In this document: piece after piece, positions 1-64,000 of the stretch
Position numbering within the stretch: position 1 is the stretch's first letter
Layout of the letters: the number at the start of each line of letters is the position of its first letter
Assembly (NCBI GenBank): GCA_942490685.1
Contig: CALNXW010000016.1
Span: 105,144 to 169,143, forward strand
From: an uncultured bacterium
GTDB lineage: Bacteria; Bacteroidota; Ignavibacteria; Kapaibacteriales; UBA2268
Direction: 5' to 3'
DNA length: 64,000 nt
Made by a program: the position numbers and the translations under genes
Notes under the pieces: generated by a model
The model's database searches: none
What the model was told of the DNA's origin: nothing
The model's input: the letters and a program-made list of their open reading frames with translations, nothing else

Positions 1-1063
1 TGATGATATCTTCAGGAGAGTTTTTGCCAGGAGCAAGAACGAAATTCGTTGTTCCTGAAGCATGTCCTGTTGATTTCAGACCAAGCTTTCTGGCTGAATA
101 AGTAGAAAGTAAAAAGCTTTGCAATTTACCATCTTTAATGATATCTACATGGCGAGTCGGAACGCCTTCACCGTCATAAGGGCGAGACCCCGGACGACCT
201 GCAAGAGTACCATCATCAAATATATGTATATCGTTATTAGCGATTTCTTTACCAAGCATATCAGCAAGGAAAGTTGTTTTCATATAAGCAGCGTTACCGC
301 TTAAGCACTGAGCTAAAAAGCCAAGTAAAGAAGAAGCCATACGGTTATCAAATACGATAGGTACTTTTTGAGTTTCAATCTTTTTAGCACCCAAAAGCAT
401 AGTTGTTTTATCAATAGCTTTTTTAGATATTTCTTCTAAAGACATAAGTTCTTTAGGGCTGCGTGCGCTATCCCACCAACCGTCTTCGTTGATATTATCG
501 CCTTCACCTGCTTGCCCGTAGAAGCTATAATAAATACTAGACTGCATGTATGATTCACTGAAACCATTGGAGTTAGCAAGGAAGCTTTCGCCAACATATC
601 TTCCTGCACTTGAACCGCCTGAGCGTGACATGCGTTTGTCAGCCATTGTCATTTTTTCAAGTTTAAGTGCATTTTGAATCATTTCTTCAGGATTTACATT
701 CGCAACAGACGGATCGTAAAGTTTTAAGCTCTCAGCAGAAACTTTAAGAGCTTCTTTTTCAGGGAGAGCAGAGTATTCATCTGAACTGCCGTAAGTAGCT
801 CTTTCGATTGCATTTTTTGCCATAGTCTGCAAAGTTTCCATATTCATATCAGAGGAGGAAGCAGTTGCAACTTTGTTATCTTTGATTACTTTCAAAGAAA
901 GACCTGCAGAACCGGCGTTGCTTAGATTTTCTATATTTCCTTCTCTAACTTCAGCTGAGAATCGAGTGCCTGTACCAATTGAAACCTGCACTTGATCTGC
1001 ACCGTTTTTACGAGCAAATTGTACTAGATTTTCAGCAATTTGTTTGTAGTTTACCTGAGCCAT
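1..1063 (-). CDS. pmbA: PmbA/TldE family protein, 3' end truncated by the window edge (not in the ORF track)
   Basis: Manual translation from ATG at 1063-1061: MAQVNYKQIAENLVQFARKNGADQVQVSIG...RPYDGEGVP...TGHASGTTNF. These are PmbA-type motifs. The ATG overlaps the tldD stop (TAATG). No signal peptide. Confidence 0.88.
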   Translation of the reverse strand, partial: MAQVNYKQIAENLVQFARKNGADQVQVSIGTGTRFSAEVREGNIENLSNAGSAGLSLKVIKDNKVATASSSDMNMETLQTMAKNAIERATYGSSDEYSALPEKEALKVSAESLKLYDPSVANVNPEEMIQNALKLEKMTMADKRMSRSGGSSAGRYVGESFLANSNGFSESYMQSSIYYSFYGQAGEGDNINEDGWWDSARSPKELMSLEEISKKAIDKTTMLLGAKKIETQKVPIVFDNRMASSLLGFLAQCLSGNAAYMKTTFLADMLGKEIANNDIHIFDDGTLAGRPGSRPYDGEGVPTRHVDIIKDGKLQSFLLSTYSARKLGLKSTGHASGTTNFVLAPGKNSPEDII

Positions 1064-2589
1064 TACGCTATACCTCCCACAGTCATTTCACTAATTCTCA
1101 AAGAAGGAGTACCGCAAGTAACAGGAACGCTCTGTCCGTCTTTACCGCAAGTACCGAGGAAGAATCCCATATCGTTACCAATCATATCCACATTTTTGAG
1201 GATTTGAATATTAGAGCCGATAAGAGTAGCGTTTTTCAATGGATGTGTAAGTTTACCGTCTTCAATCATATAGCCTAAGTTTACAGAGAATGTAAACTGA
1301 CCTGTTCCGTTAACCATACCACCTTGATAAGTAACAGCATAGAAGCCTTTCTTTACTGAAGAGATGATTTCTTCAGGATCTTTATCTCCTGCTGCCAGAA
1401 TAGTATTATTCATACGAGGGATAGGCATGTGGCGGTAAGATTGTCTTCTTGCATGACCGTTACGTTTCATATTAAGCTGCTGAGCTGAAACTCTGTCATG
1501 AAGGAATCCAACTAATTTACCTTTCTCAATAAGCATTGCATTTTCAGAATTCATACCTTCATCGTCAATGTTTAAAGAGCCTCTATAATCCGGAATAGTA
1601 CCGTCATCATAAATTGTAACCTGCGGGTTAGCAACCATTTGATTTACTTTATCCCACATAATAGAAGTTTTTTTCCAGTTAGCATCGCCTTCGAGCGGGT
1701 GACCAACTGCTTCGTGGATCATTACACCTGATTGATCTTTGCTTAGTACTACCTGCATTTGACCTGCAGGAGCATCTTTAGCTTTAAGAAGTTCCAATGC
1801 TTCTTTTGCAGCATCTTTACCTATTTTTTCAGGAGTAGAAACTTTTGCATAGAAGTCCATACCTACACGACCGCCGTCATTACCGCGACCTGTGTTACGA
1901 ACACCTTTATCTTCGGCAGTAGCTGAAACTACAAGTCTAACTTGTGGGCGAGTATCAGAAATCACAAGACCGTCACTGTTTGCAATAGTAACATACTGCA
2001 TTTCATCTGCAAGCGAAGCAGAAACCTTTTTGATTTTGCTATCATAATTCAAAGCAGCTTTATAAGCTTTTGTTACCAAATCAATTTTAGTTTTGATAGA
2101 TTGGTCAACAAACGATTTTTTCATATCATAAGCTTGAATAGCCGGATTTTTAACCATCATAGGGGCTATTTTGTGTTTTGCATTACTGTTAGCAATTGCT
2201 GCTGCAGTAAGCATAGCTTCTTTAATTTTTTCAAAAGTAAGTTCGTTAGTATAACCGTAACCCGTTTGAGCACCGTTTAATACACGAACACCAACACCAA
2301 GCGAAATACTTTCACTTGAGTTCTTGATAATATCTTCTGACATTACAACAGAACTGGAGATATTGTATTCGAAATACAATTCAGAGAAGTCACCACCTTT
2401 AGAAAGGCCTAGACTCAAAAGCTGTTTAAGCTGTTCGTTGGAAATGCCAAACTTTTCGGGAATCATCATATTAGAATTCTCCGGCATTAGGGCAGATGCG
2501 ATTTTGTTATTTATGAGACCGGTAGCCATAAGGGCACCGGCACCTACACCGCATTTCTTTAAGAAATCTCTACGGTTGAGTTCACTCAT
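1063..2589 (-). CDS. tldD: TldD metalloprotease with an N-terminal twin-arginine signal
   Basis: HEAVGH (HExxxH) metal motif, C-terminal CGKDGQSVPV and RMNNT motifs. N-terminus NRRDFLK followed by a hydrophobic stretch and ASA. Confidence 0.92.
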   Translation of the reverse strand: MSELNRRDFLKKCGVGAGALMATGLINNKIASALMPENSNMMIPEKFGISNEQLKQLLSLGLSKGGDFSELYFEYNISSSVVMSEDIIKNSSESISLGVGVRVLNGAQTGYGYTNELTFEKIKEAMLTAAAIANSNAKHKIAPMMVKNPAIQAYDMKKSFVDQSIKTKIDLVTKAYKAALNYDSKIKKVSASLADEMQYVTIANSDGLVISDTRPQVRLVVSATAEDKGVRNTGRGNDGGRVGMDFYAKVSTPEKIGKDAAKEALELLKAKDAPAGQMQVVLSKDQSGVMIHEAVGHPLEGDANWKKTSIMWDKVNQMVANPQVTIYDDGTIPDYRGSLNIDDEGMNSENAMLIEKGKLVGFLHDRVSAQQLNMKRNGHARRQSYRHMPIPRMNNTILAAGDKDPEEIISSVKKGFYAVTYQGGMVNGTGQFTFSVNLGYMIEDGKLTHPLKNATLIGSNIQILKNVDMIGNDMGFFLGTCGKDGQSVPVTCGTPSLRISEMTVGGIA

Positions 2590-2757
2590 AATAAACTCCA
2601 GAATATATAAAACTTATAGTATTTTTTCCCCGGAATACTATTATAGAAATAGTACGTAATCATATCACAGAAGTTAGTTAAAAAAGGGAAGAATTACAAT
2701 TTAAAAGGAATAGAAATATTGTTGAGAAAAGGAGCTTGTAAATAGGCATTAAAATGC

Positions 2758-2765
2758 TAAATTTG
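2758..2765 (+). promoter_or_regulatory. Bacteroidota-type -7 promoter element TAAATTTG
   Basis: Matches TAnnTTTG, 48 nt upstream of the 2813 ATG. Confidence 0.5.
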
Positions 2766-2812
2766 CCGTCACTGAACTTATAAACTTTAGTTTACTTCTT
2801 TAGAGACCGGGT

Positions 2813-4081
2813 ATGAAAAAATTACTTTCTTGCTGTGCTTTTGCGCTGCTTGCCATGATGAGTTATGGGCATAATGCTCTAGCTCAAAATATTGGTATAA
2901 ATGAGGATGGTGGTGCGCCACATCCTAGTGCTATGTTAGATGTTGAGTCTAATTCAAAAGGTATTTTAATACCGAGAATAGATTATAACAACAAACCGGC
3001 AAATCCTGCCACTGGCTTACTTATCTATGTTACTTCTAATGGACCTCTTGGTAATAATACTTTTTATTACTACAATGGAACTGATTGGTTAGTTTTTGAC
3101 CAGTGGGCTGTTTCCGGTTCAAATATCTATTACAATTCCGGAAGTGTCACAGTAGGTAACTCTGACGCAGTAGATCCTACAGTTGCCAAAATGAAAGTGC
3201 ACGGAGGTATTGCTTTTTCGGGTGCGAATCAATCCACTACTAAAGGATTGCTTTTTTATAATTCCACAGCAGGTGCTAATGGTTTTGGAGCATTCCAATA
3301 TATCAATCAACTGAATCAGGTGCAAACTATCGGCACTGGGACAGTTGAAACAAATGGTGCTCCCGGCATAGAAACAGATGATTACGTCAGAAATGATGAT
3401 TTGATTGTGCTTCAGAGCATGGCAGTAGGCAAAAATGCAGAACCTGACTACAATTTCCAATTTAATACTCTTGTTTTGCAAGACGAAATCATCAGACTTC
3501 TTTTCGATGACACAAGTAACGCCGGAAGTTTCCCTAATAATGACTGGATGATTGAAATAAACTCTGCTACTCCCGGCGGCAAAAACTACTTTGCAATAAA
3601 GGATGTAACTGCTACTAAATATCCTTTTATGATAGAAGCACCAGGTGTAGATCACGCCTTTTATATCAAAGGCGATAACATAGGTCTAGGCACTGATAAT
3701 CCGCTTAAACAACTTCATATAGTTAATGGAACTAATCCTACAATTAGATTTGAGCAGGACGAAACCAATGCCAATACACCTCAAACATGGGATGTTCAGG
3801 CAAATGACAATAAACTATCATTCGTAGATGTAACAAACTCAGGCACAGAGGCACTTGTAATTGAGCAGGGAGCTCCAAGTTCTTCTCTTTACGTGGATGG
3901 TAACGGTAATACAGGCTTTGGCACTGCTACACCCGCAAGAAGTGTTCACATTTCTACTGCAATGAAATTAGAACCTCAAAACTCAGCCCCTGCAAATCCA
4001 AGCAAAGGTGATTTATACTTTGATAATAACGATAATAAATTGAAATGTTTTGATGGAACACAATGGCAAAACTGCTGGTAG
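2813..4081 (+). CDS. Secreted tail-fibre-like beta-rich protein (GIGTxxP repeats), paralogue A
   Basis: Signal peptide; IGINEDGGAPHPSAMLDVESNSKGILIPR N-terminal motif; RLLFDDTS..FP.NDW and NIGLGTDNP/GFGTATP repeats; ends CFDGTQWQNCW. Confidence 0.7.
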   Translation: MKKLLSCCAFALLAMMSYGHNALAQNIGINEDGGAPHPSAMLDVESNSKGILIPRIDYNNKPANPATGLLIYVTSNGPLGNNTFYYYNGTDWLVFDQWAVSGSNIYYNSGSVTVGNSDAVDPTVAKMKVHGGIAFSGANQSTTKGLLFYNSTAGANGFGAFQYINQLNQVQTIGTGTVETNGAPGIETDDYVRNDDLIVLQSMAVGKNAEPDYNFQFNTLVLQDEIIRLLFDDTSNAGSFPNNDWMIEINSATPGGKNYFAIKDVTATKYPFMIEAPGVDHAFYIKGDNIGLGTDNPLKQLHIVNGTNPTIRFEQDETNANTPQTWDVQANDNKLSFVDVTNSGTEALVIEQGAPSSSLYVDGNGNTGFGTATPARSVHISTAMKLEPQNSAPANPSKGDLYFDNNDNKLKCFDGTQWQNCW

Positions 4082-4092
4082 GAGTATGTAAA

Positions 4093-4947
4093 ATGAAAAT
4101 ATATATATGTTTACTTCTTCTGCTGTCTTTTTGTCTTCCTCTGCACTCTCAGGGCTTATACAATAATGGAGCAAAAATAGTGACTCAGCCTGGAACCCAC
4201 TTATATGTAAACGGGAACTATAGAGCAGAGTCTGTAAGTGCAAACGACGCAAATATCGATATAGCAGATGATTTCTTTTTAGGTGGCAATTTTATAAATA
4301 ACGTAGCTGCAGGATTTGGATTTACCAGTCAAAATGCGACTTGGGTATTCAATATTGTTGGAAGTTCCTCTCAAAACTGGCAGGGTGCAAATTCAAATTC
4401 CATCATTATTCCTAATCTAACATTTGCAGATGGCGCATATTTTGATTTTACAGGAAAAGAAATAAGTGTAACAGGTAATGTAATATTGAATGGTACAACA
4501 TTCCAGGCAAAAGTAGGAGATCTTGATTTTACAATAGGAGGCACTGCTTCAGGAACGGGACTATTTGATGTTTCTGAAGCCGGAAGTCTGATAATGACTC
4601 CTGCTCAAAATGTACCGCTGTTTTTTCCTATAGGTGATGGTATCTATAATGAATCTGTAACTTTGACTTGTCTTAACGTACCATCTCAAACTATTGGTAT
4701 AAAGATAAATACAAGTAACTTCGCTTCTTCATATTTGCTTTGGGATATAAGCGCTGAAGACAATTTGAATGCAACGGGACTTTTCAGAGTAGATAAACTT
4801 GCGCTTGGGAATCTGGATCCTGTGCTTAATAATAGTATGAGATACTATAACGGAGTCAGGTATATACCTTTCCCTGAAGCAAATGTAAGTATTTTAGATC
4901 AGAATACTTATTATGATATAACGATTACTTCGATTAATCAATTTTAG
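4093..4947 (+). CDS. Secreted hypothetical protein (beta-rich); start moved to ATG 4093
   Basis: MKIYICLLLLLSFCLPLHSQ signal peptide; starts 11 nt after the upstream stop; operon context. Confidence 0.7.
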   Translation: MKIYICLLLLLSFCLPLHSQGLYNNGAKIVTQPGTHLYVNGNYRAESVSANDANIDIADDFFLGGNFINNVAAGFGFTSQNATWVFNIVGSSSQNWQGANSNSIIIPNLTFADGAYFDFTGKEISVTGNVILNGTTFQAKVGDLDFTIGGTASGTGLFDVSEAGSLIMTPAQNVPLFFPIGDGIYNESVTLTCLNVPSQTIGIKINTSNFASSYLLWDISAEDNLNATGLFRVDKLALGNLDPVLNNSMRYYNGVRYIPFPEANVSILDQNTYYDITITSINQF

Positions 4948-4957
4948 AGCTTTGATA

Positions 4958-5416
4958 ATGAAATCAATTATTTATATAACAATTGGATTATTATTATCAA
5001 TCGGAGTAATAGCTCAGGTTGGTGTATTTAATTCTATTGTATCTACAAATCCAATAGAAAATGTACAGTCCACTTCGTTTGATTGCGGAGGTACAATTTC
5101 TTTACTTGCCACAGATCCTGATGTTACTGAATGGGGAATCTGCTGGAATGCAGTTGGTTCACCTACTACTTCAGATAATAAAGTTTCTCAGACAGGTATA
5201 ATCAGAGATGGTTCTTATACTCTTACGGCTAATGGAATGGCAGTTTACGGTAATCCGTTTTATGTAAGAGCATATGCAGTAAACACTGATGGAACTTTTT
5301 ATGGTCAGGAATTATACTTTAATGTGATTCCTACACTTCCGGAATGGGGATTGATAATTCTTGCATCGTCATTTGTAATAGGCGGTGGCTGGTTCTTGTA
5401 TAGGAGGGTAATCTAA
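4958..5416 (+). CDS. Small FN3-like secreted protein with an IPTL-CTERM sorting signal
   Basis: WGICWNAVGSPT...FYVRAYAVNTDGTFYGQE FN3-like motif. C-terminus IPTLPEWGLIIL, then a TM helix, then RR, which is the IPTL-CTERM pattern. Confidence 0.8.
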   Translation: MKSIIYITIGLLLSIGVIAQVGVFNSIVSTNPIENVQSTSFDCGGTISLLATDPDVTEWGICWNAVGSPTTSDNKVSQTGIIRDGSYTLTANGMAVYGNPFYVRAYAVNTDGTFYGQELYFNVIPTLPEWGLIILASSFVIGGGWFLYRRVI

Positions 5417-6747
5417 TGAAAAAGCTTCTTTTTATCATTTTATTGCTTTCAGCCGGTGCTGCATACTCACAAAGTGTTAGCATTAGTTCTGATGGAGCTG
5501 CTCCTGATGCAAGTGCTTTACTCGACATACAATCTTCAGATAAAGGTGTTTTATTCCCAAGATTAGACTTCTTCAACTTAGAGAGTGGAGTCAATGGACT
5601 CTTTGCTTATATAGAAGAAAACGGATTTAATGGGAATGGAACATTTTACGGATATTTTGGAAATTCATGGCATTCTGTAAATAAATGGGGACAGTACAGT
5701 AGTAACATTTATTATAATAAAGGATATGTTGCGGTAGGCATCACTCCTGATAATGGTGTTCCGCTGAAAGTAGAAGGTGGAATCTTATTTGCAGATAACT
5801 CTACTTCTGTTACTCCGGGTTTGCTGTTTTTTGATGAGATTGAAGATAAATTCTATTATTATGATAATAATGGAACTAAGCAAGAGCTTGGAGCTAATGA
5901 TGTAAATGCTATTTATCCTCAGCCGCTATTAAGCCAAACTGGAAATATATTTGTAGGTCAAGTCAAACAAATCACTGCTATATATCAGCAGCCAATTACA
6001 TTTCCTCCAGTCATCATCGGGTATGATACCACAATGGTTGATTCTTATGATACTAGAGATACTTTGGCTCAAAATCTTATTCTAAAAGGTAAACTAGGGA
6101 TTGGTATAGATTGTAACAATGGCGAGATGTTTGGGCAAGAGCAAATCAAATTAAAGGAAAACAACCTAAGAATTTGTTTTGATGACAATAGTAATGATGC
6201 TACAAATAACAACTGGATAATTGAAGCCAATCAATCTTCTAATGGTGGTAAAAACTATCTGGCTTTTGGTGACTTTAATGATTCTACATATAATTTCGTG
6301 GTTGAGAGACAGAATAGAAATTATGCTGCATATTTAAAATCTCAGAACCTAGGTATAGGAACTAATCTTCCTCAAACTCAAATGCACCTCGTTTTTCCTG
6401 TAACTAATACTCTTCGTCTGGAGCAAGATTCTACAGATGCAAACACGGTTCAGGTGTGGGACATAAACTTTGATGATACAGGATTATACATATCGGATAT
6501 CACGAATTCCAATGCTATTCCGGTTCATATATCCAATAATGTATCAAATGCAATCCATATAAGTGCTGATGGGAATGTTGGAATTGGTACTAATATGCCA
6601 ACACGAGCCTTACATGTAAATGGTGCGGTAAGGATGGAACCACAATCCGCGGCACCTGCTAATCCAAGTAAAGGTGATGTCTACTTTGATGACTCAGAGG
6701 ATATGATGAAGTGTTACGACGGAACACAGTGGCAAAATCTCTGGTAA
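5416..6747 (+). CDS. Secreted tail-fibre-like protein, paralogue B
   Basis: Same architecture as 2813-4081 (APDASALLDIQSSDKGVLFPR; LKENNLRICFDD; GIGTNLP/GIGTNMP). Ends CYDGTQWQNLW. TAATG coupling to the upstream gene. Confidence 0.7.
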   Translation: MKKLLFIILLLSAGAAYSQSVSISSDGAAPDASALLDIQSSDKGVLFPRLDFFNLESGVNGLFAYIEENGFNGNGTFYGYFGNSWHSVNKWGQYSSNIYYNKGYVAVGITPDNGVPLKVEGGILFADNSTSVTPGLLFFDEIEDKFYYYDNNGTKQELGANDVNAIYPQPLLSQTGNIFVGQVKQITAIYQQPITFPPVIIGYDTTMVDSYDTRDTLAQNLILKGKLGIGIDCNNGEMFGQEQIKLKENNLRICFDDNSNDATNNNWIIEANQSSNGGKNYLAFGDFNDSTYNFVVERQNRNYAAYLKSQNLGIGTNLPQTQMHLVFPVTNTLRLEQDSTDANTVQVWDINFDDTGLYISDITNSNAIPVHISNNVSNAIHISADGNVGIGTNMPTRALHVNGAVRMEPQSAAPANPSKGDVYFDDSEDMMKCYDGTQWQNLW

Positions 6748-6753
6748 AATTTG

Positions 6754-6785
6754 AAAGGAGTCTTCACACAAAAGACTCCTTTTTC
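6754..6785 (+). terminator. Intrinsic terminator
   Basis: AAAGGAGTCTT/AAGACTCCTTT stem plus T-tract. Confidence 0.8.
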
Positions 6786-6835
6786 TTTGCTAAATTTGTA
6801 ACCTTTACCTACTTTTGTGTGTTATATTAACAGTT

Positions 6836-7360
6836 ATGAAAAAAATACTCGCATATATTATGATATTAGTTTTATTGCTGGGGTCAGTTACTGCTCCGGC
6901 AATATTTTCATTTATGCAGAGTAAAATTAAAAAAGCAGTAAAAAAAACTATATTAGCCGGCATCCCTGAAGAGGATTTGGATGTGCTCAGGATCACTGAT
7001 GCTCAGATGCAGGATGCTCGAATATTTAACTTTGTAGAAGCTCATGAGTTCATTTTCTACGGCAAAATGTATGATATAGTCCGCTCTGAAAAAGCAGGCG
7101 ATACTACTATTTTTTATTGTGTATATGATGACTTAGAAACAAAGTTGGTGCAGCGTTTTGCAGATATTGCAGCAGGAACCATGAATAAATATGGCACCGT
7201 CTTGAACCACATTCTTGATAATATGCTCAAAATTAAAATAATATATAAAGCATTCTCTCTATTTTACGATTTCCTGACTGAAAAACACAACACAATAAGA
7301 TACTTTTCCCCTTTAAATACATATCTCGATGTACCCGTGCCTCCGCCTAAGTTTGGGTAA
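6836..7360 (+). CDS. Conserved hypothetical protein upstream of a TonB receptor, with N-terminal TM and C-terminal PVPPP
   Basis: EFIFYGKMYDIV...CVYDDLETKL motif resembles Bacteroidota genes preceding TonB receptors. TAAATTTG promoter motif at 6791-6798. Confidence 0.6.
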   Translation: MKKILAYIMILVLLLGSVTAPAIFSFMQSKIKKAVKKTILAGIPEEDLDVLRITDAQMQDARIFNFVEAHEFIFYGKMYDIVRSEKAGDTTIFYCVYDDLETKLVQRFADIAAGTMNKYGTVLNHILDNMLKIKIIYKAFSLFYDFLTEKHNTIRYFSPLNTYLDVPVPPPKFG

Positions 7361-7708
7361 ATGACATATAGAAATGAATTGAATATCTAACTTTCAGCAT
7401 TCACTTCTTGAGCGCTTAGCAAAGCCATCCAATTTTGGGTGCACACTGAAAGCGTGAAGGTGTGGATATTGTCTCATAAGCTTAAATTTGAATTTAATTA
7501 TAACTATTTGCAAGTGTAGCAAACGGAAAGATTTTCGAATGCGCAATTGAAAAATGGCACTTATGAGACAAGTTCCAAGTGAAAGTTACAATCTTTTACT
7601 TGAAACAAGTGCTACTAATAAGGCATTTTTACTCTGTTGAGACTGCTTATTAGTGCAAAATGAAAAGATACTATACTGACAAAAAAAAATCAAACTTAGG
7701 TGATTAAA

Positions 7709-9679
7709 ATGAAGAAATTACTTTGTATTGCTGCGCTTGCAGTGATGTCTTTGACTAGTGCAAAAGCATCAGAAAGCGAAGCTGATACTCTAAAAACATA
7801 TAGATTGGGTGCAATTACAGTAACTGATGACAGACTGGAAACAAAAAATATAAGAGAAGCGAAATTTTCGCAAGTCAAATACTATGAACTGCAACGCTCT
7901 GATGCCGCTTCTCTAAATGAAATCAAAGCATTTATCCCGACAGCAAATACACGAACAACCTCTATGGGGGAAACTCAGCTCTATGTTCGTGGAGCAGGTG
8001 ACAGGCAGCTAGGCTTATACCTTGACGGAGCTCTCTTAAATGTACCCTGGGATAATAGATTTGACTTAAACTTTTTGCCCGGTGATGTTATTGGTGAGCT
8101 GAAAGTAAATAAGAATGCCTCATCTGCTCTATATGGTATAAATGTTCTTGGTGGTGCAATTGATATTACTACTGCCGAAAGAAAAGAAGAAGGGTTCGGA
8201 GGAGCTTTCAAAATGATAGGCGGAGACGGAGGAGCTTTCTCTATTTCTGCAATGAACGATGGAAAAATCGGGAATCTGAATTATATAGTCAACTTCTCAC
8301 GAACCGGAAGAGATGGCTTTGTGATGGCTGACAACGATGAGATTTTGCTCAACCAAGACCCGGATGCTGATTTACGTACCAACTCCTATAATTTTAGGAA
8401 TAATATATTTGCTCGTGCTGAGTATACTCTGTCGGAAATGACTAACTTTGGGTTGACTTTTATCAACACTTCAGCTGAATTTGGGAATACGCCCGCAACT
8501 CATGAAGAAGTGAAACAAAGATTCTGGAAATATCCTGAAAGAAACAGGAGCATGATAATTTTTAATGGAGAGCAGTTCTTCGATAATAAAAAAGACTGGT
8601 CTTTAAAATTGACAGCTTGGGGTGATTTCTTTGATCAGAAAATTGAAGAGTATGAAGATGCTACTTACTCTGCAATAGATAAGAGTGTAAAAGATGAAGA
8701 TGCTACTTTTGGTAGCAGACTCACCTTGAATTATAAAATTAGTGACAACTCGACTATTTCTTACGTTTTTAACAGCATTAACTCAAAGCATGATAAAACA
8801 GAGTTTGAAAAAGAAGAATTGAATTTTGAGCAAAACAGCATAAGTACAGGGATGCAGTTCACTTCGAAACTCGGAAATCTTGAGTACGCTTTGGGAGGAA
8901 CATATGACTACTTCAAAACTCCAAAATCAGGAGAGTATATAGAATTTGAAGGTAATAGTTGGGATGATTATGGAGTGTTTGTAACATTAGATTATGCAAT
9001 TGATGATAACTTTACAGCATTTGCAAATGCAAGCAGAAAATCTCGTTTCCCGACGATGAGAGAATCATTTGACGAGGCATTGAATAAATTTAAATTCAAT
9101 CCGGATCTTAAACCTGAAACAGGAGTTTTGTCAGAAGTTGGAGTAGCCTATATCTCTAGTAAGTTTTCTGCGCAAGCCTCCATTTTTGCAAATATGTATG
9201 ATGATATGATCGAAAAAGTCAAAGTGAAAGATGATCCCGAAAAAAGAAAAATGAGGGCAAATCTTGCAGAAGCTACAATTACCGGTATTGATTTATCATT
9301 AGCTGCAAATATCAGTAAGTTTAAACTAGGTGGCTATGTTACACTCATGAGCAGTGATGGCAAGTTAGATGGGGAAGAGGTAGAGCTTAATAACAAGCCT
9401 GAAGTACTTTCAGGTATGCATTTAAGTTATAACACTTCTTTTGGTTTGCTTCCACAGCTTGAACTAGATTATAGAGGTAAACAATATGAAGACGGTATTG
9501 AGATAGATGGTGCTGCCTATGTCAATTTCCGCTTAGGATATACTTTTACTCAGTCAACAGTGTTACTTCCTGAAGTATTTATTCGAGTGAATAATATTTT
9601 TGATACCTTTAGGTACTCTCAATTGGGTATGCCTGAGGCTGGAAGAAGTATTAGTGGCGGATTTTCTCTAAGGATATAG
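7709..9679 (+). CDS. TonB-dependent outer-membrane receptor
   Basis: Signal peptide; plug motifs (LYVRG, LYLDG, SALYG..LGGAI); LKPETG; C-terminal PEAGRSISGGFSLRI. Confidence 0.9.
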   Translation: MKKLLCIAALAVMSLTSAKASESEADTLKTYRLGAITVTDDRLETKNIREAKFSQVKYYELQRSDAASLNEIKAFIPTANTRTTSMGETQLYVRGAGDRQLGLYLDGALLNVPWDNRFDLNFLPGDVIGELKVNKNASSALYGINVLGGAIDITTAERKEEGFGGAFKMIGGDGGAFSISAMNDGKIGNLNYIVNFSRTGRDGFVMADNDEILLNQDPDADLRTNSYNFRNNIFARAEYTLSEMTNFGLTFINTSAEFGNTPATHEEVKQRFWKYPERNRSMIIFNGEQFFDNKKDWSLKLTAWGDFFDQKIEEYEDATYSAIDKSVKDEDATFGSRLTLNYKISDNSTISYVFNSINSKHDKTEFEKEELNFEQNSISTGMQFTSKLGNLEYALGGTYDYFKTPKSGEYIEFEGNSWDDYGVFVTLDYAIDDNFTAFANASRKSRFPTMRESFDEALNKFKFNPDLKPETGVLSEVGVAYISSKFSAQASIFANMYDDMIEKVKVKDDPEKRKMRANLAEATITGIDLSLAANISKFKLGGYVTLMSSDGKLDGEEVELNNKPEVLSGMHLSYNTSFGLLPQLELDYRGKQYEDGIEIDGAAYVNFRLGYTFTQSTVLLPEVFIRVNNIFDTFRYSQLGMPEAGRSISGGFSLRI

Positions 9680-9704
9680 AAATATACAGTGAGAGAAATG
9701 ATAC

Positions 9705-9743
9705 AAAAAAGCCTGCTTTGGTCTAAACCAAAGCAGGCTTTTT
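9705..9743. terminator. Bidirectional intrinsic terminator
   Basis: AAAAAGCCTGCTTTGG/CCAAAGCAGGCTTTTT perfect stem between convergent units. Confidence 0.85.
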
Positions 9744-9744
9744 C

Positions 9745-9829
9745 TGGTGCGGAAGGGGGGAGTTGAACCCCCACGCCCGTAGGGCACTACCCCCTCAAGA
9801 TAGCGTGTCTACCATTTCACCACTTCCGC
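9745..9829 (-). tRNA. tRNA-Leu(GAG)
   Basis: GCGGAAG/CTTCCGC acceptor stem, anticodon loop TTGAGGG, long variable arm, TTCAACT T-loop, encoded CCA. Confidence 0.95.
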
Positions 9830-10010
9830 TCTTTAAGAGAGACACAAAAATATATTATTTCGGGTTATTCTGCAAATAAAATTTAGTAGTCAGAATTAAA
9901 ACTAAAAAAAATCAAAAATTATGCAAAAAAGGCTTGCTATATATTCCGAATATTCTTAAGTTTGTATCTCACTAATTGAGACGGGGCATTTATAGCCCTT
10001 CTAATTAAGT

Positions 10011-10081
10011 GGTGACGTGGCCGAGTGGCTAGGCAGCGGTCTGCAAAACCGCGTACGGAGGTTCGACTCCTCTCGTCACCT
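10011..10081 (+). tRNA. tRNA-Cys(GCA)
   Basis: GGTGACG/CGTCACC acceptor stem, CTGCAAA anticodon loop, GTTCGA T-loop; CCA not encoded. TAAGTTTG promoter motif at 9957-9964. Confidence 0.95.
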
Positions 10082-10119
10082 CTTTTTTTGTATCTAATCA
10101 CGAATATCGGGTATAAAAC

Positions 10120-10683
10120 ATGGGAACTACTTCAGATCTTAGAGTTGGTGCCATTTTGAAATTCAATGGCCAAAACTGCCAAGTGATGGAGTTCGAGCAT
10201 AGAACACCGGGCAAAGGTCAAGCTTGTTACCAAGTTAAAATGCGTAACTTGAATACTGGCAAAATCAATGAAAATAGATACCGCTCCGGCGAATCTATCG
10301 AATTTGTGCGTGTAGAACGTCATGAATTCCAATACCTATACAATGATGGCGAAACTTATTATTTCATGAATAAAGAAACTTATGACCAAATCCCAATGCA
10401 AGCAGAAGCTGTTGGAGATATGGCTCGTTTCATGAAAGAAAACCAAGATGTTGACGTAATGTTCGAAGGCGACATCATCTTAAGCATGGAACTTCCTGCT
10501 CACGTTCAGTTAGAAATTACTTATGCTGAACCTGGAGTAAGAGGTGATACTGCTACAAACGTTACTAAACCTGCTACACTTGAAACCGGTGCTGAAATTA
10601 ATGTACCTATCTTTATCAACGAAGGCGACAAAATCGTAGTTGATACTCGTACAGGCTCTTACGTGGAGAGAGTTAAAGGTTAA
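10120..10683 (+). CDS. efp: Elongation factor P
   Basis: RTPGKG loop, PGVRGDTA, KPATLETG, VPIFINEGD motifs. Confidence 0.97.
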   Translation: MGTTSDLRVGAILKFNGQNCQVMEFEHRTPGKGQACYQVKMRNLNTGKINENRYRSGESIEFVRVERHEFQYLYNDGETYYFMNKETYDQIPMQAEAVGDMARFMKENQDVDVMFEGDIILSMELPAHVQLEITYAEPGVRGDTATNVTKPATLETGAEINVPIFINEGDKIVVDTRTGSYVERVKG

Positions 10684-10767
10684 GCCAAAATATAATTGCT
10701 TGTTAAGCGTGTTTTTTGTATTATCGTACAACAAACACGCTTTTTTTTTATTTATAGGCGATTTAAT

Positions 10768-11229
10768 ATGGATATTAAAAACATTGAAAAACTTGTTAAA
10801 ATCTTTGATGCAAGCTCTCTTACCGAACTTTCTATTGAAGAAGACGGTACTAACATATATTTATCCAGATACAAAGAAGTAATTGCTGCTCCTCAGCAGC
10901 CGGCTTTTTCAGCTCCTCAAACTGTGGCTAGTCAGCCTAATGTGGAATCTTCTGCTGTAACTGAAACTCAAGCGCCAACAACTACTGACGGACACCAGGT
11001 TTGTTCGCCTATTGTTGGTACCTTCTATGCAGCTCCGTCTCCGGACTCTGATAATTATGTTGCTATTGGTGATAAAGTAAAAGCCGGGCAAACTCTTTGC
11101 ATCGTAGAAGCTATGAAAGTGATGAATGAAATAGAATCTGATAAGACTGGTACTATTACTGAAATTTTGATTGAAAATGGTCAGGCAGTAGAGTACAATC
11201 AACCATTATTTGTTATAAAACCGGAATAA
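10768..11229 (+). CDS. accB: Acetyl-CoA carboxylase biotin carboxyl carrier protein; start moved to MDIKNIEK
   Basis: EAMKVMNEI biotinylation motif, SPIVGTFY, Ala/Pro/Gln linker. Confidence 0.95.
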
Positions 11230-11236
11230 TCTCTAT

Positions 11237-12580
11237 ATGATAAAAAAAGTTTTAATTGCAAATCGTGGAGAGATTGCTCTAAGGATAATTCGCGCTTGTA
11301 AAGAGCTTGGAATAAGTACTGTTGCAGTATATTCTGAGGCAGATAAGACTTCTCTTCACGTGAAATTTGCAGACGAAGCAGTATGTATAGGGCCTGCTCC
11401 CAGTCCTAAAAGCTATTTAGATACTAAAGCAATATTGTCAGCTGCCGAGATAACAAATGCGGATGCTATTCATCCGGGGTATGGATTTTTAGCTGAGAAT
11501 GATAAGTTTGTAGATATGTGCAGTCAACATGGTTTCAAATTTATAGGCCCTTCTGCAGATGCTATCAGAAGAATGGGCAATAAATCTGTTGCTAAAGATA
11601 CTATGAAAGCTGCAGGTGTTCCTGTAGTCCCGGGAAGTGACGGCATAGTGGCTGATGTTAAAGAAGCTAAAAAAGTAGCTGATAAAATAGGCTACCCCGT
11701 TATGCTTAAAGCAGTTGCCGGGGGAGGCGGGAAAGGCATGAGAGTTGTAAACAGCGCAGATCAACTGGAAAATGCTTACAGAAACGCAAGCAACGAAGCT
11801 GCTACTTCTTTCAATAACCCCGATATTTATATAGAAAAATTAGTTGAAGGCTCTCGACATATAGAAATTCAAATTATTGCCGATAGTTTTGGTAATACCA
11901 TTCATCTGAATGAAAGAGAATGTTCTACTCAGCGCCGTCACCAAAAACTTATTGAGGAAGCACCCTCTCCTGTTATTACACCAGAATTGCGTCATAAAAT
12001 GGGCGAAATCTCATCCCAGGGCGCAAAAGCAGTAAATTATGAAGGCCCCGGCACCATAGAATATCTGGTAGATAAAGATCTCAATTTCTACTTCATGGAA
12101 ATGAATACCAGAATACAAGTTGAGCATCCTGTTACTGAAGAGTCTATGGATATTGATTTAATCAAAGAACAAATTTTGATAGCTGCCGGAGAAAAGTTAT
12201 CTTTGCAAGAGGGCGAACCGCGTCAACATTCAATTGAATGTAGAATTAATGCCGAAGATCCGGACAGGGACTTTATGCCTACTCCCGGCAAAATAGAATC
12301 TCTTCATTTTCCCGGAGGGCACGGCATCAGAGTGGATTCGCACATTTATGCAGGATATGTAGTGCCGCCTAATTATGACTCGATGCTTGCTAAACTGATT
12401 TCCTTTGCTCCGACAAGGGAAGAGGCAATCAAAAAAATGAGCAGAGCCTTAGATGAGTTTATTATAGAAGGCGTTAAAACTACTATTCCTTTCCATAAGG
12501 CTATGATGAAAAATCCGGACTTTATTGCCGGAAACATAGACACTAAATACTTGGAAAGAAATGATTGGAAGTCATTCTAA
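11237..12580 (+). CDS. accC: Biotin carboxylase
   Basis: [49 protein letters not shown]. Confidence 0.97.
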
Positions 12581-12614
12581 TTTACTTATTTAATAACCTA
12601 TTTCGGAGTATAAA

Positions 12615-12992
12615 ATGAACTTTCCGGAAAATTTAAAGTACACAAAAGATCACGAGTGGATCAAAGTTGAAGGTAATATCGGTACTATCGGTGTTACTGA
12701 ACATGCTGCAGGCGAACTTGGCGACGTAGTTTACGTTGACATCCCGGATGCAGAATTAGAATTCGCTGCTGAAGAATCTTTCGGTACTATCGAAGCAGTT
12801 AAAACTGTAGCAGATATGTTTGCGCCTGTTGCAGGTAAAATCGTTGAAGTTAACGAAGCATTGGAAGATGCTCCTGAAACTGTAAATAATGATCCTTATG
12901 GCGACGGCTGGATCATCAAAATTGAAATCAAAGATATGGCTGAAGTAGATGCATTAATGGATGCTGATGCTTATAAAGAACTTATTGGCTAA
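12615..12992 (+). CDS. gcvH: Glycine cleavage system H protein
   Basis: YTKDHEW, EAVKTV lipoyl-lysine motif, NNDPYGDGW. Confidence 0.96.
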   Translation: MNFPENLKYTKDHEWIKVEGNIGTIGVTEHAAGELGDVVYVDIPDAELEFAAEESFGTIEAVKTVADMFAPVAGKIVEVNEALEDAPETVNNDPYGDGWIIKIEIKDMAEVDALMDADAYKELIG

Positions 12993-13014
12993 TCTTTGCT
13001 GTCAGCAAAAACAT

Positions 13015-13048
13015 AAAAAAGCTCACTAATCAAATTAGTGAGCTTTTT
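13015..13048. terminator. Bidirectional intrinsic terminator
   Basis: AAAAAGCTCACTAAT/ATTAGTGAGCTTTTT stem between gcvH and the convergent gene. Confidence 0.85.
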
Positions 13049-13072
13049 CTAAATTAGCGGTTTGTATTAGAG

Positions 13073-15832
13073 TTATTTTGCTATAACTATCTGCGAAGCG
13101 AATTTCCTATTACCAAATTCAATTATTAATGTGTAAGTGCCTGAAGCTATTCCTGAAGAGTTAAATTCAAGAGATTTCTCACCTTTGTTGCACATTCCAT
13201 TATAAAGCGATTTAACAAACTGACCTTCTGAGCTGTATAGATTAGCTTTTAGGTTTGCAGCAACCGGAATATTTATAGTAATATTAGCATCTGACTGAAT
13301 CGGATTAGGAGAGATATTGATGATGTTTTTCATTTCCTCTTCCACACTTATATCTTTATCTGCTTTTCCGACAATAGGGTAAATATATAAAGTATTAGTT
13401 GTTTCTATTATCAAAGTATCTCTGTCTGCTTCTGATTCCTCAACAGGATGATATGAGATAATAATTTGTGTTGATTTTCCGGGTTCGATTGTTTTTCCGC
13501 TCTGAGTTTGATCCACTTTATACAAAGTTCCATTTTTCAGATTTAGAGTATTAATGTCAATATCTGTTGTTCCGGCATTTTGAAGAACAATATTCTTGTT
13601 ATGAGTGTGATTTATGGCAACAGATTCAAAATCTAATATATCACCATCTGCAAATACTAAAGTTTCTTTATCTGTGTAACTGCTTCCTGAAAGCTCCCAA
13701 GAAAAAGTGTATTCACTGGTTTTGATGTTTAATACAGCATATTCTTTAGCAATCACTTTAGGACTGTATTGAACTTCTAAAGAGAAAAAAGAACCACTTT
13801 GAACTATACTTGGATAGCTATCTGATGCCACACTAAAGTTATTGTTATTTGTAATATAGATAGAATCTATTGTAAATGCTTCATCTGATGGATTAGAAAA
13901 TTGAAGTATTTGAGTTTGGCTACTGTCTATTAAGGCATTTTCAAAATTTGTATCTTCTATATTGTTTAACACTATAACATGAGGAGTATAGCTAATTGAT
14001 TCCAAGCTTATATTGCCCTCATAATCTGCAACATAAAAAGTTGCCAGCGCTTCTTTTTCCGGATCTTCGACTTCTAAAGTTACCATATAGTCGTCATGCC
14101 CTTCATATTTCCATTCAAAATCAATAGTCGGTTCTTTGAAATTGTATGAGCTAAGACCATATTGGTCATTTATCAGTGTGATTGGTTTAAACCATACTTT
14201 CGAATCAACATTTTTTACCTCGCCACTGTCAAGATATCTATCTTCCTGTACTCGAATGTTCCATTTAGAAGCACTGCCTTGTACTCTGGTGATAGTAAGC
14301 AGAGGCGGCATGGTGTCAATTCTGTCAAGAGGTTTAAAACCCATAACAGCAGGCCAGCCATAAGAGTCTACTGACTTGAAGCCATATATATAACCACCAA
14401 ATTTAGTTCCGTTACTCTTCATTTCTTGCGGTCCGGGGTGAATTTTAAATCTTGCCCAATATAAGTCAGTCCCCGGTATTTTATTGTTAGTAAAACTTGG
14501 AATTTTATCTGTAAGTTTTGTGCCATCGAATTCTATTGATTTAAGCCCAATTTTTTCAGTATCATTAGTGTCATGTATTGCTATGATACTTATATAGTTT
14601 TCAGCAAAGGTTTTATTAGATGGAGCTTGTACTAAAGCGTGGCTTGCGTACTGCTCAAGTGAAGTTACCACCCACATAAACGGATCATAACTAGATCCAT
14701 CCCAACCTCCTGAGTAAGAATATTGCATAAGTAGTATAGGTTTGTCGGCCTTAAAGACAGAAGTACCTGTTATTGAAACTACTGTAGCACTTGACGACAT
14801 TGTTGGTGAATATTCACGAAAATCGCCTGCATTTTCTAGGACTCCGTCTCTTTCTCCTAGCAATTCCTTTGTTTCAATGTCATACCACTTAATATCGTAG
14901 GAAGTATTTGCTTCAGTTGCTACTAGTCTAAAGAGATCTCCTTTTTTAGACCCATTTCTTTCGAGACAAATAGAAGCATACTCTTTACCTAAAGTTTTTG
15001 TTGGGGGGATCATCTCACATAAATGATCTCTAGAAGAGCTTGTAAAAATTGGAATTACTGCGCGCCAGTGATAAGACACAATACCTATTGGTTTTGTTGC
15101 ACTGATTTTAGTGCCTGTTATGTCAAATTCACCACGTGTAAGCCCGTCTGCCTCCACTTGATACACTTGTCCTTCATCAACAGTAAAACTGAAGCTGTCT
15201 CCAATAGTTTTATCAGTTCCTTTAAGAAAGGCGGCATCTTTACCAAACCCTCTAATGTCAACGTCAACAGTCGTTTCATTTTCAGCAGCCAGAACTAAAA
15301 AACCGCCTGCATATTTATTTGTCGAACTTTCATAGTTGTCATAATAGCTGCAATGCAGGTACTCACGCCCCCAATGTTCCACAGGTATTGCCATATAACC
15401 GTCACTTGTAGTTGACTTTGAGTTCATTACATACACGCTGACCGGTTTATCGGCTTCTATTATTACAGTTTTGTCTGTGGCCAGGTTAGGTTCTCTGATT
15501 TCAGCTGCTGTTTTGGTCAAGCCCAACTCATCGTTTATAACTATGACTTCCCCGGCTCTAAGCTTTTCAGTCTTTTTGATGCCCAATATGGTTAAGTCTA
15601 AATTTGTATCATAAGCTCCGGCGACATAAATCTCCATTGCGGAATCAGACCAACCGAAACTGGCTGTTTCATTAGGCGGTATAGCAACTATATATTTTTT
15701 ACCCATCTGATAATTTCCAATTTCCATGCCTTTTATCAAATCAGCTTTGATTTTGGCTTTTATGTCTTCATTTGCTTTGAGAACAAATGGAATCATAATT
15801 AGGTAAAAAAGTAAAAGCACAAGTTTCTTCAT
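13073..15832 (-). CDS. IgGFc-binding-domain / ASH (choice-of-anchor D-like) T9SS cargo protein, copy 1
   Basis: Signal peptide; SDGYMAIPVEHWG, SSRDHLCEMIPP, SYDPFM, YGFKSVDSYGWP motifs; two Ig-like ASH repeats; CTD ISPNP...GTYTL...QIVIAK. Confidence 0.8.
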   Translation of the reverse strand: MKKLVLLLFYLIMIPFVLKANEDIKAKIKADLIKGMEIGNYQMGKKYIVAIPPNETASFGWSDSAMEIYVAGAYDTNLDLTILGIKKTEKLRAGEVIVINDELGLTKTAAEIREPNLATDKTVIIEADKPVSVYVMNSKSTTSDGYMAIPVEHWGREYLHCSYYDNYESSTNKYAGGFLVLAAENETTVDVDIRGFGKDAAFLKGTDKTIGDSFSFTVDEGQVYQVEADGLTRGEFDITGTKISATKPIGIVSYHWRAVIPIFTSSSRDHLCEMIPPTKTLGKEYASICLERNGSKKGDLFRLVATEANTSYDIKWYDIETKELLGERDGVLENAGDFREYSPTMSSSATVVSITGTSVFKADKPILLMQYSYSGGWDGSSYDPFMWVVTSLEQYASHALVQAPSNKTFAENYISIIAIHDTNDTEKIGLKSIEFDGTKLTDKIPSFTNNKIPGTDLYWARFKIHPGPQEMKSNGTKFGGYIYGFKSVDSYGWPAVMGFKPLDRIDTMPPLLTITRVQGSASKWNIRVQEDRYLDSGEVKNVDSKVWFKPITLINDQYGLSSYNFKEPTIDFEWKYEGHDDYMVTLEVEDPEKEALATFYVADYEGNISLESISYTPHVIVLNNIEDTNFENALIDSSQTQILQFSNPSDEAFTIDSIYITNNNNFSVASDSYPSIVQSGSFFSLEVQYSPKVIAKEYAVLNIKTSEYTFSWELSGSSYTDKETLVFADGDILDFESVAINHTHNKNIVLQNAGTTDIDINTLNLKNGTLYKVDQTQSGKTIEPGKSTQIIISYHPVEESEADRDTLIIETTNTLYIYPIVGKADKDISVEEEMKNIINISPNPIQSDANITINIPVAANLKANLYSSEGQFVKSLYNGMCNKGEKSLEFNSSGIASGTYTLIIEFGNRKFASQIVIAK
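13085..13316. repeat. ~232-bp near-identical repeat, copy A (T9SS CTD coding); partner at 16021-16252
   Basis: By-eye alignment at offset 2936 with about 6 mismatches. Confidence 0.9.
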
Positions 15833-15946
15833 TATTTCCTCAAATATTTTGAAAAGTATATATTGTTATTAAGTAATGCCTTAATGCAAAAGATATTTAT
15901 TACAAAAATAAGAACAAATTATGTTATATCTTGTATTTTATTGCAT

Positions 15947-15980
15947 AAAAAAAGCCGCAAAAGAAAGAATCTCCTGCGGC
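15947..15980 (-). terminator. Intrinsic terminator of copy 2
   Basis: GCCGCA/TGCGGC stem with a T-tract on the minus strand. Confidence 0.6.
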
Positions 15981-16008
15981 CTTGAGTAAGGAAAAGTAAA
16001 CTGTAATT

Positions 16009-18777
16009 TTATTTGCTTATAACTATCTGTGAAGCGAATTTCTTATTACCTAATTCAATTATTAATGTGTAAGTGCCGGAAGCTATTCCTGAGGAGTTAA
16101 ATTCAAGAGATTTCTCACCTTTGTTGCACATTCCATTATAAAGAGATTTAACAAACTGACCTTCTGAGCTGTATAGATTAGCTTTTAGGTTTGCAGCAAC
16201 CGGAATATTTATAGTAATATTAGCATCTGACTGAATCGGATTAGGAGAGATAGTTATTAAATCATCTCCGGTAATTTCAGATATACTGTTGTCCGAGTCT
16301 GCAGTTCCCTCTAATTGGTAAGTGTAAGTATCTTTAGAAGTCTTAATTAAAACAGTGTCTATTCTCTTACCTGTCAGATCTTTAGGTGCAAATGTTGCAT
16401 CAAATTCTAGTGATTCACCAGCTTCAAGTACAGTTCCATTTGCAGAGTTATCTACATAGAAATTAGATCCATCAACCATAGATATAGATTCTATATTAAT
16501 ATCGACAGAGCCTTTGTTGCTAATTTTTATAGTACTGGCAGCTAAATGCCCGATCATTACTTTACCAAAGTCAATTCCACCTGAGTTATCAAATGCCAGA
16601 ATTTCTTCATCAGAGAAAGCACTACCGGTTAAAGTCCATTCGTGAATTATATTATCTGTTTTTATGCGAAGCACAGCTTCATCATGATCAGAAATATCTG
16701 TTGGATTATATTTTATTTCAAGTAAAATAGAGTGACTAACATTCAATTCATTAGGAGTGGATTCTGTTACTACAGAAAATGCTTCACTACCTTCCAGTTC
16801 GATAGATTTAATATTATATTTAACATCAGAAGAATTGATAAGATTTAGAACATTCTGCTTAGAATTATTTATTGGAATTGCTCCAAAATCCAAAATAGCA
16901 TCATCTTCCAAAGTCATTAAGTTAGGATAGTATTTAATTTGCTCAAGTGCAATATTGCCTGCATAATCAGCAACAAAGAAATTAGCTTCAGCATATTGGT
17001 ACATATTATCTACTTCGAGTGTTACTTCATAGTCATCATGGCCATCATATTCCCACTCAAAATCTATATGTGGAGTTTTGAAGTTTGTAGATTTTAAACC
17101 ATATTTATCTTCAATCAATGTAATTGGTTCGAACCAAACTTTAGAATCTACTTCAGAAATTTCGCCATCAGTATTGTTTTGATTTTCTTGAATTCTAATT
17201 TTCCAAGTTCCTGAATTAGACGTTTTGTTGTCATAAGTAATAACTGGAGGTAAAGAATCAATCTCATCCATTGGTTTGCTAGCCAGTGCCGCAGGCCATC
17301 CGTAAGAATCTACTGATTTAAAGCCATATATATAAGCTCCAAAAGTAACATTGCCATTACCGGTTATGATATGAGGGCCAGTAGCAACAGGGAGTCTAGC
17401 CCAGAATAAGTTCGTTCCGGGAATTTGGTTTGAAGTGAACGCAGGACTTACATCTGTAATATAAACATCGTCAATACTTAAAGATTTTAAGCCTACTTTG
17501 TTAACATCTGTTGGATCATGCTTAGCTATAATATTTATATAGTTTTCAGCAAAAGATTTATTCGAAGGTGTTTGCACGATTGCATGAGTCACGTACTGAT
17601 CTGTAGGAGTTACAACCCACATAAATGGATCGTAGGTTGCTCCGTCCCAACCTGAAGAATAAGAATATTGCATAAGCATAAAAGGTTTATCTGCAGTAAA
17701 TACAGATGATCCTGTGATAGAAGTAGTAGAAGCATCAGCTGTTAAAGTAGAAGAAATCTCTGTAAAATCACCTGCATTAGTAAGTACACCATGTTTACTG
17801 TTTATTATCTGTTTCGTTTCCAGATCATACCATTTCACCATATAATTGGTATTATCTTCGACACTAACTAGTCTAAACAAATCACCTTTTTCAGATCCAC
17901 CCCTTTCTAAACAAACAGATGCATATTCTGTACTTAATGTTTTGGTGGCAGGGATCATTTCCGACAAGTGATCTCTTGAAGATGCCATAAAAATTGGCAG
18001 CACTGCACGCCAGTGATATGATATTAAACCAATTGGTTTATTTGCAGTGATTTTTGATCCTGAAATGTCAAACTCGCCTCTAGTCAAACCATCAGTTTCA
18101 ACTTGAAAGACTTCACCTTCATTGATATCAAAAGTCAAATCGTCCCCAACTGTTTTAGTTGTTCCCTTTATAGTACCAATTCCCTTACCTACACCTCTAA
18201 GTTCTACATCTACTTTAGTATTGTTTTTAGAACCTAGTACAAGGAAACCACCTGCAAATTTATTAGTACTACTTTCATAATTATCATAATAACTACAATG
18301 TAGGTATTCTTTATCCCAATGTTCGACAGGAATAGCCATATATCCATCTGAAGTAGTGCTTTTTGAGTTCATCACATAAACACTAACGGGAACATCAGAT
18401 TCTATAGATATTGTTTTGTTGGAAGCAAGGTATGGTTCTCTTATTTCGCATGCTGTTTTGGTTAAACCATAACTGTCATTAATAATTAGTACATCATGAG
18501 CATTTATCTGATGTGTAGTCACTTTACCTAAAACATCAATCTCCACAACAGCATCACTCTGCGATGAAACATAAATTTCCATTGCAGAATCTGCCCACCC
18601 AAAGCTAGCTGTCTCATTAGGAGGAATAGCCAAGATATATTTCTTGCCTAATTGATAATTTCCAACTTTGAACTGCTTTACTAAATCTGATTTGATTTGT
18701 TTTTTAACTGTGTCATCAGCTCTTCCTGTGAGAGGGATAATCATAGTTAACATAATTAGTAAAATAAACTTTTTCAT
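16009..18777 (-). CDS. IgGFc-binding-domain / ASH T9SS cargo protein, copy 2
   Basis: Collinear paralogue of 13073-15832 with the same motifs and CTD. Confidence 0.8.
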   Translation of the reverse strand: MKKFILLIMLTMIIPLTGRADDTVKKQIKSDLVKQFKVGNYQLGKKYILAIPPNETASFGWADSAMEIYVSSQSDAVVEIDVLGKVTTHQINAHDVLIINDSYGLTKTACEIREPYLASNKTISIESDVPVSVYVMNSKSTTSDGYMAIPVEHWDKEYLHCSYYDNYESSTNKFAGGFLVLGSKNNTKVDVELRGVGKGIGTIKGTTKTVGDDLTFDINEGEVFQVETDGLTRGEFDISGSKITANKPIGLISYHWRAVLPIFMASSRDHLSEMIPATKTLSTEYASVCLERGGSEKGDLFRLVSVEDNTNYMVKWYDLETKQIINSKHGVLTNAGDFTEISSTLTADASTTSITGSSVFTADKPFMLMQYSYSSGWDGATYDPFMWVVTPTDQYVTHAIVQTPSNKSFAENYINIIAKHDPTDVNKVGLKSLSIDDVYITDVSPAFTSNQIPGTNLFWARLPVATGPHIITGNGNVTFGAYIYGFKSVDSYGWPAALASKPMDEIDSLPPVITYDNKTSNSGTWKIRIQENQNNTDGEISEVDSKVWFEPITLIEDKYGLKSTNFKTPHIDFEWEYDGHDDYEVTLEVDNMYQYAEANFFVADYAGNIALEQIKYYPNLMTLEDDAILDFGAIPINNSKQNVLNLINSSDVKYNIKSIELEGSEAFSVVTESTPNELNVSHSILLEIKYNPTDISDHDEAVLRIKTDNIIHEWTLTGSAFSDEEILAFDNSGGIDFGKVMIGHLAASTIKISNKGSVDINIESISMVDGSNFYVDNSANGTVLEAGESLEFDATFAPKDLTGKRIDTVLIKTSKDTYTYQLEGTADSDNSISEITGDDLITISPNPIQSDANITINIPVAANLKANLYSSEGQFVKSLYNGMCNKGEKSLEFNSSGIASGTYTLIIELGNKKFASQIVISK
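16021..16252. repeat. ~232-bp near-identical repeat, copy B
   Basis: Matches 13085-13316. Confidence 0.9.
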
Positions 18778-18970
18778 TTAAACCTCACAAAATGTATCGT
18801 ATGTTGTTTCTATTATAGACAAATAAGTAGCAAAAAGGTCACACAAGAATTTATAAAATAATATAAAAAATTTAAACAGCATGATAGAAAACACATAGAT
18901 GCTTGTTTTTTTAAGAAGGAGGTACCTATTCGCTTTCTGACTAGAGTACCTCTTGTCTAGGTGTGTGTGC

Positions 18971-21736
18971 CTATTTTGAAACTATTATTTGAGTAGAGTA
19001 TTGTCTATTTGGTAATTCTATCACCAAAGTATAAGTACCTGATGCTAAATTGGTTGCATCAAATTCCAGAAACTTGTCTTCTTTATTACAAATTCCTTCA
19101 AAAAGTGACTTTATAAACTGCCCTTCAGCACTATATAGTACTACAGTTATGTGTGATGTATATGGTAATTCTACCTGTATATTGGTAGTAGCTTGCACCG
19201 GATTTGGAGATACTTTTATAATATTCTTTGAATCTTTTTCTGCAACACTTATATCTGTATCCGCATAACCGGCAAATAAACATGAATACTTAGCATTAGA
19301 GCTCTCGATGATAAGAGAATCTACTTTAGTACCAGCTGTATCTTTAGGCTCAAAGTATGCTATAATCGTTTTAGAGTGTCCAACCTTAAGAACTGAGCCA
19401 ATCAGTGAGTTGTCAACTGCAAAATGATTGCCGTCTGATAAATAAATAGATACGATATCTATGTCCACATTTCCATCGTTTGTTATTTCTAATTGTTCAG
19501 AGGCTTTTTCGCCCAGAATTACCTTTCCAAAATCTAAAATACCACCTTTATTAATTGTCAGAACTTCTTTCTCTTCAAATGCTTTTCCTTTCAAAATCCA
19601 AGTGTGTACTATATTGTCAGTTGTAATTCTAAGTGTATCTGTATCTTTATCTGAACTTACAGTTGGAGCGTACCTGATAGGAATGTCAATAGATTCTCCT
19701 TTTAAGATTTTCTGCTCTTCAAAATCATATAGTAAATTAAACTTACTTCCGTTACTTAACGTTACAGAGTGTATGTTATAGTTAATATCTGCTATATTCT
19801 TAAATGTTAGAATCTGGTCAGTAGTAGAAGTGATATTAATTTTTCCAAAATCAAGATTCTCTTCGGTTTCGAGTTCCAGTAAGTTAGGATAGTATTTAAT
19901 CTGATCTAAAGTTACATTACCAACATAATCAGCAACAAAGAAGTTTAGCTCTGCATATTCATATAAATCCTCAACTTCTAAAGTGATTTCATAATTATCG
20001 TGAGGTGCAAATTCCCACTCAAAATCTAACTGTGGATTTTTGAAGTTTATTGAAGAAAGTCCGTATTGGTTGTCTATATAGTTGATTGGAGCAAACCAAA
20101 CTTTCGAATCTACCTGATTGATATTATCACCGTAAAAAGTTCTGTTTTCTTCTATTCTAATTTTCCAAGATCCTGAGTTGGATTCCTTGTTATCATATGT
20201 TACTACTGGGGCAAGAGTATCAATTTCATTAATAGGTTTGTTTGCAAATGACGCAGTCCAGCCATAACAATCAACTGATTTTATACCATAGATAAAAGCA
20301 CTAAATTTGACATTCCCGTTTCCTTTAATCTGATAAGCTCCCTGTTTAATTTTAATTTTCGCCCAGTACAGATTAGTTCCCGGAATTTGATTAGTTTTAA
20401 AACTTGGCATCAAATCAGATATTTTTTGATCATTTATAGTTAGCGATTCTAAATCTGATTTGTCTTTGGTGTCCGAATTATGCTGAACAATTATATTGAG
20501 GAAATTTTCAGCATATGTTTTATTACTTGGAGTCTGTACCATTGTATGTGTGACATACTGTTCAACCGGAGCCACAACAAACATGAATGGATCGTAGCTA
20601 GATTCATCCCAGCTTCCCGAATAAGAATATTGCATTAATAAGAAAGGTTTATCTGCTTCAAAAACTGAAGTACCGGTTATTGATTTGGTTTCTGCAGAAA
20701 CGGACATTGCAGGAGAAATCTCCTGGAAATCACCTGCAGTTTGTAAAGTTCCTGAAAAGTTATTTATAAGCTCTTTTGTTTCAAGGTCGTACCAATGAAC
20801 TTCATATGTTGTGTTATCTTCGACACTAACTAATCTGAAGAGATCTCCCTTTTTTGAACCTCCTCTATCTATAGATAGTGAAGCATATTTTTTCCCTAAA
20901 TTTTTAGTAGCGGGAATCATCTCAGACAAATGATCTCTGGAGGAAGACATAAAAATTGGAATTACAGCTCTGATATGATAAGAAATCAAGCCGATTGGTT
21001 TGTCCGCAGTGATTTTGGTTCCGGAAATATCAAACTCACCTCTAGTTAGGCCATCAGATTCTACTTGATAGACTTCTCCTTCATTAATATTGAAAGAAAT
21101 GCTATCGCCAATAGATTTTGTTGTACCCTTTAAGGTTGCAACTGATTTACTTCCATAACCTCTCAGGTTTACATTTACTTTGGTTTTTTCTTCAGAACCT
21201 CATACTAAAAAACCACCTGCAAAAGTATTTGTTGTACTTTCGAAATTGTCATAATAGCTTCAATGCAAATATTCTTTGCCCCAGTGATCCACAGGTATTG
21301 CCATATAACCATCAGATGTAGTCGACTTCATGTTTAAGACAAATACACTAATTGGTAAGTCTGCTTCGAGAGTAATGGTCTTGTTCAATGCTTTATTAGG
21401 TTCTCTGATTTCTGCTTTAGATTTTAGAATTCCGGCAGCATCATCTAAGACTAAAACTTCACCTGCGATGATATCATGGGAACTTTTTTTTCCATAAACA
21501 TCTACGTTGACTTTAGTGTCAGTAGGAGAAGATACATATACTTCTAAAGCTGAATCACTCCACCCGAAAGAAGCAGATTCGTTTGGAGGAAATGCTAAAA
21601 TGTATTTCTTTCCAAGCTGATAATTCCCAATTTTAGATTGATTCAGCAAATCTTGCTTGATTTGTGTCTTGAGATCATTTGCATATCCAATGATAGGCAA
21701 AAGTGCAGATAATAAAATAAGTATAAAAGTTCTCAT
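18971..21736 (-). pseudogene. IgGFc/ASH/T9SS paralogue copy 3, a single 921-codon frame interrupted by two in-frame TGA
   Basis: ORFs 21260-21736 and 18971-20989 are in the same frame. Manual reading gives ...EYLH-TGA(21262-21260)-SYYDNFESTTNTFAGGFLV-TGA(21202-21200)-GSEEKTK..., with no frameshift. Confidence 0.85.
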
Positions 21737-21907
21737 AACGTGTCCCGTATTTTTATTAGAATCATTTCTTATAAAGACACATAAAAAGATAAAACATCAC
21801 AAAAAAATATAGCAAAAATGATCAAAAACACAAATAAAATGAGATATGAAAAATAAAATGTGTATGAATATAGACAAACGAAATTTTGATGTGAAATAAA
21901 TTTGACA

Positions 21908-21944
21908 AATTCGCTGCTTGTTTTTAGTAATCAAGCAGCGAATT
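21908..21944 (-). terminator. 13-bp perfect hairpin, probable terminator of copy 4
   Basis: AATTCGCTGCTTG/CAAGCAGCGAATT, 13 nt downstream of the stop at 21958. Confidence 0.7.
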
Positions 21945-21957
21945 GTTCGTTTAGCCA

Positions 21958-24762
21958 TTATTTTGAAATGATTAAAGGAGTTATAAATTTCGAGTTGTCA
22001 AATTCTATTATTAGATTATATATACCTGATGCTATATCACTGGCATCAAGATCAAAATTAATTTCTCCTTTATTGCAGATTGCATCATAGAGGTCTTTAA
22101 CAAGCTGACCTTTCACATCAAACAGTTTTGCTTTTAAATGAGAAGTTGATTCTATTTTTACAGTAATTTTAGCATTATCATGCAACGGATTTGGCGATAT
22201 TGATATAAGCTTTGCAGCATTTTCAAAAACGCTTATATCATCATCAGCTTTGCCTCTGACTGGATATGAGTATGTTAAAATTGAAGTTGTAACAACTATA
22301 GTATCTCTGTCTAAATCAGATTTTGCTTTTGGTGAATAAGACACTGTCAATTCCAAGCTGTTTCCTGCAGCAAGTTTAGAACTATTATGTTCATCTGAAG
22401 TGTTAAATATAGTACCTTCTTTCATTTGGATCGTTTGTATATCAATTTCTGTTTGCCCGTTATTTTTAATATTTAGGGACTTATCTTTTGACTCATTTAT
22501 GGTTATAGTTCCGAAATCCAGCATTTTCCCTTCAAAATCAAGAATCTCTTCATCTGAGAAAGCAGAACCTTTGATAGTCCAAGTATGAGTAAGATTGTCA
22601 GTTTCGATAGTCAAAACAGCCTTATCTTCAGTTGCAATACTTTTTGGAGAATAAACTATTTCAAGATCAAATGACTCGTCTTTTTTCAAAGACTCTACTT
22701 CATCAACATTTTGAAGTACAAATATTTGTCCGCCCGAGAGACTTATATTCTTGATATTATAATCGATATCAGAAGAATTTCTAAATGTTAGTTTATTTAT
22801 TTTCTCATTTTTAACTGGAATTGCCCCAAAATCAATCGCCTGAGGATTTGATAAACTAAGAAGATTAGGGAAGTATTTAACATTAGCTATTGAAATATTT
22901 CCTACATAATCTGCTACGTAAAAGTTAGTTTCAGCATACTTCGAAGAATCTTTAACTTCAAGATTTACTATATAGTCATCATGGCCTTCGTATTTCCATT
23001 CAAAATCAGTATATGGTTCTTTAAAGTTGGTACTCATAAATTCACTACTACTGTCAATTAGAGTAATAGGTTTGTACCATACTTTAGTATCTGTATAATG
23101 AAAGCCTTCTTCTTCACCGGGATATGACCTGTTTTCTTCGATTCTAATTTTCCATTTTGTAGGATAAGGTATATCATTCAAAAAAGATATCTTTGGCGCC
23201 ATTGTATCAGCAGTATTTTGAGGTTTCGATGCCATAATAGCAGGAGAACCATAATTTACAAACGAACTTTTGCTCTGAACATAGGCTCCAAATTCAACTG
23301 TTCCGTCGCCTTCTATTTCATGATGACCAGTTGCAATTTGTATCTGCGCCCAATATAAATCTGTTCCCGGCACTTTATTAGAAAGCAAAGTAGGATATAT
23401 TTGATCTAAATACTGACCATCCAATTTCACTGATTTTAAACCATCAAGTTGCTTATCTTCAGGATCTGCTTTTACCAGTAAATGCAAATAATTTTCAGAA
23501 GCGCCATCTAAGTCTGGTGCTTGAATAACAGCATGTTTAGCATATTGATTTAGAGGAGGCACTAGCCACATAAAAGAGTCAAAACCTGAGTTATCCCAAG
23601 CTCTGCTATATGAATATTGCATCAGCTGGATTGGTTTGTCAGCTTCGAAAACAGAAATACCTGTGATAGACTTATCTGATTCAGAAATAGACATAACCGA
23701 AGAGTAGTCCTCAAAGTTACCTGCTTTTGAAAGAAATACTGTTTTACTTCCGATTAGTTGCTTGGATTCAAAATCATACCATTTAAAGGATACATTAGTG
23801 TTGTCCTCAGTTGCAATCATCCTGAAAAGGTCGCCTTTTTTAGAACCATTTCTTTCCATAGCCAAAGATGCATAGCTTTTACCCATAGATTCTACAGGAG
23901 GCAACATTTCTGACAGGTGCTTACCCATAGAACTATTAGCTAAACCGGGTATTACAGCATTTGTGTGGTACGAAATTACACCGATAGGTTTATCAGCACT
24001 GATTTTTGTGCCTGACAAGTCATATGCTGCATTTGTTTCACCATTACCTTCTATTTGGTATACTTCTCCTTCGTGGAGAGTAAAAGAGAACTCGTCTCCA
24101 ATAGTTTTTGAAGGATCATTTTTTAAATGACCATCATTAGTATTAGAACGGCCTTTAAGTTCAATCTGAACTTTAGTACCATCTTCAGATCCTAGCACTA
24201 AAAAACCACCAGAATACTTATAATAGGTAGAGTAACTGTGATCATAGTAACTGCAATGTCTATATTCTTTACCCCAAAATTCAACCGGAATGGCCTTATA
24301 CATATCAGCCGAGTAAGATTGGGAGTTCAGTACATAAACACTGATAGGCATATCTGCCTCTATTGTAATAGTTTTATCCATGTTAGTGTTAGGCGTTCTA
24401 CATTCTGTAGTTGTAGCGCTAATCCCGACATTATCATCTAAATAGAGAACTTCTCCTGCCTTCACAGTTTTTTTATGATTTGTTCCCATTATGTTGATAT
24501 TGATATTTGCATTGGTTTTAGAAGCAATGCTCAATCTGATCTTGCTTTGTCCCCATCCGGATTCTCTACCGTTTGGTGGAATTGCAATTATAAATTTTTG
24601 ACCTTCATGATAATTTCCAATCAAAAACTCATTTTCAAGCTTAGATTTTAGATCATCTATAATACTCTCTTGAGCGATAGCAGTAATGAAACAGGATGCA
24701 ATAATAGTGATTATAATTAGTAACTTCTTCACATTAAACCCCCTAAGTTTATAAAAAGACAA
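21958..24762 (-). CDS. IgGFc-binding-domain / ASH T9SS cargo protein, copy 4 (most divergent; true start probably ~30 nt downstream)
   Basis: HCSYYD, KHLSEMLPP, KKGDLFRM motifs; ASH repeats; CTD ISPNP...GIYNL...LIISK. Confidence 0.8.
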   Translation of the reverse strand: MSFYKLRGFNVKKLLIIITIIASCFITAIAQESIIDDLKSKLENEFLIGNYHEGQKFIIAIPPNGRESGWGQSKIRLSIASKTNANININIMGTNHKKTVKAGEVLYLDDNVGISATTTECRTPNTNMDKTITIEADMPISVYVLNSQSYSADMYKAIPVEFWGKEYRHCSYYDHSYSTYYKYSGGFLVLGSEDGTKVQIELKGRSNTNDGHLKNDPSKTIGDEFSFTLHEGEVYQIEGNGETNAAYDLSGTKISADKPIGVISYHTNAVIPGLANSSMGKHLSEMLPPVESMGKSYASLAMERNGSKKGDLFRMIATEDNTNVSFKWYDFESKQLIGSKTVFLSKAGNFEDYSSVMSISESDKSITGISVFEADKPIQLMQYSYSRAWDNSGFDSFMWLVPPLNQYAKHAVIQAPDLDGASENYLHLLVKADPEDKQLDGLKSVKLDGQYLDQIYPTLLSNKVPGTDLYWAQIQIATGHHEIEGDGTVEFGAYVQSKSSFVNYGSPAIMASKPQNTADTMAPKISFLNDIPYPTKWKIRIEENRSYPGEEEGFHYTDTKVWYKPITLIDSSSEFMSTNFKEPYTDFEWKYEGHDDYIVNLEVKDSSKYAETNFYVADYVGNISIANVKYFPNLLSLSNPQAIDFGAIPVKNEKINKLTFRNSSDIDYNIKNISLSGGQIFVLQNVDEVESLKKDESFDLEIVYSPKSIATEDKAVLTIETDNLTHTWTIKGSAFSDEEILDFEGKMLDFGTITINESKDKSLNIKNNGQTEIDIQTIQMKEGTIFNTSDEHNSSKLAAGNSLELTVSYSPKAKSDLDRDTIVVTTSILTYSYPVRGKADDDISVFENAAKLISISPNPLHDNAKITVKIESTSHLKAKLFDVKGQLVKDLYDAICNKGEINFDLDASDIASGIYNLIIEFDNSKFITPLIISK

Positions 24763-25079
24763 TCATCTAGAATAACAGATAAATCTTCAAAATGTTACAC
24801 TATTTATTATATTGTATTTATTTTTTACAAAAACACACTGTTTAAATTATCTTATAATGTATCGTGTTAAATAATATAGTGTTTTTTTATCTTATTACCT
24901 ACTCTATTAGTCCTATTATAAATAAAAAATTGAAAACAAAATCAGCTTTGATGTGTATCTTTTTGATAAGATATTTTAATTGCACCGGCAAAGAAATACT
25001 CTAAACATTGTTTGAAATAAAATGTCTACATTTGTAGAATTATTCTGTACTCATATTTAATTCTAACATAAGGAACCTG

Positions 25080-27422
25080 ATGTTTATAAATAATATTGTA
25101 ATCATAAGATTTCGTCTTTTGATATTTGCTGTAGTGGCTTGCTTCTTAGGTGTTACTATTTTGGAAGCTGCTGATATATCGGGTACGGTAAAAGAAGAAA
25201 AGACAGGTGAATTTGTCATTAGTGCTACCGTTGCGCTATATAAGGACAGTATTCACTCAGCTTCAAAACCGGTAACGGGTGCCTATACTAATAAATTTGG
25301 TTTTTTCTCTATACCAAATGTTAAAAAAGGAACTTATAAACTATTATTCACTAGAGTTGATAAGCATCCTAAAGTATACGATATAGAGATGAATGAAGAA
25401 AATATATACCTCAAGGTAGATATGGCTGATAAAACTTCTCAAACTGAGAAAGTGATAGTAGAAGCCAAAAGAGAGCTCAAATCAACACGAACTATAAGTT
25501 CTGTAGAAGTTGATCCTGAGTTTATAAGCAAAATGCCTTCTATTGGCGGAGAGACAGATATATTTAGAACTTTACAGCTTCTTCCTGGGGTTCAGCAAAA
25601 TTCTGAGCTTTCAAGTGGACTATATGTAAGAGGAGGGAGCCCTGATCAAAACTTAACTCTATTGGATGGGGTGATTGTTTATAATCCCTCACATCTAGGC
25701 GGATTTTTAAGTTCATTCAATGCAGACGCTATTAGAAATATAAATTTGATTAAAGGCGCTTACCCGGCTGAGTTCGGCGGTAGGATTTCTTCTGTACTTG
25801 ATTTGAGTATGAAAGAAGGAACAAAAGAAAAAATTTCCGGGCAGGGGGGAGTTAGCTTAGTTAGCACTCGCATGACTGTAGAAGGTCCATTAAGCGATAA
25901 CTCAACATTTATGATTTCCGGTCGTAGGATGTACCTGGATTTGATTTTGTCATTGGCTAATGAAAAAGAAGCTCCCGAGTACTATTTTTATGACTATAAC
26001 ATCAAATCAAATATTCAGTTGGGTAAAAATGACAGACTTTTTGTGAGCGGCTATTTTGGAAGTGATGTTTTAAATGAGTCTGAGCGTGAGAGAGAACGTG
26101 ATGATGATGATTTTTCAATAGACTGGGGAAATAAGACAGCTAATGTCAGATGGATGCATATAGCATCTTCCAAGCTGTTTACGAACTTCTCCTTTATTTA
26201 TACTAATTACAATTTTAGATCTAAATTGGAAGATAACGGAAAGACATATCAGTCTGAAAGCGGGATTGAAGATTTTATGCTGAAAGCAGATATGGAGTAT
26301 TTTCCTACCAAAAAACATAAAATAAAATCAGGTATAGAAGCAATCTACCATCAGTTTAAAGTAAATACTTTAGAAGGCTTAGGTGAAAGTATAGATGATT
26401 TATTTGATAATAGACGAGATATCAATTCAACAGATATTTCTTTATATTTACAAGACGAATGGACCGCAACTGATGATTTAACTGCAAATCTTGGTTTGAG
26501 AGCTAATTATTTTACATCAGGGAGTTATTTTAATGTTGAACCACGCCTCTCAGGCACGTATGATGTTGGCAACGGTCATATTTTGAAAGGAGCTCTAGCA
26601 TGGTGCCATCAACCGATGCATCTTTTGCTTAGGTCTGAACTGACTCTTCCTACTGATGCTTGGGTTCCTGTAAATGATAAAATAAAACCTGCTGATTCAT
26701 GGCAGGCTGTTCTAGGTTACCAAACTACATTAAATAAAGATGCATATCTGTTTTCTGTAGAGGCATACTATAAACACATGAATAACTTATACGAGTATTC
26801 GGATACTGTGAAATTCTTTTCTACAAAAAATATTGAAGATCAGCTTGTAACAGGAACCGGTGAAGCTTATGGAGTTGAATTCTTTCTTAATAAACAAATC
26901 GGTGCTTTGACTGGGTGGGTAGGATATACTTTAGCCTGGACAAAAAGACAATTCGACGATTTGAATGATGGAGAGCCTTTTTACCCAAGATATGACAGAA
27001 GGCATGACGTCAGTGTTGTATTTACCTATAAGCTGGGCGAAAGCTGGGAATTAGGTCTTTCGTGGGTATATGGCACAGGGCAGGCATTTACTTTGCCAAC
27101 AGGTATGTTCTATGATTATAATTCATCGTATTCTTCTGAAAAATATGTTTATTCAAAGAAAAACGAATATAGAATGCCTGCATATCATAAGTTAGACTTA
27201 AACTTTATGTATAAATATCATTGGTTTGGTTTGCCTTTAGAGTTTTCGATAAATATCTATAATGCTTATAATAGGCTGAATCCTTTTGCCATATATTTAG
27301 ACAAAGATTATGTAACTGAATATGATTCTGATGGGAACTTTAAGGCAAAAAACGTAACTGAATTGAAGTCCATAACTCTGTTTCCGTTTATTCCGAGTTT
27401 TGGAATTAGTTTTAAATTTTAA
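25080..27422 (+). CDS. TonB-dependent receptor with an N-terminal carboxypeptidase-regulatory-like domain
   Basis: ISGTVKEEKTGE..ATV, GETDIFRTLQLLPGV, LYVRGGSPDQNL, YDRRH, PAYHKLD motifs. TACATTTG promoter motif at 25027-25034. Confidence 0.9.
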   Translation: MFINNIVIIRFRLLIFAVVACFLGVTILEAADISGTVKEEKTGEFVISATVALYKDSIHSASKPVTGAYTNKFGFFSIPNVKKGTYKLLFTRVDKHPKVYDIEMNEENIYLKVDMADKTSQTEKVIVEAKRELKSTRTISSVEVDPEFISKMPSIGGETDIFRTLQLLPGVQQNSELSSGLYVRGGSPDQNLTLLDGVIVYNPSHLGGFLSSFNADAIRNINLIKGAYPAEFGGRISSVLDLSMKEGTKEKISGQGGVSLVSTRMTVEGPLSDNSTFMISGRRMYLDLILSLANEKEAPEYYFYDYNIKSNIQLGKNDRLFVSGYFGSDVLNESERERERDDDDFSIDWGNKTANVRWMHIASSKLFTNFSFIYTNYNFRSKLEDNGKTYQSESGIEDFMLKADMEYFPTKKHKIKSGIEAIYHQFKVNTLEGLGESIDDLFDNRRDINSTDISLYLQDEWTATDDLTANLGLRANYFTSGSYFNVEPRLSGTYDVGNGHILKGALAWCHQPMHLLLRSELTLPTDAWVPVNDKIKPADSWQAVLGYQTTLNKDAYLFSVEAYYKHMNNLYEYSDTVKFFSTKNIEDQLVTGTGEAYGVEFFLNKQIGALTGWVGYTLAWTKRQFDDLNDGEPFYPRYDRRHDVSVVFTYKLGESWELGLSWVYGTGQAFTLPTGMFYDYNSSYSSEKYVYSKKNEYRMPAYHKLDLNFMYKYHWFGLPLEFSINIYNAYNRLNPFAIYLDKDYVTEYDSDGNFKAKNVTELKSITLFPFIPSFGISFKF

Positions 27423-27434
27423 AAGAGAAGAAAA

Positions 27435-28241
27435 ATGAAATATATATATGTTTTTATTGCTGCACTACTTATGTCCTCTTGTGAAAAAACACTGGATGAT
27501 GCTGTTATTCCTTATGTTGAGCAACTTGTAGTTTTTGCAATAGTAGAACCGGGGCAAAATGATTTAGAATTAAAGATCTCAAAAACGTTACCTGTGTTAG
27601 GATCAAGCAGTCCGGAGGATGGTCAGATTGATGATGTGACAGGCTATATTTCCGATGGCGAAAATACGTGGAATATAGAGTATAGATCTGATTTCGTTTA
27701 TGTTGCAAAAGGCTTTGAAGGTGTTGCAGGCCGGACTTATAATTTACAACTTAACTGGCGTGGCAAAAAGGTTGAATCCCGAACTATGATTCCGGAGGAA
27801 GACGCTATTGAGGCAAGTAATTATTATATTTATGAGTCAGAAGAATTAAATTGGAACGATGAGATGGAGATAAATAGTTATCTGATGGCACATTTCAAAG
27901 GCTCAGATAGATATGTATATACTATAGGACGTGATGATATTGACTCGCATTATGATAGGCGTTATTTTATATTGCCTGAAGGTAGAGCAGTCTCTCAAAT
28001 TGCATATCTTTATTCATATTTTCCTGAAGATACATATCCATTCAGAATAACTATTACAGATATTGCGTATTATGATTACCTGGAAAATGATAATGGTTCG
28101 AATAATGATTTCGATTTTTTCAGTATAGGTGGCCTTAATGTAGATTGGAATGTAGAAGGCGATGGTATAGGTATGTTTGTTGGAAGAAATTATTGGAGAG
28201 ATACAGTCCATTTGGATTCTATAGATGTAGTAAGGAACTAA
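27435..28241 (+). CDS. DUF4249-like lipoprotein partner of the TonB receptor
   Basis: Lipobox LMSSC; C-terminal NVEGDGIGMF; position directly after the receptor. Confidence 0.7.
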   Translation: MKYIYVFIAALLMSSCEKTLDDAVIPYVEQLVVFAIVEPGQNDLELKISKTLPVLGSSSPEDGQIDDVTGYISDGENTWNIEYRSDFVYVAKGFEGVAGRTYNLQLNWRGKKVESRTMIPEEDAIEASNYYIYESEELNWNDEMEINSYLMAHFKGSDRYVYTIGRDDIDSHYDRRYFILPEGRAVSQIAYLYSYFPEDTYPFRITITDIAYYDYLENDNGSNNDFDFFSIGGLNVDWNVEGDGIGMFVGRNYWRDTVHLDSIDVVRN

Positions 28242-28336
28242 AACATTCTTTGTGATCAAAGCAGTTTCAAAAAAATAATTTTAACTGCTTGCTTTTTGTC
28301 CTATTTTGCAGCAGTATTTATCATTGAGGTAAGAAA

Positions 28337-28987
28337 ATGAAGTGGAAAAAATCAATATCTGACATTAGACACGACTATGGTAAATTCAAACTGGATGAAG
28401 AGTCTATAAAGAAAGATCCTTTTGAACAATTTAAGATTTGGTTTGATGAAGCGGTTGAGAGTAAAGAATTTGTAGATCCTAATGCTGTGGCACTTTCCAC
28501 AGTTAGCCAAGACGGGATGCCGGATAGCCGAATTGTGCTTTTAAAGCAATATACTGAAGATGGGTTTATTTTCTTTACAAACTATGAAAGTCAAAAAGGT
28601 CAGGAACTATTAAATAATCCTAAAGGTTCTTTGCTTTTCTTTTGGGATAAGTTTGAAAGACAAGTTAGGATAAACGGTAGAGTTGAAAAAATCTCAGCAG
28701 AAGATTCTGATTTATATTTCCAGACAAGACCCTATGCAAGCAGAGTTGGAGCCTGGGCTTCAGAGCAATCTCAAGTTTTGAAAAGCAGATTCACTTTGAT
28801 GAGAAAAGTTGCTAAACTTACGTTTAAATATAAAACAAACGTTCCTCTGCCTCCGTTTTGGGGTGGGTACATCTTACGACCTGAAAAATTTGAATTTTGG
28901 CAGGGAAGAGAGAGCAGGTTGCATGACCGATTCAGATTCCTATTAAAAGAAGATTCATCATGGCAGATTGATAGACTTTCTCCGTAA
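28337..28987 (+). CDS. pdxH: Pyridoxamine 5'-phosphate oxidase
   Basis: RIVLLK, FFTNYESQKG, RQVRING, EFWQGRESRLHDR. Confidence 0.96.
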   Translation: MKWKKSISDIRHDYGKFKLDEESIKKDPFEQFKIWFDEAVESKEFVDPNAVALSTVSQDGMPDSRIVLLKQYTEDGFIFFTNYESQKGQELLNNPKGSLLFFWDKFERQVRINGRVEKISAEDSDLYFQTRPYASRVGAWASEQSQVLKSRFTLMRKVAKLTFKYKTNVPLPPFWGGYILRPEKFEFWQGRESRLHDRFRFLLKEDSSWQIDRLSP

Positions 28988-29017
28988 TACTGATTGCTTT
29001 TCTCTCTAGATATAGAT

Positions 29018-29058
29018 AAAAAAAAGTCGTATTTGAAAATCAAATCCGACTTTTTTTT
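29018..29058. terminator. Bidirectional terminator
   Basis: AAAAAGTCG.ATTTG/CAAAT.CGACTTTTT stem between convergent genes. Confidence 0.75.
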
Positions 29059-29079
29059 GTAAATTCTTCTAAGCTGGAA

Positions 29080-29799
29080 TTACTTCTTCTTAGAATTTTT
29101 AGCTTTGTTATGATGTCCCCAAACAGAAACTCTGAAAAGAGGTTGCTCTTCACTGTCTGTTTTGATTTTTAAAGTAGAGCTAAGTCTGTCGTCGTTAGTA
29201 GGAGTGTAAGTAGCTTCTACTTTAATTTTCCCTTTAGGAGGAATTGTTTGACCTTTATGTATATTCACCTCCAGATTTTCCATTTCTTTTGTGAATGAAA
29301 CATCTGTGATGCGTATTGGTTTGTCTGTTGTGTTGGAAATAGTTGTGTGAGCAGCAGCTAATTGACCAACCTGTAAGCTTCTAAAATTTAAAAATTTAGG
29401 AGAAGCAATAAGTGGCTGTTTTACATAACATTTTAGATAATATCTGGCATTCGATTTTTTAGGATCATTAGACATTACTTTGATTGTTTTGGTAACTGTA
29501 CCCTGGTAAGTTTTCATATTAAATGTTATATCAATTTCAGCCGTTTCATTTGGTTGAAGAGTATCTTTAGATATGGGAGCTACAGTACAGCCGCAAGTAG
29601 GTTTCACTTCTTTAATAATCAGCACCTCATTTCCTGTGTTTTTTACCTGAACCTTTGCTTTTAAAGGGCTATCCTTTGGCGTCACTTCTCCCCAGTCATA
29701 AGTATCTCCACCTATAAATTCTAGTTTTGGCTGAGCTAAGGCTGCCACAGTAGCCATAAATAAAAGAGCTATACTCCAAGTAAACAAGCTTCTCATCAT
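29080..29799 (-). CDS. DUF1573 (ASH-like Ig) domain protein
   Basis: Signal peptide; DWGEV; KPTCGCT motif; second Ig-like domain. Confidence 0.8.
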   Translation of the reverse strand: MMRSLFTWSIALLFMATVAALAQPKLEFIGGDTYDWGEVTPKDSPLKAKVQVKNTGNEVLIIKEVKPTCGCTVAPISKDTLQPNETAEIDITFNMKTYQGTVTKTIKVMSNDPKKSNARYYLKCYVKQPLIASPKFLNFRSLQVGQLAAAHTTISNTTDKPIRITDVSFTKEMENLEVNIHKGQTIPPKGKIKVEATYTPTNDDRLSSTLKIKTDSEEQPLFRVSVWGHHNKAKNSKKK

Positions 29800-29969
29800 A
29801 TTTCCCCGAATTGTTTTACTATAATTTGTACAAAAGTATTAAATATACACGTCAATAAAAAGAATTAATCTCTACTAAAAAATTATTAAACTGCTTATCC
29901 GTAATATTGTTTATACCATTAATATATACATTGAAATAAGAAAAAAGTTTCAAAAAAATTGGTGACAAT

Positions 29970-31127
29970 ATGAGTATAATAGAATTTAACGAAATGCAAA
30001 TACAGGTGCGAGATATGGCAAGAAAATTTGCCGCAGAACACATTGCACCTTCTGCTATAGAAAGAGATATAAATGCTGAGTTCCCATATGAAATTATAAA
30101 AAAAATGGGAGAGCTCGGATTTATGGGGATGATGGTTTCTCCCGAATGGGGAGGAAGCGGAATGGATTATATCAGCTATTCTCTTGCCATGGAAGAATTC
30201 TCAAAGGCCGACTCATCTATAGGAATAATTACTTCAGTCCAAAATTCCTTAGTCTGCTGGATTTTAGAAAAGTATGGAAGTAACCAGCAAAAAGAAAAAT
30301 ATCTTAGACCTCTTGCCGAAGGTAAACATCTAGGATCTTATTGCCTTTCTGAGCCAAATGCCGGGTCTGATGCCAGAGGATTAGAAACTATCGCCAAACT
30401 CGAAGGAGATTGTTGGATATTAAACGGCAGTAAAATATGGGTCTCCAGTGGGCAAAACTCTGATACTTTTATTGTTTTTGCGCAGACTAATCCTGATTTA
30501 AAACACAAAGGTATAGCTAGCTTTATTATTGAAAAGGGTACACCCGGATTTGAAATTGGCAAAAAAGAAGACAAAATGGGAATGAGATCAAGTGATACTG
30601 TTGCAATTAGTCTCTTAGATGTAAAAATTCCCAAGGACAATATAATTGGCAAAGTAGGAGATGGCTTCTATATAGCTATGAAAGGATTGAATGGCGGGAG
30701 AATCGGTATTGCTTCCCAAGCATTAGGTATTGCTCAGGGAGCATACGAAGCAGCTGCAAAATATGCCATCCAGAGAAAAACTATGGGAGTTCCAATTATT
30801 GAGCATCAGCTTATCCAACAAAAACTTGCCCAGATGTCTATGAAAATTGATGCAGCAAGATTATTGGTTCACAAAGCAGCTTATCTAATGGACAAAGGAG
30901 AAGTGCCTATTAAAGCCGCTTCAGAAGCAAAACTATATGCTTCCACTATTGCAATGGAAGTAACTAGAGAAGCTATTCAAGTTCACGGTGGATATGGGTA
31001 TACGCGAGAATATTCGGTAGAAAGAATGCATAGAGATGCAAAAGTTACCGAAATATACGAAGGAACTTCAGAAATACAGCATATTGTAATTGCCAGAGAA
31101 GTTATGAAAGAATTTGGTTATAAATAA
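29970..31127 (+). CDS. Acyl-CoA dehydrogenase (short/branched-chain type)
   Basis: YCLSEPNAGSDA, KMGMRSSDT, LNGGRIGIA, QVHGGYGY, IYEGTSEIQ. Confidence 0.95.
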   Translation: MSIIEFNEMQIQVRDMARKFAAEHIAPSAIERDINAEFPYEIIKKMGELGFMGMMVSPEWGGSGMDYISYSLAMEEFSKADSSIGIITSVQNSLVCWILEKYGSNQQKEKYLRPLAEGKHLGSYCLSEPNAGSDARGLETIAKLEGDCWILNGSKIWVSSGQNSDTFIVFAQTNPDLKHKGIASFIIEKGTPGFEIGKKEDKMGMRSSDTVAISLLDVKIPKDNIIGKVGDGFYIAMKGLNGGRIGIASQALGIAQGAYEAAAKYAIQRKTMGVPIIEHQLIQQKLAQMSMKIDAARLLVHKAAYLMDKGEVPIKAASEAKLYASTIAMEVTREAIQVHGGYGYTREYSVERMHRDAKVTEIYEGTSEIQHIVIAREVMKEFGYK

Positions 31128-31157
31128 GATAAGTCAAAATAAAGCATTAGTCTTTAG

Positions 31158-31190
31158 AGTCACATATACTAAGATATGTGACTTTTTTTT
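31158..31190 (+). terminator. Intrinsic terminator
   Basis: AGTCACATAT/ATATGTGACT stem plus T8. Confidence 0.8.
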
Positions 31191-31293
31191 GTTCAGTTTT
31201 GTCAGAAATATATGTTTACAGTTAAGGGATTGTTAAAAGAAATTTTATTTAGACGCTTATTTTTGTATTTTTGTTTTCTACCAAAATAATAGA

Positions 31294-33267
31294 ATGCTTA
31301 TGAGATATTTATACTTTTTAGTTTTCATATCTTTTTTAATGTTTGCAAAGCTGACTGGTGAAGAACTTCAACGAGTGAGTGATGTAATTACATTGGAAAA
31401 TTATGACGACAACTTATATTTTATTGAACTTACGCTAGAATCAGAACCACAGCTAGGCAGTAAGTATGCCAAAGATTTTATAACTAAAAGTTATAAGACT
31501 GAAGACTCGACTCTTATTTCTCTTGGGCACTATATTTTAGCCAGAGCGGAATCTTATTTTGGGAACTACCAACTGGCACACTACAATGCCAATCGATCAT
31601 TATATATATATGATAAACCTTTGAATAAGCAACTTAAGTTCAATGTTATTACAAACTATATTACCATTCTGATTGAGCTTAAAGAGTATAATGAAGCACT
31701 GAAAGAGGCTACTAAATTACTTCTTCCTATGGCAGGTAATGATCCGATTTATGAGATGCAAATCCTTACCACAATGGGGACAATATATTCCTACCTGGAT
31801 GACAAGTTTGAAGCTATTGCACAATGGCAAAGAGCTTTGGATGTGGCAGATTCATTGGATCATCCGTCTTATGTTGCTCATTTAGGAAATAATATTGCTT
31901 CTAATTATATCTCTTTAGCCAAGAAAGATTCGGCAAAATATTATTTAGACATGGCTTCGAATAAAATTGAAGGTACTAACCAGTTTGTGCTTGAATCCTA
32001 TCTGAAATATACTAAGGCAGAATTTCATTTCAAATTTGAAGATTATGATTCTGCTTTATCTGAGATTAAGCAATGTATAGATGTGCAAATGTCAATAAAT
32101 GATATGTTTATATCTGACGCTTACGAACTGAAAAGTAAAATATTAAAGGCAAAAGGCAATTTCGAAGCTGCAATAACTGCTATGCAGAAGCATATAGATT
32201 ATTTCAAAGAACACCAATCTCAAGAGTCTACTATCAAAGAAAGAAAGAATCAGCTTTCTTTCGAATTGAATAAGTCCAGAACTGAAATCGAAATATTAAA
32301 TAAACAACTTCAGTTCCAAAGGCGAACTTTTTACATCATTTCTACTGTAGGTATTCTAATAGCTATTGCTTTGGCGATTTCTTTAATTAGGAATCGTTTG
32401 AGAACAAGAAGAATAAATGAATATTCAGAAATCATGAAGGCCCAGCAGATTGAGTTGAAAAATGTTAACAGAGAAATGGAAGAGTCTCGCGAAAAGATTA
32501 TTTTTGATGCTAATAAATTGATGCACTTAAATCAAAAATTAATCGATTCAGAAAACGAATTGAAGCAACTGAATATGACTAAAGATAAGTTCTTCTCAAT
32601 AATTGCGCATGATTTAAAAAATCCGTTTGCTTCTATGAAGAATCTGTCCGATATGCTGCATGACAATTATTCGCTTCTTGATGAAGAAGACAAGCAAGAG
32701 TTAATAGCTTCAATGAAAACTACTTCTCAAAGAATATTTGAATTATTGGAAAATTTACTTACTTGGTCTCGTTCGCAAAGAGGAATTATTCAATTTAACC
32801 CGGATAATGTCACACCGGCTTTTGTCGCCCAAAATAATTTCGATCTACTCGCAGAAAATGCTGCAAATAAAAAAATCAGGTTAATCAATGATATTTCTTC
32901 TGAATTGGAAATTGTAGCAGATTCGAATTTACTTAGTACTATTATTAGGAATCTTACTTCTAATGCAATAAAATTTACTCCTGAACAAGGGCAAATAACT
33001 ATAGGGGCTGAAGATAAAGGATCATTCGTCGAATTTTGCGTTAAAGATACCGGAATAGGTATAAGTGAAGAAGACAAGCATAAGCTTTTCAGGATAGATA
33101 TCTCTCATACTACTATTGGTACCGGGCAGGAAAAAGGAACAGGTCTAGGTCTGATTTTATGTAAAGAGTTTGTAGAAAAGCATGGTGGCAGGATTTGGGT
33201 AGAAAGCACTTTGGGGGAAGGTACTACTTTCAAGTTTACTATTGCAAAAATGTCGCTTGAAGTTTAA
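31294..33267 (+). CDS. Orphan sensor histidine kinase (periplasmic TPR-like region, TM, coiled coil, HisKA, HATPase)
   Basis: FSIIAHDLKNP H-box, NLTSNAIKF N-box, DTGIG, GTGLGL; no response regulator nearby. Confidence 0.9.
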   Translation: MLMRYLYFLVFISFLMFAKLTGEELQRVSDVITLENYDDNLYFIELTLESEPQLGSKYAKDFITKSYKTEDSTLISLGHYILARAESYFGNYQLAHYNANRSLYIYDKPLNKQLKFNVITNYITILIELKEYNEALKEATKLLLPMAGNDPIYEMQILTTMGTIYSYLDDKFEAIAQWQRALDVADSLDHPSYVAHLGNNIASNYISLAKKDSAKYYLDMASNKIEGTNQFVLESYLKYTKAEFHFKFEDYDSALSEIKQCIDVQMSINDMFISDAYELKSKILKAKGNFEAAITAMQKHIDYFKEHQSQESTIKERKNQLSFELNKSRTEIEILNKQLQFQRRTFYIISTVGILIAIALAISLIRNRLRTRRINEYSEIMKAQQIELKNVNREMEESREKIIFDANKLMHLNQKLIDSENELKQLNMTKDKFFSIIAHDLKNPFASMKNLSDMLHDNYSLLDEEDKQELIASMKTTSQRIFELLENLLTWSRSQRGIIQFNPDNVTPAFVAQNNFDLLAENAANKKIRLINDISSELEIVADSNLLSTIIRNLTSNAIKFTPEQGQITIGAEDKGSFVEFCVKDTGIGISEEDKHKLFRIDISHTTIGTGQEKGTGLGLILCKEFVEKHGGRIWVESTLGEGTTFKFTIAKMSLEV

Positions 33268-33335
33268 AAGATGAATTTTTTTCTTGCGCAATATCTCAAA
33301 AAGTCATATATTTGCATTCTCTTTGATTGAGGAAG

Positions 33336-33410
33336 GGGCGAGTAGCTCAGTTGGTCTAGAGCACCTGCCTTACAAGCAGGGGGTCGGGAGTTCGACTCTC
33401 TCCTCGCCCA
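33336..33410 (+). tRNA. tRNA-Val(TAC), copy 1
   Basis: GGGCGAG/CTCGCCC acceptor stem, CTTACAA anticodon loop. TATATTTG promoter motif at 33307-33314. Confidence 0.95.
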
Positions 33411-33462
33411 CACCTTTTGACAATCAAATAGCCGATTATTCTTCTGGAAAGAAAAATCAATC

Positions 33463-33537
33463 GGGCGAGTAGCTCAGTTGGTCTAGAGCACCTGCCTTAC
33501 AAGCAGGGGGTCGGGAGTTCGACTCTCTCCTCGCCCA
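33463..33537 (+). tRNA. tRNA-Val(TAC), copy 2
   Basis: Identical 75-nt sequence to copy 1. Confidence 0.95.
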
Positions 33538-33591
33538 CATCTTTTTTGACAATCGAATAGCCGGTTATTCTTCTGGAAAGAAAAATCAATC

Positions 33592-33666
33592 GGGCGAGTA
33601 GCTCAGTTGGTCTAGAGCACCTGCCTTACAAGCAGGGGGTCGGGAGTTCGACTCTCTCCTCGCCCA
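33592..33666 (+). tRNA. tRNA-Val(TAC), copy 3
   Basis: Identical 75-nt sequence to copy 1. Confidence 0.95.
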
Positions 33667-33682
33667 CTCAAAAAAGAAAATG

Positions 33683-33716
33683 AATCCTATACACTAGATG
33701 TATGGGATTTTTTTTT
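33683..33716 (+). terminator. Terminator of the tRNA cluster
   Basis: AATCCTATAC/GTATGGGATT stem plus T-tract. Confidence 0.7.
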
Positions 33717-34004
33717 GCTTTGACTCAAATTTGGATTCTCTATTTTCTTTTAATTCAGATTTGTCATTTGGTAATAGAATATTCTCACAACAGTTCAACG
33801 GCTTGGCTTTAGCCCGTTGCAAATAATAAGATTTTCTTATTAGGCAAGAAAGCTGTTAGCCTTTATGTTATAGGTAATTACCGGAAAGTTTATTTTCTAA
33901 TGGCAAATGTGGGTTCAATAGAAGCAAAAAGCATACTTTAAATTATATAAAAAAAAACCGTGAGAAATCTTCCCACGGCTTTTCTATTACTATCTATTGT
34001 TTTT

Positions 34005-37000
34005 TTACTTACTAATCATTACTTTTTCTGTCTTCAAAACATGGCCTGAACGTAGCTTGAGAATATAAGCTCCTGAGTTATATTTATCAGTATCTAAGGT
34101 AGCACTATACTTGCCGGAAGGAACTTTAGCATTGAATAAGGTTTCAATTTTTCTTCCTTGCATATCGTATACTTCTAAAGTTGTACCAGCTTCATATCCT
34201 GTTGTAAAAGAAAGCTCAGTTGCTTGATTAATTGGATTAGGAGAGACTTTATCAATAGCCGTATGATATTCACCCTGACTAATCAAAATACCTTCATTAA
34301 AGCAGATTCCATTGATCGCCAGATATAGTGGAGTAGTGTATTCACTTTCACATCCTTCATATATAGGTCTTATTTTGAGAGGAGACACCAAATTGTCGCC
34401 TAATAAAGCTTTATACTCTACAAGAAGGATAACATCATCAAATGCTGTTGAAAGACTTCCTGAACCTTCAAGCCTGAACACTCCATCTGCAACCTTTTCC
34501 AGTTTAGTCCAAGTAAAACCACTAGGTCTAGTGTTAAGTACCTGAAGGATATTAATTAGATTTTCGTCAACTTCAAGCTCTAATTTAAGCTCAGTGATAT
34601 TTGAATAAGAAAGCACAGGTACAGATGCACGAATTGCAAATACGCTCTGGTTATTTCCATAAGGTACTACAGTCAAAGTATCAACATTTGAGTAAAAACT
34701 AGGATTTACAGATTTGCCTGATAGATTTACATTATAAGTATTATCATCAATATCTTTTATAGTCAATATATCAGTATAGCTACCTTGTGCATCAGCGTTT
34801 AAATGGACATGAATTTTCATATCTTTAGTTGGCAAAATAGTATGTTCCAAATCCGGATGAGTTACATAGAAGGAGCTTCCATCTTGTAAGCTAATTTCTT
34901 TAATAGTAACACTCTCGTTTTCAGAAGGATTAGTTACTGTGATAGATTCTTCAAAATCATCGCATACTAAAACAGTTCCCAAATCAAGAGAATTTGGAAT
35001 TAGAAGCCCTTGGACTTCACAAGTGAAATCATGTGTCTGAGTTATAGTAGGATTGCTTTCATTTCCTGCAACTGCATCAGATTTTATATCAAAAGATACA
35101 GCTCTGGAACCTCTTAATATAGGTGTAAAGGATAGTTCGATAGTTTCAGTATTACCTTTAGAAATATCCAAATCAGTAACATTTGAGATAAAAGTATAAT
35201 CACTTGCACCCTGGCTAATTGTGATATCATATAATTTCAAATTATCAGCACTTCCGGAATTAGTAATTTCCAGATACGCAGTTGAAGTCTGTCCCGGTTC
35301 TACTTCATCAGGACAAATCCAGTTTAAGCTGTAAGCCGGTAGTACGCCCGTTCCTGAAAGTTTAAATGTGTTTGTAGAAGGAGCGTTTTCTACCTGAAAT
35401 TCATAAGTGCTTTCGTAGTATTGTTCAGCATTTGGTTTAAAGCTAACATCTATAGTATATTCGCCGTTTTTAGGGATTATAAAATCTGCAGGCGGAGAAG
35501 TTAGCTCTATTCTGTCACTTGCTGTAGTGTTAGTAAAACTTATAACTTTAAGATCTAAATTACTATTGTTTTTAATCACTATCTTATCATCATTGATAGA
35601 TCCTACACGTTTTTCCTTCCAGTCAATATCATTTACAGTTACATCTGTGATAACAACATTAGCTTCAAGTGCTGCGTGGTTATCAGGGCATTCTGTGTGT
35701 AGATTGAAATTGATGAAAGCTGATTTTTGACCTGCTGTAGTAGAATAACAAGTTATATCAGTCTCCCAACATTCACCCGGCTGAACAGAAAAAGTTCCTG
35801 TTTGAGACAAACTGAAGTCTGCTGCGTCAGGACCTTCTATCACAGGTGTTATTACTAATGAGTCATTAGATAAGTTTTCGAAGACGCAAACATTATTTTT
35901 GGTTTCGTATACTGAAGCAGCAACTTCCATAAAATTGACAGACTTTGCATCAAATTCACACTGTCCGTTACCAACAACATCAATCGGAACAGGATCCAGA
36001 CAGTCAACTCCAAGCAATAGTTGAGCACTTCTTTGTCCTCTTTCTTGCGGAGTAAAAATGACTGTTACATCCAAACTAGCTCCAGGTAAAATTTCTTCTC
36101 CCAATAGGGAAGGTGTTATAGAAAACTCACCTAGCGGATCGTTTGCTATTTGTTCTGACTGGATTTTAACAGGGATGCTTCCGTTATTTGTTATAGCACT
36201 TGTAAGAAGCCTTGTAATTGAATTTCCTAAAGCACAGTCACCAGCATCTAAAGAAGTATTGTTAAAAGCGATTTCAGGAGAAACGACTTCAAAATTTTGG
36301 CTGTTTACATGCGATGTATAAGCATTATTAGGGAATGCATAAGCAACTATACCATCAGATACGCCCTGAGCAACAGCAACACTGTCATATCTGGAAACAG
36401 AATCTTTAAAGGTAGCTGCATAAACATAGTCATGGTAATAATACTCGCGAGGAAAATTGATACCTGATAAACTTCCGGCATGAACTTCTTTGAGTACGAG
36501 ATCAGATTTATTATAGATTACCGAAAATACTTTTGGTGTTGCAGTGTAAGGTAAACTATATAAACCAAAATCAAATATGCCTGTGTAAAGTCCCTCTATA
36601 TAGACGTTTGTATCATCAGTAACAATTTTTGTACCCAACATATCGAGGTTCTTATTCTGAGATTCAAAAAGTACTCCAAGTATGTTGCCATCAAGCACTT
36701 TACCTGAAGCATCATGTTTAGAAACAAATAAATATCTTCTGTTTTTTGCAATGTAATCAGGTGTTTTAGACCCAAAATTACAATTATCCATGGCTGAGCC
36801 GGTAACAAAGATCGTCCCGTTATCATTATAAACGGCAGTTGCAGAGTCGTTTTGACTACCACCGTTTGTTTCTACCCATCTCGGTTTCCCGGTATTAGGA
36901 TTAATCGCCATTAGATAATAATCTTTTTTACCTTTACTACTTTTCCCGATTGGTGCCGGTCCAAAAGCAGCATAGTTTTCAAAATAACCAACAGCATAAA

Positions 37001-38552
37001 TATTATCACTCACATGTAAGCCGGTAGCACCGTCTTCACCATTTCCTGTTATCAAACAAGTCCAGCGGTATTTATTTTTCTTATCTGCTCTGATTCTATA
37101 ATTACCTTCCTGAGGTACTTGCCATTTGTAACTCAAGCCTGTTGCAGAAGTAGTTATGGTGTCCCATATATTACTATTGTTCAAATCATATGATAAAATC
37201 ACATGAGAGTTTTTATTGACTCCTGACCATAAAATATCTATAGAATCGCATAAAGAGAATGACTCACCACCTACAGGAGCATCAATAACAAGATCCTCTG
37301 CACCTGCAACAACAGGAATTGATTTTTTACATGGGTAGCCTTCTAAAAGCAAGTTTGCTGTTCTAACCTGAATATTTTTCTGTGCAAAAACTACTTTGAT
37401 TTTTTCAGTTTTGCCTTCAGGAATATCGAACGGTAATGTCCTTCCTTCCCAGTCTACTGAAAAGAAACTTTGGTTTTGATCAAAAGAGGCTCCTGTTACC
37501 TGAAAATCGTCATATTGAGGAGTAAAGTCTACGTATCCGGATATCACCTCATCTTTTTGTGCCATCCCCAGATTATATAGTGAGCGTTGATTATTCAGCC
37601 TTGGAACTGATTTTTCGGGAAGAACAAAAGGTCTTTCAAGCACTCTACCATTGTCATAGTTTAGTCTTAGGTATTCTACTCTAGCTAATCTATTTCTGGA
37701 ATCATCATCACAGCCGTGAGTTGTGTTCCAAGATAGATAGCATAAAAGTAAATTTTGTAGTTTCTCTGCTATTCTGTTATAAAGATCATCTAGTTCATCT
37801 CTGGTGTCTACTCGCCAGCTTTCTCCACCTGTATACTTAGCAATAGAGTTTAAATCTTGATTTTTTGGAGTATTTAAAGTAATCGAATAAACCTGAATAT
37901 TTGCAAGCTGCATTGCATGAATGATTTTGTCGGTCTCAGGTGGATCTGTTGGTTCTCCATCAGTAAGGAAGATAGCAACTTTCCTAACATCAGAAGGCCT
38001 GGATTTAAAAAGCTCTACTGCACCTGTATTAGCATCCATAAAAGGAAAATCATAAATTGTTTTGCCAATTATTTGAATTTTATCAAGTGAATCTAAGAGT
38101 TGTTTTTTGTCATTAGTAAAAGGACAAGTAAGTTTACAAGTACCACCAAAATTCGTTATTCCGACTGTTGTTCTACCCACAAAATTTATTTTGTTTACAA
38201 AACTAGTAACAGCATAATGTACCCAATCCCATCTAAGTGCAAGAGGGTTTTGTGAAACAGTATCTTTCATAGAATCACTTCTATCCAAAATCAGTAATAC
38301 ACTGACCTCCTTATTGCCCTCTTCACAGACTAGTTTGAGGCTTGGATCCATTGAGATTCCGTTTTCAAATACATCAAAATCATCGGCAGTTAAATTATCT
38401 ACCGAATTTCCTGCATTATCTAACACCTGAATATTTGCTCTTATTTCCGGGAAATTTGAGCCGTCTATTGCAGATATTGAATAACGATCAGCATGCAAGG
38501 TTGTTTGTGATAACAACAGCATAAAATATAGAATTGTAAACAAAAACTTCAT
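34005..38552 (-). CDS. Large T9SS cargo: vWA domain, beta-propeller-like repeats, multiple ASH/Ig domains, cohesin-like region and CTD
   Basis: Signal peptide; MIDAS LILDRSDS and FLTDG; repeated I.N.G Ig-like units; CTD VSPNPINQ...SGAYILKL...VMISK. Confidence 0.85.
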   Translation of the reverse strand: MKFLFTILYFMLLLSQTTLHADRYSISAIDGSNFPEIRANIQVLDNAGNSVDNLTADDFDVFENGISMDPSLKLVCEEGNKEVSVLLILDRSDSMKDTVSQNPLALRWDWVHYAVTSFVNKINFVGRTTVGITNFGGTCKLTCPFTNDKKQLLDSLDKIQIIGKTIYDFPFMDANTGAVELFKSRPSDVRKVAIFLTDGEPTDPPETDKIIHAMQLANIQVYSITLNTPKNQDLNSIAKYTGGESWRVDTRDELDDLYNRIAEKLQNLLLCYLSWNTTHGCDDDSRNRLARVEYLRLNYDNGRVLERPFVLPEKSVPRLNNQRSLYNLGMAQKDEVISGYVDFTPQYDDFQVTGASFDQNQSFFSVDWEGRTLPFDIPEGKTEKIKVVFAQKNIQVRTANLLLEGYPCKKSIPVVAGAEDLVIDAPVGGESFSLCDSIDILWSGVNKNSHVILSYDLNNSNIWDTITTSATGLSYKWQVPQEGNYRIRADKKNKYRWTCLITGNGEDGATGLHVSDNIYAVGYFENYAAFGPAPIGKSSKGKKDYYLMAINPNTGKPRWVETNGGSQNDSATAVYNDNGTIFVTGSAMDNCNFGSKTPDYIAKNRRYLFVSKHDASGKVLDGNILGVLFESQNKNLDMLGTKIVTDDTNVYIEGLYTGIFDFGLYSLPYTATPKVFSVIYNKSDLVLKEVHAGSLSGINFPREYYYHDYVYAATFKDSVSRYDSVAVAQGVSDGIVAYAFPNNAYTSHVNSQNFEVVSPEIAFNNTSLDAGDCALGNSITRLLTSAITNNGSIPVKIQSEQIANDPLGEFSITPSLLGEEILPGASLDVTVIFTPQERGQRSAQLLLGVDCLDPVPIDVVGNGQCEFDAKSVNFMEVAASVYETKNNVCVFENLSNDSLVITPVIEGPDAADFSLSQTGTFSVQPGECWETDITCYSTTAGQKSAFINFNLHTECPDNHAALEANVVITDVTVNDIDWKEKRVGSINDDKIVIKNNSNLDLKVISFTNTTASDRIELTSPPADFIIPKNGEYTIDVSFKPNAEQYYESTYEFQVENAPSTNTFKLSGTGVLPAYSLNWICPDEVEPGQTSTAYLEITNSGSADNLKLYDITISQGASDYTFISNVTDLDISKGNTETIELSFTPILRGSRAVSFDIKSDAVAGNESNPTITQTHDFTCEVQGLLIPNSLDLGTVLVCDDFEESITVTNPSENESVTIKEISLQDGSSFYVTHPDLEHTILPTKDMKIHVHLNADAQGSYTDILTIKDIDDNTYNVNLSGKSVNPSFYSNVDTLTVVPYGNNQSVFAIRASVPVLSYSNITELKLELEVDENLINILQVLNTRPSGFTWTKLEKVADGVFRLEGSGSLSTAFDDVILLVEYKALLGDNLVSPLKIRPIYEGCESEYTTPLYLAINGICFNEGILISQGEYHTAIDKVSPNPINQATELSFTTGYEAGTTLEVYDMQGRKIETLFNAKVPSGKYSATLDTDKYNSGAYILKLRSGHVLKTEKVMISK

Positions 38553-38967
38553 AACAGCCTCTTATATTATATTATTATTATATCCAAAATTAACTAATAT
38601 GAATTTTGTAAATCCATATATATCAATACCTTGATAAGATAGTCAATATTATTTGTTTTTGAAAATTTATTTTTCTTGAAATAGAATGTATTTACAGTAA
38701 TAGCAAGTAAGAAGTTTTATAAAACAAATGACACATATTATTATTAACTATTTGAAGGTTGAAATATTTAAAATCACGAGAAAAAAAGTTTTATTTGCAT
38801 ACCGATATATTGGTATGTTAAAATATATGTAAAACAGATATAAAATATATTTTTTAAAAACTTCACTTGATGGAGACTAAACAATACAATTTTCTTTTTT
38901 GATACTATTGCATAATTGTCTATTATTGAATCTGAAATTATGCGTCATTTAGATTGGAAAACTTTAT

Positions 38968-39432
38968 ATGAAACTGCTTGTTTGCTTGTTGCTACTTGGG
39001 TTGGGTTCAATCAATAATATAGCTCTCAATAGATTAGATGGCTCTACCTGGGTAGTGAGTGAATATTTTGAAGATGGAGATTTATTGCATCAGGAGTATA
39101 CTTTCAAGCAATTGAATGACTCCACAATGGAACAGGTTACCAGAGCGAAATCACAGGCGAATAGTCCATTGAAAGTTATTTCTACAACAAAGCTGATAAT
39201 CACAGAGAATGGGATTAAATGCCATGCTCAGGATACTTCTCTGCATTTAATTTGCTATACAAAAGGTAAAAGCATATACTTTGATTATGATTACAAATTG
39301 CATGGTAAACATCTAAAGATGCGAGACGCTTGGATCTATATGAATGATTCTACTTTTACTATGATGATTGGACAAAGGCAGAATGACGAATTTACAAAAT
39401 TATTTATGGAAACTAAGCTGATTAGGAAGTAA
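38968..39432 (+). CDS. Secreted hypothetical protein (probably beta-barrel or lipocalin-like)
   Basis: Signal peptide; LDGSTWV start; TAATG coupling to the radical SAM gene. Confidence 0.65.
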   Translation: MKLLVCLLLLGLGSINNIALNRLDGSTWVVSEYFEDGDLLHQEYTFKQLNDSTMEQVTRAKSQANSPLKVISTTKLIITENGIKCHAQDTSLHLICYTKGKSIYFDYDYKLHGKHLKMRDAWIYMNDSTFTMMIGQRQNDEFTKLFMETKLIRK

Positions 39433-40550
39433 TGGCATATCATACTATACAATCAAAATCAATTCTTCGAAAAATGAAACAGGTAGATTCCTGGTTTCTT
39501 TCTGCTTACGGAATGAATTTATATCGAGGATGTGCACATAACTGTAGTTACTGCGACGGGAGGGCAGAAGGGTATTATGCACCTGAAAAGTTTGCTACAG
39601 AGATTGAAGTAAAAGAAAATTCGGCAGAAATTTTAGATCGTGAGCTTAATCCTTCAAGAAAACGGAAACCATTTGAGAAGGCCTTCATTCTCTTAGGTGG
39701 AGGAATTAATGATAGTTATCAATCCGCTGAAAAGAAATTTGAATTATCAAAAAAAGCCCTTGAAGTAATACTTAAGTATGGACATGCTGTGCATGTTCTA
39801 ACTCGATCACCTTTAGCTATAAGAGATAGTGAACTTATAAAGGATATATACAAGAAAAGAGCTGCACTGTTTTCCATGAGCTTTTCAACCGCAGATGATA
39901 ATTTGGCAAAAGTATTTGAACCAAATGCTCCAAGTCCAACTCAAAAATTGAAAACAATAGAACATTTTAGAAATTTGGGTATACCATGTGGTGTTTTTCT
40001 TATGCCGGTTATTCCTTTTGTTACTGATACTCCGAAACAAATTGATAATACAATTAGGATGGCAAAGAATGCAGGTGCAATGTATGTAATATTCGGAGGA
40101 ATGACCCTAAAAGAGGGGAGACAGAAAGATCATTTTATGAAGATATTGGATACAAATTTTCCGGATCTATCTATAAATTATGATATGATTTTTAATAAAG
40201 ATAAGTGGGGGAGCGCTAATTCAGATTATTATCAATATATAGATTCTGTTTTTGATCAAGTGGCTGCTCGTCATAATATGCCGAGAAGAATAAATGTATC
40301 TTTAGCAAAAAATCTGTTCGATCTGAATACTAAAGCTGCATTGATTTTAGAGCATCTTGATTACATATCAAAATTGCGCGGTCATAAAACACCTTACGGT
40401 CAGGCAGCAAGAAAGATTCGGATGATGCAGGATTCAATAGAGAACCTAAAATCACCACGTGATATAAATGGTGTAGGAACATTCACGGCAAAAATTATCC
40501 GAGAGATAATAGATACCGGAACATCATCATACTACGAAAAAAATCTATAA
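39432..40550 (+). CDS. Radical SAM protein of the SplB/Rv2578c-like clade with a C-terminal HhH/PolX-N-like tail
   Basis: MNLYRGCAHNCSYC (CxxxCxxC), DSYQSAE, LTRSPL, FEPNAPSP; C-terminal INGVGTFTAKIIREIIDTG. Confidence 0.85.
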   Translation: MAYHTIQSKSILRKMKQVDSWFLSAYGMNLYRGCAHNCSYCDGRAEGYYAPEKFATEIEVKENSAEILDRELNPSRKRKPFEKAFILLGGGINDSYQSAEKKFELSKKALEVILKYGHAVHVLTRSPLAIRDSELIKDIYKKRAALFSMSFSTADDNLAKVFEPNAPSPTQKLKTIEHFRNLGIPCGVFLMPVIPFVTDTPKQIDNTIRMAKNAGAMYVIFGGMTLKEGRQKDHFMKILDTNFPDLSINYDMIFNKDKWGSANSDYYQYIDSVFDQVAARHNMPRRINVSLAKNLFDLNTKAALILEHLDYISKLRGHKTPYGQAARKIRMMQDSIENLKSPRDINGVGTFTAKIIREIIDTGTSSYYEKNL

Positions 40551-41591
40551 TTATACCTTATCTTTTTGGTAGGGGTGAATACCCTGCAAAAACATCTCAG
40601 CTTCATTTACATCTTCTTCACTTCCAATAATAACAGGAGTACGCTGGTGAATTGAATGAGGTTTTATGCTCAAAATTCGTCTTTCTCCGTCAATAGCTCT
40701 TCCACCTGCTTGCTCTACAATCATCGCTAGTGCGTTTGCTTCGTATACAAGGCGCAGTTTGCCATCCTTATAATGTGAATCGCGATAATAAAGATATATA
40801 CCGCCATAATGAAGAGTTCTGTGAATGTCTGCTACTCCGGTTGCAATATATCTGAGAGAATAAGGCCTGGTGCCATCTTCAGAAATCTCATTCAGATATT
40901 CAATATATTGTTGATTCCATTTATGCCATTTATTAAAATAGCCAACATTTGTAGAGTATATGGAACCTCTTGATGGAATTTTAAGATTCTTTTTAGTAAG
41001 TAGGAATTCGCCTAAAGTAGGATCATAAGTAAATACATTTACACCGTGCCCGGTAGTATAAACCAGATTTGTTGAAGAGCCATATAGAACATAGCCGGCA
41101 GCAACTTGTTTATAACCCGGTTGTAAAAGATCTTCTACTGTGCCTGGTGTATCCAATTTAGTATCTAATCTTTTATATACTGAAAATATAGTTCCGATTG
41201 TAACATTTGCATCAATATTATTAGATCCGTCAAGAGGATCGAAGGCTACAACGTATTTACCACATTTTCCATTTTCAGGAAGGATAATATCATCATTTTC
41301 TTCAGAAGCCATTACACAGACATTTCCGCCCTTAAGAAGAGCACCTTTTATCACATCGTTAGAATAAGTATCTAATTTTCTTACCTGTTCGCCGTGGATA
41401 TTAGTTTTTTTTGAAAGTCCGAGTATATCATTTAGGCCTGCTCTACGCACGTCCCTTGATATAATTCTTATCGCAAACATAATATCATGTAGTAAAGAGG
41501 AAAAATCTCCCGTTGCTTCCGGGTGCAAATCTTCTTCCTCGGCAATATGGTGATCTATCGTAACTAATCGATGAGTAGTAGCAAAAGGCAT
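40551..41591 (-). CDS. fbp: Fructose-1,6-bisphosphatase class 1
   Basis: GEQVRKLD, SEE, FDPLDGSNNID..GTIFS, LRLVYEAN. Confidence 0.96.
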   Translation of the reverse strand: MPFATTHRLVTIDHHIAEEEDLHPEATGDFSSLLHDIMFAIRIISRDVRRAGLNDILGLSKKTNIHGEQVRKLDTYSNDVIKGALLKGGNVCVMASEENDDIILPENGKCGKYVVAFDPLDGSNNIDANVTIGTIFSVYKRLDTKLDTPGTVEDLLQPGYKQVAAGYVLYGSSTNLVYTTGHGVNVFTYDPTLGEFLLTKKNLKIPSRGSIYSTNVGYFNKWHKWNQQYIEYLNEISEDGTRPYSLRYIATGVADIHRTLHYGGIYLYYRDSHYKDGKLRLVYEANALAMIVEQAGGRAIDGERRILSIKPHSIHQRTPVIIGSEEDVNEAEMFLQGIHPYQKDKV

Positions 41592-41681
41592 AGAATTATC
41601 CGTGCATTGTTTCTTTAATCTGTAAACTTACAGTAAATTTCTGTATAAACAAAGTTAGACTCATATTTTTATAAAAAATTG

Positions 41682-41978
41682 TTAAATCAGTTGGTTTGGC
41701 TTATCATTTATAAGGCTTCTTAATTCTTTTCTTTTATTGCGAACATACTGTTCAGAGCAGGATAGTTCATAAGCTAACTTCTTAGTATCCTTTGATTTAT
41801 TAGAGCTTAAATAATTATGTACAAAGGAGTCAAGCCTTGTAATCTTTGGTATGTAAAATTGTGCCCCCGAATAAGATTTTAGGAGTTTTCTTACATTTTC
41901 GATGCCAATTACATCTGCTAAATCTTTAAGATCTTCAGTTAAATCTTCTTGACTAATCAAACCATAAATATCTAACAT
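41682..41978 (-). CDS. Mor transcription activator-like protein (phage Mu Mor/C family)
   Basis: DLADVIGIENVRKLLKSYSGAQFYIPK followed by a C-terminal HTH (KKLAYELSCSEQYVRN). Confidence 0.7.
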   Translation of the reverse strand: MLDIYGLISQEDLTEDLKDLADVIGIENVRKLLKSYSGAQFYIPKITRLDSFVHNYLSSNKSKDTKKLAYELSCSEQYVRNKRKELRSLINDKPNQLI

Positions 41979-41996
41979 ATTCAGTCCTCGTAAGTA

Positions 41997-42123
41997 GTAA
42001 TAATTACTTGTATTAGTAATAAAATTATATTATATTGTCGCTTGTGATCAAGAAATAGTTAGAGATAAAAGTATATATTATTTATAGTAGTAATATTTAC
42101 CAACAAGAATAAGTATATTTTAC
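41997..42123. promoter_or_regulatory. Three operator-like palindromes GTA-W5-TAC in the divergent intergenic region
   Basis: GTAATAATTAC (41997-42007), GTAATATTTAC (42090-42100), GTATATTTTAC (42113-42123). The first two are both preceded by AGTA. Confidence 0.55.
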
Positions 42124-42141
42124 TTTTTATGCAAGAAAAAA

Positions 42142-42528
42142 ATGGATGATTTAAAAAAAAATATAGGTCGTAGATTGAAGGAAGTCCGGTTGTTTGCTTT
42201 TGATGGCATGACAGTAAGCCGGTTTGCAGAAATTCTTCATGAAAAAGCTGCAAATATTTCGAACTACGAACAAGGGAAAGCAAATATTCCTAATAGAGTT
42301 TTAGTGGAACTCTATTATAAAGGGATCAATCCCATTTACATACTTACAGGTGAAGGAGATAAGCAGCGTCTACAGGCTGATATACCTGAAAGCGATGATG
42401 CCAAGGTCAATCAGTCGAAATTGCAATTCTTAATGGATAAAGCAAACGAGATGACTGCCGTAGCAGGTGATATACTTAAATATGTGAAAGAACAAACAGA
42501 TTTGGATGATCCAAGCACAAAAAGTTAA
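42142..42528 (+). CDS. XRE/CI-like helix-turn-helix transcriptional regulator
   Basis: IGRRLKEVR...ISNYEQGKANIP...INPIYILTGEG. Confidence 0.85.
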   Translation: MDDLKKNIGRRLKEVRLFAFDGMTVSRFAEILHEKAANISNYEQGKANIPNRVLVELYYKGINPIYILTGEGDKQRLQADIPESDDAKVNQSKLQFLMDKANEMTAVAGDILKYVKEQTDLDDPSTKS

Positions 42529-43111
42529 GTCATTAGTAGATATCAGCGATTATCAACTATATAATCTTGTTAAGAAATATACTTTCCAAGAACTCTTAGG
42601 CTATTCTCACCAATCAAAAAAACTTACACATGCAATTTCTGAATGCAAAAGACGCAGAAAAGGTATCTATCAAAGAGCAAGTGAAGATGCCTTTTTAGAA
42701 TTTCTGATTTCTAAAGATCTTGACAGAGAAATAAATAAAACGCTTTCTTTTGCTTTTGCCAGTAGTGAAGAAGTACAGAATATTGCACCTGAAATAAAAA
42801 AACTACTCCCAGAAGCTGTTGATTTTTCAAGATATGACATATATAACGTTTCGGGAGATTCGATGATAAATGCCGGCATAAAAGATGGAGATCATGTGCT
42901 GGTAGATACAAAAGCTGAAGCACGGGAAGATGATATTATAGTTGCCATTTATATCGAACGTATTTTTATAAAACGATATAAAGAAATTGACGGAAATATT
43001 TATCTTTTCTCTGAAAATCCTAAATTCTCTCCATTTAAAGTATATAACCGGAGCAATCTCAAAATACTGGGTGTGGTTAAGTTCAAAATATCAGCTGTAA
43101 ATGCTATTTAG
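42506..43111 (+). CDS. S24 (LexA/UmuD/CI-type) peptidase-domain protein without a recognisable HTH
   Basis: VSGDSMINAGIKDGDHVLVD (catalytic Ser), FIKRY (catalytic Lys), LFSENPKF. Confidence 0.85.
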   Translation: MIQAQKVKSLVDISDYQLYNLVKKYTFQELLGYSHQSKKLTHAISECKRRRKGIYQRASEDAFLEFLISKDLDREINKTLSFAFASSEEVQNIAPEIKKLLPEAVDFSRYDIYNVSGDSMINAGIKDGDHVLVDTKAEAREDDIIVAIYIERIFIKRYKEIDGNIYLFSENPKFSPFKVYNRSNLKILGVVKFKISAVNAI

Positions 43112-43340
43112 AAAGTCACGATATTAAATTTATCTAATCTATACTCAACTCAAATCAAATACTGCTGTATAAAGTTCAAAATTCACGTATTGCTTTTCAC
43201 TGTTCCTGGTAAAATATGAACCAGTTTTCAAAATATCCTTTCTTTTTACACATCTTTGGAAAATCCTCTTTAAATGATTATTTTGCAAGACCTTATTTAA
43301 ATAGAATAACAGACTTATAAATCTATTCGGAATATAGACT

Positions 43341-44441
43341 ATGAAAACAACCAGATTTCATGCTATCCATAAAGAGCTAGGCGCTAAAATGGTTAGTTTT
43401 GCAGGTTTTGAAATGCCAATCCAATACCCAAAAGGTATTATTGCTGAGCATAATGTTGTTCGTAATGCTATTGGTGTATTCGATGTTGCTCACATGGGTG
43501 AATTCGAAGTAAAAGGCGAAGATGCATTAAATTTTGTACAAAAAATTACTGTGAACGATGCTGCTAAGCTTGTTGCAGGTCAAGTACAATATAGTGCAAT
43601 GTGTTTGGAAAATGGTGGTATCGTTGACGATTTACTTGTTTACTGTATCGTTCCGGGCACTGAATATATGCTTGTTGTGAATGGTGCAAACATAGAAAAA
43701 GATTGGAACTGGTGCGTTAAAAATGCTGTAGGCATGAAAGTAGAACTTAATGATGCTACTGATGATATCAACCTTTTAGCTGTGCAAGGTCCAAAATCAA
43801 GAGAAGCTTTGCAAAAAATTACTAAAGAAGATATCTCAGAAGAAGCTTTACCTTTTTATCACTACAAATTTGGTGAATTAGGTGGAGTGGAAATGTGTAT
43901 CTCTCGTACAGGTTACACTGGCGAATTAGGTTATGAATTATATTTCCGTGGGGATGAAGAAATTGCTCGCAAAGTATGGAATGCAGTGTTCGAAGCAGGT
44001 GCAGAATTTGGAATCGAACCTACAGGTCTTGGCTGTCGCGATACATTAAGAATGGAAAAAGCTTATATGCTTTACGGAAATGACATAACTGAAGAAACTA
44101 ATCCTTTAGAAGCAGGTCTTGGCTGGATTACTAAATTAGCTAAGGGCGAATTTAATGGTTCTGATGTTTTGGCTAAAGTAAAAGAAGAAAAACCTTCTCG
44201 CAGATTAGTTGGTTTTATCTCTGATGCAGAAAGATTTATCCCTCGCTCTCACTATAAAATCTTTATCGATGGTGAAGAAGCAGGTTTTGTAACAAGTGGT
44301 AACCTTTCTCCAACACTTGGTAAACCAATAGGCTTAGGTTATGTTCCTTGGGACAAAAAAGATGCAGGTACAAAAATTGAAATTGAAGCAAGAGGTAAAA
44401 AATTCCCTGCTGAAATTATCAAATTACCTTTCGTAAAATAG
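43341..44441 (+). CDS. gcvT: Glycine cleavage system T protein
   Basis: FAGFEMPIQY, FDVAHMGE, SRTGYTGELGYE, GLGCRDTLRME. Confidence 0.97.
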   Translation: MKTTRFHAIHKELGAKMVSFAGFEMPIQYPKGIIAEHNVVRNAIGVFDVAHMGEFEVKGEDALNFVQKITVNDAAKLVAGQVQYSAMCLENGGIVDDLLVYCIVPGTEYMLVVNGANIEKDWNWCVKNAVGMKVELNDATDDINLLAVQGPKSREALQKITKEDISEEALPFYHYKFGELGGVEMCISRTGYTGELGYELYFRGDEEIARKVWNAVFEAGAEFGIEPTGLGCRDTLRMEKAYMLYGNDITEETNPLEAGLGWITKLAKGEFNGSDVLAKVKEEKPSRRLVGFISDAERFIPRSHYKIFIDGEEAGFVTSGNLSPTLGKPIGLGYVPWDKKDAGTKIEIEARGKKFPAEIIKLPFVK

Positions 44442-44463
44442 TCTTTGACTATAACAAATAAAG

Positions 44464-44504
44464 AAAACGCCAAAATTACACATCAGTAGTTTTGGCGTTT
44501 TTTT
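44464..44504. terminator. Bidirectional terminator
   Basis: AAAACGCCAAAA/TTTTGGCGTTTT stem. Confidence 0.75.
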
Positions 44505-44547
44505 ATATTATGTGCATATAATCAGTTAATAGATCAATATTGTAACT

Positions 44548-45096
44548 CTATTTGAGCTTGAAGGTTTGCATAATCTTTGCAGCAATATTTGCATAAGTCT
44601 CATATTGTGTTTCTTCACAAGTAAAGGTAATTACATAAGCTTTGTCGTCCTTTATTCTATAATATTGAACCCATTTCAAACTATTCGATCCTATTTTTAC
44701 AGAATATACCAATTTATGATATACAAAATTACCTATGCTTACTCTTGTTGATTCAATTATGATTCCTTCTCTTACTCCTCTTTTAATCTGCGATTCAACT
44801 AAGTTCATATAAGCATCTAAGTTATAATTGCTTCCTTCAATATTATCAATATTCAAATTGATGCTCTCCACAACCTTTTCTCCATCAGAGGTCTCTGTTG
44901 AATAAAAAGTAAATCCTTTGTCTTTTTTCTCAGAAACAAATAGTTTTAAAGTATCAGGATATTGAATCGAAAAATTAGAATCATCAAACAATTCCCAATT
45001 TTCCGAGAATTCCAATTTGTTCTCCTCTTTGCTCTGCCCTAAAGCTACAAAACAGACAGTTAGTAAGGCTAAACCAACAAATAGCATGTTTTTCAT
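44548..45096 (-). CDS. Secreted PsbP/DUF1795-like protein
   Basis: Signal peptide; FSIQYP; C-terminal KAYVITFTC...IMQTFKLK. Confidence 0.6.
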   Translation of the reverse strand: MKNMLFVGLALLTVCFVALGQSKEENKLEFSENWELFDDSNFSIQYPDTLKLFVSEKKDKGFTFYSTETSDGEKVVESINLNIDNIEGSNYNLDAYMNLVESQIKRGVREGIIIESTRVSIGNFVYHKLVYSVKIGSNSLKWVQYYRIKDDKAYVITFTCEETQYETYANIAAKIMQTFKLK

Positions 45097-45244
45097 TGTA
45101 AAACACTTTATAATATGAAATAAAAAAGTAAATACAATTTACATTATTTCTAAATACTGAAGCTATAATAATCCAAGATTTAATACAAAACGTCCTGTAT
45201 GTAGTACAATTCTATATATATACTGTATAATATAAAGGACGTAT

Positions 45245-46432
45245 TTAATATAAAAATCCAAACATCCATAGAGGTATTTTGTTCTCAAATCCAAATTCAA
45301 TGTCATCACTCACCACGAATGAGTTATCTATCTCTCGAATCTGGTGTTTTTGCTTATTTTTTCCACCAATTTCAAATGTATATTTATCTGCTACTAAAAA
45401 ATCTGATTTATTTGATGAGCAAATTTTGTACTTATGTTTTAATTGATTTAAAAAGAATGTTTCTCTAATATTCCCTATTTCAGGTTTATCGGCAGACAGG
45501 CTATAGCTCAAAGTAGAGTTATTCAAATATATTTTCTCCGGTTTACTTAGGCGTGTGATCCCTTTTTTATTGTCATATAGTGTATTAATTAGTTCAGCTC
45601 TTTCAAGTATATTTATCATCTTCAAAACAGTCTCTCTATTAGTCTTCATCTTTTCTGCGAGTTTTGTAATATTGGGCTTGAAAGGTACGCTCTCTGATAT
45701 AATTGCTAATAATTTTTTCGCTTTAAGAACTGTCTCATAGCTAAACTTTTCTATCAACTGGATATCATTTTCAATAATTATATTTATAATATTATCCAAT
45801 TTTATAGGAACCATTTCAGGTGACTCTATAAAAAACGGATACGCACCGTATCTCAAATAATTTTTGAAATGCTTGATTGGAAGAATCTTTTGATTGATAT
45901 CATGAGCTATTTTTATGTGCCTCTCCAATATTTGCTCCAATGAAAGTACCGGGAATTCAATATTCTCGCTTAACATCAGGTACTCTCGAAAAGACATCGT
46001 CGGCATGCGATATAATATCATCCTTCTACTTAAATCAGCGTTGCCCTTATAAATTTCAAGAATTGAAGAACCCGAAATAACCATTTTCAGTTCAGGGTAA
46101 AAGTCATATATGTTTTTCAACTCGGTTGACCAATTAGGATATTTATGAACTTCATCCAAATATAAATATTTCCCACCACGCATCACGAAATTATCTACTA
46201 AGTCACTTAGCTTATTTTCGGTAAAGTAAATATCGTCTAAAGTGAGATATATGCTTTCGTCAAGTGGCAACTTTGAAAGCATTTGAAGCATCATAGTAGT
46301 TTTACCACTACCTCTGCTTCCAAGAATGCAAATTAATCTAGAATCCTCATTTACTTCTTTAATGAGGGATCTTGCAAAACTGGTATTCAGTTGATTAAGT
46401 CGCCTAAGATATTTAGAATGTAATCTTTCCAT
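45245..46432 (-). CDS. AAA_14/DUF4143-type ATP-binding protein; start moved to ATG 46432
   Basis: Walker A GSRGSGKT, Walker B LYLDEVH, ISGSS, PEKIYL, ETFFLNQL, FEIGGK. A TATATTTG motif (46464-46457, minus strand) overlaps the longer predicted start. Confidence 0.88.
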   Translation of the reverse strand: MERLHSKYLRRLNQLNTSFARSLIKEVNEDSRLICILGSRGSGKTTMMLQMLSKLPLDESIYLTLDDIYFTENKLSDLVDNFVMRGGKYLYLDEVHKYPNWSTELKNIYDFYPELKMVISGSSILEIYKGNADLSRRMILYRMPTMSFREYLMLSENIEFPVLSLEQILERHIKIAHDINQKILPIKHFKNYLRYGAYPFFIESPEMVPIKLDNIINIIIENDIQLIEKFSYETVLKAKKLLAIISESVPFKPNITKLAEKMKTNRETVLKMINILERAELINTLYDNKKGITRLSKPEKIYLNNSTLSYSLSADKPEIGNIRETFFLNQLKHKYKICSSNKSDFLVADKYTFEIGGKNKQKHQIREIDNSFVVSDDIEFGFENKIPLWMFGFLY

Positions 46433-46465
46433 ATCAATATTGCATGTTATAAAGTACAAATATAA

Positions 46466-46500
46466 ATAAAAAACGTCCTTTTAGTAGGACGTTTTTTATA
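46466..46500 (-). terminator. Intrinsic terminator following the duplicated gene end
   Basis: AAAAAACGTCCT/AGGACGTTTTTT stem. Confidence 0.75.
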
Positions 46501-46526
46501 AAAGTAATATTGTTTAAGCAAATAAT

Positions 46527-46668
46527 CTACTCCACTTCAATCTCACCCAAATCAACAACGCCCTTATCAATTTTTATCTTAACAACATTCTCCTGCATTT
46601 TCTGGTTTGGTCTGCCGTAATTAGTATATATTTTGCAGCGAATCTGTGGATCAATACTAGATTTTTGT
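46527..46668 (-). repeat. Orphan duplicate of the last 46 codons and stop of the VIT/DUF2135 gene (attR-like)
   Basis: 142-bp direct repeat of 47613-47754 (offset 1086) with about 6 substitutions; frame preserved. Confidence 0.92.
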
Positions 46669-46699
46669 ATGCGGTGAAAAAAAGTTAGATATTGTATTC

Positions 46700-47356
46700 C
46701 TATAAATTGTTTTTTGAGTAGAAAGTTTCTATTTGAATAATTTTAGTCTCGGTTTTCACTAATTGAGATAAAAAGATATCTATATCATCAGCTAACCAAA
46801 GTAAAAGATTTTTTGAAATATTATTGATTTCTCTTACGTATTTTAGATTCCACACAATCGGCTCATAATGAAAAATTCTGTTCCTAAATTTTCTAATATG
46901 GTTTATAGGGCTACTGACTTTTCGTAATTGCCTGTTTTTTTTCTCTAAGTTAGGAAATGAAAGTCTCAAACTTTTCCATAGAGTAGCTGAGTATTTACTA
47001 TTAAAGAGTGCCGACCAAAATCCAAAAGATAGCTCTGCAACAATCTTATCTTTGTTCAATTTTTCATTCCTACTCAAGATTTTATTTTTAGCAATCATAA
47101 TTTCCTGTTTGAAATCAGGATGCTCTTCTGCGAACTTTTCAAACCATTCAGAGGAATTGTACTTTTTAGATAATTGTAAGTCGATCCGATTTCTCAGAAT
47201 AACTTCGATTAGTGCCAACAGCGGATAAAATGATTGAGACAATTCAATATTTTTTAGATATAATTCTACAGCTAATTCGTTGTCATAAAAGACTCTTTCT
47301 CTATATTTTCTAATTCTGCTTTTCGAAAATAAAATTTCAAAAGTTTCTTGTTGCAT
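46700..47356 (-). CDS. Abi-like (Abi_2/AbiF family) HEPN RNase
   Basis: FSKSRIRKY, LY.KNIELSQSFY..L..IEV.LRN, AELSFGFW, and HEPN motif RNRIFH followed by YEPI. Confidence 0.85.
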   Translation of the reverse strand: MQQETFEILFSKSRIRKYRERVFYDNELAVELYLKNIELSQSFYPLLALIEVILRNRIDLQLSKKYNSSEWFEKFAEEHPDFKQEIMIAKNKILSRNEKLNKDKIVAELSFGFWSALFNSKYSATLWKSLRLSFPNLEKKNRQLRKVSSPINHIRKFRNRIFHYEPIVWNLKYVREINNISKNLLLWLADDIDIFLSQLVKTETKIIQIETFYSKNNL

Positions 47357-47390
47357 ACTAATCCACTTTTTATTATATTATTCTTGCAGT

Positions 47391-47435
47391 CCCGGTAATT
47401 CCTCTCCCGTACTTAGTGACGGTGATGAATCCGGG
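47391..47435 (-). ncRNA. Candidate abiF-type structured RNA (antitoxin or leader hairpin)
   Basis: GC-rich hairpin in ~25% GC DNA, 34 nt upstream of the Abi ATG: CCCGG-ATTC-..-CCGT-cactaagt-ACGG-..-GAAT-ta-CCGGG. TAnnTTTG motifs upstream at 47495-47488 and 47555-47548. Confidence 0.6.
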
Positions 47436-47562
47436 TTTTTTTATTTATAGACAATTATAGATATCTCTTTACATTCCCGACAATATCCAAAAATATATTT
47501 TAATAATTCTGTTTTTTTACTCATTGTTGAACTTATTTGTGCTTTGTCAAAAGTACTGCGAA

Positions 47563-47596
47563 TAAAAAAAACGCCCTGCAAGCAGAACGTTTTGTT
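47563..47596 (-). terminator. Intrinsic terminator of the VIT/DUF2135 gene
   Basis: AACGTTCTGC/GCAGGGCGTT stem with G:U pairs plus T-tract. Confidence 0.65.
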
Positions 47597-47612
47597 TAAT
47601 AGTTAAATCTTG

Positions 47613-50600
47613 TTACTCCACTTCAATCTCACCCAAATCAACAATGCCCTTATCAATTTCTATCTTTACAACATTCTCCTGCATTTTCTGGTTTGGTTTG
47701 CCGTAATTAGTATATATTTTGCAGCGAATCTGTGGATCAATGCTAGATTTTTGTCTACTATTGCCATAAAAGTTGGCTTTTATTTTATATTTTCCAGGAA
47801 GTGCATCTTTTATCATGTATACTTCAGGACCGTAGCCTCTAGTCATATCTTCACTCAAAAATCCACCTCTTTTGGTATACCTTTTACCATAGTAGCATTT
47901 TGTACTATCCGGTTCTATTACCCAAAGATCAAGATCAGTTTCGTCCATCACCCAAGTGACCTCAATTCTTAAATCTACAGGAGATTTGAAAATATAATCC
48001 TGATTATAATTTGAGATATTGATTTTATCTTTATGCTTATCTAAGAGTGCATTGAATTCAGTAATCAGAGTAGTTCTAATACCTGAATATTCCCAAGCTA
48101 TATCTCTTGTAAATAGATTATAGAGCGAATCAGCAGCTGCCTGATATTCGCCAAGTTCAGCTAAGCATAAAGCATAATCTCTAAAACTTTGAGGCTCTTC
48201 AGCTCTGATTTTTAGAATATGTTTGTAAATACTTTTTGCAAAATCATATTCCTTATGTTCCATCATAAAACCTGCAACACGTCTAAGATTTTCATGATCT
48301 TCCAGATTTATTTCCGCCAAATTAGAAATAACTCTGCATGCTTCTTTTATTTTGCCGCTCTTCTCAAAAACCTTTGCAGCATCAAAAAAGAAAGAAGGAT
48401 TCATTTGATTGTTTTTTCTAAGCTCAAAATAAGTATCTTCTAGTTCTCCCAAAGCAGCTGAACTAAGTTCTTTGTAGTATTCTTTTGAGGATTGGTATTC
48501 TTCTGTAGCAACAACTGCATTTGCAAATGGTTCTTGAGTATCCGGAAAATACTTACTTCCGCCTATTCCCATCCCACCGGTAAACTTCTCACCAAAATTC
48601 AATCCATTAACTAGAATCTGATCATCTTCGTGACGTGAACCTCTGACACTAAAGCCAGCGCCACTATTAGTAACTCCTGCCTTCATTGATATCGCATCAA
48701 CAATGTTTTCATTTGCAACCATTTCTCTATTTGCTGTTACAAACAAAGGTAGTGTATTTAGAACTTTATCTATCATTTTGACTTCAATATATTTATCTTC
48801 TTTTGGATTTATATTAGTGAGTACTTTTTTTCTTTTTGCAACGTGACTAAATTCAAGATCGAAGCTATCCAGCAAATTGCTATTTAGCACAAACATACCG
48901 GAGGGTTTTGTTTTAGCTCCATGTTTTGTTCCTAGTATTCTGACGGTAACTCCCGGAAGAGGTTTGTTATTCGCATCCATAACCCTGCCTATCAGAATAC
49001 TTTCGGGTAAATCATAAATTGCGGAACAATTCATAATTTTATATTTTAAACTGTGCCCCTCTGCAAGATAATCATAGCTTGTATTTGGAATTCGAAATAC
49101 AATCATCTGATCAAAATGATTTTCTAAATCTTGGCAAGGTATAGTATATTTAATAAACTTACCATCATCAGATAGACTTAAAGGACCTTCTTTATCTATC
49201 TGCCAGGAGCTCACACTATCAATCAATGAAAACTTGACTTCAATGGAATCTACTTGTTCAATATCATTTTGTTCCAGTTCATCTTCGCTGATATAACAAA
49301 AGTTGCGACCACGATTATAATAAGTAGTGGATAATTCAGATTCCAAGTTTGAGGATATGCTATTATCATTAGAATACACTGTGATATCTCCAATTCTAAA
49401 TTTGCTTCTATCTATATGACTTAGACCAATCTTTAAAGATTTTCTGTTCTCATTATACCAATTACTATTGAGGTCACTAATTGAAACAAAAGTATAAAGT
49501 CCCATATCCGGTTTCTCTTTTTTCAGCATACTAACTACTTCTGAATATAATTCCTTATCTCGTCTTGATAAGAAAGATTGCGACAAGTTTTCCATATAAT
49601 TTTGATTATCAATTGCTATAGCAGAATTTTTGATAAAGTATATTTTTGATAAATCTAAAGAGCTACTATCATCAGCAATTTTGATTGCAATTTTACCATG
49701 AATTTCAGCTATTTGATCTTTATATTTGTCTCGTATTTTGTTCTTATTCTCTTGATATGGTAGAGAAGATACATAGTAGATACCGTCTAAGTTTATACTA
49801 TTCTTTTTGAAAATATTTGTTCCACTTAAATATCTAAAATGACTCTCACAGTAATAATCATTCCTAGGTCTGCGCAAATAATTTAGATAATTATTCAGCA
49901 TCTTAGAACTATCTAAATCTCCTTGAGATAGATCATAAAAATACTTTTCACGATACTTATTATTTCTATAAATACTATCATTCTTAGTATTTTGATATTC
50001 ATAATCCCACGACAAATCAGTATACTTGAAAAACATATTATTATATTCTGCATATCCAGGTAGTAAAGAATCTAAATCAATAGCTGTTACTAACTCTTCA
50101 TCAGGAGTAGTCGTTATTTGTTTATAGTGTGAAGCGACTAAACTACTTACTTCTTTTGTATATTGCTTCCACTTATCTACTAAATCAAGATTTTTTTCTG
50201 ATAAGAAATAAGCACCATCTTTTACCAGATATAATTTGCTATAGTATTCAATGAGGTCAGCTTGTCTGATTTCAATTTTTAAAATAGAATCTTTATAATA
50301 ATTGATTTCTTTTCGATATTTATATTTTCTATCCAAACCATATTTGTATTTGTAATAAGAATTTGCAACAAAAGAAAGATTCTCTAATTTCTCTCCTACA
50401 GGATCTCTCATTTCGAAGCTAGAAGTATGTCTAGATGTAAATCTTTGCAGCCCATAATTTCCATAATATCCATAATATCCATAATTCCTGACACTGAAAA
50501 TAGAATCGTTAATTAGTACTTCTCGTATAGGCAAGCTGCGATAGTATTCCGGATACTCTTCATTGTATTTACTTAGCACATTATAATGAATATTTTTATG

Positions 50601-52511
50601 CTGACTAAAATCAAAATCCGGCAATAATTCCTTTAAATCAATAACATAATAAGCTTTATCATCAGACATTACATCCATATTTTGTATTATTTTTCCCACT
50701 TTGGTATCAAGTATTCTATAACAAGAATCTAGATATTGCACTTCCTTAAAATCTAAACTATGCCATAATTTCAAATCTTTTATCTGTTGGAGTACAGTAT
50801 TCTTTAAGTTTTCAATTCGTCTAAGACTATCAGCTTCTAAATCCCTATTATACCTAGCATAATACTCTTCCATTGCTGTTGCCAAACTATCATACTCCTC
50901 TCTCATCTCCGCCGGCGGCTCAATCTTATAACCATAGTAATCCCATGCTGTTTCTAAAACAATCAGTGAAGTGAAGGCAGTTACTAAAGAGTATTTTTTG
51001 CCTAACACTGTGATTTCTTTTTCGTTTTGTGTTTGATTTAAATTCAAGTCTGCCAGCTTCTGTTTTGCCCAGATTTTATGAAGGATGCCCGAGTTTGTGC
51101 GATTGCTCTCAGTAATGTTAATTGGAATCGTTTTAGTTACTTGATTGCCGTAACCAAATTTTAGCTTTAGCTGCGAACTTGATTGCATCTTACCTGAGAT
51201 ATTGATATTTCCTTTTACTACTTCATTTTTTGGATAAACTTCACTAGCTGCGCCCTCTATACCTAAGAAATAAGGGAATGAGTATGTGAGTAGATTTAGG
51301 GCTTGATTAATGTCATCATTTGTTAGATTTATATACTCGCCTCCTGTTTTTCCAGCCATATTGCGGCATGCATCATGATCAGATATAGAAGAACTATTGA
51401 TGATATACATAGGTTTTTGAGACTCATCAAAGCTGCCTTCGCCAATATTATTTATACCGTCAGAGAAAATGAATATCTCATCGCCACGAAGCTTGCTTAG
51501 ATCAACTGAACTGTAATTTGTAGCACCGTCAATTCTGAGTCCGTTTATATTTGCTTCTATCTCATCAAAATCTGCATTTTCGAAATATATTGGTTTATCA
51601 GCATAAAGGCTGAATGGTACCAGTTCTACGTTACATTTGTTGTACTTTAAGTATGCTTCCAAAAGCTCTAAATCTTTTTTGATATCTGAATTTAAGCGAG
51701 AAGCAGATATATCCCAAAGTACACTAATCGTATTTGGTTTTGCCTTGGGTTTCAGCATCATGTCCGGATTAAGAGAGATGCGGAAGAAATCCTCATTATT
51801 GTACGTCTCAAGCTGAACGCTCTCTTCTCCAAAATGAGGAATAATAAACTCATAAAGTTCCTTTGCCTGATAATCAGTATACTCAGACATCAATGTATAA
51901 GCCCCATTAGCTTTTCCGAACTTTGAATTATCCGAGCTGTTGTTAATTGGCTCTGCAAAATCTGAGTAAATCGTAGCTCTGAAACTAAACGAATCCAGCT
52001 TGTTTGGCATATCCAGCGGCAAAGAGTATTTCAAGCCATCCGGTGTAAGCGTAAGTTCTTCTTCATAAGCAATTACAATATGCTTCTCCTTTTTAGAAAA
52101 TAGTGGATATACTCTAGAACGGAAGTTGTTTCCGCGAGTAACCTCGAGCAAGCCGGGATCAACACGACGGTTAACAATCTTTTCGTAAGTCACTCTCCCT
52201 TTTTCCTTTTCAACTATTACGCCCTCACGCAATTTCTCATTCACATCCATAGCAAAGCGGGATACCACCACACCTTCAGCTAAAGGAAAGTCAAGCTGAC
52301 CTTCCAGAGTTCTGTCATGCGGATTGTAGAAGTGTAAATCATAGGTTGTAATTGCGAGTGAACCAACAATTTTTACATCAACTTTTGCTTTTTTAATTGG
52401 CAAAGTAAAGTCCTTTTCCGCCTCAGTAACAGTAATAGAAGGCATGCCTGATTGTGAAAAAACAGGCACTGCCATCAGCATTATAACTATCAATATTTGT
52501 ATCGTTTTCAT
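47613..52511 (-). CDS. Giant secreted protein: VIT, vWA-like, TPR/DUF2135 C-terminus, carboxypeptidase-regulatory-like domain, and a ~570-aa Tyr/Lys-rich insert
   Basis: Signal peptide; LEGQLDFPL, VDPGLLE, VLWDISAS, FSDG, SLVTAFTSLIVLE; W..DETDLDLWVIEP, DMTRGYGPE, NFYG. Confidence 0.85.
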   Translation of the reverse strand: MKTIQILIVIMLMAVPVFSQSGMPSITVTEAEKDFTLPIKKAKVDVKIVGSLAITTYDLHFYNPHDRTLEGQLDFPLAEGVVVSRFAMDVNEKLREGVIVEKEKGRVTYEKIVNRRVDPGLLEVTRGNNFRSRVYPLFSKKEKHIVIAYEEELTLTPDGLKYSLPLDMPNKLDSFSFRATIYSDFAEPINNSSDNSKFGKANGAYTLMSEYTDYQAKELYEFIIPHFGEESVQLETYNNEDFFRISLNPDMMLKPKAKPNTISVLWDISASRLNSDIKKDLELLEAYLKYNKCNVELVPFSLYADKPIYFENADFDEIEANINGLRIDGATNYSSVDLSKLRGDEIFIFSDGINNIGEGSFDESQKPMYIINSSSISDHDACRNMAGKTGGEYINLTNDDINQALNLLTYSFPYFLGIEGAASEVYPKNEVVKGNINISGKMQSSSQLKLKFGYGNQVTKTIPINITESNRTNSGILHKIWAKQKLADLNLNQTQNEKEITVLGKKYSLVTAFTSLIVLETAWDYYGYKIEPPAEMREEYDSLATAMEEYYARYNRDLEADSLRRIENLKNTVLQQIKDLKLWHSLDFKEVQYLDSCYRILDTKVGKIIQNMDVMSDDKAYYVIDLKELLPDFDFSQHKNIHYNVLSKYNEEYPEYYRSLPIREVLINDSIFSVRNYGYYGYYGNYGLQRFTSRHTSSFEMRDPVGEKLENLSFVANSYYKYKYGLDRKYKYRKEINYYKDSILKIEIRQADLIEYYSKLYLVKDGAYFLSEKNLDLVDKWKQYTKEVSSLVASHYKQITTTPDEELVTAIDLDSLLPGYAEYNNMFFKYTDLSWDYEYQNTKNDSIYRNNKYREKYFYDLSQGDLDSSKMLNNYLNYLRRPRNDYYCESHFRYLSGTNIFKKNSINLDGIYYVSSLPYQENKNKIRDKYKDQIAEIHGKIAIKIADDSSSLDLSKIYFIKNSAIAIDNQNYMENLSQSFLSRRDKELYSEVVSMLKKEKPDMGLYTFVSISDLNSNWYNENRKSLKIGLSHIDRSKFRIGDITVYSNDNSISSNLESELSTTYYNRGRNFCYISEDELEQNDIEQVDSIEVKFSLIDSVSSWQIDKEGPLSLSDDGKFIKYTIPCQDLENHFDQMIVFRIPNTSYDYLAEGHSLKYKIMNCSAIYDLPESILIGRVMDANNKPLPGVTVRILGTKHGAKTKPSGMFVLNSNLLDSFDLEFSHVAKRKKVLTNINPKEDKYIEVKMIDKVLNTLPLFVTANREMVANENIVDAISMKAGVTNSGAGFSVRGSRHEDDQILVNGLNFGEKFTGGMGIGGSKYFPDTQEPFANAVVATEEYQSSKEYYKELSSAALGELEDTYFELRKNNQMNPSFFFDAAKVFEKSGKIKEACRVISNLAEINLEDHENLRRVAGFMMEHKEYDFAKSIYKHILKIRAEEPQSFRDYALCLAELGEYQAAADSLYNLFTRDIAWEYSGIRTTLITEFNALLDKHKDKINISNYNQDYIFKSPVDLRIEVTWVMDETDLDLWVIEPDSTKCYYGKRYTKRGGFLSEDMTRGYGPEVYMIKDALPGKYKIKANFYGNSRQKSSIDPQIRCKIYTNYGKPNQKMQENVVKIEIDKGIVDLGEIEVE

Positions 52512-52535
52512 GTTTATTTTCCTTTTGTTATTTTT

Positions 52536-53273
52536 TTATCGCATTACGATAAGCTTGCTATTGCCAATCATTTTGCCTTCTGACAAACAAACTACACTAT
52601 ACATCCCAACTTGTAAATCATTCACATCACAGGATATGTCTGTGTCAATTCCTAAATGCTCGCCATGTATCTGTTTTACAAGATTACCGCTTGTATCGTA
52701 GATTTCGATAACAACATTACTGGTATTTTGAGTATCAAGCTTCAAAACAAAGTGAGTACTAGCCGGATTTGGACTGATTTTCATGCTCGTTATTGCTCCC
52801 GGAAAATTTTCTTCAGATACTTCTATATATGACAGGTGTTCTAGGTTTTCCCGCAAATACCAAAATTCTATATGCCTTCCTTCATGATCTAAGTAAAAAC
52901 AAACAAGTTGCTCAAAAGAGTCTTCCATAAAATAAAAGCGGGTACTTCGAGTATTCTTTGGAGGTGGAATTAAATTGTTGACATATCCTGTTTTGAATTT
53001 TTTGTATTCAGAAGTTACAAGTACAGGTTGAAGATCAGGTAGTTCGTTTACATTTTTAGAATTAGTGAGATTGATTCTTTTTTCGTTAATTTTGACACAA
53101 ACTAATCCTTTTTCAGTCCTCTGCAAATACGACACCTCATCACCAATAGTTATACCCAACTTCTCTGCTATATCTTCTGTTAATTCAGTCTTTTCTACAG
53201 CATAAGGATTGGTATTTGGCGACCATGCAACTAAAGTTGCAGTGAGCATCAATAAAGCAATTACATATTTCAT
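52536..53273 (-). CDS. T9SS CTD-containing hypothetical protein
   Basis: Signal peptide; ISPNPAS...IYDTSGNLVK...GMYSV...KLIVMR. Confidence 0.75.
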   Translation of the reverse strand: MKYVIALLMLTATLVAWSPNTNPYAVEKTELTEDIAEKLGITIGDEVSYLQRTEKGLVCVKINEKRINLTNSKNVNELPDLQPVLVTSEYKKFKTGYVNNLIPPPKNTRSTRFYFMEDSFEQLVCFYLDHEGRHIEFWYLRENLEHLSYIEVSEENFPGAITSMKISPNPASTHFVLKLDTQNTSNVVIEIYDTSGNLVKQIHGEHLGIDTDISCDVNDLQVGMYSVVCLSEGKMIGNSKLIVMR

Positions 53274-53433
53274 ATTATTCCCCTCAAAAGAAATGTGTTT
53301 CTATGTAGATTAACAAAAGGAAGAAAAAGTTACAAAAATTTATTAATAAATAATATCTGATAGTATAAGGAGTCAAAAAAAAACCGTCCAAAGATTTGTT
53401 CTTTGAACGGTTCTAAAAAGAAGATATAGTATT

Positions 53434-54144
53434 CTAGTTGTTAAAAATCTTAGATTTTTCAACTTTGCCCCAGCCATTTACTCTGATTTCCTTAAAATCA
53501 GGATGTGATGTTTTCAATACCACAGAACAGTTAAAATGTCCTTGCTTTTCAGGAATGAAGCTACTAATAATTTTCAAAGATTTATGAGCTTTTACGACCG
53601 CATTTTTATCTAAATCTAAGTGCATATTTTTAGGTTGTATTTCAAAATCTTCAATTTTTAGGTCTTTATCAGAATTGTTAATCAGCTCTATGCTCGCCTT
53701 GCCTTCTCTTCCAACTTCCATCTGCCCAAAAGTGAAGTATTTAGGAGCCACTTCTAAATCCATTGCAATATTAGCTTTAAGTCTGTAGTAGTGAGGTTTC
53801 TTTTCATCTACATCATTTGCGTATATTTTTATAGTTTTGCTGACAGACCCACTATGACTTACTTTCAAAGTAATGTCAATAGTAGCTGTTTCATTTGGTT
53901 GTAATGTATCTTTTGATATTGGCGCAGTTGTGCAGCCGCAAGTAGGTTTAACTTTAGTAATGATTAGAGTTTCATCGCCGGCATTTCTAATTGTGGCCGT
54001 ACCTTTAAGAGGTTCTGGTTTGCTGCCTGAGTTTACTAAACCCCAATCATGAGTAGAGCCGCCTACAAATTCCAATTTTGGACCTGCAAAAGCAGCTAAA
54101 GAAAACGCAACCAGCATCAATCCAATCGTTCCGAACAGTTTCAT
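53434..54144 (-). CDS. DUF1573 domain protein, paralogue of 29080-29799
   Basis: LEFVGGSTHDWG, VKPTCGCTTAPISKDTLQPNETA. Confidence 0.8.
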   Translation of the reverse strand: MKLFGTIGLMLVAFSLAAFAGPKLEFVGGSTHDWGLVNSGSKPEPLKGTATIRNAGDETLIITKVKPTCGCTTAPISKDTLQPNETATIDITLKVSHSGSVSKTIKIYANDVDEKKPHYYRLKANIAMDLEVAPKYFTFGQMEVGREGKASIELINNSDKDLKIEDFEIQPKNMHLDLDKNAVVKAHKSLKIISSFIPEKQGHFNCSVVLKTSHPDFKEIRVNGWGKVEKSKIFNN

Positions 54145-54307
54145 TTATTTTCTCCTATTGATTCTATTAAAAAACTAGTAGTGAATTTATGAATATTTGT
54201 AATATAATAAAAATTGTCTTTGCTTGTAACATATAAACAGAATTATTTGTATTTTGTTATCATATTTTTTACACTTCAATATAAAAGTTCGGCAAATTTG
54301 GGAATAT

Positions 54308-56620
54308 ATGTCTTCAGTCATTCAACATAAAGCTAAACATTATATAGACACTTTAGTAGTTACTTTGTTACTTTGTTTTGTGCATTTTTTTGCAAGTGCT
54401 GATACAAAGATATATTCTTTGAAAGAACTTGAAGGTGACGTAATTAATTTAGGCCCTTGTGCAATTGATGATACATTGGTTTTTAGGATGGTTATTGAAT
54501 CCGAACATCCAAACAATTTATACATGACTGAACTTATACCTTCTTTTGCGATAAGTAAGTCAGAATTGGATAATTATCCTGTACCACAGCACCGTGAGTT
54601 TCTTCATTTGTTTGATAAATTCCCTTATACTTTCAAAAAAGGGGATATTGATACCTTCAGTTTTTCATTCAAACCTCAAGATCCGATACAGCAATATCCT
54701 TATGGATGGAAGCATGCAGATTTAAGGATGGGGTTAACTAGAAATGTGAATGACCCTACAGATCTTCATGATAGTATCAAGTACTTATTAAAAGCCAAAA
54801 AAACACCTCTGTTTGCTGATGGATTTGATGATTATTATAGTTTTGATTCTGTATATGTAAATCCTATAATTCCAAAGGTTTTTAAATGGCGTGTTAAAAA
54901 TGTAAAAGATTTCGATGTCATATTAGAATCACAAGAATCGAAATTGCTTTCTGATAAAAAGACAGATGATGAGTTTACGGTTCAAAACAGATTCTCTCAA
55001 ACAGAAGAAATTGAAATCAGGTCTAAAAATATCGTTACTTGGGATATCTCATATTCTCCAAAAGATGTAGAAGCAGATTCGATTTTGGTAGAACTGTTTT
55101 ATACTCGAGAGCCTGGTGATCAGGACACAATTATTCTCAAGGCAGTGGGTCAGGGAGTTTTGCAGCAGATTGATTTTGTTGATTTAAATCATCCTTTTAG
55201 TAATGATACTATTCATTTAGGTGATATTCCAATTTATGAAAAGCAGCTGATTGAGGGTAAAATCTATAACGACGGCAATTTGCCGTTTGGTAAAAAAGAT
55301 ATTTATATTGAGGATATCGGCACTTCTACTTCCAAATTTAGCTGGAATGATATTATATCTCCTATGTCGGATAATACTCATTTACAGTTAAAACAGTTTG
55401 ACTCTCTCAAATTTGATTTGACGATGGAAGAGGCTGGTGAATTTCTGCTTGCTTACACTATACATAGTGACATCGCTGATAGAAAAATATTCGGTACGCC
55501 TGACTCTGTAATATATAAGAGACTCTATATAAGAGGAAAATGTGTAGCGCCTAAGCTTAATGCTATAACTGATACTATTAATATTGGTAATGTCGTTTTT
55601 AACAGAGAAGACTGTCCATCAGACCAGGACACTGCTTATACTGTATTTAATTCGGGCGATTACACTCTTAAGTTGAAGTTTGCTTTAGATCCCGAACATC
55701 CCATGACTCCTTTTAATATTGAGCCGAGAGAGCTAATTGTTGCTCCTAATGAATCAAAAAATATCAATATTTCTTTCAAGTCTGAAGAATACGGTGAGTA
55801 TTTAGCTGATCTGCTTGTAATATCAAATGAGAAATTTCCAGAAGAAACTATCAGAGTGCCTTTGCGTGCTATGAGTATAGAACCGGTGCAGGCAAAACTG
55901 ACATTGCCGGATATTAAATCAAAACCGGGGAGGGTGATTACATTGCCTATCGTGCTGGAAAATAATTCTATTTCGCCTGCGGTATTAGCCGGAACTTACA
56001 CAGATTCTCTGTTTTATAATCCTTCACTGCTTAAATACAAAGGTTATTCTTTACTTGGAACTGCATCGGAATTTGTACCAAATCCGGTTATCCTGGAATA
56101 TAGTCCTGGGAATCTTCATATTGATATTTCTTTGCAGGGCGAGGAAACTTTTCTTGCGAGAGATACTATTATAAAATTGCAATTTGAGACCTATCTCGGC
56201 GATGCAGTGGAGACGCCAATAAGATTTTCTAATCCTAAGTTCGGGAATAGTAATTGCGATGATATTATTGATATTCCGGAAAATAACATTCATAATTCAA
56301 CTTTTACTTTAGATTCTATATGCGGGATTGAGTATATTGTCTCGCCGGGTATTAGTTCGCTTTTTGCAATAAAAGAGATATCCCCAGTGCCTGCAGATCA
56401 AAATTTGAAATTAGAATTCAATGTTGCGGCAAAGACTTATGTAGGATTTAGAGTGTATGATACGTTTGGTAAAACATTATTAAATGAAGATTCAAACCTA
56501 ATGCCAAAAGGAATCTACGAAAGAGAGCTTAATGTTAGTGATTTTCCGGTTGGCATTTATTATCTGGAATTTAGAGCCGGTATTTATCAGGAAATAAAGA
56601 GTTTTATAATAAATCGATGA
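54308..56620 (+). CDS. T9SS cargo with ASH/Ig and cohesin-like domains; start probably ATG 54308
   Basis: N.GDYTL Ig-like unit, FYNPSLL cohesin-like motif, CTD ISPVPAD...GIYYLE...FIINR. Confidence 0.75.
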   Translation: MSSVIQHKAKHYIDTLVVTLLLCFVHFFASADTKIYSLKELEGDVINLGPCAIDDTLVFRMVIESEHPNNLYMTELIPSFAISKSELDNYPVPQHREFLHLFDKFPYTFKKGDIDTFSFSFKPQDPIQQYPYGWKHADLRMGLTRNVNDPTDLHDSIKYLLKAKKTPLFADGFDDYYSFDSVYVNPIIPKVFKWRVKNVKDFDVILESQESKLLSDKKTDDEFTVQNRFSQTEEIEIRSKNIVTWDISYSPKDVEADSILVELFYTREPGDQDTIILKAVGQGVLQQIDFVDLNHPFSNDTIHLGDIPIYEKQLIEGKIYNDGNLPFGKKDIYIEDIGTSTSKFSWNDIISPMSDNTHLQLKQFDSLKFDLTMEEAGEFLLAYTIHSDIADRKIFGTPDSVIYKRLYIRGKCVAPKLNAITDTINIGNVVFNREDCPSDQDTAYTVFNSGDYTLKLKFALDPEHPMTPFNIEPRELIVAPNESKNINISFKSEEYGEYLADLLVISNEKFPEETIRVPLRAMSIEPVQAKLTLPDIKSKPGRVITLPIVLENNSISPAVLAGTYTDSLFYNPSLLKYKGYSLLGTASEFVPNPVILEYSPGNLHIDISLQGEETFLARDTIIKLQFETYLGDAVETPIRFSNPKFGNSNCDDIIDIPENNIHNSTFTLDSICGIEYIVSPGISSLFAIKEISPVPADQNLKLEFNVAAKTYVGFRVYDTFGKTLLNEDSNLMPKGIYERELNVSDFPVGIYYLEFRAGIYQEIKSFIINR

Positions 56621-57384
56621 AAAAACTTCTCTTAGTCATATTTTTTATTTTTGGAGCAGCCAATCTCTTTAGTCAGGGGTTTGACTGGCAATATTCATAT
56701 AGAGAACCTGCAAAAGGTCCAAATTGGTTTGGTGGTATCATTGCAGATATATCCTATTATGATCATCAGGGGGAATTTTTTCTCTTTGAAAACCAAACAG
56801 TTTGTTGTCCATATAAAGGTGGATCAGGGAACGGTTTTAGATTTGGACTAAAAACTGAGTATTGGTGGAAGGGAGATATTGCTTTTAATGCTTCTGTATC
56901 TTATCTCAAAGCCGGGGGAGAGTTTACTACCAGACAGGAATACCAAAGAATAAATAATGTGATTCAAGTAGTAGAATTTGCTTATAATTCTGATTTAAGA
57001 TATATAGACTTTGAGTTTGCAGGAAAAAAACGACTGTTTAATTCTCATTTCTACTCTGAGGTAGTTTTTGGTTTTTTGTTTAAATTAAGTGATAACTCTA
57101 CTCATATAGAAAGAATTATTTCTCCACCGGAGTTGCCTTTTACGGATGGAAGCACCGAACGGGAATTTCCTTACAGAGAAATATCAGGCTTGAGGAGCTT
57201 CAACTTTGTTCCTGCTATCAATATTGGATATGATGTAAATCTTGGTAGTAATCTATATGCTTCAATATCGACCGGAATCAAGTTCCCGATAATGAGCCAA
57301 ACTTCAAATAATAATTGGCTTAGATGGCAAACCGGAATAAGCATCTCCATAAGCAGAGGTGTTGTGAATTATAAACTATTTTAA
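56617..57384 (+). CDS. Outer-membrane beta-barrel protein
   Basis: Signal peptide, alternating aromatic beta strands, ATGA coupling to the upstream gene. Confidence 0.65.
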   Translation: MKKLLLVIFFIFGAANLFSQGFDWQYSYREPAKGPNWFGGIIADISYYDHQGEFFLFENQTVCCPYKGGSGNGFRFGLKTEYWWKGDIAFNASVSYLKAGGEFTTRQEYQRINNVIQVVEFAYNSDLRYIDFEFAGKKRLFNSHFYSEVVFGFLFKLSDNSTHIERIISPPELPFTDGSTEREFPYREISGLRSFNFVPAINIGYDVNLGSNLYASISTGIKFPIMSQTSNNNWLRWQTGISISISRGVVNYKLF

Positions 57385-57388
57385 TGGT

Positions 57389-57883
57389 TTAGATGTATCT
57401 TTCGAGTTTTGATTTCATTTCTGATTCAAGATTTTCAAGCAAATTTTTATCTGCCATCTGGAAATCTGTAAAGTCAAATCCCGGACTTACAGTGCAACCA
57501 ACTAAACTAAAAGAACTCTTATCTATAACTTCAGCAGCCATCCAAACGCCGGCAGGCACAACAAATTGCAAAAAACTATTCTCTTCTAAGCTATTAGACA
57601 GTGTGATTTCTTGATATTCCAATGTAATATCATTAAACACTATCAAACGAAGTGGAGAGCCTAAATAAAAATGCCACATTTCATCTGATTTAATACGATG
57701 CAAGTGGGATATATTATTGCCATTAAGTAAATAATATATCCCTGTAGAGGCATTACGTATACCTGCAGAAACAATAAACTCTTCCTTTGAACGATAAGTC
57801 TCTTTGAAATATCCACCCTCAGGATGCTCTGATAAGTTTAGTTGTTTTATTATATTTTCAATTTCCATAATAATATCTCTCAA
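57389..57883 (-). CDS. Cupin_5 (DUF985) protein
   Basis: HPEGGYFKETYRS, HRIKSDEMWHFYLG, GCTVSPGFDF. Confidence 0.92.
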   Translation of the reverse strand: MRDIIMEIENIIKQLNLSEHPEGGYFKETYRSKEEFIVSAGIRNASTGIYYLLNGNNISHLHRIKSDEMWHFYLGSPLRLIVFNDITLEYQEITLSNSLEENSFLQFVVPAGVWMAAEVIDKSSFSLVGCTVSPGFDFTDFQMADKNLLENLESEMKSKLERYI

Positions 57884-57922
57884 TTGATTTATCTATTGTG
57901 GCATTCCTGACTAAGTAAGATA

Positions 57923-58678
57923 CTAAATCTGTAAATACAATCCGATAGATCCAACATAATAATAACTGACAAACTCAGTAGTAAAAGCCATTCCACTTTG
58001 AATAAAAATTGACTTATATGAGTATGTTAATTTCAGGCCTGAATAGTTTGCATTTTTATTTAACATATCGCTTCTACCGAGTAGAGCGTTTGCATTGATA
58101 AAAGAATTTTCCGTAGTATGTAATCTTAGTCCAAGATTAAGTTCTAAACCGTAATACCCGCCTTCTAATGATAAACCTACAAAATCTGTTTGATACCCCA
58201 AATATAAATTTACAGTGCCCGGAGTGCCTAGAGTGAGACCGATCATGCCGAATTCTTTTGGGATATAAGAAGTTCTCTGAAGTGGTTTATAGTCATCATT
58301 ATGAGATTGATAATTTGCTAACTTTGCGTGTTTCTCAGCTATCATTTTTGCTTCTATTTGAGATTTAGGGATTTCAAACTCTATGCCCTCTTCATTTCTA
58401 AGATGTAAAACACTGTCATTCTCTTTTACAATACTGCCAATATGAGTTGCACCTGAGATAGTTACTATCTTATATAGAAGTGGGTTTATTGAAGAAATAT
58501 TGTCTTTGGGGATTTTTATAACAGTTTGATCGTTAGTTTGTAGTTTGATTTCGGAGTTATTCTCTTCAATGATTTCTCCATAATAAATCTTGTTTCCTGT
58601 GGTTATTACAATACTGTCTGACCATAATTTTGTACATAGAACAGTTATTAAGATAATTAAGCTAAAAAATAATTTCAT
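57923..58678 (-). CDS. Secreted hypothetical protein with two N-terminal Sm-like repeats and a beta-barrel-like C-terminus
   Basis: G.I..EN....L...IPK..I unit occurs twice; terminal aromatic strand. Confidence 0.6.
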   Translation of the reverse strand: MKLFFSLIILITVLCTKLWSDSIVITTGNKIYYGEIIEENNSEIKLQTNDQTVIKIPKDNISSINPLLYKIVTISGATHIGSIVKENDSVLHLRNEEGIEFEIPKSQIEAKMIAEKHAKLANYQSHNDDYKPLQRTSYIPKEFGMIGLTLGTPGTVNLYLGYQTDFVGLSLEGGYYGLELNLGLRLHTTENSFINANALLGRSDMLNKNANYSGLKLTYSYKSIFIQSGMAFTTEFVSYYYVGSIGLYLQI

Positions 58679-58957
58679 ATCACATATAAATATTAGTTAA
58701 AGAAAGTGCAAATATATGATATTTATTTTTCATAATATAATATTAAAAACTTTTTTTTGATAGGCAGATACAATCTAGTATATGAATGAAACAAAATGTT
58801 AAATCTGGGAGTTAAATAGTTGAAGTGGTATTAAGGCAGATTAAGGGCAATTTTTTATTGAACAAATGAACAATTTTTGTACTTTATCGTTTCATATTTG
58901 GATACAAATTGATATTTAAATCTTAAGAAGTAAAATTCTTATACAGAGGTAAAAAAA

Positions 58958-60517
58958 ATGCGCTACATAATATTTCTATTGATATTTACTACTCAGATAT
59001 TTTCAGATTCACTTTCTACAGCTCAACAAATCCAATTTCAGTCTAACAAATTTAAATATATTCTTGAAACTGCATTTAAAAACCACCAGGATACTTTTGA
59101 TATAGTAAAAGTTGCAGATCAAGCTTTTGATGCAATGCTTAAAGAAATCGACCCAAATTCCGGATATTATAATAAAGAAACGTATCTGCGCATTAGTGAG
59201 GCTCAGTCAGGTAGAACTTTTGGTATTGGTGCCACTGTTATTAATGTAAACGATACAGCAACAGTTTCATACGTGATTCCCGGGAGTTCTTCAGATTCAG
59301 CAGGTATTGAGATTTCAGATAAAATCTTGTTTGTAGATGGCAAAAACACATGTGGCCTATCATATGCAGATTTGAAAAATCTTATTGAAGGAGATCATCA
59401 TTCCGAAGTTTCAGTCATACTCCAAAAAGCTTGGAAGTCAGACTTAAAACAGCTAACACTTCAAAGAAAAAATACTGATATACCGGGTGTTCCGGCTTCA
59501 TTTATAATTCCGGATACTAAAATAGCATATTTAAAAATTAGCAAATTTGCTGATAACACCGATGGAATAGCAAAACAAAAAATCAGTGCTTTGCTGGAAA
59601 AGCAACCAGAAGCTTTTATCATTGATCTTAGAGATAATCCGGGGGGTAGGGTAGAGGTTGCCTCTAATATAGCGTCTGAATTTTTAAAAAAGCAAGATAC
59701 TATACTTATTGTTAAGTCTAATAATTCGGATATTTCTAAAACGATGATTTGTGATAAAGATGGTAGTGCTCCTGATATCCCACTTGTAGTGCTGGTGAAC
59801 AAACAATCTGCCTCTGCTGCGGAGATACTTGCCGGTGCTATCCAGGATAATGAGCGTGGAAAAATAGTAGGGGAGCTTACTTTTGGAAAAGCTACAATTC
59901 AAAATACATGGACAATGAATGATAGCACTGCATTTAGAATTACAGTAGCAGAATATTTAACTCCCAGCGGAAGAAGTTTACATATAAAAGAAAATGAGGA
60001 AGCAGCTCTAGATCCTGCATTGAAGCTTAGTTTAGGTGAAGATGAGTTTAAAAAGCTTGAGCAAAGTATTAAAGATTCTCCTGCAAGTCAGCTCCCAATT
60101 TACTATACTAAAACCGGTAAAAGTATATTGGGGGGCATGGGAATATTGCCTGATATCCAAATAAAAAAAGATACTCTTACCTTATTAACAAACGTTTTAA
60201 ACCAAAAGCGTATGTTCCATGAGTACATTTACCAATTTATTTACAGATTCGGCGAGCTGCAGAAAGAGACTTATGGAAAAGATTATCAATTATTTGAAAA
60301 AGATGCTTATATTAATGACAATATACTTAATGATTTCTCCGTCTTTTGCCGAAGGCATAATCTTGGTAATGATGCCATGTTCGAGCAAGATAAGGAGTAT
60401 ATAAGAAATTATTTAAAATCAATATTAGCCCATTCACTTTGGGGCACGGAAGCTTTTATTTTAGTAAATCTTAAGACTGATAATGTTGCTCAAAAAGCAA
60501 TATCACTATTCGAATAG
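58958..60517 (+). CDS. S41 carboxy-terminal processing protease (CtpA/Prc family)
   Basis: PDZ (FGIGA), IDLRDNPGG, SASAAEILAGAIQD, TFGKATIQ. Confidence 0.93.
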   Translation: MRYIIFLLIFTTQIFSDSLSTAQQIQFQSNKFKYILETAFKNHQDTFDIVKVADQAFDAMLKEIDPNSGYYNKETYLRISEAQSGRTFGIGATVINVNDTATVSYVIPGSSSDSAGIEISDKILFVDGKNTCGLSYADLKNLIEGDHHSEVSVILQKAWKSDLKQLTLQRKNTDIPGVPASFIIPDTKIAYLKISKFADNTDGIAKQKISALLEKQPEAFIIDLRDNPGGRVEVASNIASEFLKKQDTILIVKSNNSDISKTMICDKDGSAPDIPLVVLVNKQSASAAEILAGAIQDNERGKIVGELTFGKATIQNTWTMNDSTAFRITVAEYLTPSGRSLHIKENEEAALDPALKLSLGEDEFKKLEQSIKDSPASQLPIYYTKTGKSILGGMGILPDIQIKKDTLTLLTNVLNQKRMFHEYIYQFIYRFGELQKETYGKDYQLFEKDAYINDNILNDFSVFCRRHNLGNDAMFEQDKEYIRNYLKSILAHSLWGTEAFILVNLKTDNVAQKAISLFE

Positions 60518-60546
60518 AATTAAATAATATAACGGAGCTAACTCTC

Positions 60547-61362
60547 ATGAACAAAAAACTACAAACTACTATGCTTTGGGTCTTAACACTAGTTATTACT
60601 GTAGTCTTTGTAATATGGCAAAGAACTACAGGGCCAACATATCCAATTTCTGATGAAATTACAATAAATGGAACTGAAATAGAATATGATCTTCTAAGAA
60701 CCTGGGAAGGAAGTACTGATCAACAAATCCCTATTTATGCGCCCCAGGGAATTACAGGAAAAGTTACGTATAAGCGTTTCCCCAGCCATGATGAATGGTC
60801 TACATCTGATATGATCAGACGAGGTGATTCTTTAGTAGCTACACTTCCTAACCAACCTGCTGCCGGCAAAATTGAATATCTTATTAGTCTCTACGATCAG
60901 TCTGGAACTGAATACGAACTCAATGAAGAACCTGCAATTACTAGATATAAAGGGGTTGTTCCATTAGGTTGGCTTTTAGTCCATATCGTATTTATCTTTT
61001 CAGCTTTCCTTTTCTCCATGAGAACAGGCCTGGAAGCACTCTTTAAAAGAGATAATGTTATCAATCTTAGCATTATCACTATTGTTATGCTGACTATTGG
61101 CGGAATGGTGATGGGACCAATTATCCAAAAATATGCATTTGATGCATATTGGACAGGTTGGCCTTTTGGTCATGATCTGACTGATAATAAAACTTTAGCC
61201 GGATTAATCATGTGGATAATTGCAGTTTGGCAGATGCGAAAACACCCGGATAGAAAGTGGTGGGCTTTGGTAGCTGCTGCTACAGTAATTGTAGTTTTCT
61301 TAATCCCTCATAGCGTAATGGGGTCAGAAATCGATTTTACTAAAGACATGCCTAATCAATAG
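60547..61362 (+). CDS. Conserved multi-TM membrane protein
   Basis: N-terminal TM, TGPTYP, soluble domain, four C-terminal TMs, WTGWPFGHDLTDNKT. Confidence 0.65.
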   Translation: MNKKLQTTMLWVLTLVITVVFVIWQRTTGPTYPISDEITINGTEIEYDLLRTWEGSTDQQIPIYAPQGITGKVTYKRFPSHDEWSTSDMIRRGDSLVATLPNQPAAGKIEYLISLYDQSGTEYELNEEPAITRYKGVVPLGWLLVHIVFIFSAFLFSMRTGLEALFKRDNVINLSIITIVMLTIGGMVMGPIIQKYAFDAYWTGWPFGHDLTDNKTLAGLIMWIIAVWQMRKHPDRKWWALVAAATVIVVFLIPHSVMGSEIDFTKDMPNQ

Positions 61363-61391
61363 AAATCTGTTTGAATAGAATACATTTATGT

Positions 61392-61434
61392 AAAAAGAGA
61401 CTGTCTAAGTAAAAATTAAACAGTCTCTTTTTTT
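61392..61434. terminator. Bidirectional terminator
   Basis: AAAAAGAGACTG/CAGTCTCTTTTT stem. Confidence 0.8.
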
Positions 61435-61456
61435 AATATTCTAAGTCAATTATGGA

Positions 61457-62341
61457 TTACATTCCTAATTCGCCGCTTGCAGATAGATAAGTGTTGTACA
61501 TAAGCATTGCAATAGTCATTGGACCAACGCCGCCCGGAACCGGTGTAATTGCTGAAGCTTTTTTGCTGACTGATTCGAAGTCAACATCACCACATACTCT
61601 ATAGCCTTTCTCGCGAGTAGAATCGTCTACTCTATTGATTCCAACGTCAATTATAACAACGCCATCTTTTACATCATTATCTTTAATCATTTCAGGTACA
61701 CCAACAGCTGCAACTAAAATATCAGCTTGCTTAGTGTAATACGATAAATCTTTTGCTGCAGAGTGACAAATTGTTACGATACCATTGGCAAATTCTTTTT
61801 TCTGGTACATTAGATTTGCAATTGGTTTACCAACGATATTTGATCTGCCAACTACTACCACGTGTTTACCTTTAGCATCAACATCACTTCTTTTTAAAAG
61901 CTCTACGATGCCACCCGGAGTGCAAGAAACAAATCCAGGCATGCCAATTACCAGTCTTCCCATATTTTCCGGATGGAAGCCATCCACATCTTTTTTAGGA
62001 GAGATAGTATTGATTACTTTTTCTTCGTCTATGTGTTTTGGAAGAGGAAGCTGTACTAAAATGCCATGCACACTTTCGTCTTCGTTCCATTTTTTTACTT
62101 GCTCAAGTACTTGCTCTTCAGTTACTTTTGCGTCCCAAATTTCAACAAAAGAATTGAATCCTAACGCTTCGCAAGCTTTAGCTTTACTCTTTACATAAAT
62201 TGCAGAAGCTGGGTCGTCGCCAACCAAAAGTACTGCAAGCCCCGGTTTAATTCCCTTCTCTTCAAGAAGTTGGGCAGTTTTTTGTTTAACCTCTTCTTTG
62301 ATTTCAGCAGAGATTTTTTTTCCGTCAATTATTTTAGTCAT
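61457..62341 (-). CDS. folD: Methylenetetrahydrofolate dehydrogenase/cyclohydrolase
   Basis: HGILVQLPLP, KDVDGFH, GRSNIVGKP, ITPVPGGVGPMT. Confidence 0.97.
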   Translation of the reverse strand: MTKIIDGKKISAEIKEEVKQKTAQLLEEKGIKPGLAVLLVGDDPASAIYVKSKAKACEALGFNSFVEIWDAKVTEEQVLEQVKKWNEDESVHGILVQLPLPKHIDEEKVINTISPKKDVDGFHPENMGRLVIGMPGFVSCTPGGIVELLKRSDVDAKGKHVVVVGRSNIVGKPIANLMYQKKEFANGIVTICHSAAKDLSYYTKQADILVAAVGVPEMIKDNDVKDGVVIIDVGINRVDDSTREKGYRVCGDVDFESVSKKASAITPVPGGVGPMTIAMLMYNTYLSASGELGM

Positions 62342-62355
62342 TGATGCACCATTTA

Positions 62356-63615
62356 TTATAGTTTGTATGATAATCCAAACTGAAGTATGTCAAATTTACC
62401 AATATTATAATCTAAAAACAATCTTAGATTGCTTATATCTTTTGCAATACCAAAAACGGCCTTAATATTATCTTCTTCTAGTGACATATTAGCGACCTGT
62501 GGCATTTGATCGCCAGGGTAGCCCGGAGTAGGACCTTCTTTGCCTGATTCTATCATCCCAAGCTGTCTTTGAACTTCTATCGGAAGAGTGTAAGTGTATG
62601 AGCCTGTAATTTTGATATTATCATAAGCCACGCCGGCAAAAATGTCAAACCAGCCATCAAATGATTTGGATGCATGGATATTAGCACTAAAAATATCAGC
62701 ATCGGCATCAAGTTGAGCCTTGGTTACACCTACTTCGTTTTTAAGGCTGGTACCTTGAAATACAATTTGTGCTGCAAGGTCAAATGGTCTGTTATCTTCA
62801 TCTTTGTTGAAATATTGAGAAATGCTGTGCTTAAGACCAATACCCCAAAACATAAAATCACCGATATATTGTCCGAGGTTTATCTGAGGAATGAAGCGAA
62901 TCAGAAGCTCAGTACCATAGAAAGAGCCTATTTCTAATTGCGGAACTCCTGCTGTTATGGAGTTCATGCCTGCACCCTCGTACATTGTGAATTGCTCAGG
63001 AAACTGACCCACTATATCAAGCAGCTGTTGTTTTAGCTCGCCATCAGGAAGTAGCTTATAAAGATCATGATTTTCCACAAGCTCTTTCATATTTTCTTTA
63101 GGCAGACTTATATGTGTTTCTTTGTCTCCAAGGACAGTAGAAGCTAAGCCAGGGAGTTCAATATGCCCTTTATGTTCGCCTTCTAATCCATCATAAAGAA
63201 TATTTTGGAAGAAATAATGAATTAGACCTGCTGTGTCTTGTATGTTTACTCCAGTAATTTTCCCATCTTCCATTATAGGAGTTGCAAACTGTAAAGCTTC
63301 TATCAAGTTATACGGTTTAGTAGCAATTTTGGGTTCGAAGTATTTATCAGCATCATTCACAAATCCACTCATGCCATGCAAACTTATTTTGAAATAAGGC
63401 TTGTCGACTTTGTAAGGAACATAAGCATCATTGAAAAAGCCTGAATTTGATGTAGCATTTACTGTTCTTACCATAGGTGATAAGTATGCAACACTGTTAT
63501 CATTAAACAGATCCTTGCTAAACATTCTTGCAAGGTCTATTGTGTATTGAGAAACTTCCTGAGCAAAAGCAGAACTAGTCAGGAATATCATAAAAAAGTA
63601 TATTATTTTTTTCAT
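62356..63615 (-). CDS. DUF6588-like outer-membrane protein
   Basis: Signal peptide; VPQLEIG...ELLIRFIP...WGIGLKHSISQY. Confidence 0.6.
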   Translation of the reverse strand: MKKIIYFFMIFLTSSAFAQEVSQYTIDLARMFSKDLFNDNSVAYLSPMVRTVNATSNSGFFNDAYVPYKVDKPYFKISLHGMSGFVNDADKYFEPKIATKPYNLIEALQFATPIMEDGKITGVNIQDTAGLIHYFFQNILYDGLEGEHKGHIELPGLASTVLGDKETHISLPKENMKELVENHDLYKLLPDGELKQQLLDIVGQFPEQFTMYEGAGMNSITAGVPQLEIGSFYGTELLIRFIPQINLGQYIGDFMFWGIGLKHSISQYFNKDEDNRPFDLAAQIVFQGTSLKNEVGVTKAQLDADADIFSANIHASKSFDGWFDIFAGVAYDNIKITGSYTYTLPIEVQRQLGMIESGKEGPTPGYPGDQMPQVANMSLEEDNIKAVFGIAKDISNLRLFLDYNIGKFDILQFGLSYKL

Positions 63616-63617
63616 AA

Positions 63618-63806
63618 TTACTTGAACATCTTTTTCTTAAACAACATATAAAAAGGTAGAGCAAAAACTATTACTGCTACTACAAACAAAAAACCAAATG
63701 CAACTTCAAGTGCAACTTTAAAAATCCATAATACAAAATGGATAAATACAAAAGCAACAAAAAGTGCAAATACTAGTGACAAAATATTTCTAAGTGTATT
63801 ATTCAT
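63618..63806 (-). CDS. Small two-TM membrane protein
   Basis: 62 aa, hydrophobic, operonic with the downstream gene. Confidence 0.6.
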   Translation of the reverse strand: MNNTLRNILSLVFALFVAFVFIHFVLWIFKVALEVAFGFLFVVAVIVFALPFYMLFKKKMFK

Positions 63807-63844
63807 TTTATTTATCCTCCAAATTTATATTTTCAGTTTAAAAT

Positions 63845-63884
63845 TCCCCTCTTGAGGGGTGATATGCCAAGCATATCGGGGTGG
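63845..63884. repeat. REP-like palindromic element (CCACCCC...CACCCCTCAAGAGGGG type)
   Basis: Two GC-rich hairpins, CCCCTC/GAGGGG and GATATGC/GCATATC, in AT-rich intergenic DNA. Confidence 0.45.
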
Positions 63885-64000
63885 AAAAAACACCACCATC
63901 ACAATTCTATATCTCAAGCATATTCAAATTAATATAATAAATACCTAAAACGTTATAACCTCATTAACATCTTTATGCGCTTATTGGTGCAATCAATCTT

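Follow-up and report, generated by a model that had tools for sequence, protein, structure and literature searches.

Within the window, the 64,000-nucleotide stretch of DNA analyzed here, a 1.09-kb islet with a single Abi gene is bounded by two copies of the last 46 codons of a large neighboring gene, and this islet reads as the footprint of an insertion. The window holds two alleles of "gene end plus hairpin terminator". The proximal allele completes the host gene and is followed by a full AbiF-like unit, composed of a promoter-like site, a structured RNA and a HEPN gene. We regard it as about an even call that the Abi unit was captured by host recombination from a donor diverged by ~4%, without a dedicated recombinase. 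The acquisition footprint is of a largely known kind, and it would offer a clean, small case of a single-gene defense module entering a chromosome without its own recombinase while the neighbor gene was kept intact, with a relic copy that dates and orients the event. Coordinates are those of the window, and all features lie on its reverse strand.

The host gene (47613–52511) encodes a secreted VIT/CarboxypepD_reg/TPR/DUF2135 protein of 1632 aa, as defined by its open reading frame and Pfam matches (VIT, 3.8e-23; CarbopepD_reg_2, 3.9e-10; DUF2135, 1.8e-9, residues 1570–1615). Its functional last 46 codons and TAA stop form the proximal copy (47613–47754), which begins at residue 1587, within the DUF2135 domain. 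The distal copy (46527–46668) is an orphan, non-coding counterpart with a TAG stop. It has no usable open reading frame, the first in-frame ATG leading to 24 aa only, and carries an E to K change at a site that does not vary among 13 other gene ends. This end duplication had been claimed in a preliminary description of the DNA, and the repeat scan confirmed it, with 46528–46668 and 47614–47754 forming a 141-nt direct repeat of 96% identity, 1086 nt apart; over the 142 nt of the original claim, 136/142 bases are identical. Translation agrees with the changes listed there (AGC/AGT, K/R, GTA/GTT, E/K, I/V and TAA/TAG). The six mismatches fall at 46527, 46559, 46574, 46581, 46612 and 46656, leaving longest identical runs of 43, 31 and 30 nt, and a whole-genome search found exactly two copies of the repeat. 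Both stem from one lineage, since they are 96% identical to each other, whereas the best match among 11 gene ends of four sister species reaches no more than 78%.

At the left edge of the repeat lies a 12-nt identical block (ACAAAAATCTAG), and all six differences lie to its right. At 46668/46669 the identity of the two loci drops from 96% to a random level (27%), which ruled out homology extending upstream of the repeat. This sole non-homologous joint belongs to the 31-nt spacer (46669–46699) that leads from the abi stop to the distal copy. On the right-hand side, the edge is sharp because the match to the sister species G002, 76% identical within the gene end, jumps to 92.6% and 94% identity directly past the stop codon. 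As had been described, the copies enclose nothing but the Abi gene (46700–47356) and its leader of 256 nt. In keeping with foreign cargo, the islet interior has 29.6% GC compared to 34.8% for the window.

Each copy is followed by a hairpin called by the terminator scan. The proximal one (47568–47593) is AAAACGTTCTGC-TT-GCAGGGCGTTTT with a T run, and the distal one (46466–46499) is AAAAAACGTCCT-ACTAAA-AGGACGTTTTTT. That these terminators are related had also been proposed, and the shared pattern AAACGTYCT..AGRRCGTTT indeed matches just these two hairpins in the 4.43 Mb genome. A generic, genome-wide terminator motif was thereby ruled out, the pattern being confined to one locus. Elsewhere the hairpin type follows the terminal DUF2135 genes of relatives, and the proximal hairpin is of the same type as that after the terminal DUF2135 gene in G001. 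With the type confined to this locus in the genome and standing behind terminal DUF2135 genes elsewhere, the proximal copy is a terminal-type end that derives from another allele, and no internal member of a gene array. The stop-to-ATG segment that holds the distal hairpin is 92.6% identical to G002. A third, ancestral long-loop hairpin (ACGTCCT...AGGACGT; 45190–45242) lies downstream of the adjacent ATPase; its ortholog in G004 is the only hairpin that follows the terminal DUF2135 gene there.

In this genus, gene content varies at a hotspot that starts behind the terminal VIT/DUF2135 gene and reaches to the next core gene. It is empty in G004, contains an ATPase in G002 and G003, and contains the ATPase and the Abi gene in the window. 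The AAA_14/DUF4143 ATPase (45245–46459; Pfam AAA_14, 1.5e-27; PADLOC PDC-S01, 1.7e-27), whose likely start is the ATG at 46432, giving 395 aa, is the hotspot's other accessory unit and is absent from G004. Its nucleotide identity to G002 is 94%, versus 74–79% for the flanks. In the sister species G002 and G003, the gene end runs directly into this ATPase with no Abi gene in between. The preliminary description had proposed to look for empty sites, and at the level of sister species two such arrangements exist. The Abi gene is absent from all four sister species and from 36 further genomes of the same family and order, and is patchy in the phylum (20/401 genomes). The downstream flank of the distal copy is colinear with G002 and G003. 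Because the gene end adjoins the ATPase directly in those two species, the distal copy occupies the ancestral position beside the ATPase unit, as a non-coding relic.

How the second gene end arrived can be modeled with host recombination. The Abi unit would have come from a donor of this lineage or of one very close to it, by one homologous exchange, placed within the DUF2135 gene or its 141-nt end, together with a single illegitimate joint at 46668/46669. The gene ends are ~4% diverged, but spacer and terminator differ strongly. One route would be homology-facilitated illegitimate recombination acting on linear DNA; equally possible would be that a hypothetical small circle of gene end and Abi unit integrated by a Campbell-type single crossover. 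Either a homologous anchor with an illegitimate joint, or a circle, yields foreign DNA flanked by the anchor without a dedicated recombinase. The mirror order, in which the Abi unit was resident and the ATPase unit arrived with a hitch-hiking gene end, could equally have occurred; it is from one locus that we infer which way the event ran and what type of recombination was at work. Of the earlier proposal of insertion with gene-end replacement, insertion is upheld by the Abi-less loci of G002 and G003, whereas replacement fits no better than the mirror order. Once formed, the identical runs of 43, 31 and 30 nt would permit rare RecA-dependent loss of the islet, and addiction to the RNA–toxin pair could select against such loss.

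Against capture by host recombination, such exchanges as a rule replace or remove sequence and do not duplicate it. The 12-nt edge block, with all six differences to its right, is also expected from a site-specific crossover at a short core. Homology-facilitated illegitimate recombination is known chiefly from transformation experiments, and to our knowledge neither it nor the Campbell crossover is a routine vehicle of any particular defense cassette.

An unlikely alternative sees in the islet the decayed remains of a site-specific integrative element of the phage or ICE type, which brought its own gene 3′ end, entered at a short core at the left edge, later lost its integrase and all else but the Abi unit by internal deletions, and could still be moved in trans by a related integrase. 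The layout is that of a classic attL/attR gene-end duplication, with direct repeats bounding an islet at a gene 3′ end. All six differences lie 3′ of the identical block at the upstream edge, sister species have empty sites, and defense genes commonly adjoin att sites. In E. coli, e14 and phage 21 insert in icd and leave the icdC relic, and islands in tRNA genes make similar 3′-end duplications. The islet resembles e14 and phage 21 in its insertion at a gene 3′ end, in a near-identical incoming end with mostly conservative changes and in an orphan end of ~140–165 nt beyond the cargo; those elements, however, encode their own integrase and span tens of kb, whereas the islet has 1.09 kb, one gene and no recombinase. 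CIMEs, the cis-mobilizable, integrase-less, att-flanked elements at the fda 3′ end of Streptococcus thermophilus, are likewise integrase-less islets between direct repeats at a gene 3′ end that can potentially be excised or moved in trans, but they have short identical att cores and a known ICE integrase, in contrast to the 141-nt, 4% diverged repeat here.

Against such an element, neither the islet nor its annotated flanks encode an integrase or excisionase. The preliminary description had noted that the islet lacks a recombinase, which open reading frames and Pfam confirmed and which extends to the annotated neighbor genes; generic tyrosine recombinases are encoded elsewhere in the genome. 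The abi stop is just 31 nt away from the distal copy, and the proximal stop ~45 nt (spacer and hairpin) from the leader, so that two very tidy deletions would be required. In addition, the hairpin after the proximal copy is of the locus's own terminator type and not foreign, and the genome has no further repeat copy or core-flanked element.

A broader reading looks to the homologs of the Abi protein (at most 43% identity), which are located in integron cassette arrays, on plasmids and in other local duplications. AbiF-like units of ~1 kb, RNA plus HEPN gene, could be recombinase-less mobile cassettes that move as circles or fragments with captured host sequence, insert by a single homologous crossover, leave a duplication each time and are guarded against loss by RNA–toxin addiction. 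If one mechanism lay behind the bracketing duplications, cassettes would have a novel, very simple way of moving. Non-palindromic local repeats bracket ~10 of 48 homologous Abi units of ~1 kb, versus 2 of 55 control positions, an excess that also counts in favor of host-recombination capture in the window. They include a 250-nt duplication of the 5′ end of a Fic gene beside the Abi unit (locus L066) and duplicated intergenic stretches (L061, L080 and L084). One further candidate, L138 (G183), was rejected as a gene-end duplication, as a paralogous open reading frame continues there and no relic is present. We consider this general reading unlikely. The narrower idea put forward at the outset, spread by recombination with the conserved DUF2135 end, found no support: no DUF2135 neighbor was seen at any of the ~100 homologous loci inspected, and among 5.8 billion proteins no relative of the Abi protein exceeds 43% identity.

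The distal copy could also be the remnant of a tandem paralog. The ancestor would have had two VIT/DUF2135 genes side by side, as in G003 and G004, the body of the downstream one having been deleted or replaced by the Abi unit with only its last 141 nt left. Sister species have 1–6 tandem paralogs of the host gene, among them species with 3 and 6, and adjacent paralogs can reach 90–99% identity over stretches, as in G004_1 and G004_2. Members of such arrays, however, have no terminator and are followed by the next paralog start 15–25 nt past the stop, whereas the proximal copy has a terminal-type hairpin. No paralog start or body was found in the islet interior by tblastn, and the remnant would have to stop exactly at the start of an unrelated unit. 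We judge a paralog remnant decidedly unlikely.

Defense genes are known as integron cassettes (bioRxiv 10.1101/2024.07.02.601686), and the same AbiF-like units also circulate in this form: in loci L040, L068, L070, L076, L088 and L097, attC sites flank them within arrays whose cassettes share one orientation. Such attC-bounded units are numerous among the Abi homologs, at the same ~1 kb size and with the same leader RNA, and an RYYYAAC-like box (ATCTAAC) lies 10–16 nt past the window's abi stop, where the attC sites of the homologs begin. That an integron integrase placed the window unit at a secondary site is nevertheless very improbable. By our own estimate, such a 7-mer match is expected by chance in ~1/5 of such spacers. 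The abi gene is followed by 31 nt and then coding-derived sequence with no attC-like palindrome, all genome matches to the integron integrase (TIGR02249) are below the cut-off, and a 141-nt duplication of the target is not a product of integron recombination. An attC site in the window was accordingly ruled out.

That the duplication is an assembly artifact is barely credible: an independent 1291-nt contig, 100% identical to the ATPase region, stops 17 nt before the distal copy and so is silent on the junction, but six differing sites, different stop codons and unique flanks inside a 3.28-Mb contig argue against an artifact, since artifactual duplications are normally identical.

The Abi gene (46700–47356) encodes a 218-aa Abi_2/AbiD-AbiF-like HEPN protein with an RNRIFH motif at residues 158–163. 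The HEPN motif R-[NHD]-x3-H is present, and 20 homologs show no variation at R158, N159 or H163. The Pfam Abi_2 match (PF07751; 20.8 bits, E 5e-4) is below the 25.6 cut-off. However, PADLOC PD-T4-5, an Abi_2 system, matches at 1e-16 and 14 of 20 close family members match Abi_2 (E<0.01), so that the window protein is by transitivity a distant member. Its AlphaFold model is all-helical with a pLDDT of 94. Foldseek comparison of this model to the PDB gave no match at E<0.001, with PbAbiF (8VZ6) not among the matches, and profile searches of PDB sequences gave none. No relative above 43% identity was found in 5.8 billion proteins, exact look-ups of the Abi protein and of the 182-aa flank protein returned nothing, and a genome-contig scan with the single Abi protein gave one distant match.

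The abi leader contains a conserved structured RNA motif (47374–47445), recognized by covariance model R1 with 83.7 bits (E 3e-18) as the sole match within the window. It is composed of an outer stem (CCCGG/CCGGG), an inner stem (CCGU/ACGG) and the invariant loops UUCAUCAYC and GAGAGGA. In the RNA alignment 99.8% of cells are paired, 7/9 pairs show compensatory changes and 0/500 shuffles were as good. A regular expression found the motif in 66/85 homolog loci; R1 detected it in 16/16 of the missed loci submitted, three loci with <50 nt upstream being left out. The motif therefore appears to precede this Abi family at nearly every homologous locus with enough upstream sequence. Its strand is ambiguous, because the hairpin and T run resemble a terminator when read on the opposite strand. 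Just upstream, the consensus scan alone gave a promoter-like site (TTGTCG-18-TATAAT; 47454–47483), and a TATAAA box ahead of the A run is kept in the alignment of homologs, consistent with promoter function. Rfam has no family for the leader RNA; RF03085 (abiF motif) was unmatched here at E≤10 and on homolog and plasmid loci at E≤1. Weak matches to sau-6072 and OrzO-P were set aside as the terminator hairpin.

AbiF/AbiFr and RCd22-AbiFCd are type III-like systems in which an Abi_2 HEPN toxin is paired with a cis-encoded RNA antitoxin, and AbiF is the proposed ancestor of Cas13 (bioRxiv 10.1101/2025.04.15.648962; PMC12737573). The window unit shares with AbiF a small Abi_2/HEPN protein with the Rx4H motif, a structured RNA upstream on the same strand with its own, here putative, promoter, and a family common on mobile DNA. 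It differs in that its RNA is one two-tier hairpin of ~48 nt and not two abiF motifs of 33–37 nt, and in the absence of a terminator between RNA and gene and of an RF03085 match. Searches with the window protein, by sequence and by fold, did not bring up the solved PbAbiF structure. With one motif copy and no terminator called between motif and ATG, its layout also departs from that of classical type III (ToxIN-like) systems. The unit is probably an AbiF-type abortive-infection/type III-like toxin–antitoxin module, in which the cis RNA would bind and restrain the putative HEPN RNase. The earlier idea of an RNA antitoxin is strengthened by the covarying structured RNA upstream of this Abi family, window included. 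The RNA of this Abi_2 subfamily, missing from Rfam, would carry the picture of AbiF as a Cas13 ancestor into Bacteroidota, as well as onto integron cassettes and plasmids of proteobacteria; the motif is also found on Pseudomonas and Pantoea plasmids.

The host gene (47613–52511, minus strand) encodes a 1632-residue protein with VIT, CarboxypepD_reg, TPR and DUF2135 domains, and its final 46 codons plus TAA form the proximal copy of a direct repeat (47613–47754). The peptide read from the distal copy (46527–46668, minus strand) differs by K→R, E→K and I→V replacements, and the stop there is TAG. A repeat search confirmed the duplication reported in the preliminary description, as 141 nt (46528–46668 and 47614–47754) at 96% identity and 1086 nt apart; the 142-nt span first described has six differences and identical runs of 43, 31, 30, 14, 12 and 6 nt. 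The genome holds only these two copies of the repeat and one VIT/DUF2135 gene. A terminator-like hairpin lies 3′ of each copy, and the two are related, as had been claimed: a search of the 4.43-Mb genome for AAACGTYCT..AGRRCGTTT returned these two sites and no others, so the likeness is no chance match. The copies are mutual closest relatives, with 96% identity, whereas none of 11 gene ends from other species exceeds 78% identity to either. Because the distal copy has no usable ORF and carries its E→K replacement at a site invariant in 13 other ends (the proximal copy, the 11 sister-species ends and the sister species G001), its sequence fits a dead relic.

Four other species of the genus (G001–G004) were compared at this site. 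In G002 and G003 the host-gene end leads into the same AAA_14/DUF4143 ATPase as in the window, and the Abi gene is absent; G004 has six tandem paralogs with neither ATPase nor Abi gene, and G001 has a single gene with a different flank. These differing arrangements indicate that the site is a variable hotspot, with 'empty' arrangements at the species level. The VIT/DUF2135 paralogs stand head-to-tail, 15–25 nt apart, three in G003 (locus L017, 4537–18050) and six in G004 (L018/L019), and their identity is mosaic, with segments from different paralogs being 50–99% identical.

The ATPase unit adjoining the distal copy (45190–46526) is PDC-S01-like. Between G002 and the window, the spacer/hairpin segment 3′ of the distal copy is 92.6% and the ATPase 94% identical, whereas the gene end and outer flanks are just 74–79% identical. 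The ATPase is thus a recently shared accessory unit in its own right, with the stop codon as its left edge; this accounts for the repeat ending exactly at the stop, with spacer/terminator alleles that differ beyond it. The proximal allele resembles the G001 AAAACGTTCT type and the distal allele that of G002. The unit is bounded by the genome's only two ACGTCC..GGACGT hairpins. An independent contig (ERR9670067, 1291 nt) matches 45220–46510 at 100% identity; its two ends lie within the hairpins, and it stops 17 nt before the relic begins.

The interpretation in the preliminary description is partly borne out. The islet is a genuine insertion footprint and belongs to a familiar general class, in which the end of a gene is duplicated around hotspot cargo. 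Less ordinary are its minimal, recombinase-free insert and its cargo, an AbiF-like unit whose RNA is missing from Rfam. No recombinase was found in the islet, as the preliminary description had stated, or among its annotated neighbours (including FBPase, GcvT, an S24 peptidase and T9SS-tailed proteins). Any mechanism must explain a coding repeat at 96% identity beside barely alignable spacers, a terminal-type terminator 3′ of the proximal copy, and one abrupt non-homologous joint at 46668/46669. The best explanation of these three features, to which we give an even chance, is that 'gene end + terminator' alleles from two lineages, about 4% diverged, were brought together. This would require one homologous exchange plus one illegitimate joint, either on linear DNA anchored at one side or by single-crossover integration of a small circle; the resident unit could have been either Abi or ATPase. 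A decayed site-specific element is unlikely: the left edge is a block of 12 identical nt with every difference 3′ of it, as a short att core predicts, but the model also calls for an integrase that was not seen and for two deletions, both very tidy. Less probable still, the distal copy could be the remnant of a deleted paralog. Relatives do have arrays, but their members run into the next start within 15–25 nt with no terminal hairpin, and the islet bears no paralog trace. Insertion of an integron cassette at a secondary site is very improbable, and a genome scan found no integron integrase above the cut-off; an assembly artefact is hardly credible.

The sole gene between the copies is the Abi gene (46700–47356, minus strand), a 218-aa ORF. 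Its protein matches Pfam Abi_2 weakly (20.8 bits, below the cut-off of 25.6) and PADLOC PD-T4-5 at 1e-16, and 14 of its 20 nearest relatives match Abi_2. The HEPN motif RNRIFH is invariant, and the AlphaFold model is all-helical and of high confidence (pLDDT 94); Foldseek and sequence searches of the PDB returned nothing informative. In several species of genus g101 (L130–L134, L141, L146), Abi homologs are truncated to residues 1–115 and may be decaying copies.

The 256-nt abi leader contains a promoter-like site followed by a conserved two-tier hairpin (47374–47445, minus strand), AAAAACCCGG-UUCAUCAYC-[inner hairpin]-GAGAGGA-nnn-CCGGG. Among 85 homologous loci, a regular expression detected this motif in 66, at 31–84 nt 5′ of the start codon. 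A covariance model derived from 49 distinct copies recovered it in all 16 regex-missed loci submitted (three loci, with <50 nt upstream, were not assessable), on Pseudomonas and Pantoea plasmids, and once in the window. The motif precedes this Abi_2 subfamily wherever upstream sequence sufficed (L022–L108, L137, L147, L148), from Bacteroidota to Pseudomonas/Pantoea plasmids. Covariation is strong: pairing is kept in 99.8% of cells, with compensatory changes in 7 of 9 pairs (0/500 shuffles as good) and outer-stem variants CCCGG/CCGGG, CCCAG/CTGGG and GCTGC/GCAGC. No Rfam 15 family matched, the abiF motif RF03085 included. AbiF proteins are HEPN toxins held back by a cis-encoded RNA, type III-like (bioRxiv 10.1101/2025.04.15.648962; PMC12737573). 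The islet unit has the same layout of structured RNA and HEPN gene, but its RNA differs from the published one; toxicity, binding of the RNA and the strand transcribed are predictions. In L151 (G011:C4, same family), a motif with a weakened outer stem (6759–6832) precedes a DUF1016/YhcG PDDEXK nuclease gene (6923–7990) standing where the Abi gene would be; the effector may have been swapped there, or the RNA orphaned.

The preliminary proposal that the cassette spreads with the DUF2135 end is not supported. The Abi protein is unique (43% identity to its nearest relative, single-member protein cluster), its gene occurs in 20 of the 401 genomes of this phylum, none of them a close relative, and no DUF2135 gene was seen beside Abi homologs in about 100 loci, with unsystematic neighbour annotation. 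Some homologs are single genes among housekeeping genes, 496 plasmid records and a few phage records carry them, and they are frequently integron cassettes, flanked by attC sites within arrays of uniform orientation. Six loci (L068, L070, L076, L088, L097, L040) have Abi + RNA cassettes between attC-like palindromes (..TAAC...GTTR..) 0.8–1.6 kb apart, among small, same-orientation, TA-like ORFs. Of 48 loci whose flanks were long enough, about 10 have non-palindromic direct repeats of 37–251 nt bracketing the ~1-kb Abi unit; among 55 control positions away from attC arrays, just 2 do. In L066, the bracketing repeat is a 250-nt duplication of a Fic promoter and first 58 codons, identical in the coding part. 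This recurrence is only suggestive of a recombinase-less cassette class, and as Fic is involved at both L066 and L080, some events may be homologous to one another and not independent. A Fic-family gene lies directly 3′ of the Abi homolog in L066 (3340–4951), L080 (3618–4837) and L023 (6234–7346), and the Abi stop in L066 is followed by an apparent first half of an attC.

What the first reader, a model, noticed from the sequence alone, without database searches (positions are those of the whole stretch)
46700..47500. AbiF-like HEPN nuclease with an upstream GC-rich hairpin: candidate RNA-antitoxin (type III-like) anti-phage module
Seen: a 218-aa Abi_2-like protein with intact RNRIFH, and a 45-nt hairpin closed by CCCGG/CCGGG with inner ATTC/GAAT and CCGT/ACGG stems, 34 nt before the ATG and downstream of a promoter motif. 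Established: AbiF-family HEPN proteins are abortive-infection RNases; a conserved upstream abiF RNA has been described as their antitoxin, and the family has been linked to Cas13 origins. Inference: a compact member of this toxin-ncRNA class in a poorly studied FCB lineage.
Basis: partly seen in the sequence, partly recalled or inferred. Interest (0 to 1): 0.75.

Follow-up and report, generated by a model that had tools for sequence, protein, structure and literature searches.

The report
Abi toxin gene with partner small RNA
A small AbiF-like RNA-cutting toxin gene sits next to a conserved, previously uncatalogued ~60-nt structured RNA, probably its antitoxin and probably made from the opposite strand. 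This extends the RNA-antitoxin family thought to be ancestral to Cas13.

Summary
ORF 46700-47356 (-) encodes a 218-aa HEPN protein with an invariant RNRIFH motif. Its only solved structural relative is PbAbiF bound to its ncRNA (8VZ6, TM 0.64). The 45-nt hairpin (47391-47435) is not chance. A covariance model finds exactly one copy beside the homologue in 56 other loci and in five of seven plasmid loci tested, with 94% pairing and compensatory changes in 10 of 15 pairs.

Two parts of the interpretation fail. First, it is not the Rfam abiF motif: no match even in a 91-nt search, while the phiC2 positive control scores 37.6 bits. Second, the RNA is most likely not the ORF's leader. On the opposite strand the hairpin has a host-appropriate promoter at fixed spacing (TAnnTTTG in 39 of 42 Bacteroidota-type copies, sigma-70 boxes elsewhere) and a U-tract. 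In three loci the whole unit is flipped to lie co-directional with abi.

Best reading: a two-part toxin/RNA-antitoxin abortive-infection cassette of AbiF type, with a new RNA and a head-to-head architecture. This is a new variant of a known kind. The family is large and frequent on plasmids. No expression or toxicity data could be obtained. The cassette is flanked by a 141-nt duplication of the upstream gene's 3' end, and similar duplications recur in other loci.

The parts
46700..47356 (-). abi gene: 218-aa compact AbiF-like HEPN protein (putative RNase toxin). HEPN motif R158-N-R-I-F-H163.
   Evidence: ORF. Invariant RNRxxH, E51, R55/N56 and GFW112-114 in 28 homologues. AF2 model pLDDT 95. 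Only real PDB fold match is 8vz6_A PbAbiF, TMq 0.64. PADLOC PD-T4-5 E 1e-16. Pfam Abi_2 sub-threshold.
47384..47447 (+). Small RNA gene (new motif, model R1). 5' GCAG, hairpin 47391-47435 with conserved internal loops UUCCUCUC / GUGAUGAA, then U7 tract 47436-47442. The strand assignment is inferred.
   Evidence: cmsearch 80 bits, E 5e-21, the only hit in the window. Covariation. Fold. Promoter and U-tract statistics in homologues.
47351..47386 (+). Putative promoter of the small RNA. At the canonical position the window has TATATTAT (47372-47379; TAnnTT is kept, the last two bases differ). This also reads as TTGCAT (47351-47356), 17 nt, TATATT (47374-47379). A one-mismatch TATTCTTG box lies at 47379-47386. 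The region overlaps the abi start codon (47354-47356).
   Evidence: Read from the sequence. In homologues an exact TAnnTTTG ends 9-12 nt before the stem in 39 of 42 Bacteroidota-type copies, and sigma-70 -35/-10 boxes sit at that place in Proteobacteria and Chloroflexota. The window copy is one of three without an exact box.
47452..47495 (-). Candidate abi promoter elements upstream of the RNA's terminator side: exact TAnnTTTG (TATTTTTG, 47495-47488) and TATAATTG (47459-47452, also part of the sigma-70-like TTGTCG-18-TATAAT). An abi mRNA started here would carry the complement of the small RNA in its 5' UTR.
   Evidence: In 17 of 38 divergent Bacteroidota-type loci an exact TAnnTTTG lies within 90 nt on this side, mostly 2-21 nt from the motif. 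Function not shown.
47614..47754 (-). Right copy of the 141-nt direct repeat: the last 46 codons of the 1632-aa VIT/DUF2135 gene (47613..52511), in frame with that gene.
   Evidence: the repeat finder family D1, 96% identity, spacing 1086. Translation. DUF2135 match at residues 1570-1615.
46528..46668 (-). Left copy of the direct repeat: an orphan fragment of the same gene's 3' end, 31 nt after the abi stop. Frame and stop codon are kept (TAA to TAG).
   Evidence: Changes are 2 synonymous and 3 conservative. No ORF continues into it.
47568..47593 (-). Intrinsic terminator after the VIT gene, inside the 1086-bp repeat unit.
   Evidence: Terminator scan. Fold.
46466..46499 (-). Intrinsic terminator after the orphan repeat copy. 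It is probably the original terminator of the VIT gene and now also ends the abi transcript.
   Evidence: Terminator scan, 14-bp stem plus T-run. Inverted repeat I11.

Best explanation
This is a self-contained, roughly 0.9-kb two-part toxin-antitoxin / abortive-infection cassette. The toxin is a compact (218 aa) AbiF-like HEPN ribonuclease. Its partner is a structured small RNA of about 55-65 nt belonging to a new motif class. The motif has a GC-rich basal stem, conserved internal loops UUCCUCUC / GUGAUGAA, a covarying inner stem and a variable apical loop.

The RNA is made as its own transcription unit. Its promoter overlaps the abi start codon, and transcription runs away from abi on the opposite strand, ending at the hairpin's own U-tract. 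By analogy with PbAbiF-AbiFr and AbiFCd-RCd22, the RNA most likely binds the Abi dimer and blocks its HEPN site (type III-like). Toxin would be released when phage infection stops supply of the RNA or displaces it.

In the common head-to-head layout the abi mRNA must be transcribed through the RNA gene. Promoter collision and antisense pairing could then additionally keep toxin expression below antitoxin expression.

Shown: the protein fold and motif, conservation and covariation of the RNA, its one-to-one linkage with the gene, and the promoter and terminator signals. Inferred: which strand is expressed, RNA-protein binding, toxicity and anti-phage function.
For: Protein:
- Rx4H and other residues are invariant.
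- AF2 model pLDDT 95.3.
- The only meaningful PDB fold hit is 8vz6_A 'PbAbiF dimer bound to ncRNA', TMq 0.64, probability 1.0.
- Weak but specific sequence links: phiC2 AbiF, BLASTP E 3e-4; Abi_2 in 21 of 28 members; PD-T4-5, E 1e-16.

RNA:
- 57 hits of 39-84 bits, one per locus, always next to abi, and none elsewhere in the window.
- 93.7% paired, 10 of 15 pairs with compensatory change, 88 such cells, 0 of 500 shuffles as high; slid controls 28-50% paired.
- RNAalifold independently recovers 14 of the 15 pairs.
- Internal-loop bases are invariant across Bacteroidota, Beta- and Gammaproteobacteria and Chloroflexota, while stems covary and the apical loop varies from 4 to 14 nt. That pattern fits recognition by a protein.

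Strand and independent unit:
- An exact TAnnTTTG ends 9-12 nt before the stem in 39 of 42 Bacteroidota-type copies (31 at exactly 9 nt).
- At least 6 T in the 8 nt after the stem in 42 of 42.
- Non-Bacteroidota copies have -35/-10 boxes at the same place.
- In L010, L012 and L020 the whole promoter-hairpin-U-tract unit is co-directional with abi and 0-38 nt from its ATG. That is the classical type III layout, and it rules out antisense pairing in those loci.

Literature: AbiF proteins are type III toxins neutralised by an upstream ncRNA (PMC12373285; PMC12737573; PMC13064643).
Against: - No expression data.
- The G-U versus A-C count does not discriminate the strands (16 vs 15). Strand assignment therefore rests on promoter and terminator signals and on the flipped loci.
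- The window's own RNA promoter lacks an exact TAnnTTTG.
- No sequence-level match to PbAbiF, and fold-search E-value only 0.32.
- The head-to-head overlap in 54 of 57 loci is the layout of type I (antisense) systems, not type III.
- The RNA is a single copy, not a processed tandem array.
- Toxicity, RNase activity and defence are all untested.
Confidence: 0.55

Rival explanations
1. Type I-like antisense control only. The small RNA is a cis-antisense regulator, as SymR is for symE. It represses abi by pairing with the complementary 5' UTR of the abi mRNA and by transcriptional interference, without binding the protein.
For: In 54 of 57 loci the RNA gene lies head-to-head with abi. Its promoter overlaps the abi start codon, and candidate abi promoters lie beyond its terminator, so the two transcripts must overlap.
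Against: - Three loci have the unit co-directional with abi, where no complementarity exists.
- Internal-loop sequence is invariant across phyla, although cis-antisense pairs need no fixed sequence.
- The apical loop, which in antisense RNAs usually carries the conserved kissing motif, varies in length and sequence.
- The closest structural relative binds its RNA directly (PMC12737573).
Confidence: 0.2
2. The functional RNA is the sense-strand hairpin in the abi 5' leader, acting as a cis-regulator or processed into an antitoxin from the abi transcript.
For: The hairpin folds equally well on the abi strand (-17.3 kcal/mol). The G-U/A-C test is neutral. Many loci have a promoter box upstream on that strand, so the complement is probably transcribed as part of the abi mRNA. 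PbAbiF is reported to process its own ncRNA (PMC12737573).
Against: - On the abi strand the hairpin is preceded by a conserved A-run that has no role there, and promoter spacing is variable.
- On the other strand promoter spacing is fixed and a U-tract follows.
- In L010, L012 and L020 the abi-strand transcript would contain the opposite sequence.
Confidence: 0.12
3. The hairpin is only a transcription terminator or insulator that shields abi from neighbouring transcription. There is no dedicated RNA function.
For: GC-rich stem followed by a T-run on the + strand. Its best Rfam near-match is the terminator part of rseX.
Against: A terminator does not need invariant internal-loop sequences, a dedicated promoter 9 nt upstream, or one-to-one linkage with one protein family across four phyla. 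The CCUAG-type proteobacterial copies lack a good U-tract and carry a separate terminator hairpin downstream.
Confidence: 0.03

Closest known systems
AbiF / AbiFr type III toxin-antitoxin (PbAbiF, PDB 8VZ6; C. difficile AbiFCd-RCd22 with the Rfam abiF motif RF03085)
   Same: - HEPN Rx4H protein of the Abi_2 superfamily with the same fold (TMq 0.64 to 8vz6_A).
- A dedicated small hairpin RNA with a GC-rich basal stem and conserved unpaired bases is encoded immediately upstream.
- Both RNAs contain a CCUCUC stretch.
- Solitary or mobile-element context.
   Different: - The protein is about 80 aa shorter (218 vs 287-300 aa) and is not detectable by sequence against 8VZ6. By contrast, phiC2 AbiF hits 8VZ6 at E 8e-30.
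- The RNA is a different motif. RF03085 does not match it, and model R1 found no copy at the abiF region of the phiC2 locus (L081; only an unrelated weak hit).
- The RNA is a single copy, usually on the opposite strand with its own promoter and terminator, not a co-directional leader with an attenuating terminator.
ToxIN / AbiQ / TenpIN type III systems
   Same: An RNA antitoxin gene with a terminator next to an endoRNase toxin gene. The three co-directional loci (L010, L012, L020) have the promoter-RNA-terminator-toxin order.
   Different: The toxin fold is unrelated (ToxN/AbiQ are not HEPN proteins). Those antitoxins are tandem 34-36-nt repeats cut by the toxin. Here repeat finder shows no second copy of the hairpin in the region, and there is one RNA copy per locus.
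SymE/SymR and other type I cis-antisense toxin-antitoxin pairs (from my own knowledge)
   Same: A small RNA is transcribed opposite to the 5' end of the toxin mRNA from a promoter close to the toxin start codon.
   Different: The toxin is a 218-aa HEPN protein. The RNA has a conserved, covarying structure with invariant loops, and it is retained when flipped to the non-complementary orientation.
PD-T4-5 (E. coli plasmid-borne anti-T4 abortive-infection gene, Vassallo et al. 2022, PMC9519451)
   Same: Best PADLOC match (E 1e-16). It is described as a distant AbiF/D relative that gives abortive-infection defence, is TA-like, and has no known antitoxin.
   Different: The PD-T4-5 profile is 309 positions long. 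The E. coli and Acinetobacter plasmid homologues I tested (25-30% identity) have no R1 RNA, even with filters off.
Cas13 (type VI CRISPR effectors)
   Same: HEPN RNase working with a hairpin RNA. AbiF is the proposed ancestor (PMC12737573).
   Different: One HEPN domain per chain, no CRISPR array, and no evidence of guide function.

Membership tests
Pfam Abi_2 (PF07751) / AbiD-AbiF superfamily | Match to the Abi_2 profile at or above the gathering score | tested here: not met
   20.8 bits against a cut-off of 25.6, E 5e-4. 21 of 28 family members match at E<=0.01, best 4.6e-8. This is a peripheral clade of the superfamily.
Pfam Abi_2 (PF07751) / AbiD-AbiF superfamily | HEPN catalytic motif Rx4-6H | tested here: met
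   R158-NRIF-H163, invariant in 28 homologues. This aligns in principle with R210/H215 of PbAbiF (PMC12373285).
Pfam Abi_2 (PF07751) / AbiD-AbiF superfamily | AbiF fold | tested here: met
   AF2 model pLDDT 95.3. Top and only credible PDB hit is 8vz6_A, TMq 0.64, probability 1.00, 15% identity. The next hits have TM <0.32.
AbiF-abiF RNA system (Rfam RF03085) | abiF RNA motif upstream of the gene | tested here: not met
   No RF03085 hit in 46000-48200 or 47370-47460 at E<=10. None at the gathering score in 60 homologue loci. Positive control: phiC2 gives 37.6 and 19.5 bits.
Type III toxin-antitoxin | Antitoxin is a non-coding RNA genetically linked to the toxin gene | tested here: met
   One conserved, covarying RNA motif per locus, adjacent to abi, in 57 of 81 loci plus 5 of 7 plasmid loci tested. 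Its antitoxin activity was not tested.
Type III toxin-antitoxin | RNA is co-directional and upstream of the toxin, separated from it by a terminator | tested here: not met
   The window and 53 other loci are divergent. Only L010, L012 and L020 have this order.
Type III toxin-antitoxin | RNA binds and inhibits the toxin protein; the toxin is an endoRNase | not testable with these tools
   Inferred from the fold match to the PbAbiF-ncRNA complex and from invariant unpaired bases.
Type III toxin-antitoxin | Antitoxin consists of tandem repeats processed by the toxin | tested here: not met
   Single copy in the window and in every locus.
Type I toxin-antitoxin (cis-antisense) | RNA complementary to the toxin mRNA | tested here: inconclusive
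   Geometry allows it in 54 of 57 loci if abi is transcribed from the boxes found upstream. It is impossible in the three flipped loci. No transcript ends are known.
Anti-phage defence system (PADLOC PD-T4-5) | Profile match to an experimentally validated defence protein | tested here: met
   PDLC04038, E 9.8e-17, residues 9-170. The defence phenotype of this gene was not tested.

The most novel reading that the evidence does not exclude
The module is a hybrid toxin-antitoxin system in which one small RNA acts at two levels. It binds and silences the AbiF-like RNase (type III). Because the two promoters fire into each other, it also blocks abi expression by antisense pairing and promoter collision (type I). 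The roughly 0.9-kb cassette is itself mobile and lands at the 3' ends of host genes, duplicating 30-260 nt of the target. A more speculative extension is that the hypervariable apical loop gives the RNA a sensing or target-selecting role, which would be a step towards a Cas13-like guide.
Probability: 0.2. Interest if true: 0.8.

Novelty: new variant of a known kind. Interest (0 to 1): 0.66.

Why it matters
AbiF with its ncRNA was shown only in 2025 to be a type III toxin-antitoxin system and the likely ancestor of Cas13.

This analysis finds a second, large clade of compact AbiF-like proteins: about 7,400 50%-identity clusters for the wider family, many on plasmids of plant, fish and human-associated bacteria. 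A large part of the sampled loci (57 of 81) pair the protein with a different structured RNA that no Rfam family matches (release 15), and in a different gene layout.

If confirmed, this would:
- add a new RNA family;
- supply a candidate missing antitoxin for many genes annotated simply as 'Abi family protein';
- show that the protein-RNA partnership in this lineage is older and more plastic than the single abiF motif suggests;
- give an experimentally easy case, in cultured Pseudomonas, Aeromonas and Xanthomonas plasmids, for asking how RNA recognition diversified before Cas13.

Tried and rejected
- **Rfam abiF membership: rejected.**, with the positive control.
- **Sequence search of the PDB** with the protein and with the family profile found nothing at E<=1. 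Only the fold search linked it to PbAbiF.
- **NCBIfam:** no family for the protein.
- **G-U versus A-C counting to assign the strand:** inconclusive, 16 vs 15.
- **Exact-protein lookup of the window protein:** not on record. Organism identity was therefore not established. TAnnTTTG boxes are enriched upstream of window genes (10 sense vs 3 antisense), which fits Bacteroidota-type promoters.
- **Link to E. coli PD-T4-5 through DNA:** blastn of the P. syringae module against all complete E. coli genomes found nothing. The E. coli and Acinetobacter plasmid homologues lack the RNA.
- **Defence-island context:** not supported for two close homologues, which sit alone among housekeeping genes. In the window the only defence-like neighbour is an AAA_14/DUF4143 ATPase.
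- **Integron-like attC or a common recombination core at the repeat ends:** none seen by eye.
- **The 46-aa ORF 47441-47581 (-)** upstream of abi was considered as a protein antitoxin. It was dismissed because it has a TTG start, overlaps the terminator region, and the upstream sequence differs among homologue loci. Its conservation was not tested directly.
Full report
**1. What is in the sequence**

The ORF at 46700..47356 (- strand) encodes 218 aa. It ends 34 nt from the ATG.

The hairpin folds about equally well on either strand. The - strand gives -17.3 kcal/mol (z -2.8) and the + strand gives -16.7 kcal/mol (z -2.0). Read on the + strand it is followed by T7. Read on the - strand it is preceded by A7.

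A sigma-70-like match lies upstream on the - strand. By itself, though, a single hairpin of this energy would not be remarkable.

**2. The protein**

Pfam Abi_2 matches only below threshold: 20.8 bits against a cut-off of 25.6. NCBIfam has nothing. PADLOC's PD-T4-5 profile matches at E 1e-16.

Fifty-nine homologues were found by word-seeded search. The closest are only 41-43% identical. In an alignment of 28 of them, R158, N159, R160 and H163 (the RNRxxH motif) are invariant. So are Y33, E51, N56, W71 and G112-F113-W114. Twenty-one of the 28 hit Abi_2.

A profile search of 1.84 billion cluster representatives gives 7,439 clusters at E<=1e-3 and 1,802 at E<=1e-30. This is a large family.

The AlphaFold2 model is confident (pLDDT 95.3, all-helical). 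Its only credible match among solved structures is 8vz6_A, 'PbAbiF dimer bound to ncRNA' (TMq 0.64, probability 1.0, 15% identity). Every other hit has TM below 0.32.

By sequence the family profile does not find 8VZ6. The canonical phiC2 AbiF does, at E 8e-30. phiC2 AbiF aligns to the window protein at only 26% identity, E 3e-4.

Conclusion: this is a compact, peripheral clade of the AbiD/F HEPN superfamily.

**3. The RNA is real and is not the abiF motif**

Rfam release 15 gives no abiF (RF03085) hit in 46000-48200, or in the 91 nt around the hairpin, at E<=10. It gives none at the gathering score (Rfam's curated family cut-off) in 60 homologue loci. As a positive control, the same search finds two abiF motifs upstream of phiC2 AbiF (37.6 and 19.5 bits). 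This is as published for the C. difficile system (PMC12373285).

A scan of one genome per species returned 80 loci encoding relatives. Folding and pattern scans of their upstream regions showed the same hairpin again and again. In abi-sense orientation it reads AAAAAA-CCCGG-aTTCATCA-[4-bp stem, 4-14-nt loop]-GAGAGGAA-nnA-CCGGG-ACTGC.

- On a MAFFT alignment of 54 distinct copies, 92% of cells pair and 10 of 15 pairs show compensatory changes.
- A covariance model (R1) finds 57 hits of 39-84 bits. There is exactly one per locus, always next to the abi homologue, and one in the whole window (47384-47447, 80 bits).
- On the model-based alignment, 93.7% of cells pair and 88 cells carry double changes. 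None of 500 shuffles reaches the observed values, and sliding the partners drops pairing to 28-50%. The alignment is fitted to the model, so it leans towards the structure.
- The inner stem uses AU, GC, UA and CG at one position. The outer stem switches between CCCGG, CCCAG, CCUGG, GCCAG, GCUGG, CCUAG and CCCCGG, each with a matching partner.
- RNAalifold independently predicts 14 of the 15 pairs.
- The unpaired or weakly paired bases (UUCCUCUC on one side, GUGAUGAA on the other) are invariant or nearly so across Bacteroidota, Beta- and Gammaproteobacteria and a Chloroflexota MAG. The apical loop is free to vary.

**4. Which strand**

The count of G-U pairs against A-C mismatches is neutral (16 vs 15). 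The flanks are not.

Read on the strand opposite abi (the + strand of the window):

- 39 of 42 Bacteroidota-type copies have an exact Bacteroidetes -7 box, TAnnTTTG, ending 9-12 nt before the stem (31 at exactly 9 nt).
- All 42 have at least 6 T in the 8 nt after the stem.
- In the proteobacterial and Chloroflexota copies the same position carries ordinary -35/-10 boxes, for example TTGCAT...TATGAT, TTGATC...TATACT and TTGACA...TATAGT.

A promoter whose type changes with the host while its position stays fixed, followed by a hairpin and a U-tract, is the signature of an independent small-RNA gene. Its start is near the conserved GCAG.

The abi start codon lies between the -33 and -7 elements of this promoter.

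On the abi strand, 17 of 38 divergent Bacteroidota-type loci have a TAnnTTTG just beyond the RNA's terminator. The abi mRNA therefore probably reads through the RNA gene and carries its complement.

In three loci (L010, L012, L020) the whole promoter-hairpin-U-tract unit is flipped. It then lies co-directional with abi, 0-38 nt before its ATG. L012 even keeps a 9-codon vestige of an abi 5' end attached to the RNA promoter. A function that survives this flip cannot depend on being the abi leader or on antisense complementarity.

The window's own promoter is less canonical. At the standard position it reads TATATTAT (47372-47379). This is also TTGCAT-17-TATATT. A one-mismatch TATTCTTG lies 4 nt from the stem.

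No expression data could be obtained.

**5. Mechanism**

The literature establishes that AbiF proteins are HEPN RNase toxins held inactive by a small upstream ncRNA. That RNA binds each monomer, and its unpaired bases block the active site (PMC12737573; PMC12373285; PMC13064643).

Four observations point to the same principle here, with a different RNA:

- the fold match;
- the invariant catalytic motif;
- the strict one-to-one linkage of RNA and gene;
- the pattern of invariant unpaired bases, covarying stems and a free apical loop.

That the RNA binds and inhibits the protein is inference.

The head-to-head layout adds a likely second layer of control through promoter collision and antisense pairing, as in type I pairs such as SymR/SymE (from my own knowledge).

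**6. Distribution and context**

- tblastn finds relatives in 496 plasmid records, where they are annotated 'Abi family protein' or 'hypothetical protein'.
- The R1 RNA is present, divergent, upstream of the homologues on five plasmids: P. syringae pv. maculicola ES4326 pPma4326B, P. aeruginosa pF051, a Bacteroides finegoldii plasmid, A. salmonicida A449 plasmid 4 and X. phaseoli pD.
- It is absent, even with filters off, from more distant E. coli and A. baumannii plasmid homologues and from about 20 distant chromosomal loci. Those loci also lack RF03085 and may have RNAs of their own.
- Two close homologues sit alone among housekeeping genes.
- PD-T4-5, the best PADLOC match, is a plasmid-borne distant AbiF/D relative that gives abortive-infection defence against T4 (PMC9519451).

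**7. The cassette is an insertion**

A 141-nt direct repeat (96% identical; 46528-46668 and 47614-47754; spacing 1086) brackets the module.

The right copy is the last 46 codons of the 1632-aa VIT/DUF2135 gene. The left copy is an orphan fragment 31 nt after the abi stop. It keeps the frame and a stop codon, with 2 synonymous and 3 conservative changes. Each copy is followed by a different terminator.

Comparable repeats flank the module elsewhere:

| Locus | Repeat |
|---|---|
| L007 | 119 nt, again the 3' end of the upstream gene including its stop |
| L002 | 130 nt |
| L009 | 98 nt |
| L004 | 60 nt |
| L058 | 31 nt |
| L050 | 199 nt |
| L017 | 257 nt |
| L055 (R1-negative) | 125 nt |
| L074 (R1-negative) | 91 nt, in several copies |

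I see no shared core at the repeat ends. There are two candidate origins. One is integration of a [gene-end + cassette] fragment from a related genome, homologous on one side and illegitimate on the other. The other is single-crossover integration of a circle carrying one repeat. Neither is shown.

**8. Verdict**

Two specifics are wrong: identity with the abiF RNA is ruled out, and the leader hairpin on the ORF strand is probably the wrong strand.

The system is a new variant of a known kind. It has a new RNA motif and a new architecture, in a large and partly plasmid-borne clade. Function remains to be tested.

Noticed in passing
window 46528-46668 and 47614-47754: A 141-nt direct repeat (96% identical) brackets the abi module. 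One copy is the functional 3' end of the 1632-aa VIT/DUF2135 gene. The other is an orphan copy that keeps the frame and a stop codon. The cassette (1086-bp unit) is therefore an insertion that duplicated the end of the host gene.
   Followed up: partly
L007 2794-2912 / 3645-3763; L002 2720-2848 / 3674-3803 (third copy 896-1032); L009 2792-2888 / 3688-3784; L004; L017; L050; L055; L058; L074 (five copies): Direct repeats of 31-257 nt (75-98% identical) flank the abi module in about ten other loci. In L007 the repeat is again the 3' end of the upstream gene, stop codon included. In L002, L010 and L074 the repeat recurs at about 0.6-1.9-kb spacing, like a cassette array. No common core sequence was seen and the mechanism is unexplained.
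   Followed up: partly
L010 113-176, L012 2937-3000, L020 2893-2956: In three Bacteroidales MAG loci the small-RNA unit (promoter, hairpin, U-tract) is inverted relative to all others and lies directly in front of the abi ATG. L012 keeps a 9-codon vestige of an abi 5' end on the far side and a duplicated promoter segment further upstream.
   Followed up: partly
L014, L018, L030, L086, L089, L090 (CCUAG-type copies): Beta- and gammaproteobacterial copies with a CCUAG/CUAGG basal stem have a 2-nt longer junction and a poor U-tract. They are followed about 25 nt later by a separate GC-rich terminator hairpin, so the RNA is probably longer there.
   Followed up: no
Rfam abiF consensus compared with the R1 consensus: Both RNAs have a CCCG-rich basal stem, a short second stem and then CCUCUC. 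The two models do not detect each other's RNAs. This could be distant common ancestry or convergence on a protein-binding element.
   Followed up: no
window 45245-46459 (-): The gene next to the cassette encodes an AAA_14 / DUF4143 ATPase. It matches PADLOC candidate system PDC-S01 (E 2e-27). A 44%-identical homologue lies 1.8 kb downstream of the abi gene in L029.
   Followed up: partly
window 33336-33667 (+): Three tandem tRNA-Val(TAC) genes with equal scores, spaced 127-129 nt apart.
   Followed up: no
window 47613-52511 (-): A 1632-aa protein combining VIT, CarboxypepD_reg, TPR and a C-terminal DUF2135. The abi cassette is inserted at its 3' end.
   Followed up: no
L087 (Bacteroides finegoldii plasmid NZ_OY725904.1, 2480-3089): The abi homologue matches in two pieces and is annotated as a 148-aa hypothetical protein, so it is probably disrupted. 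The R1 RNA upstream (2396-2461) still scores 51.8 bits but has mismatches in the basal stem.
   Followed up: no
L055 172-295 and 1180-1303: An R1-negative Prevotella homologue is flanked by 125-nt repeats. Each ends in a Bacteroidetes-type promoter (TAnnTTTG followed by CAGCG) resembling the R1 promoter region. This may be a different RNA partner in that clade.
   Followed up: no
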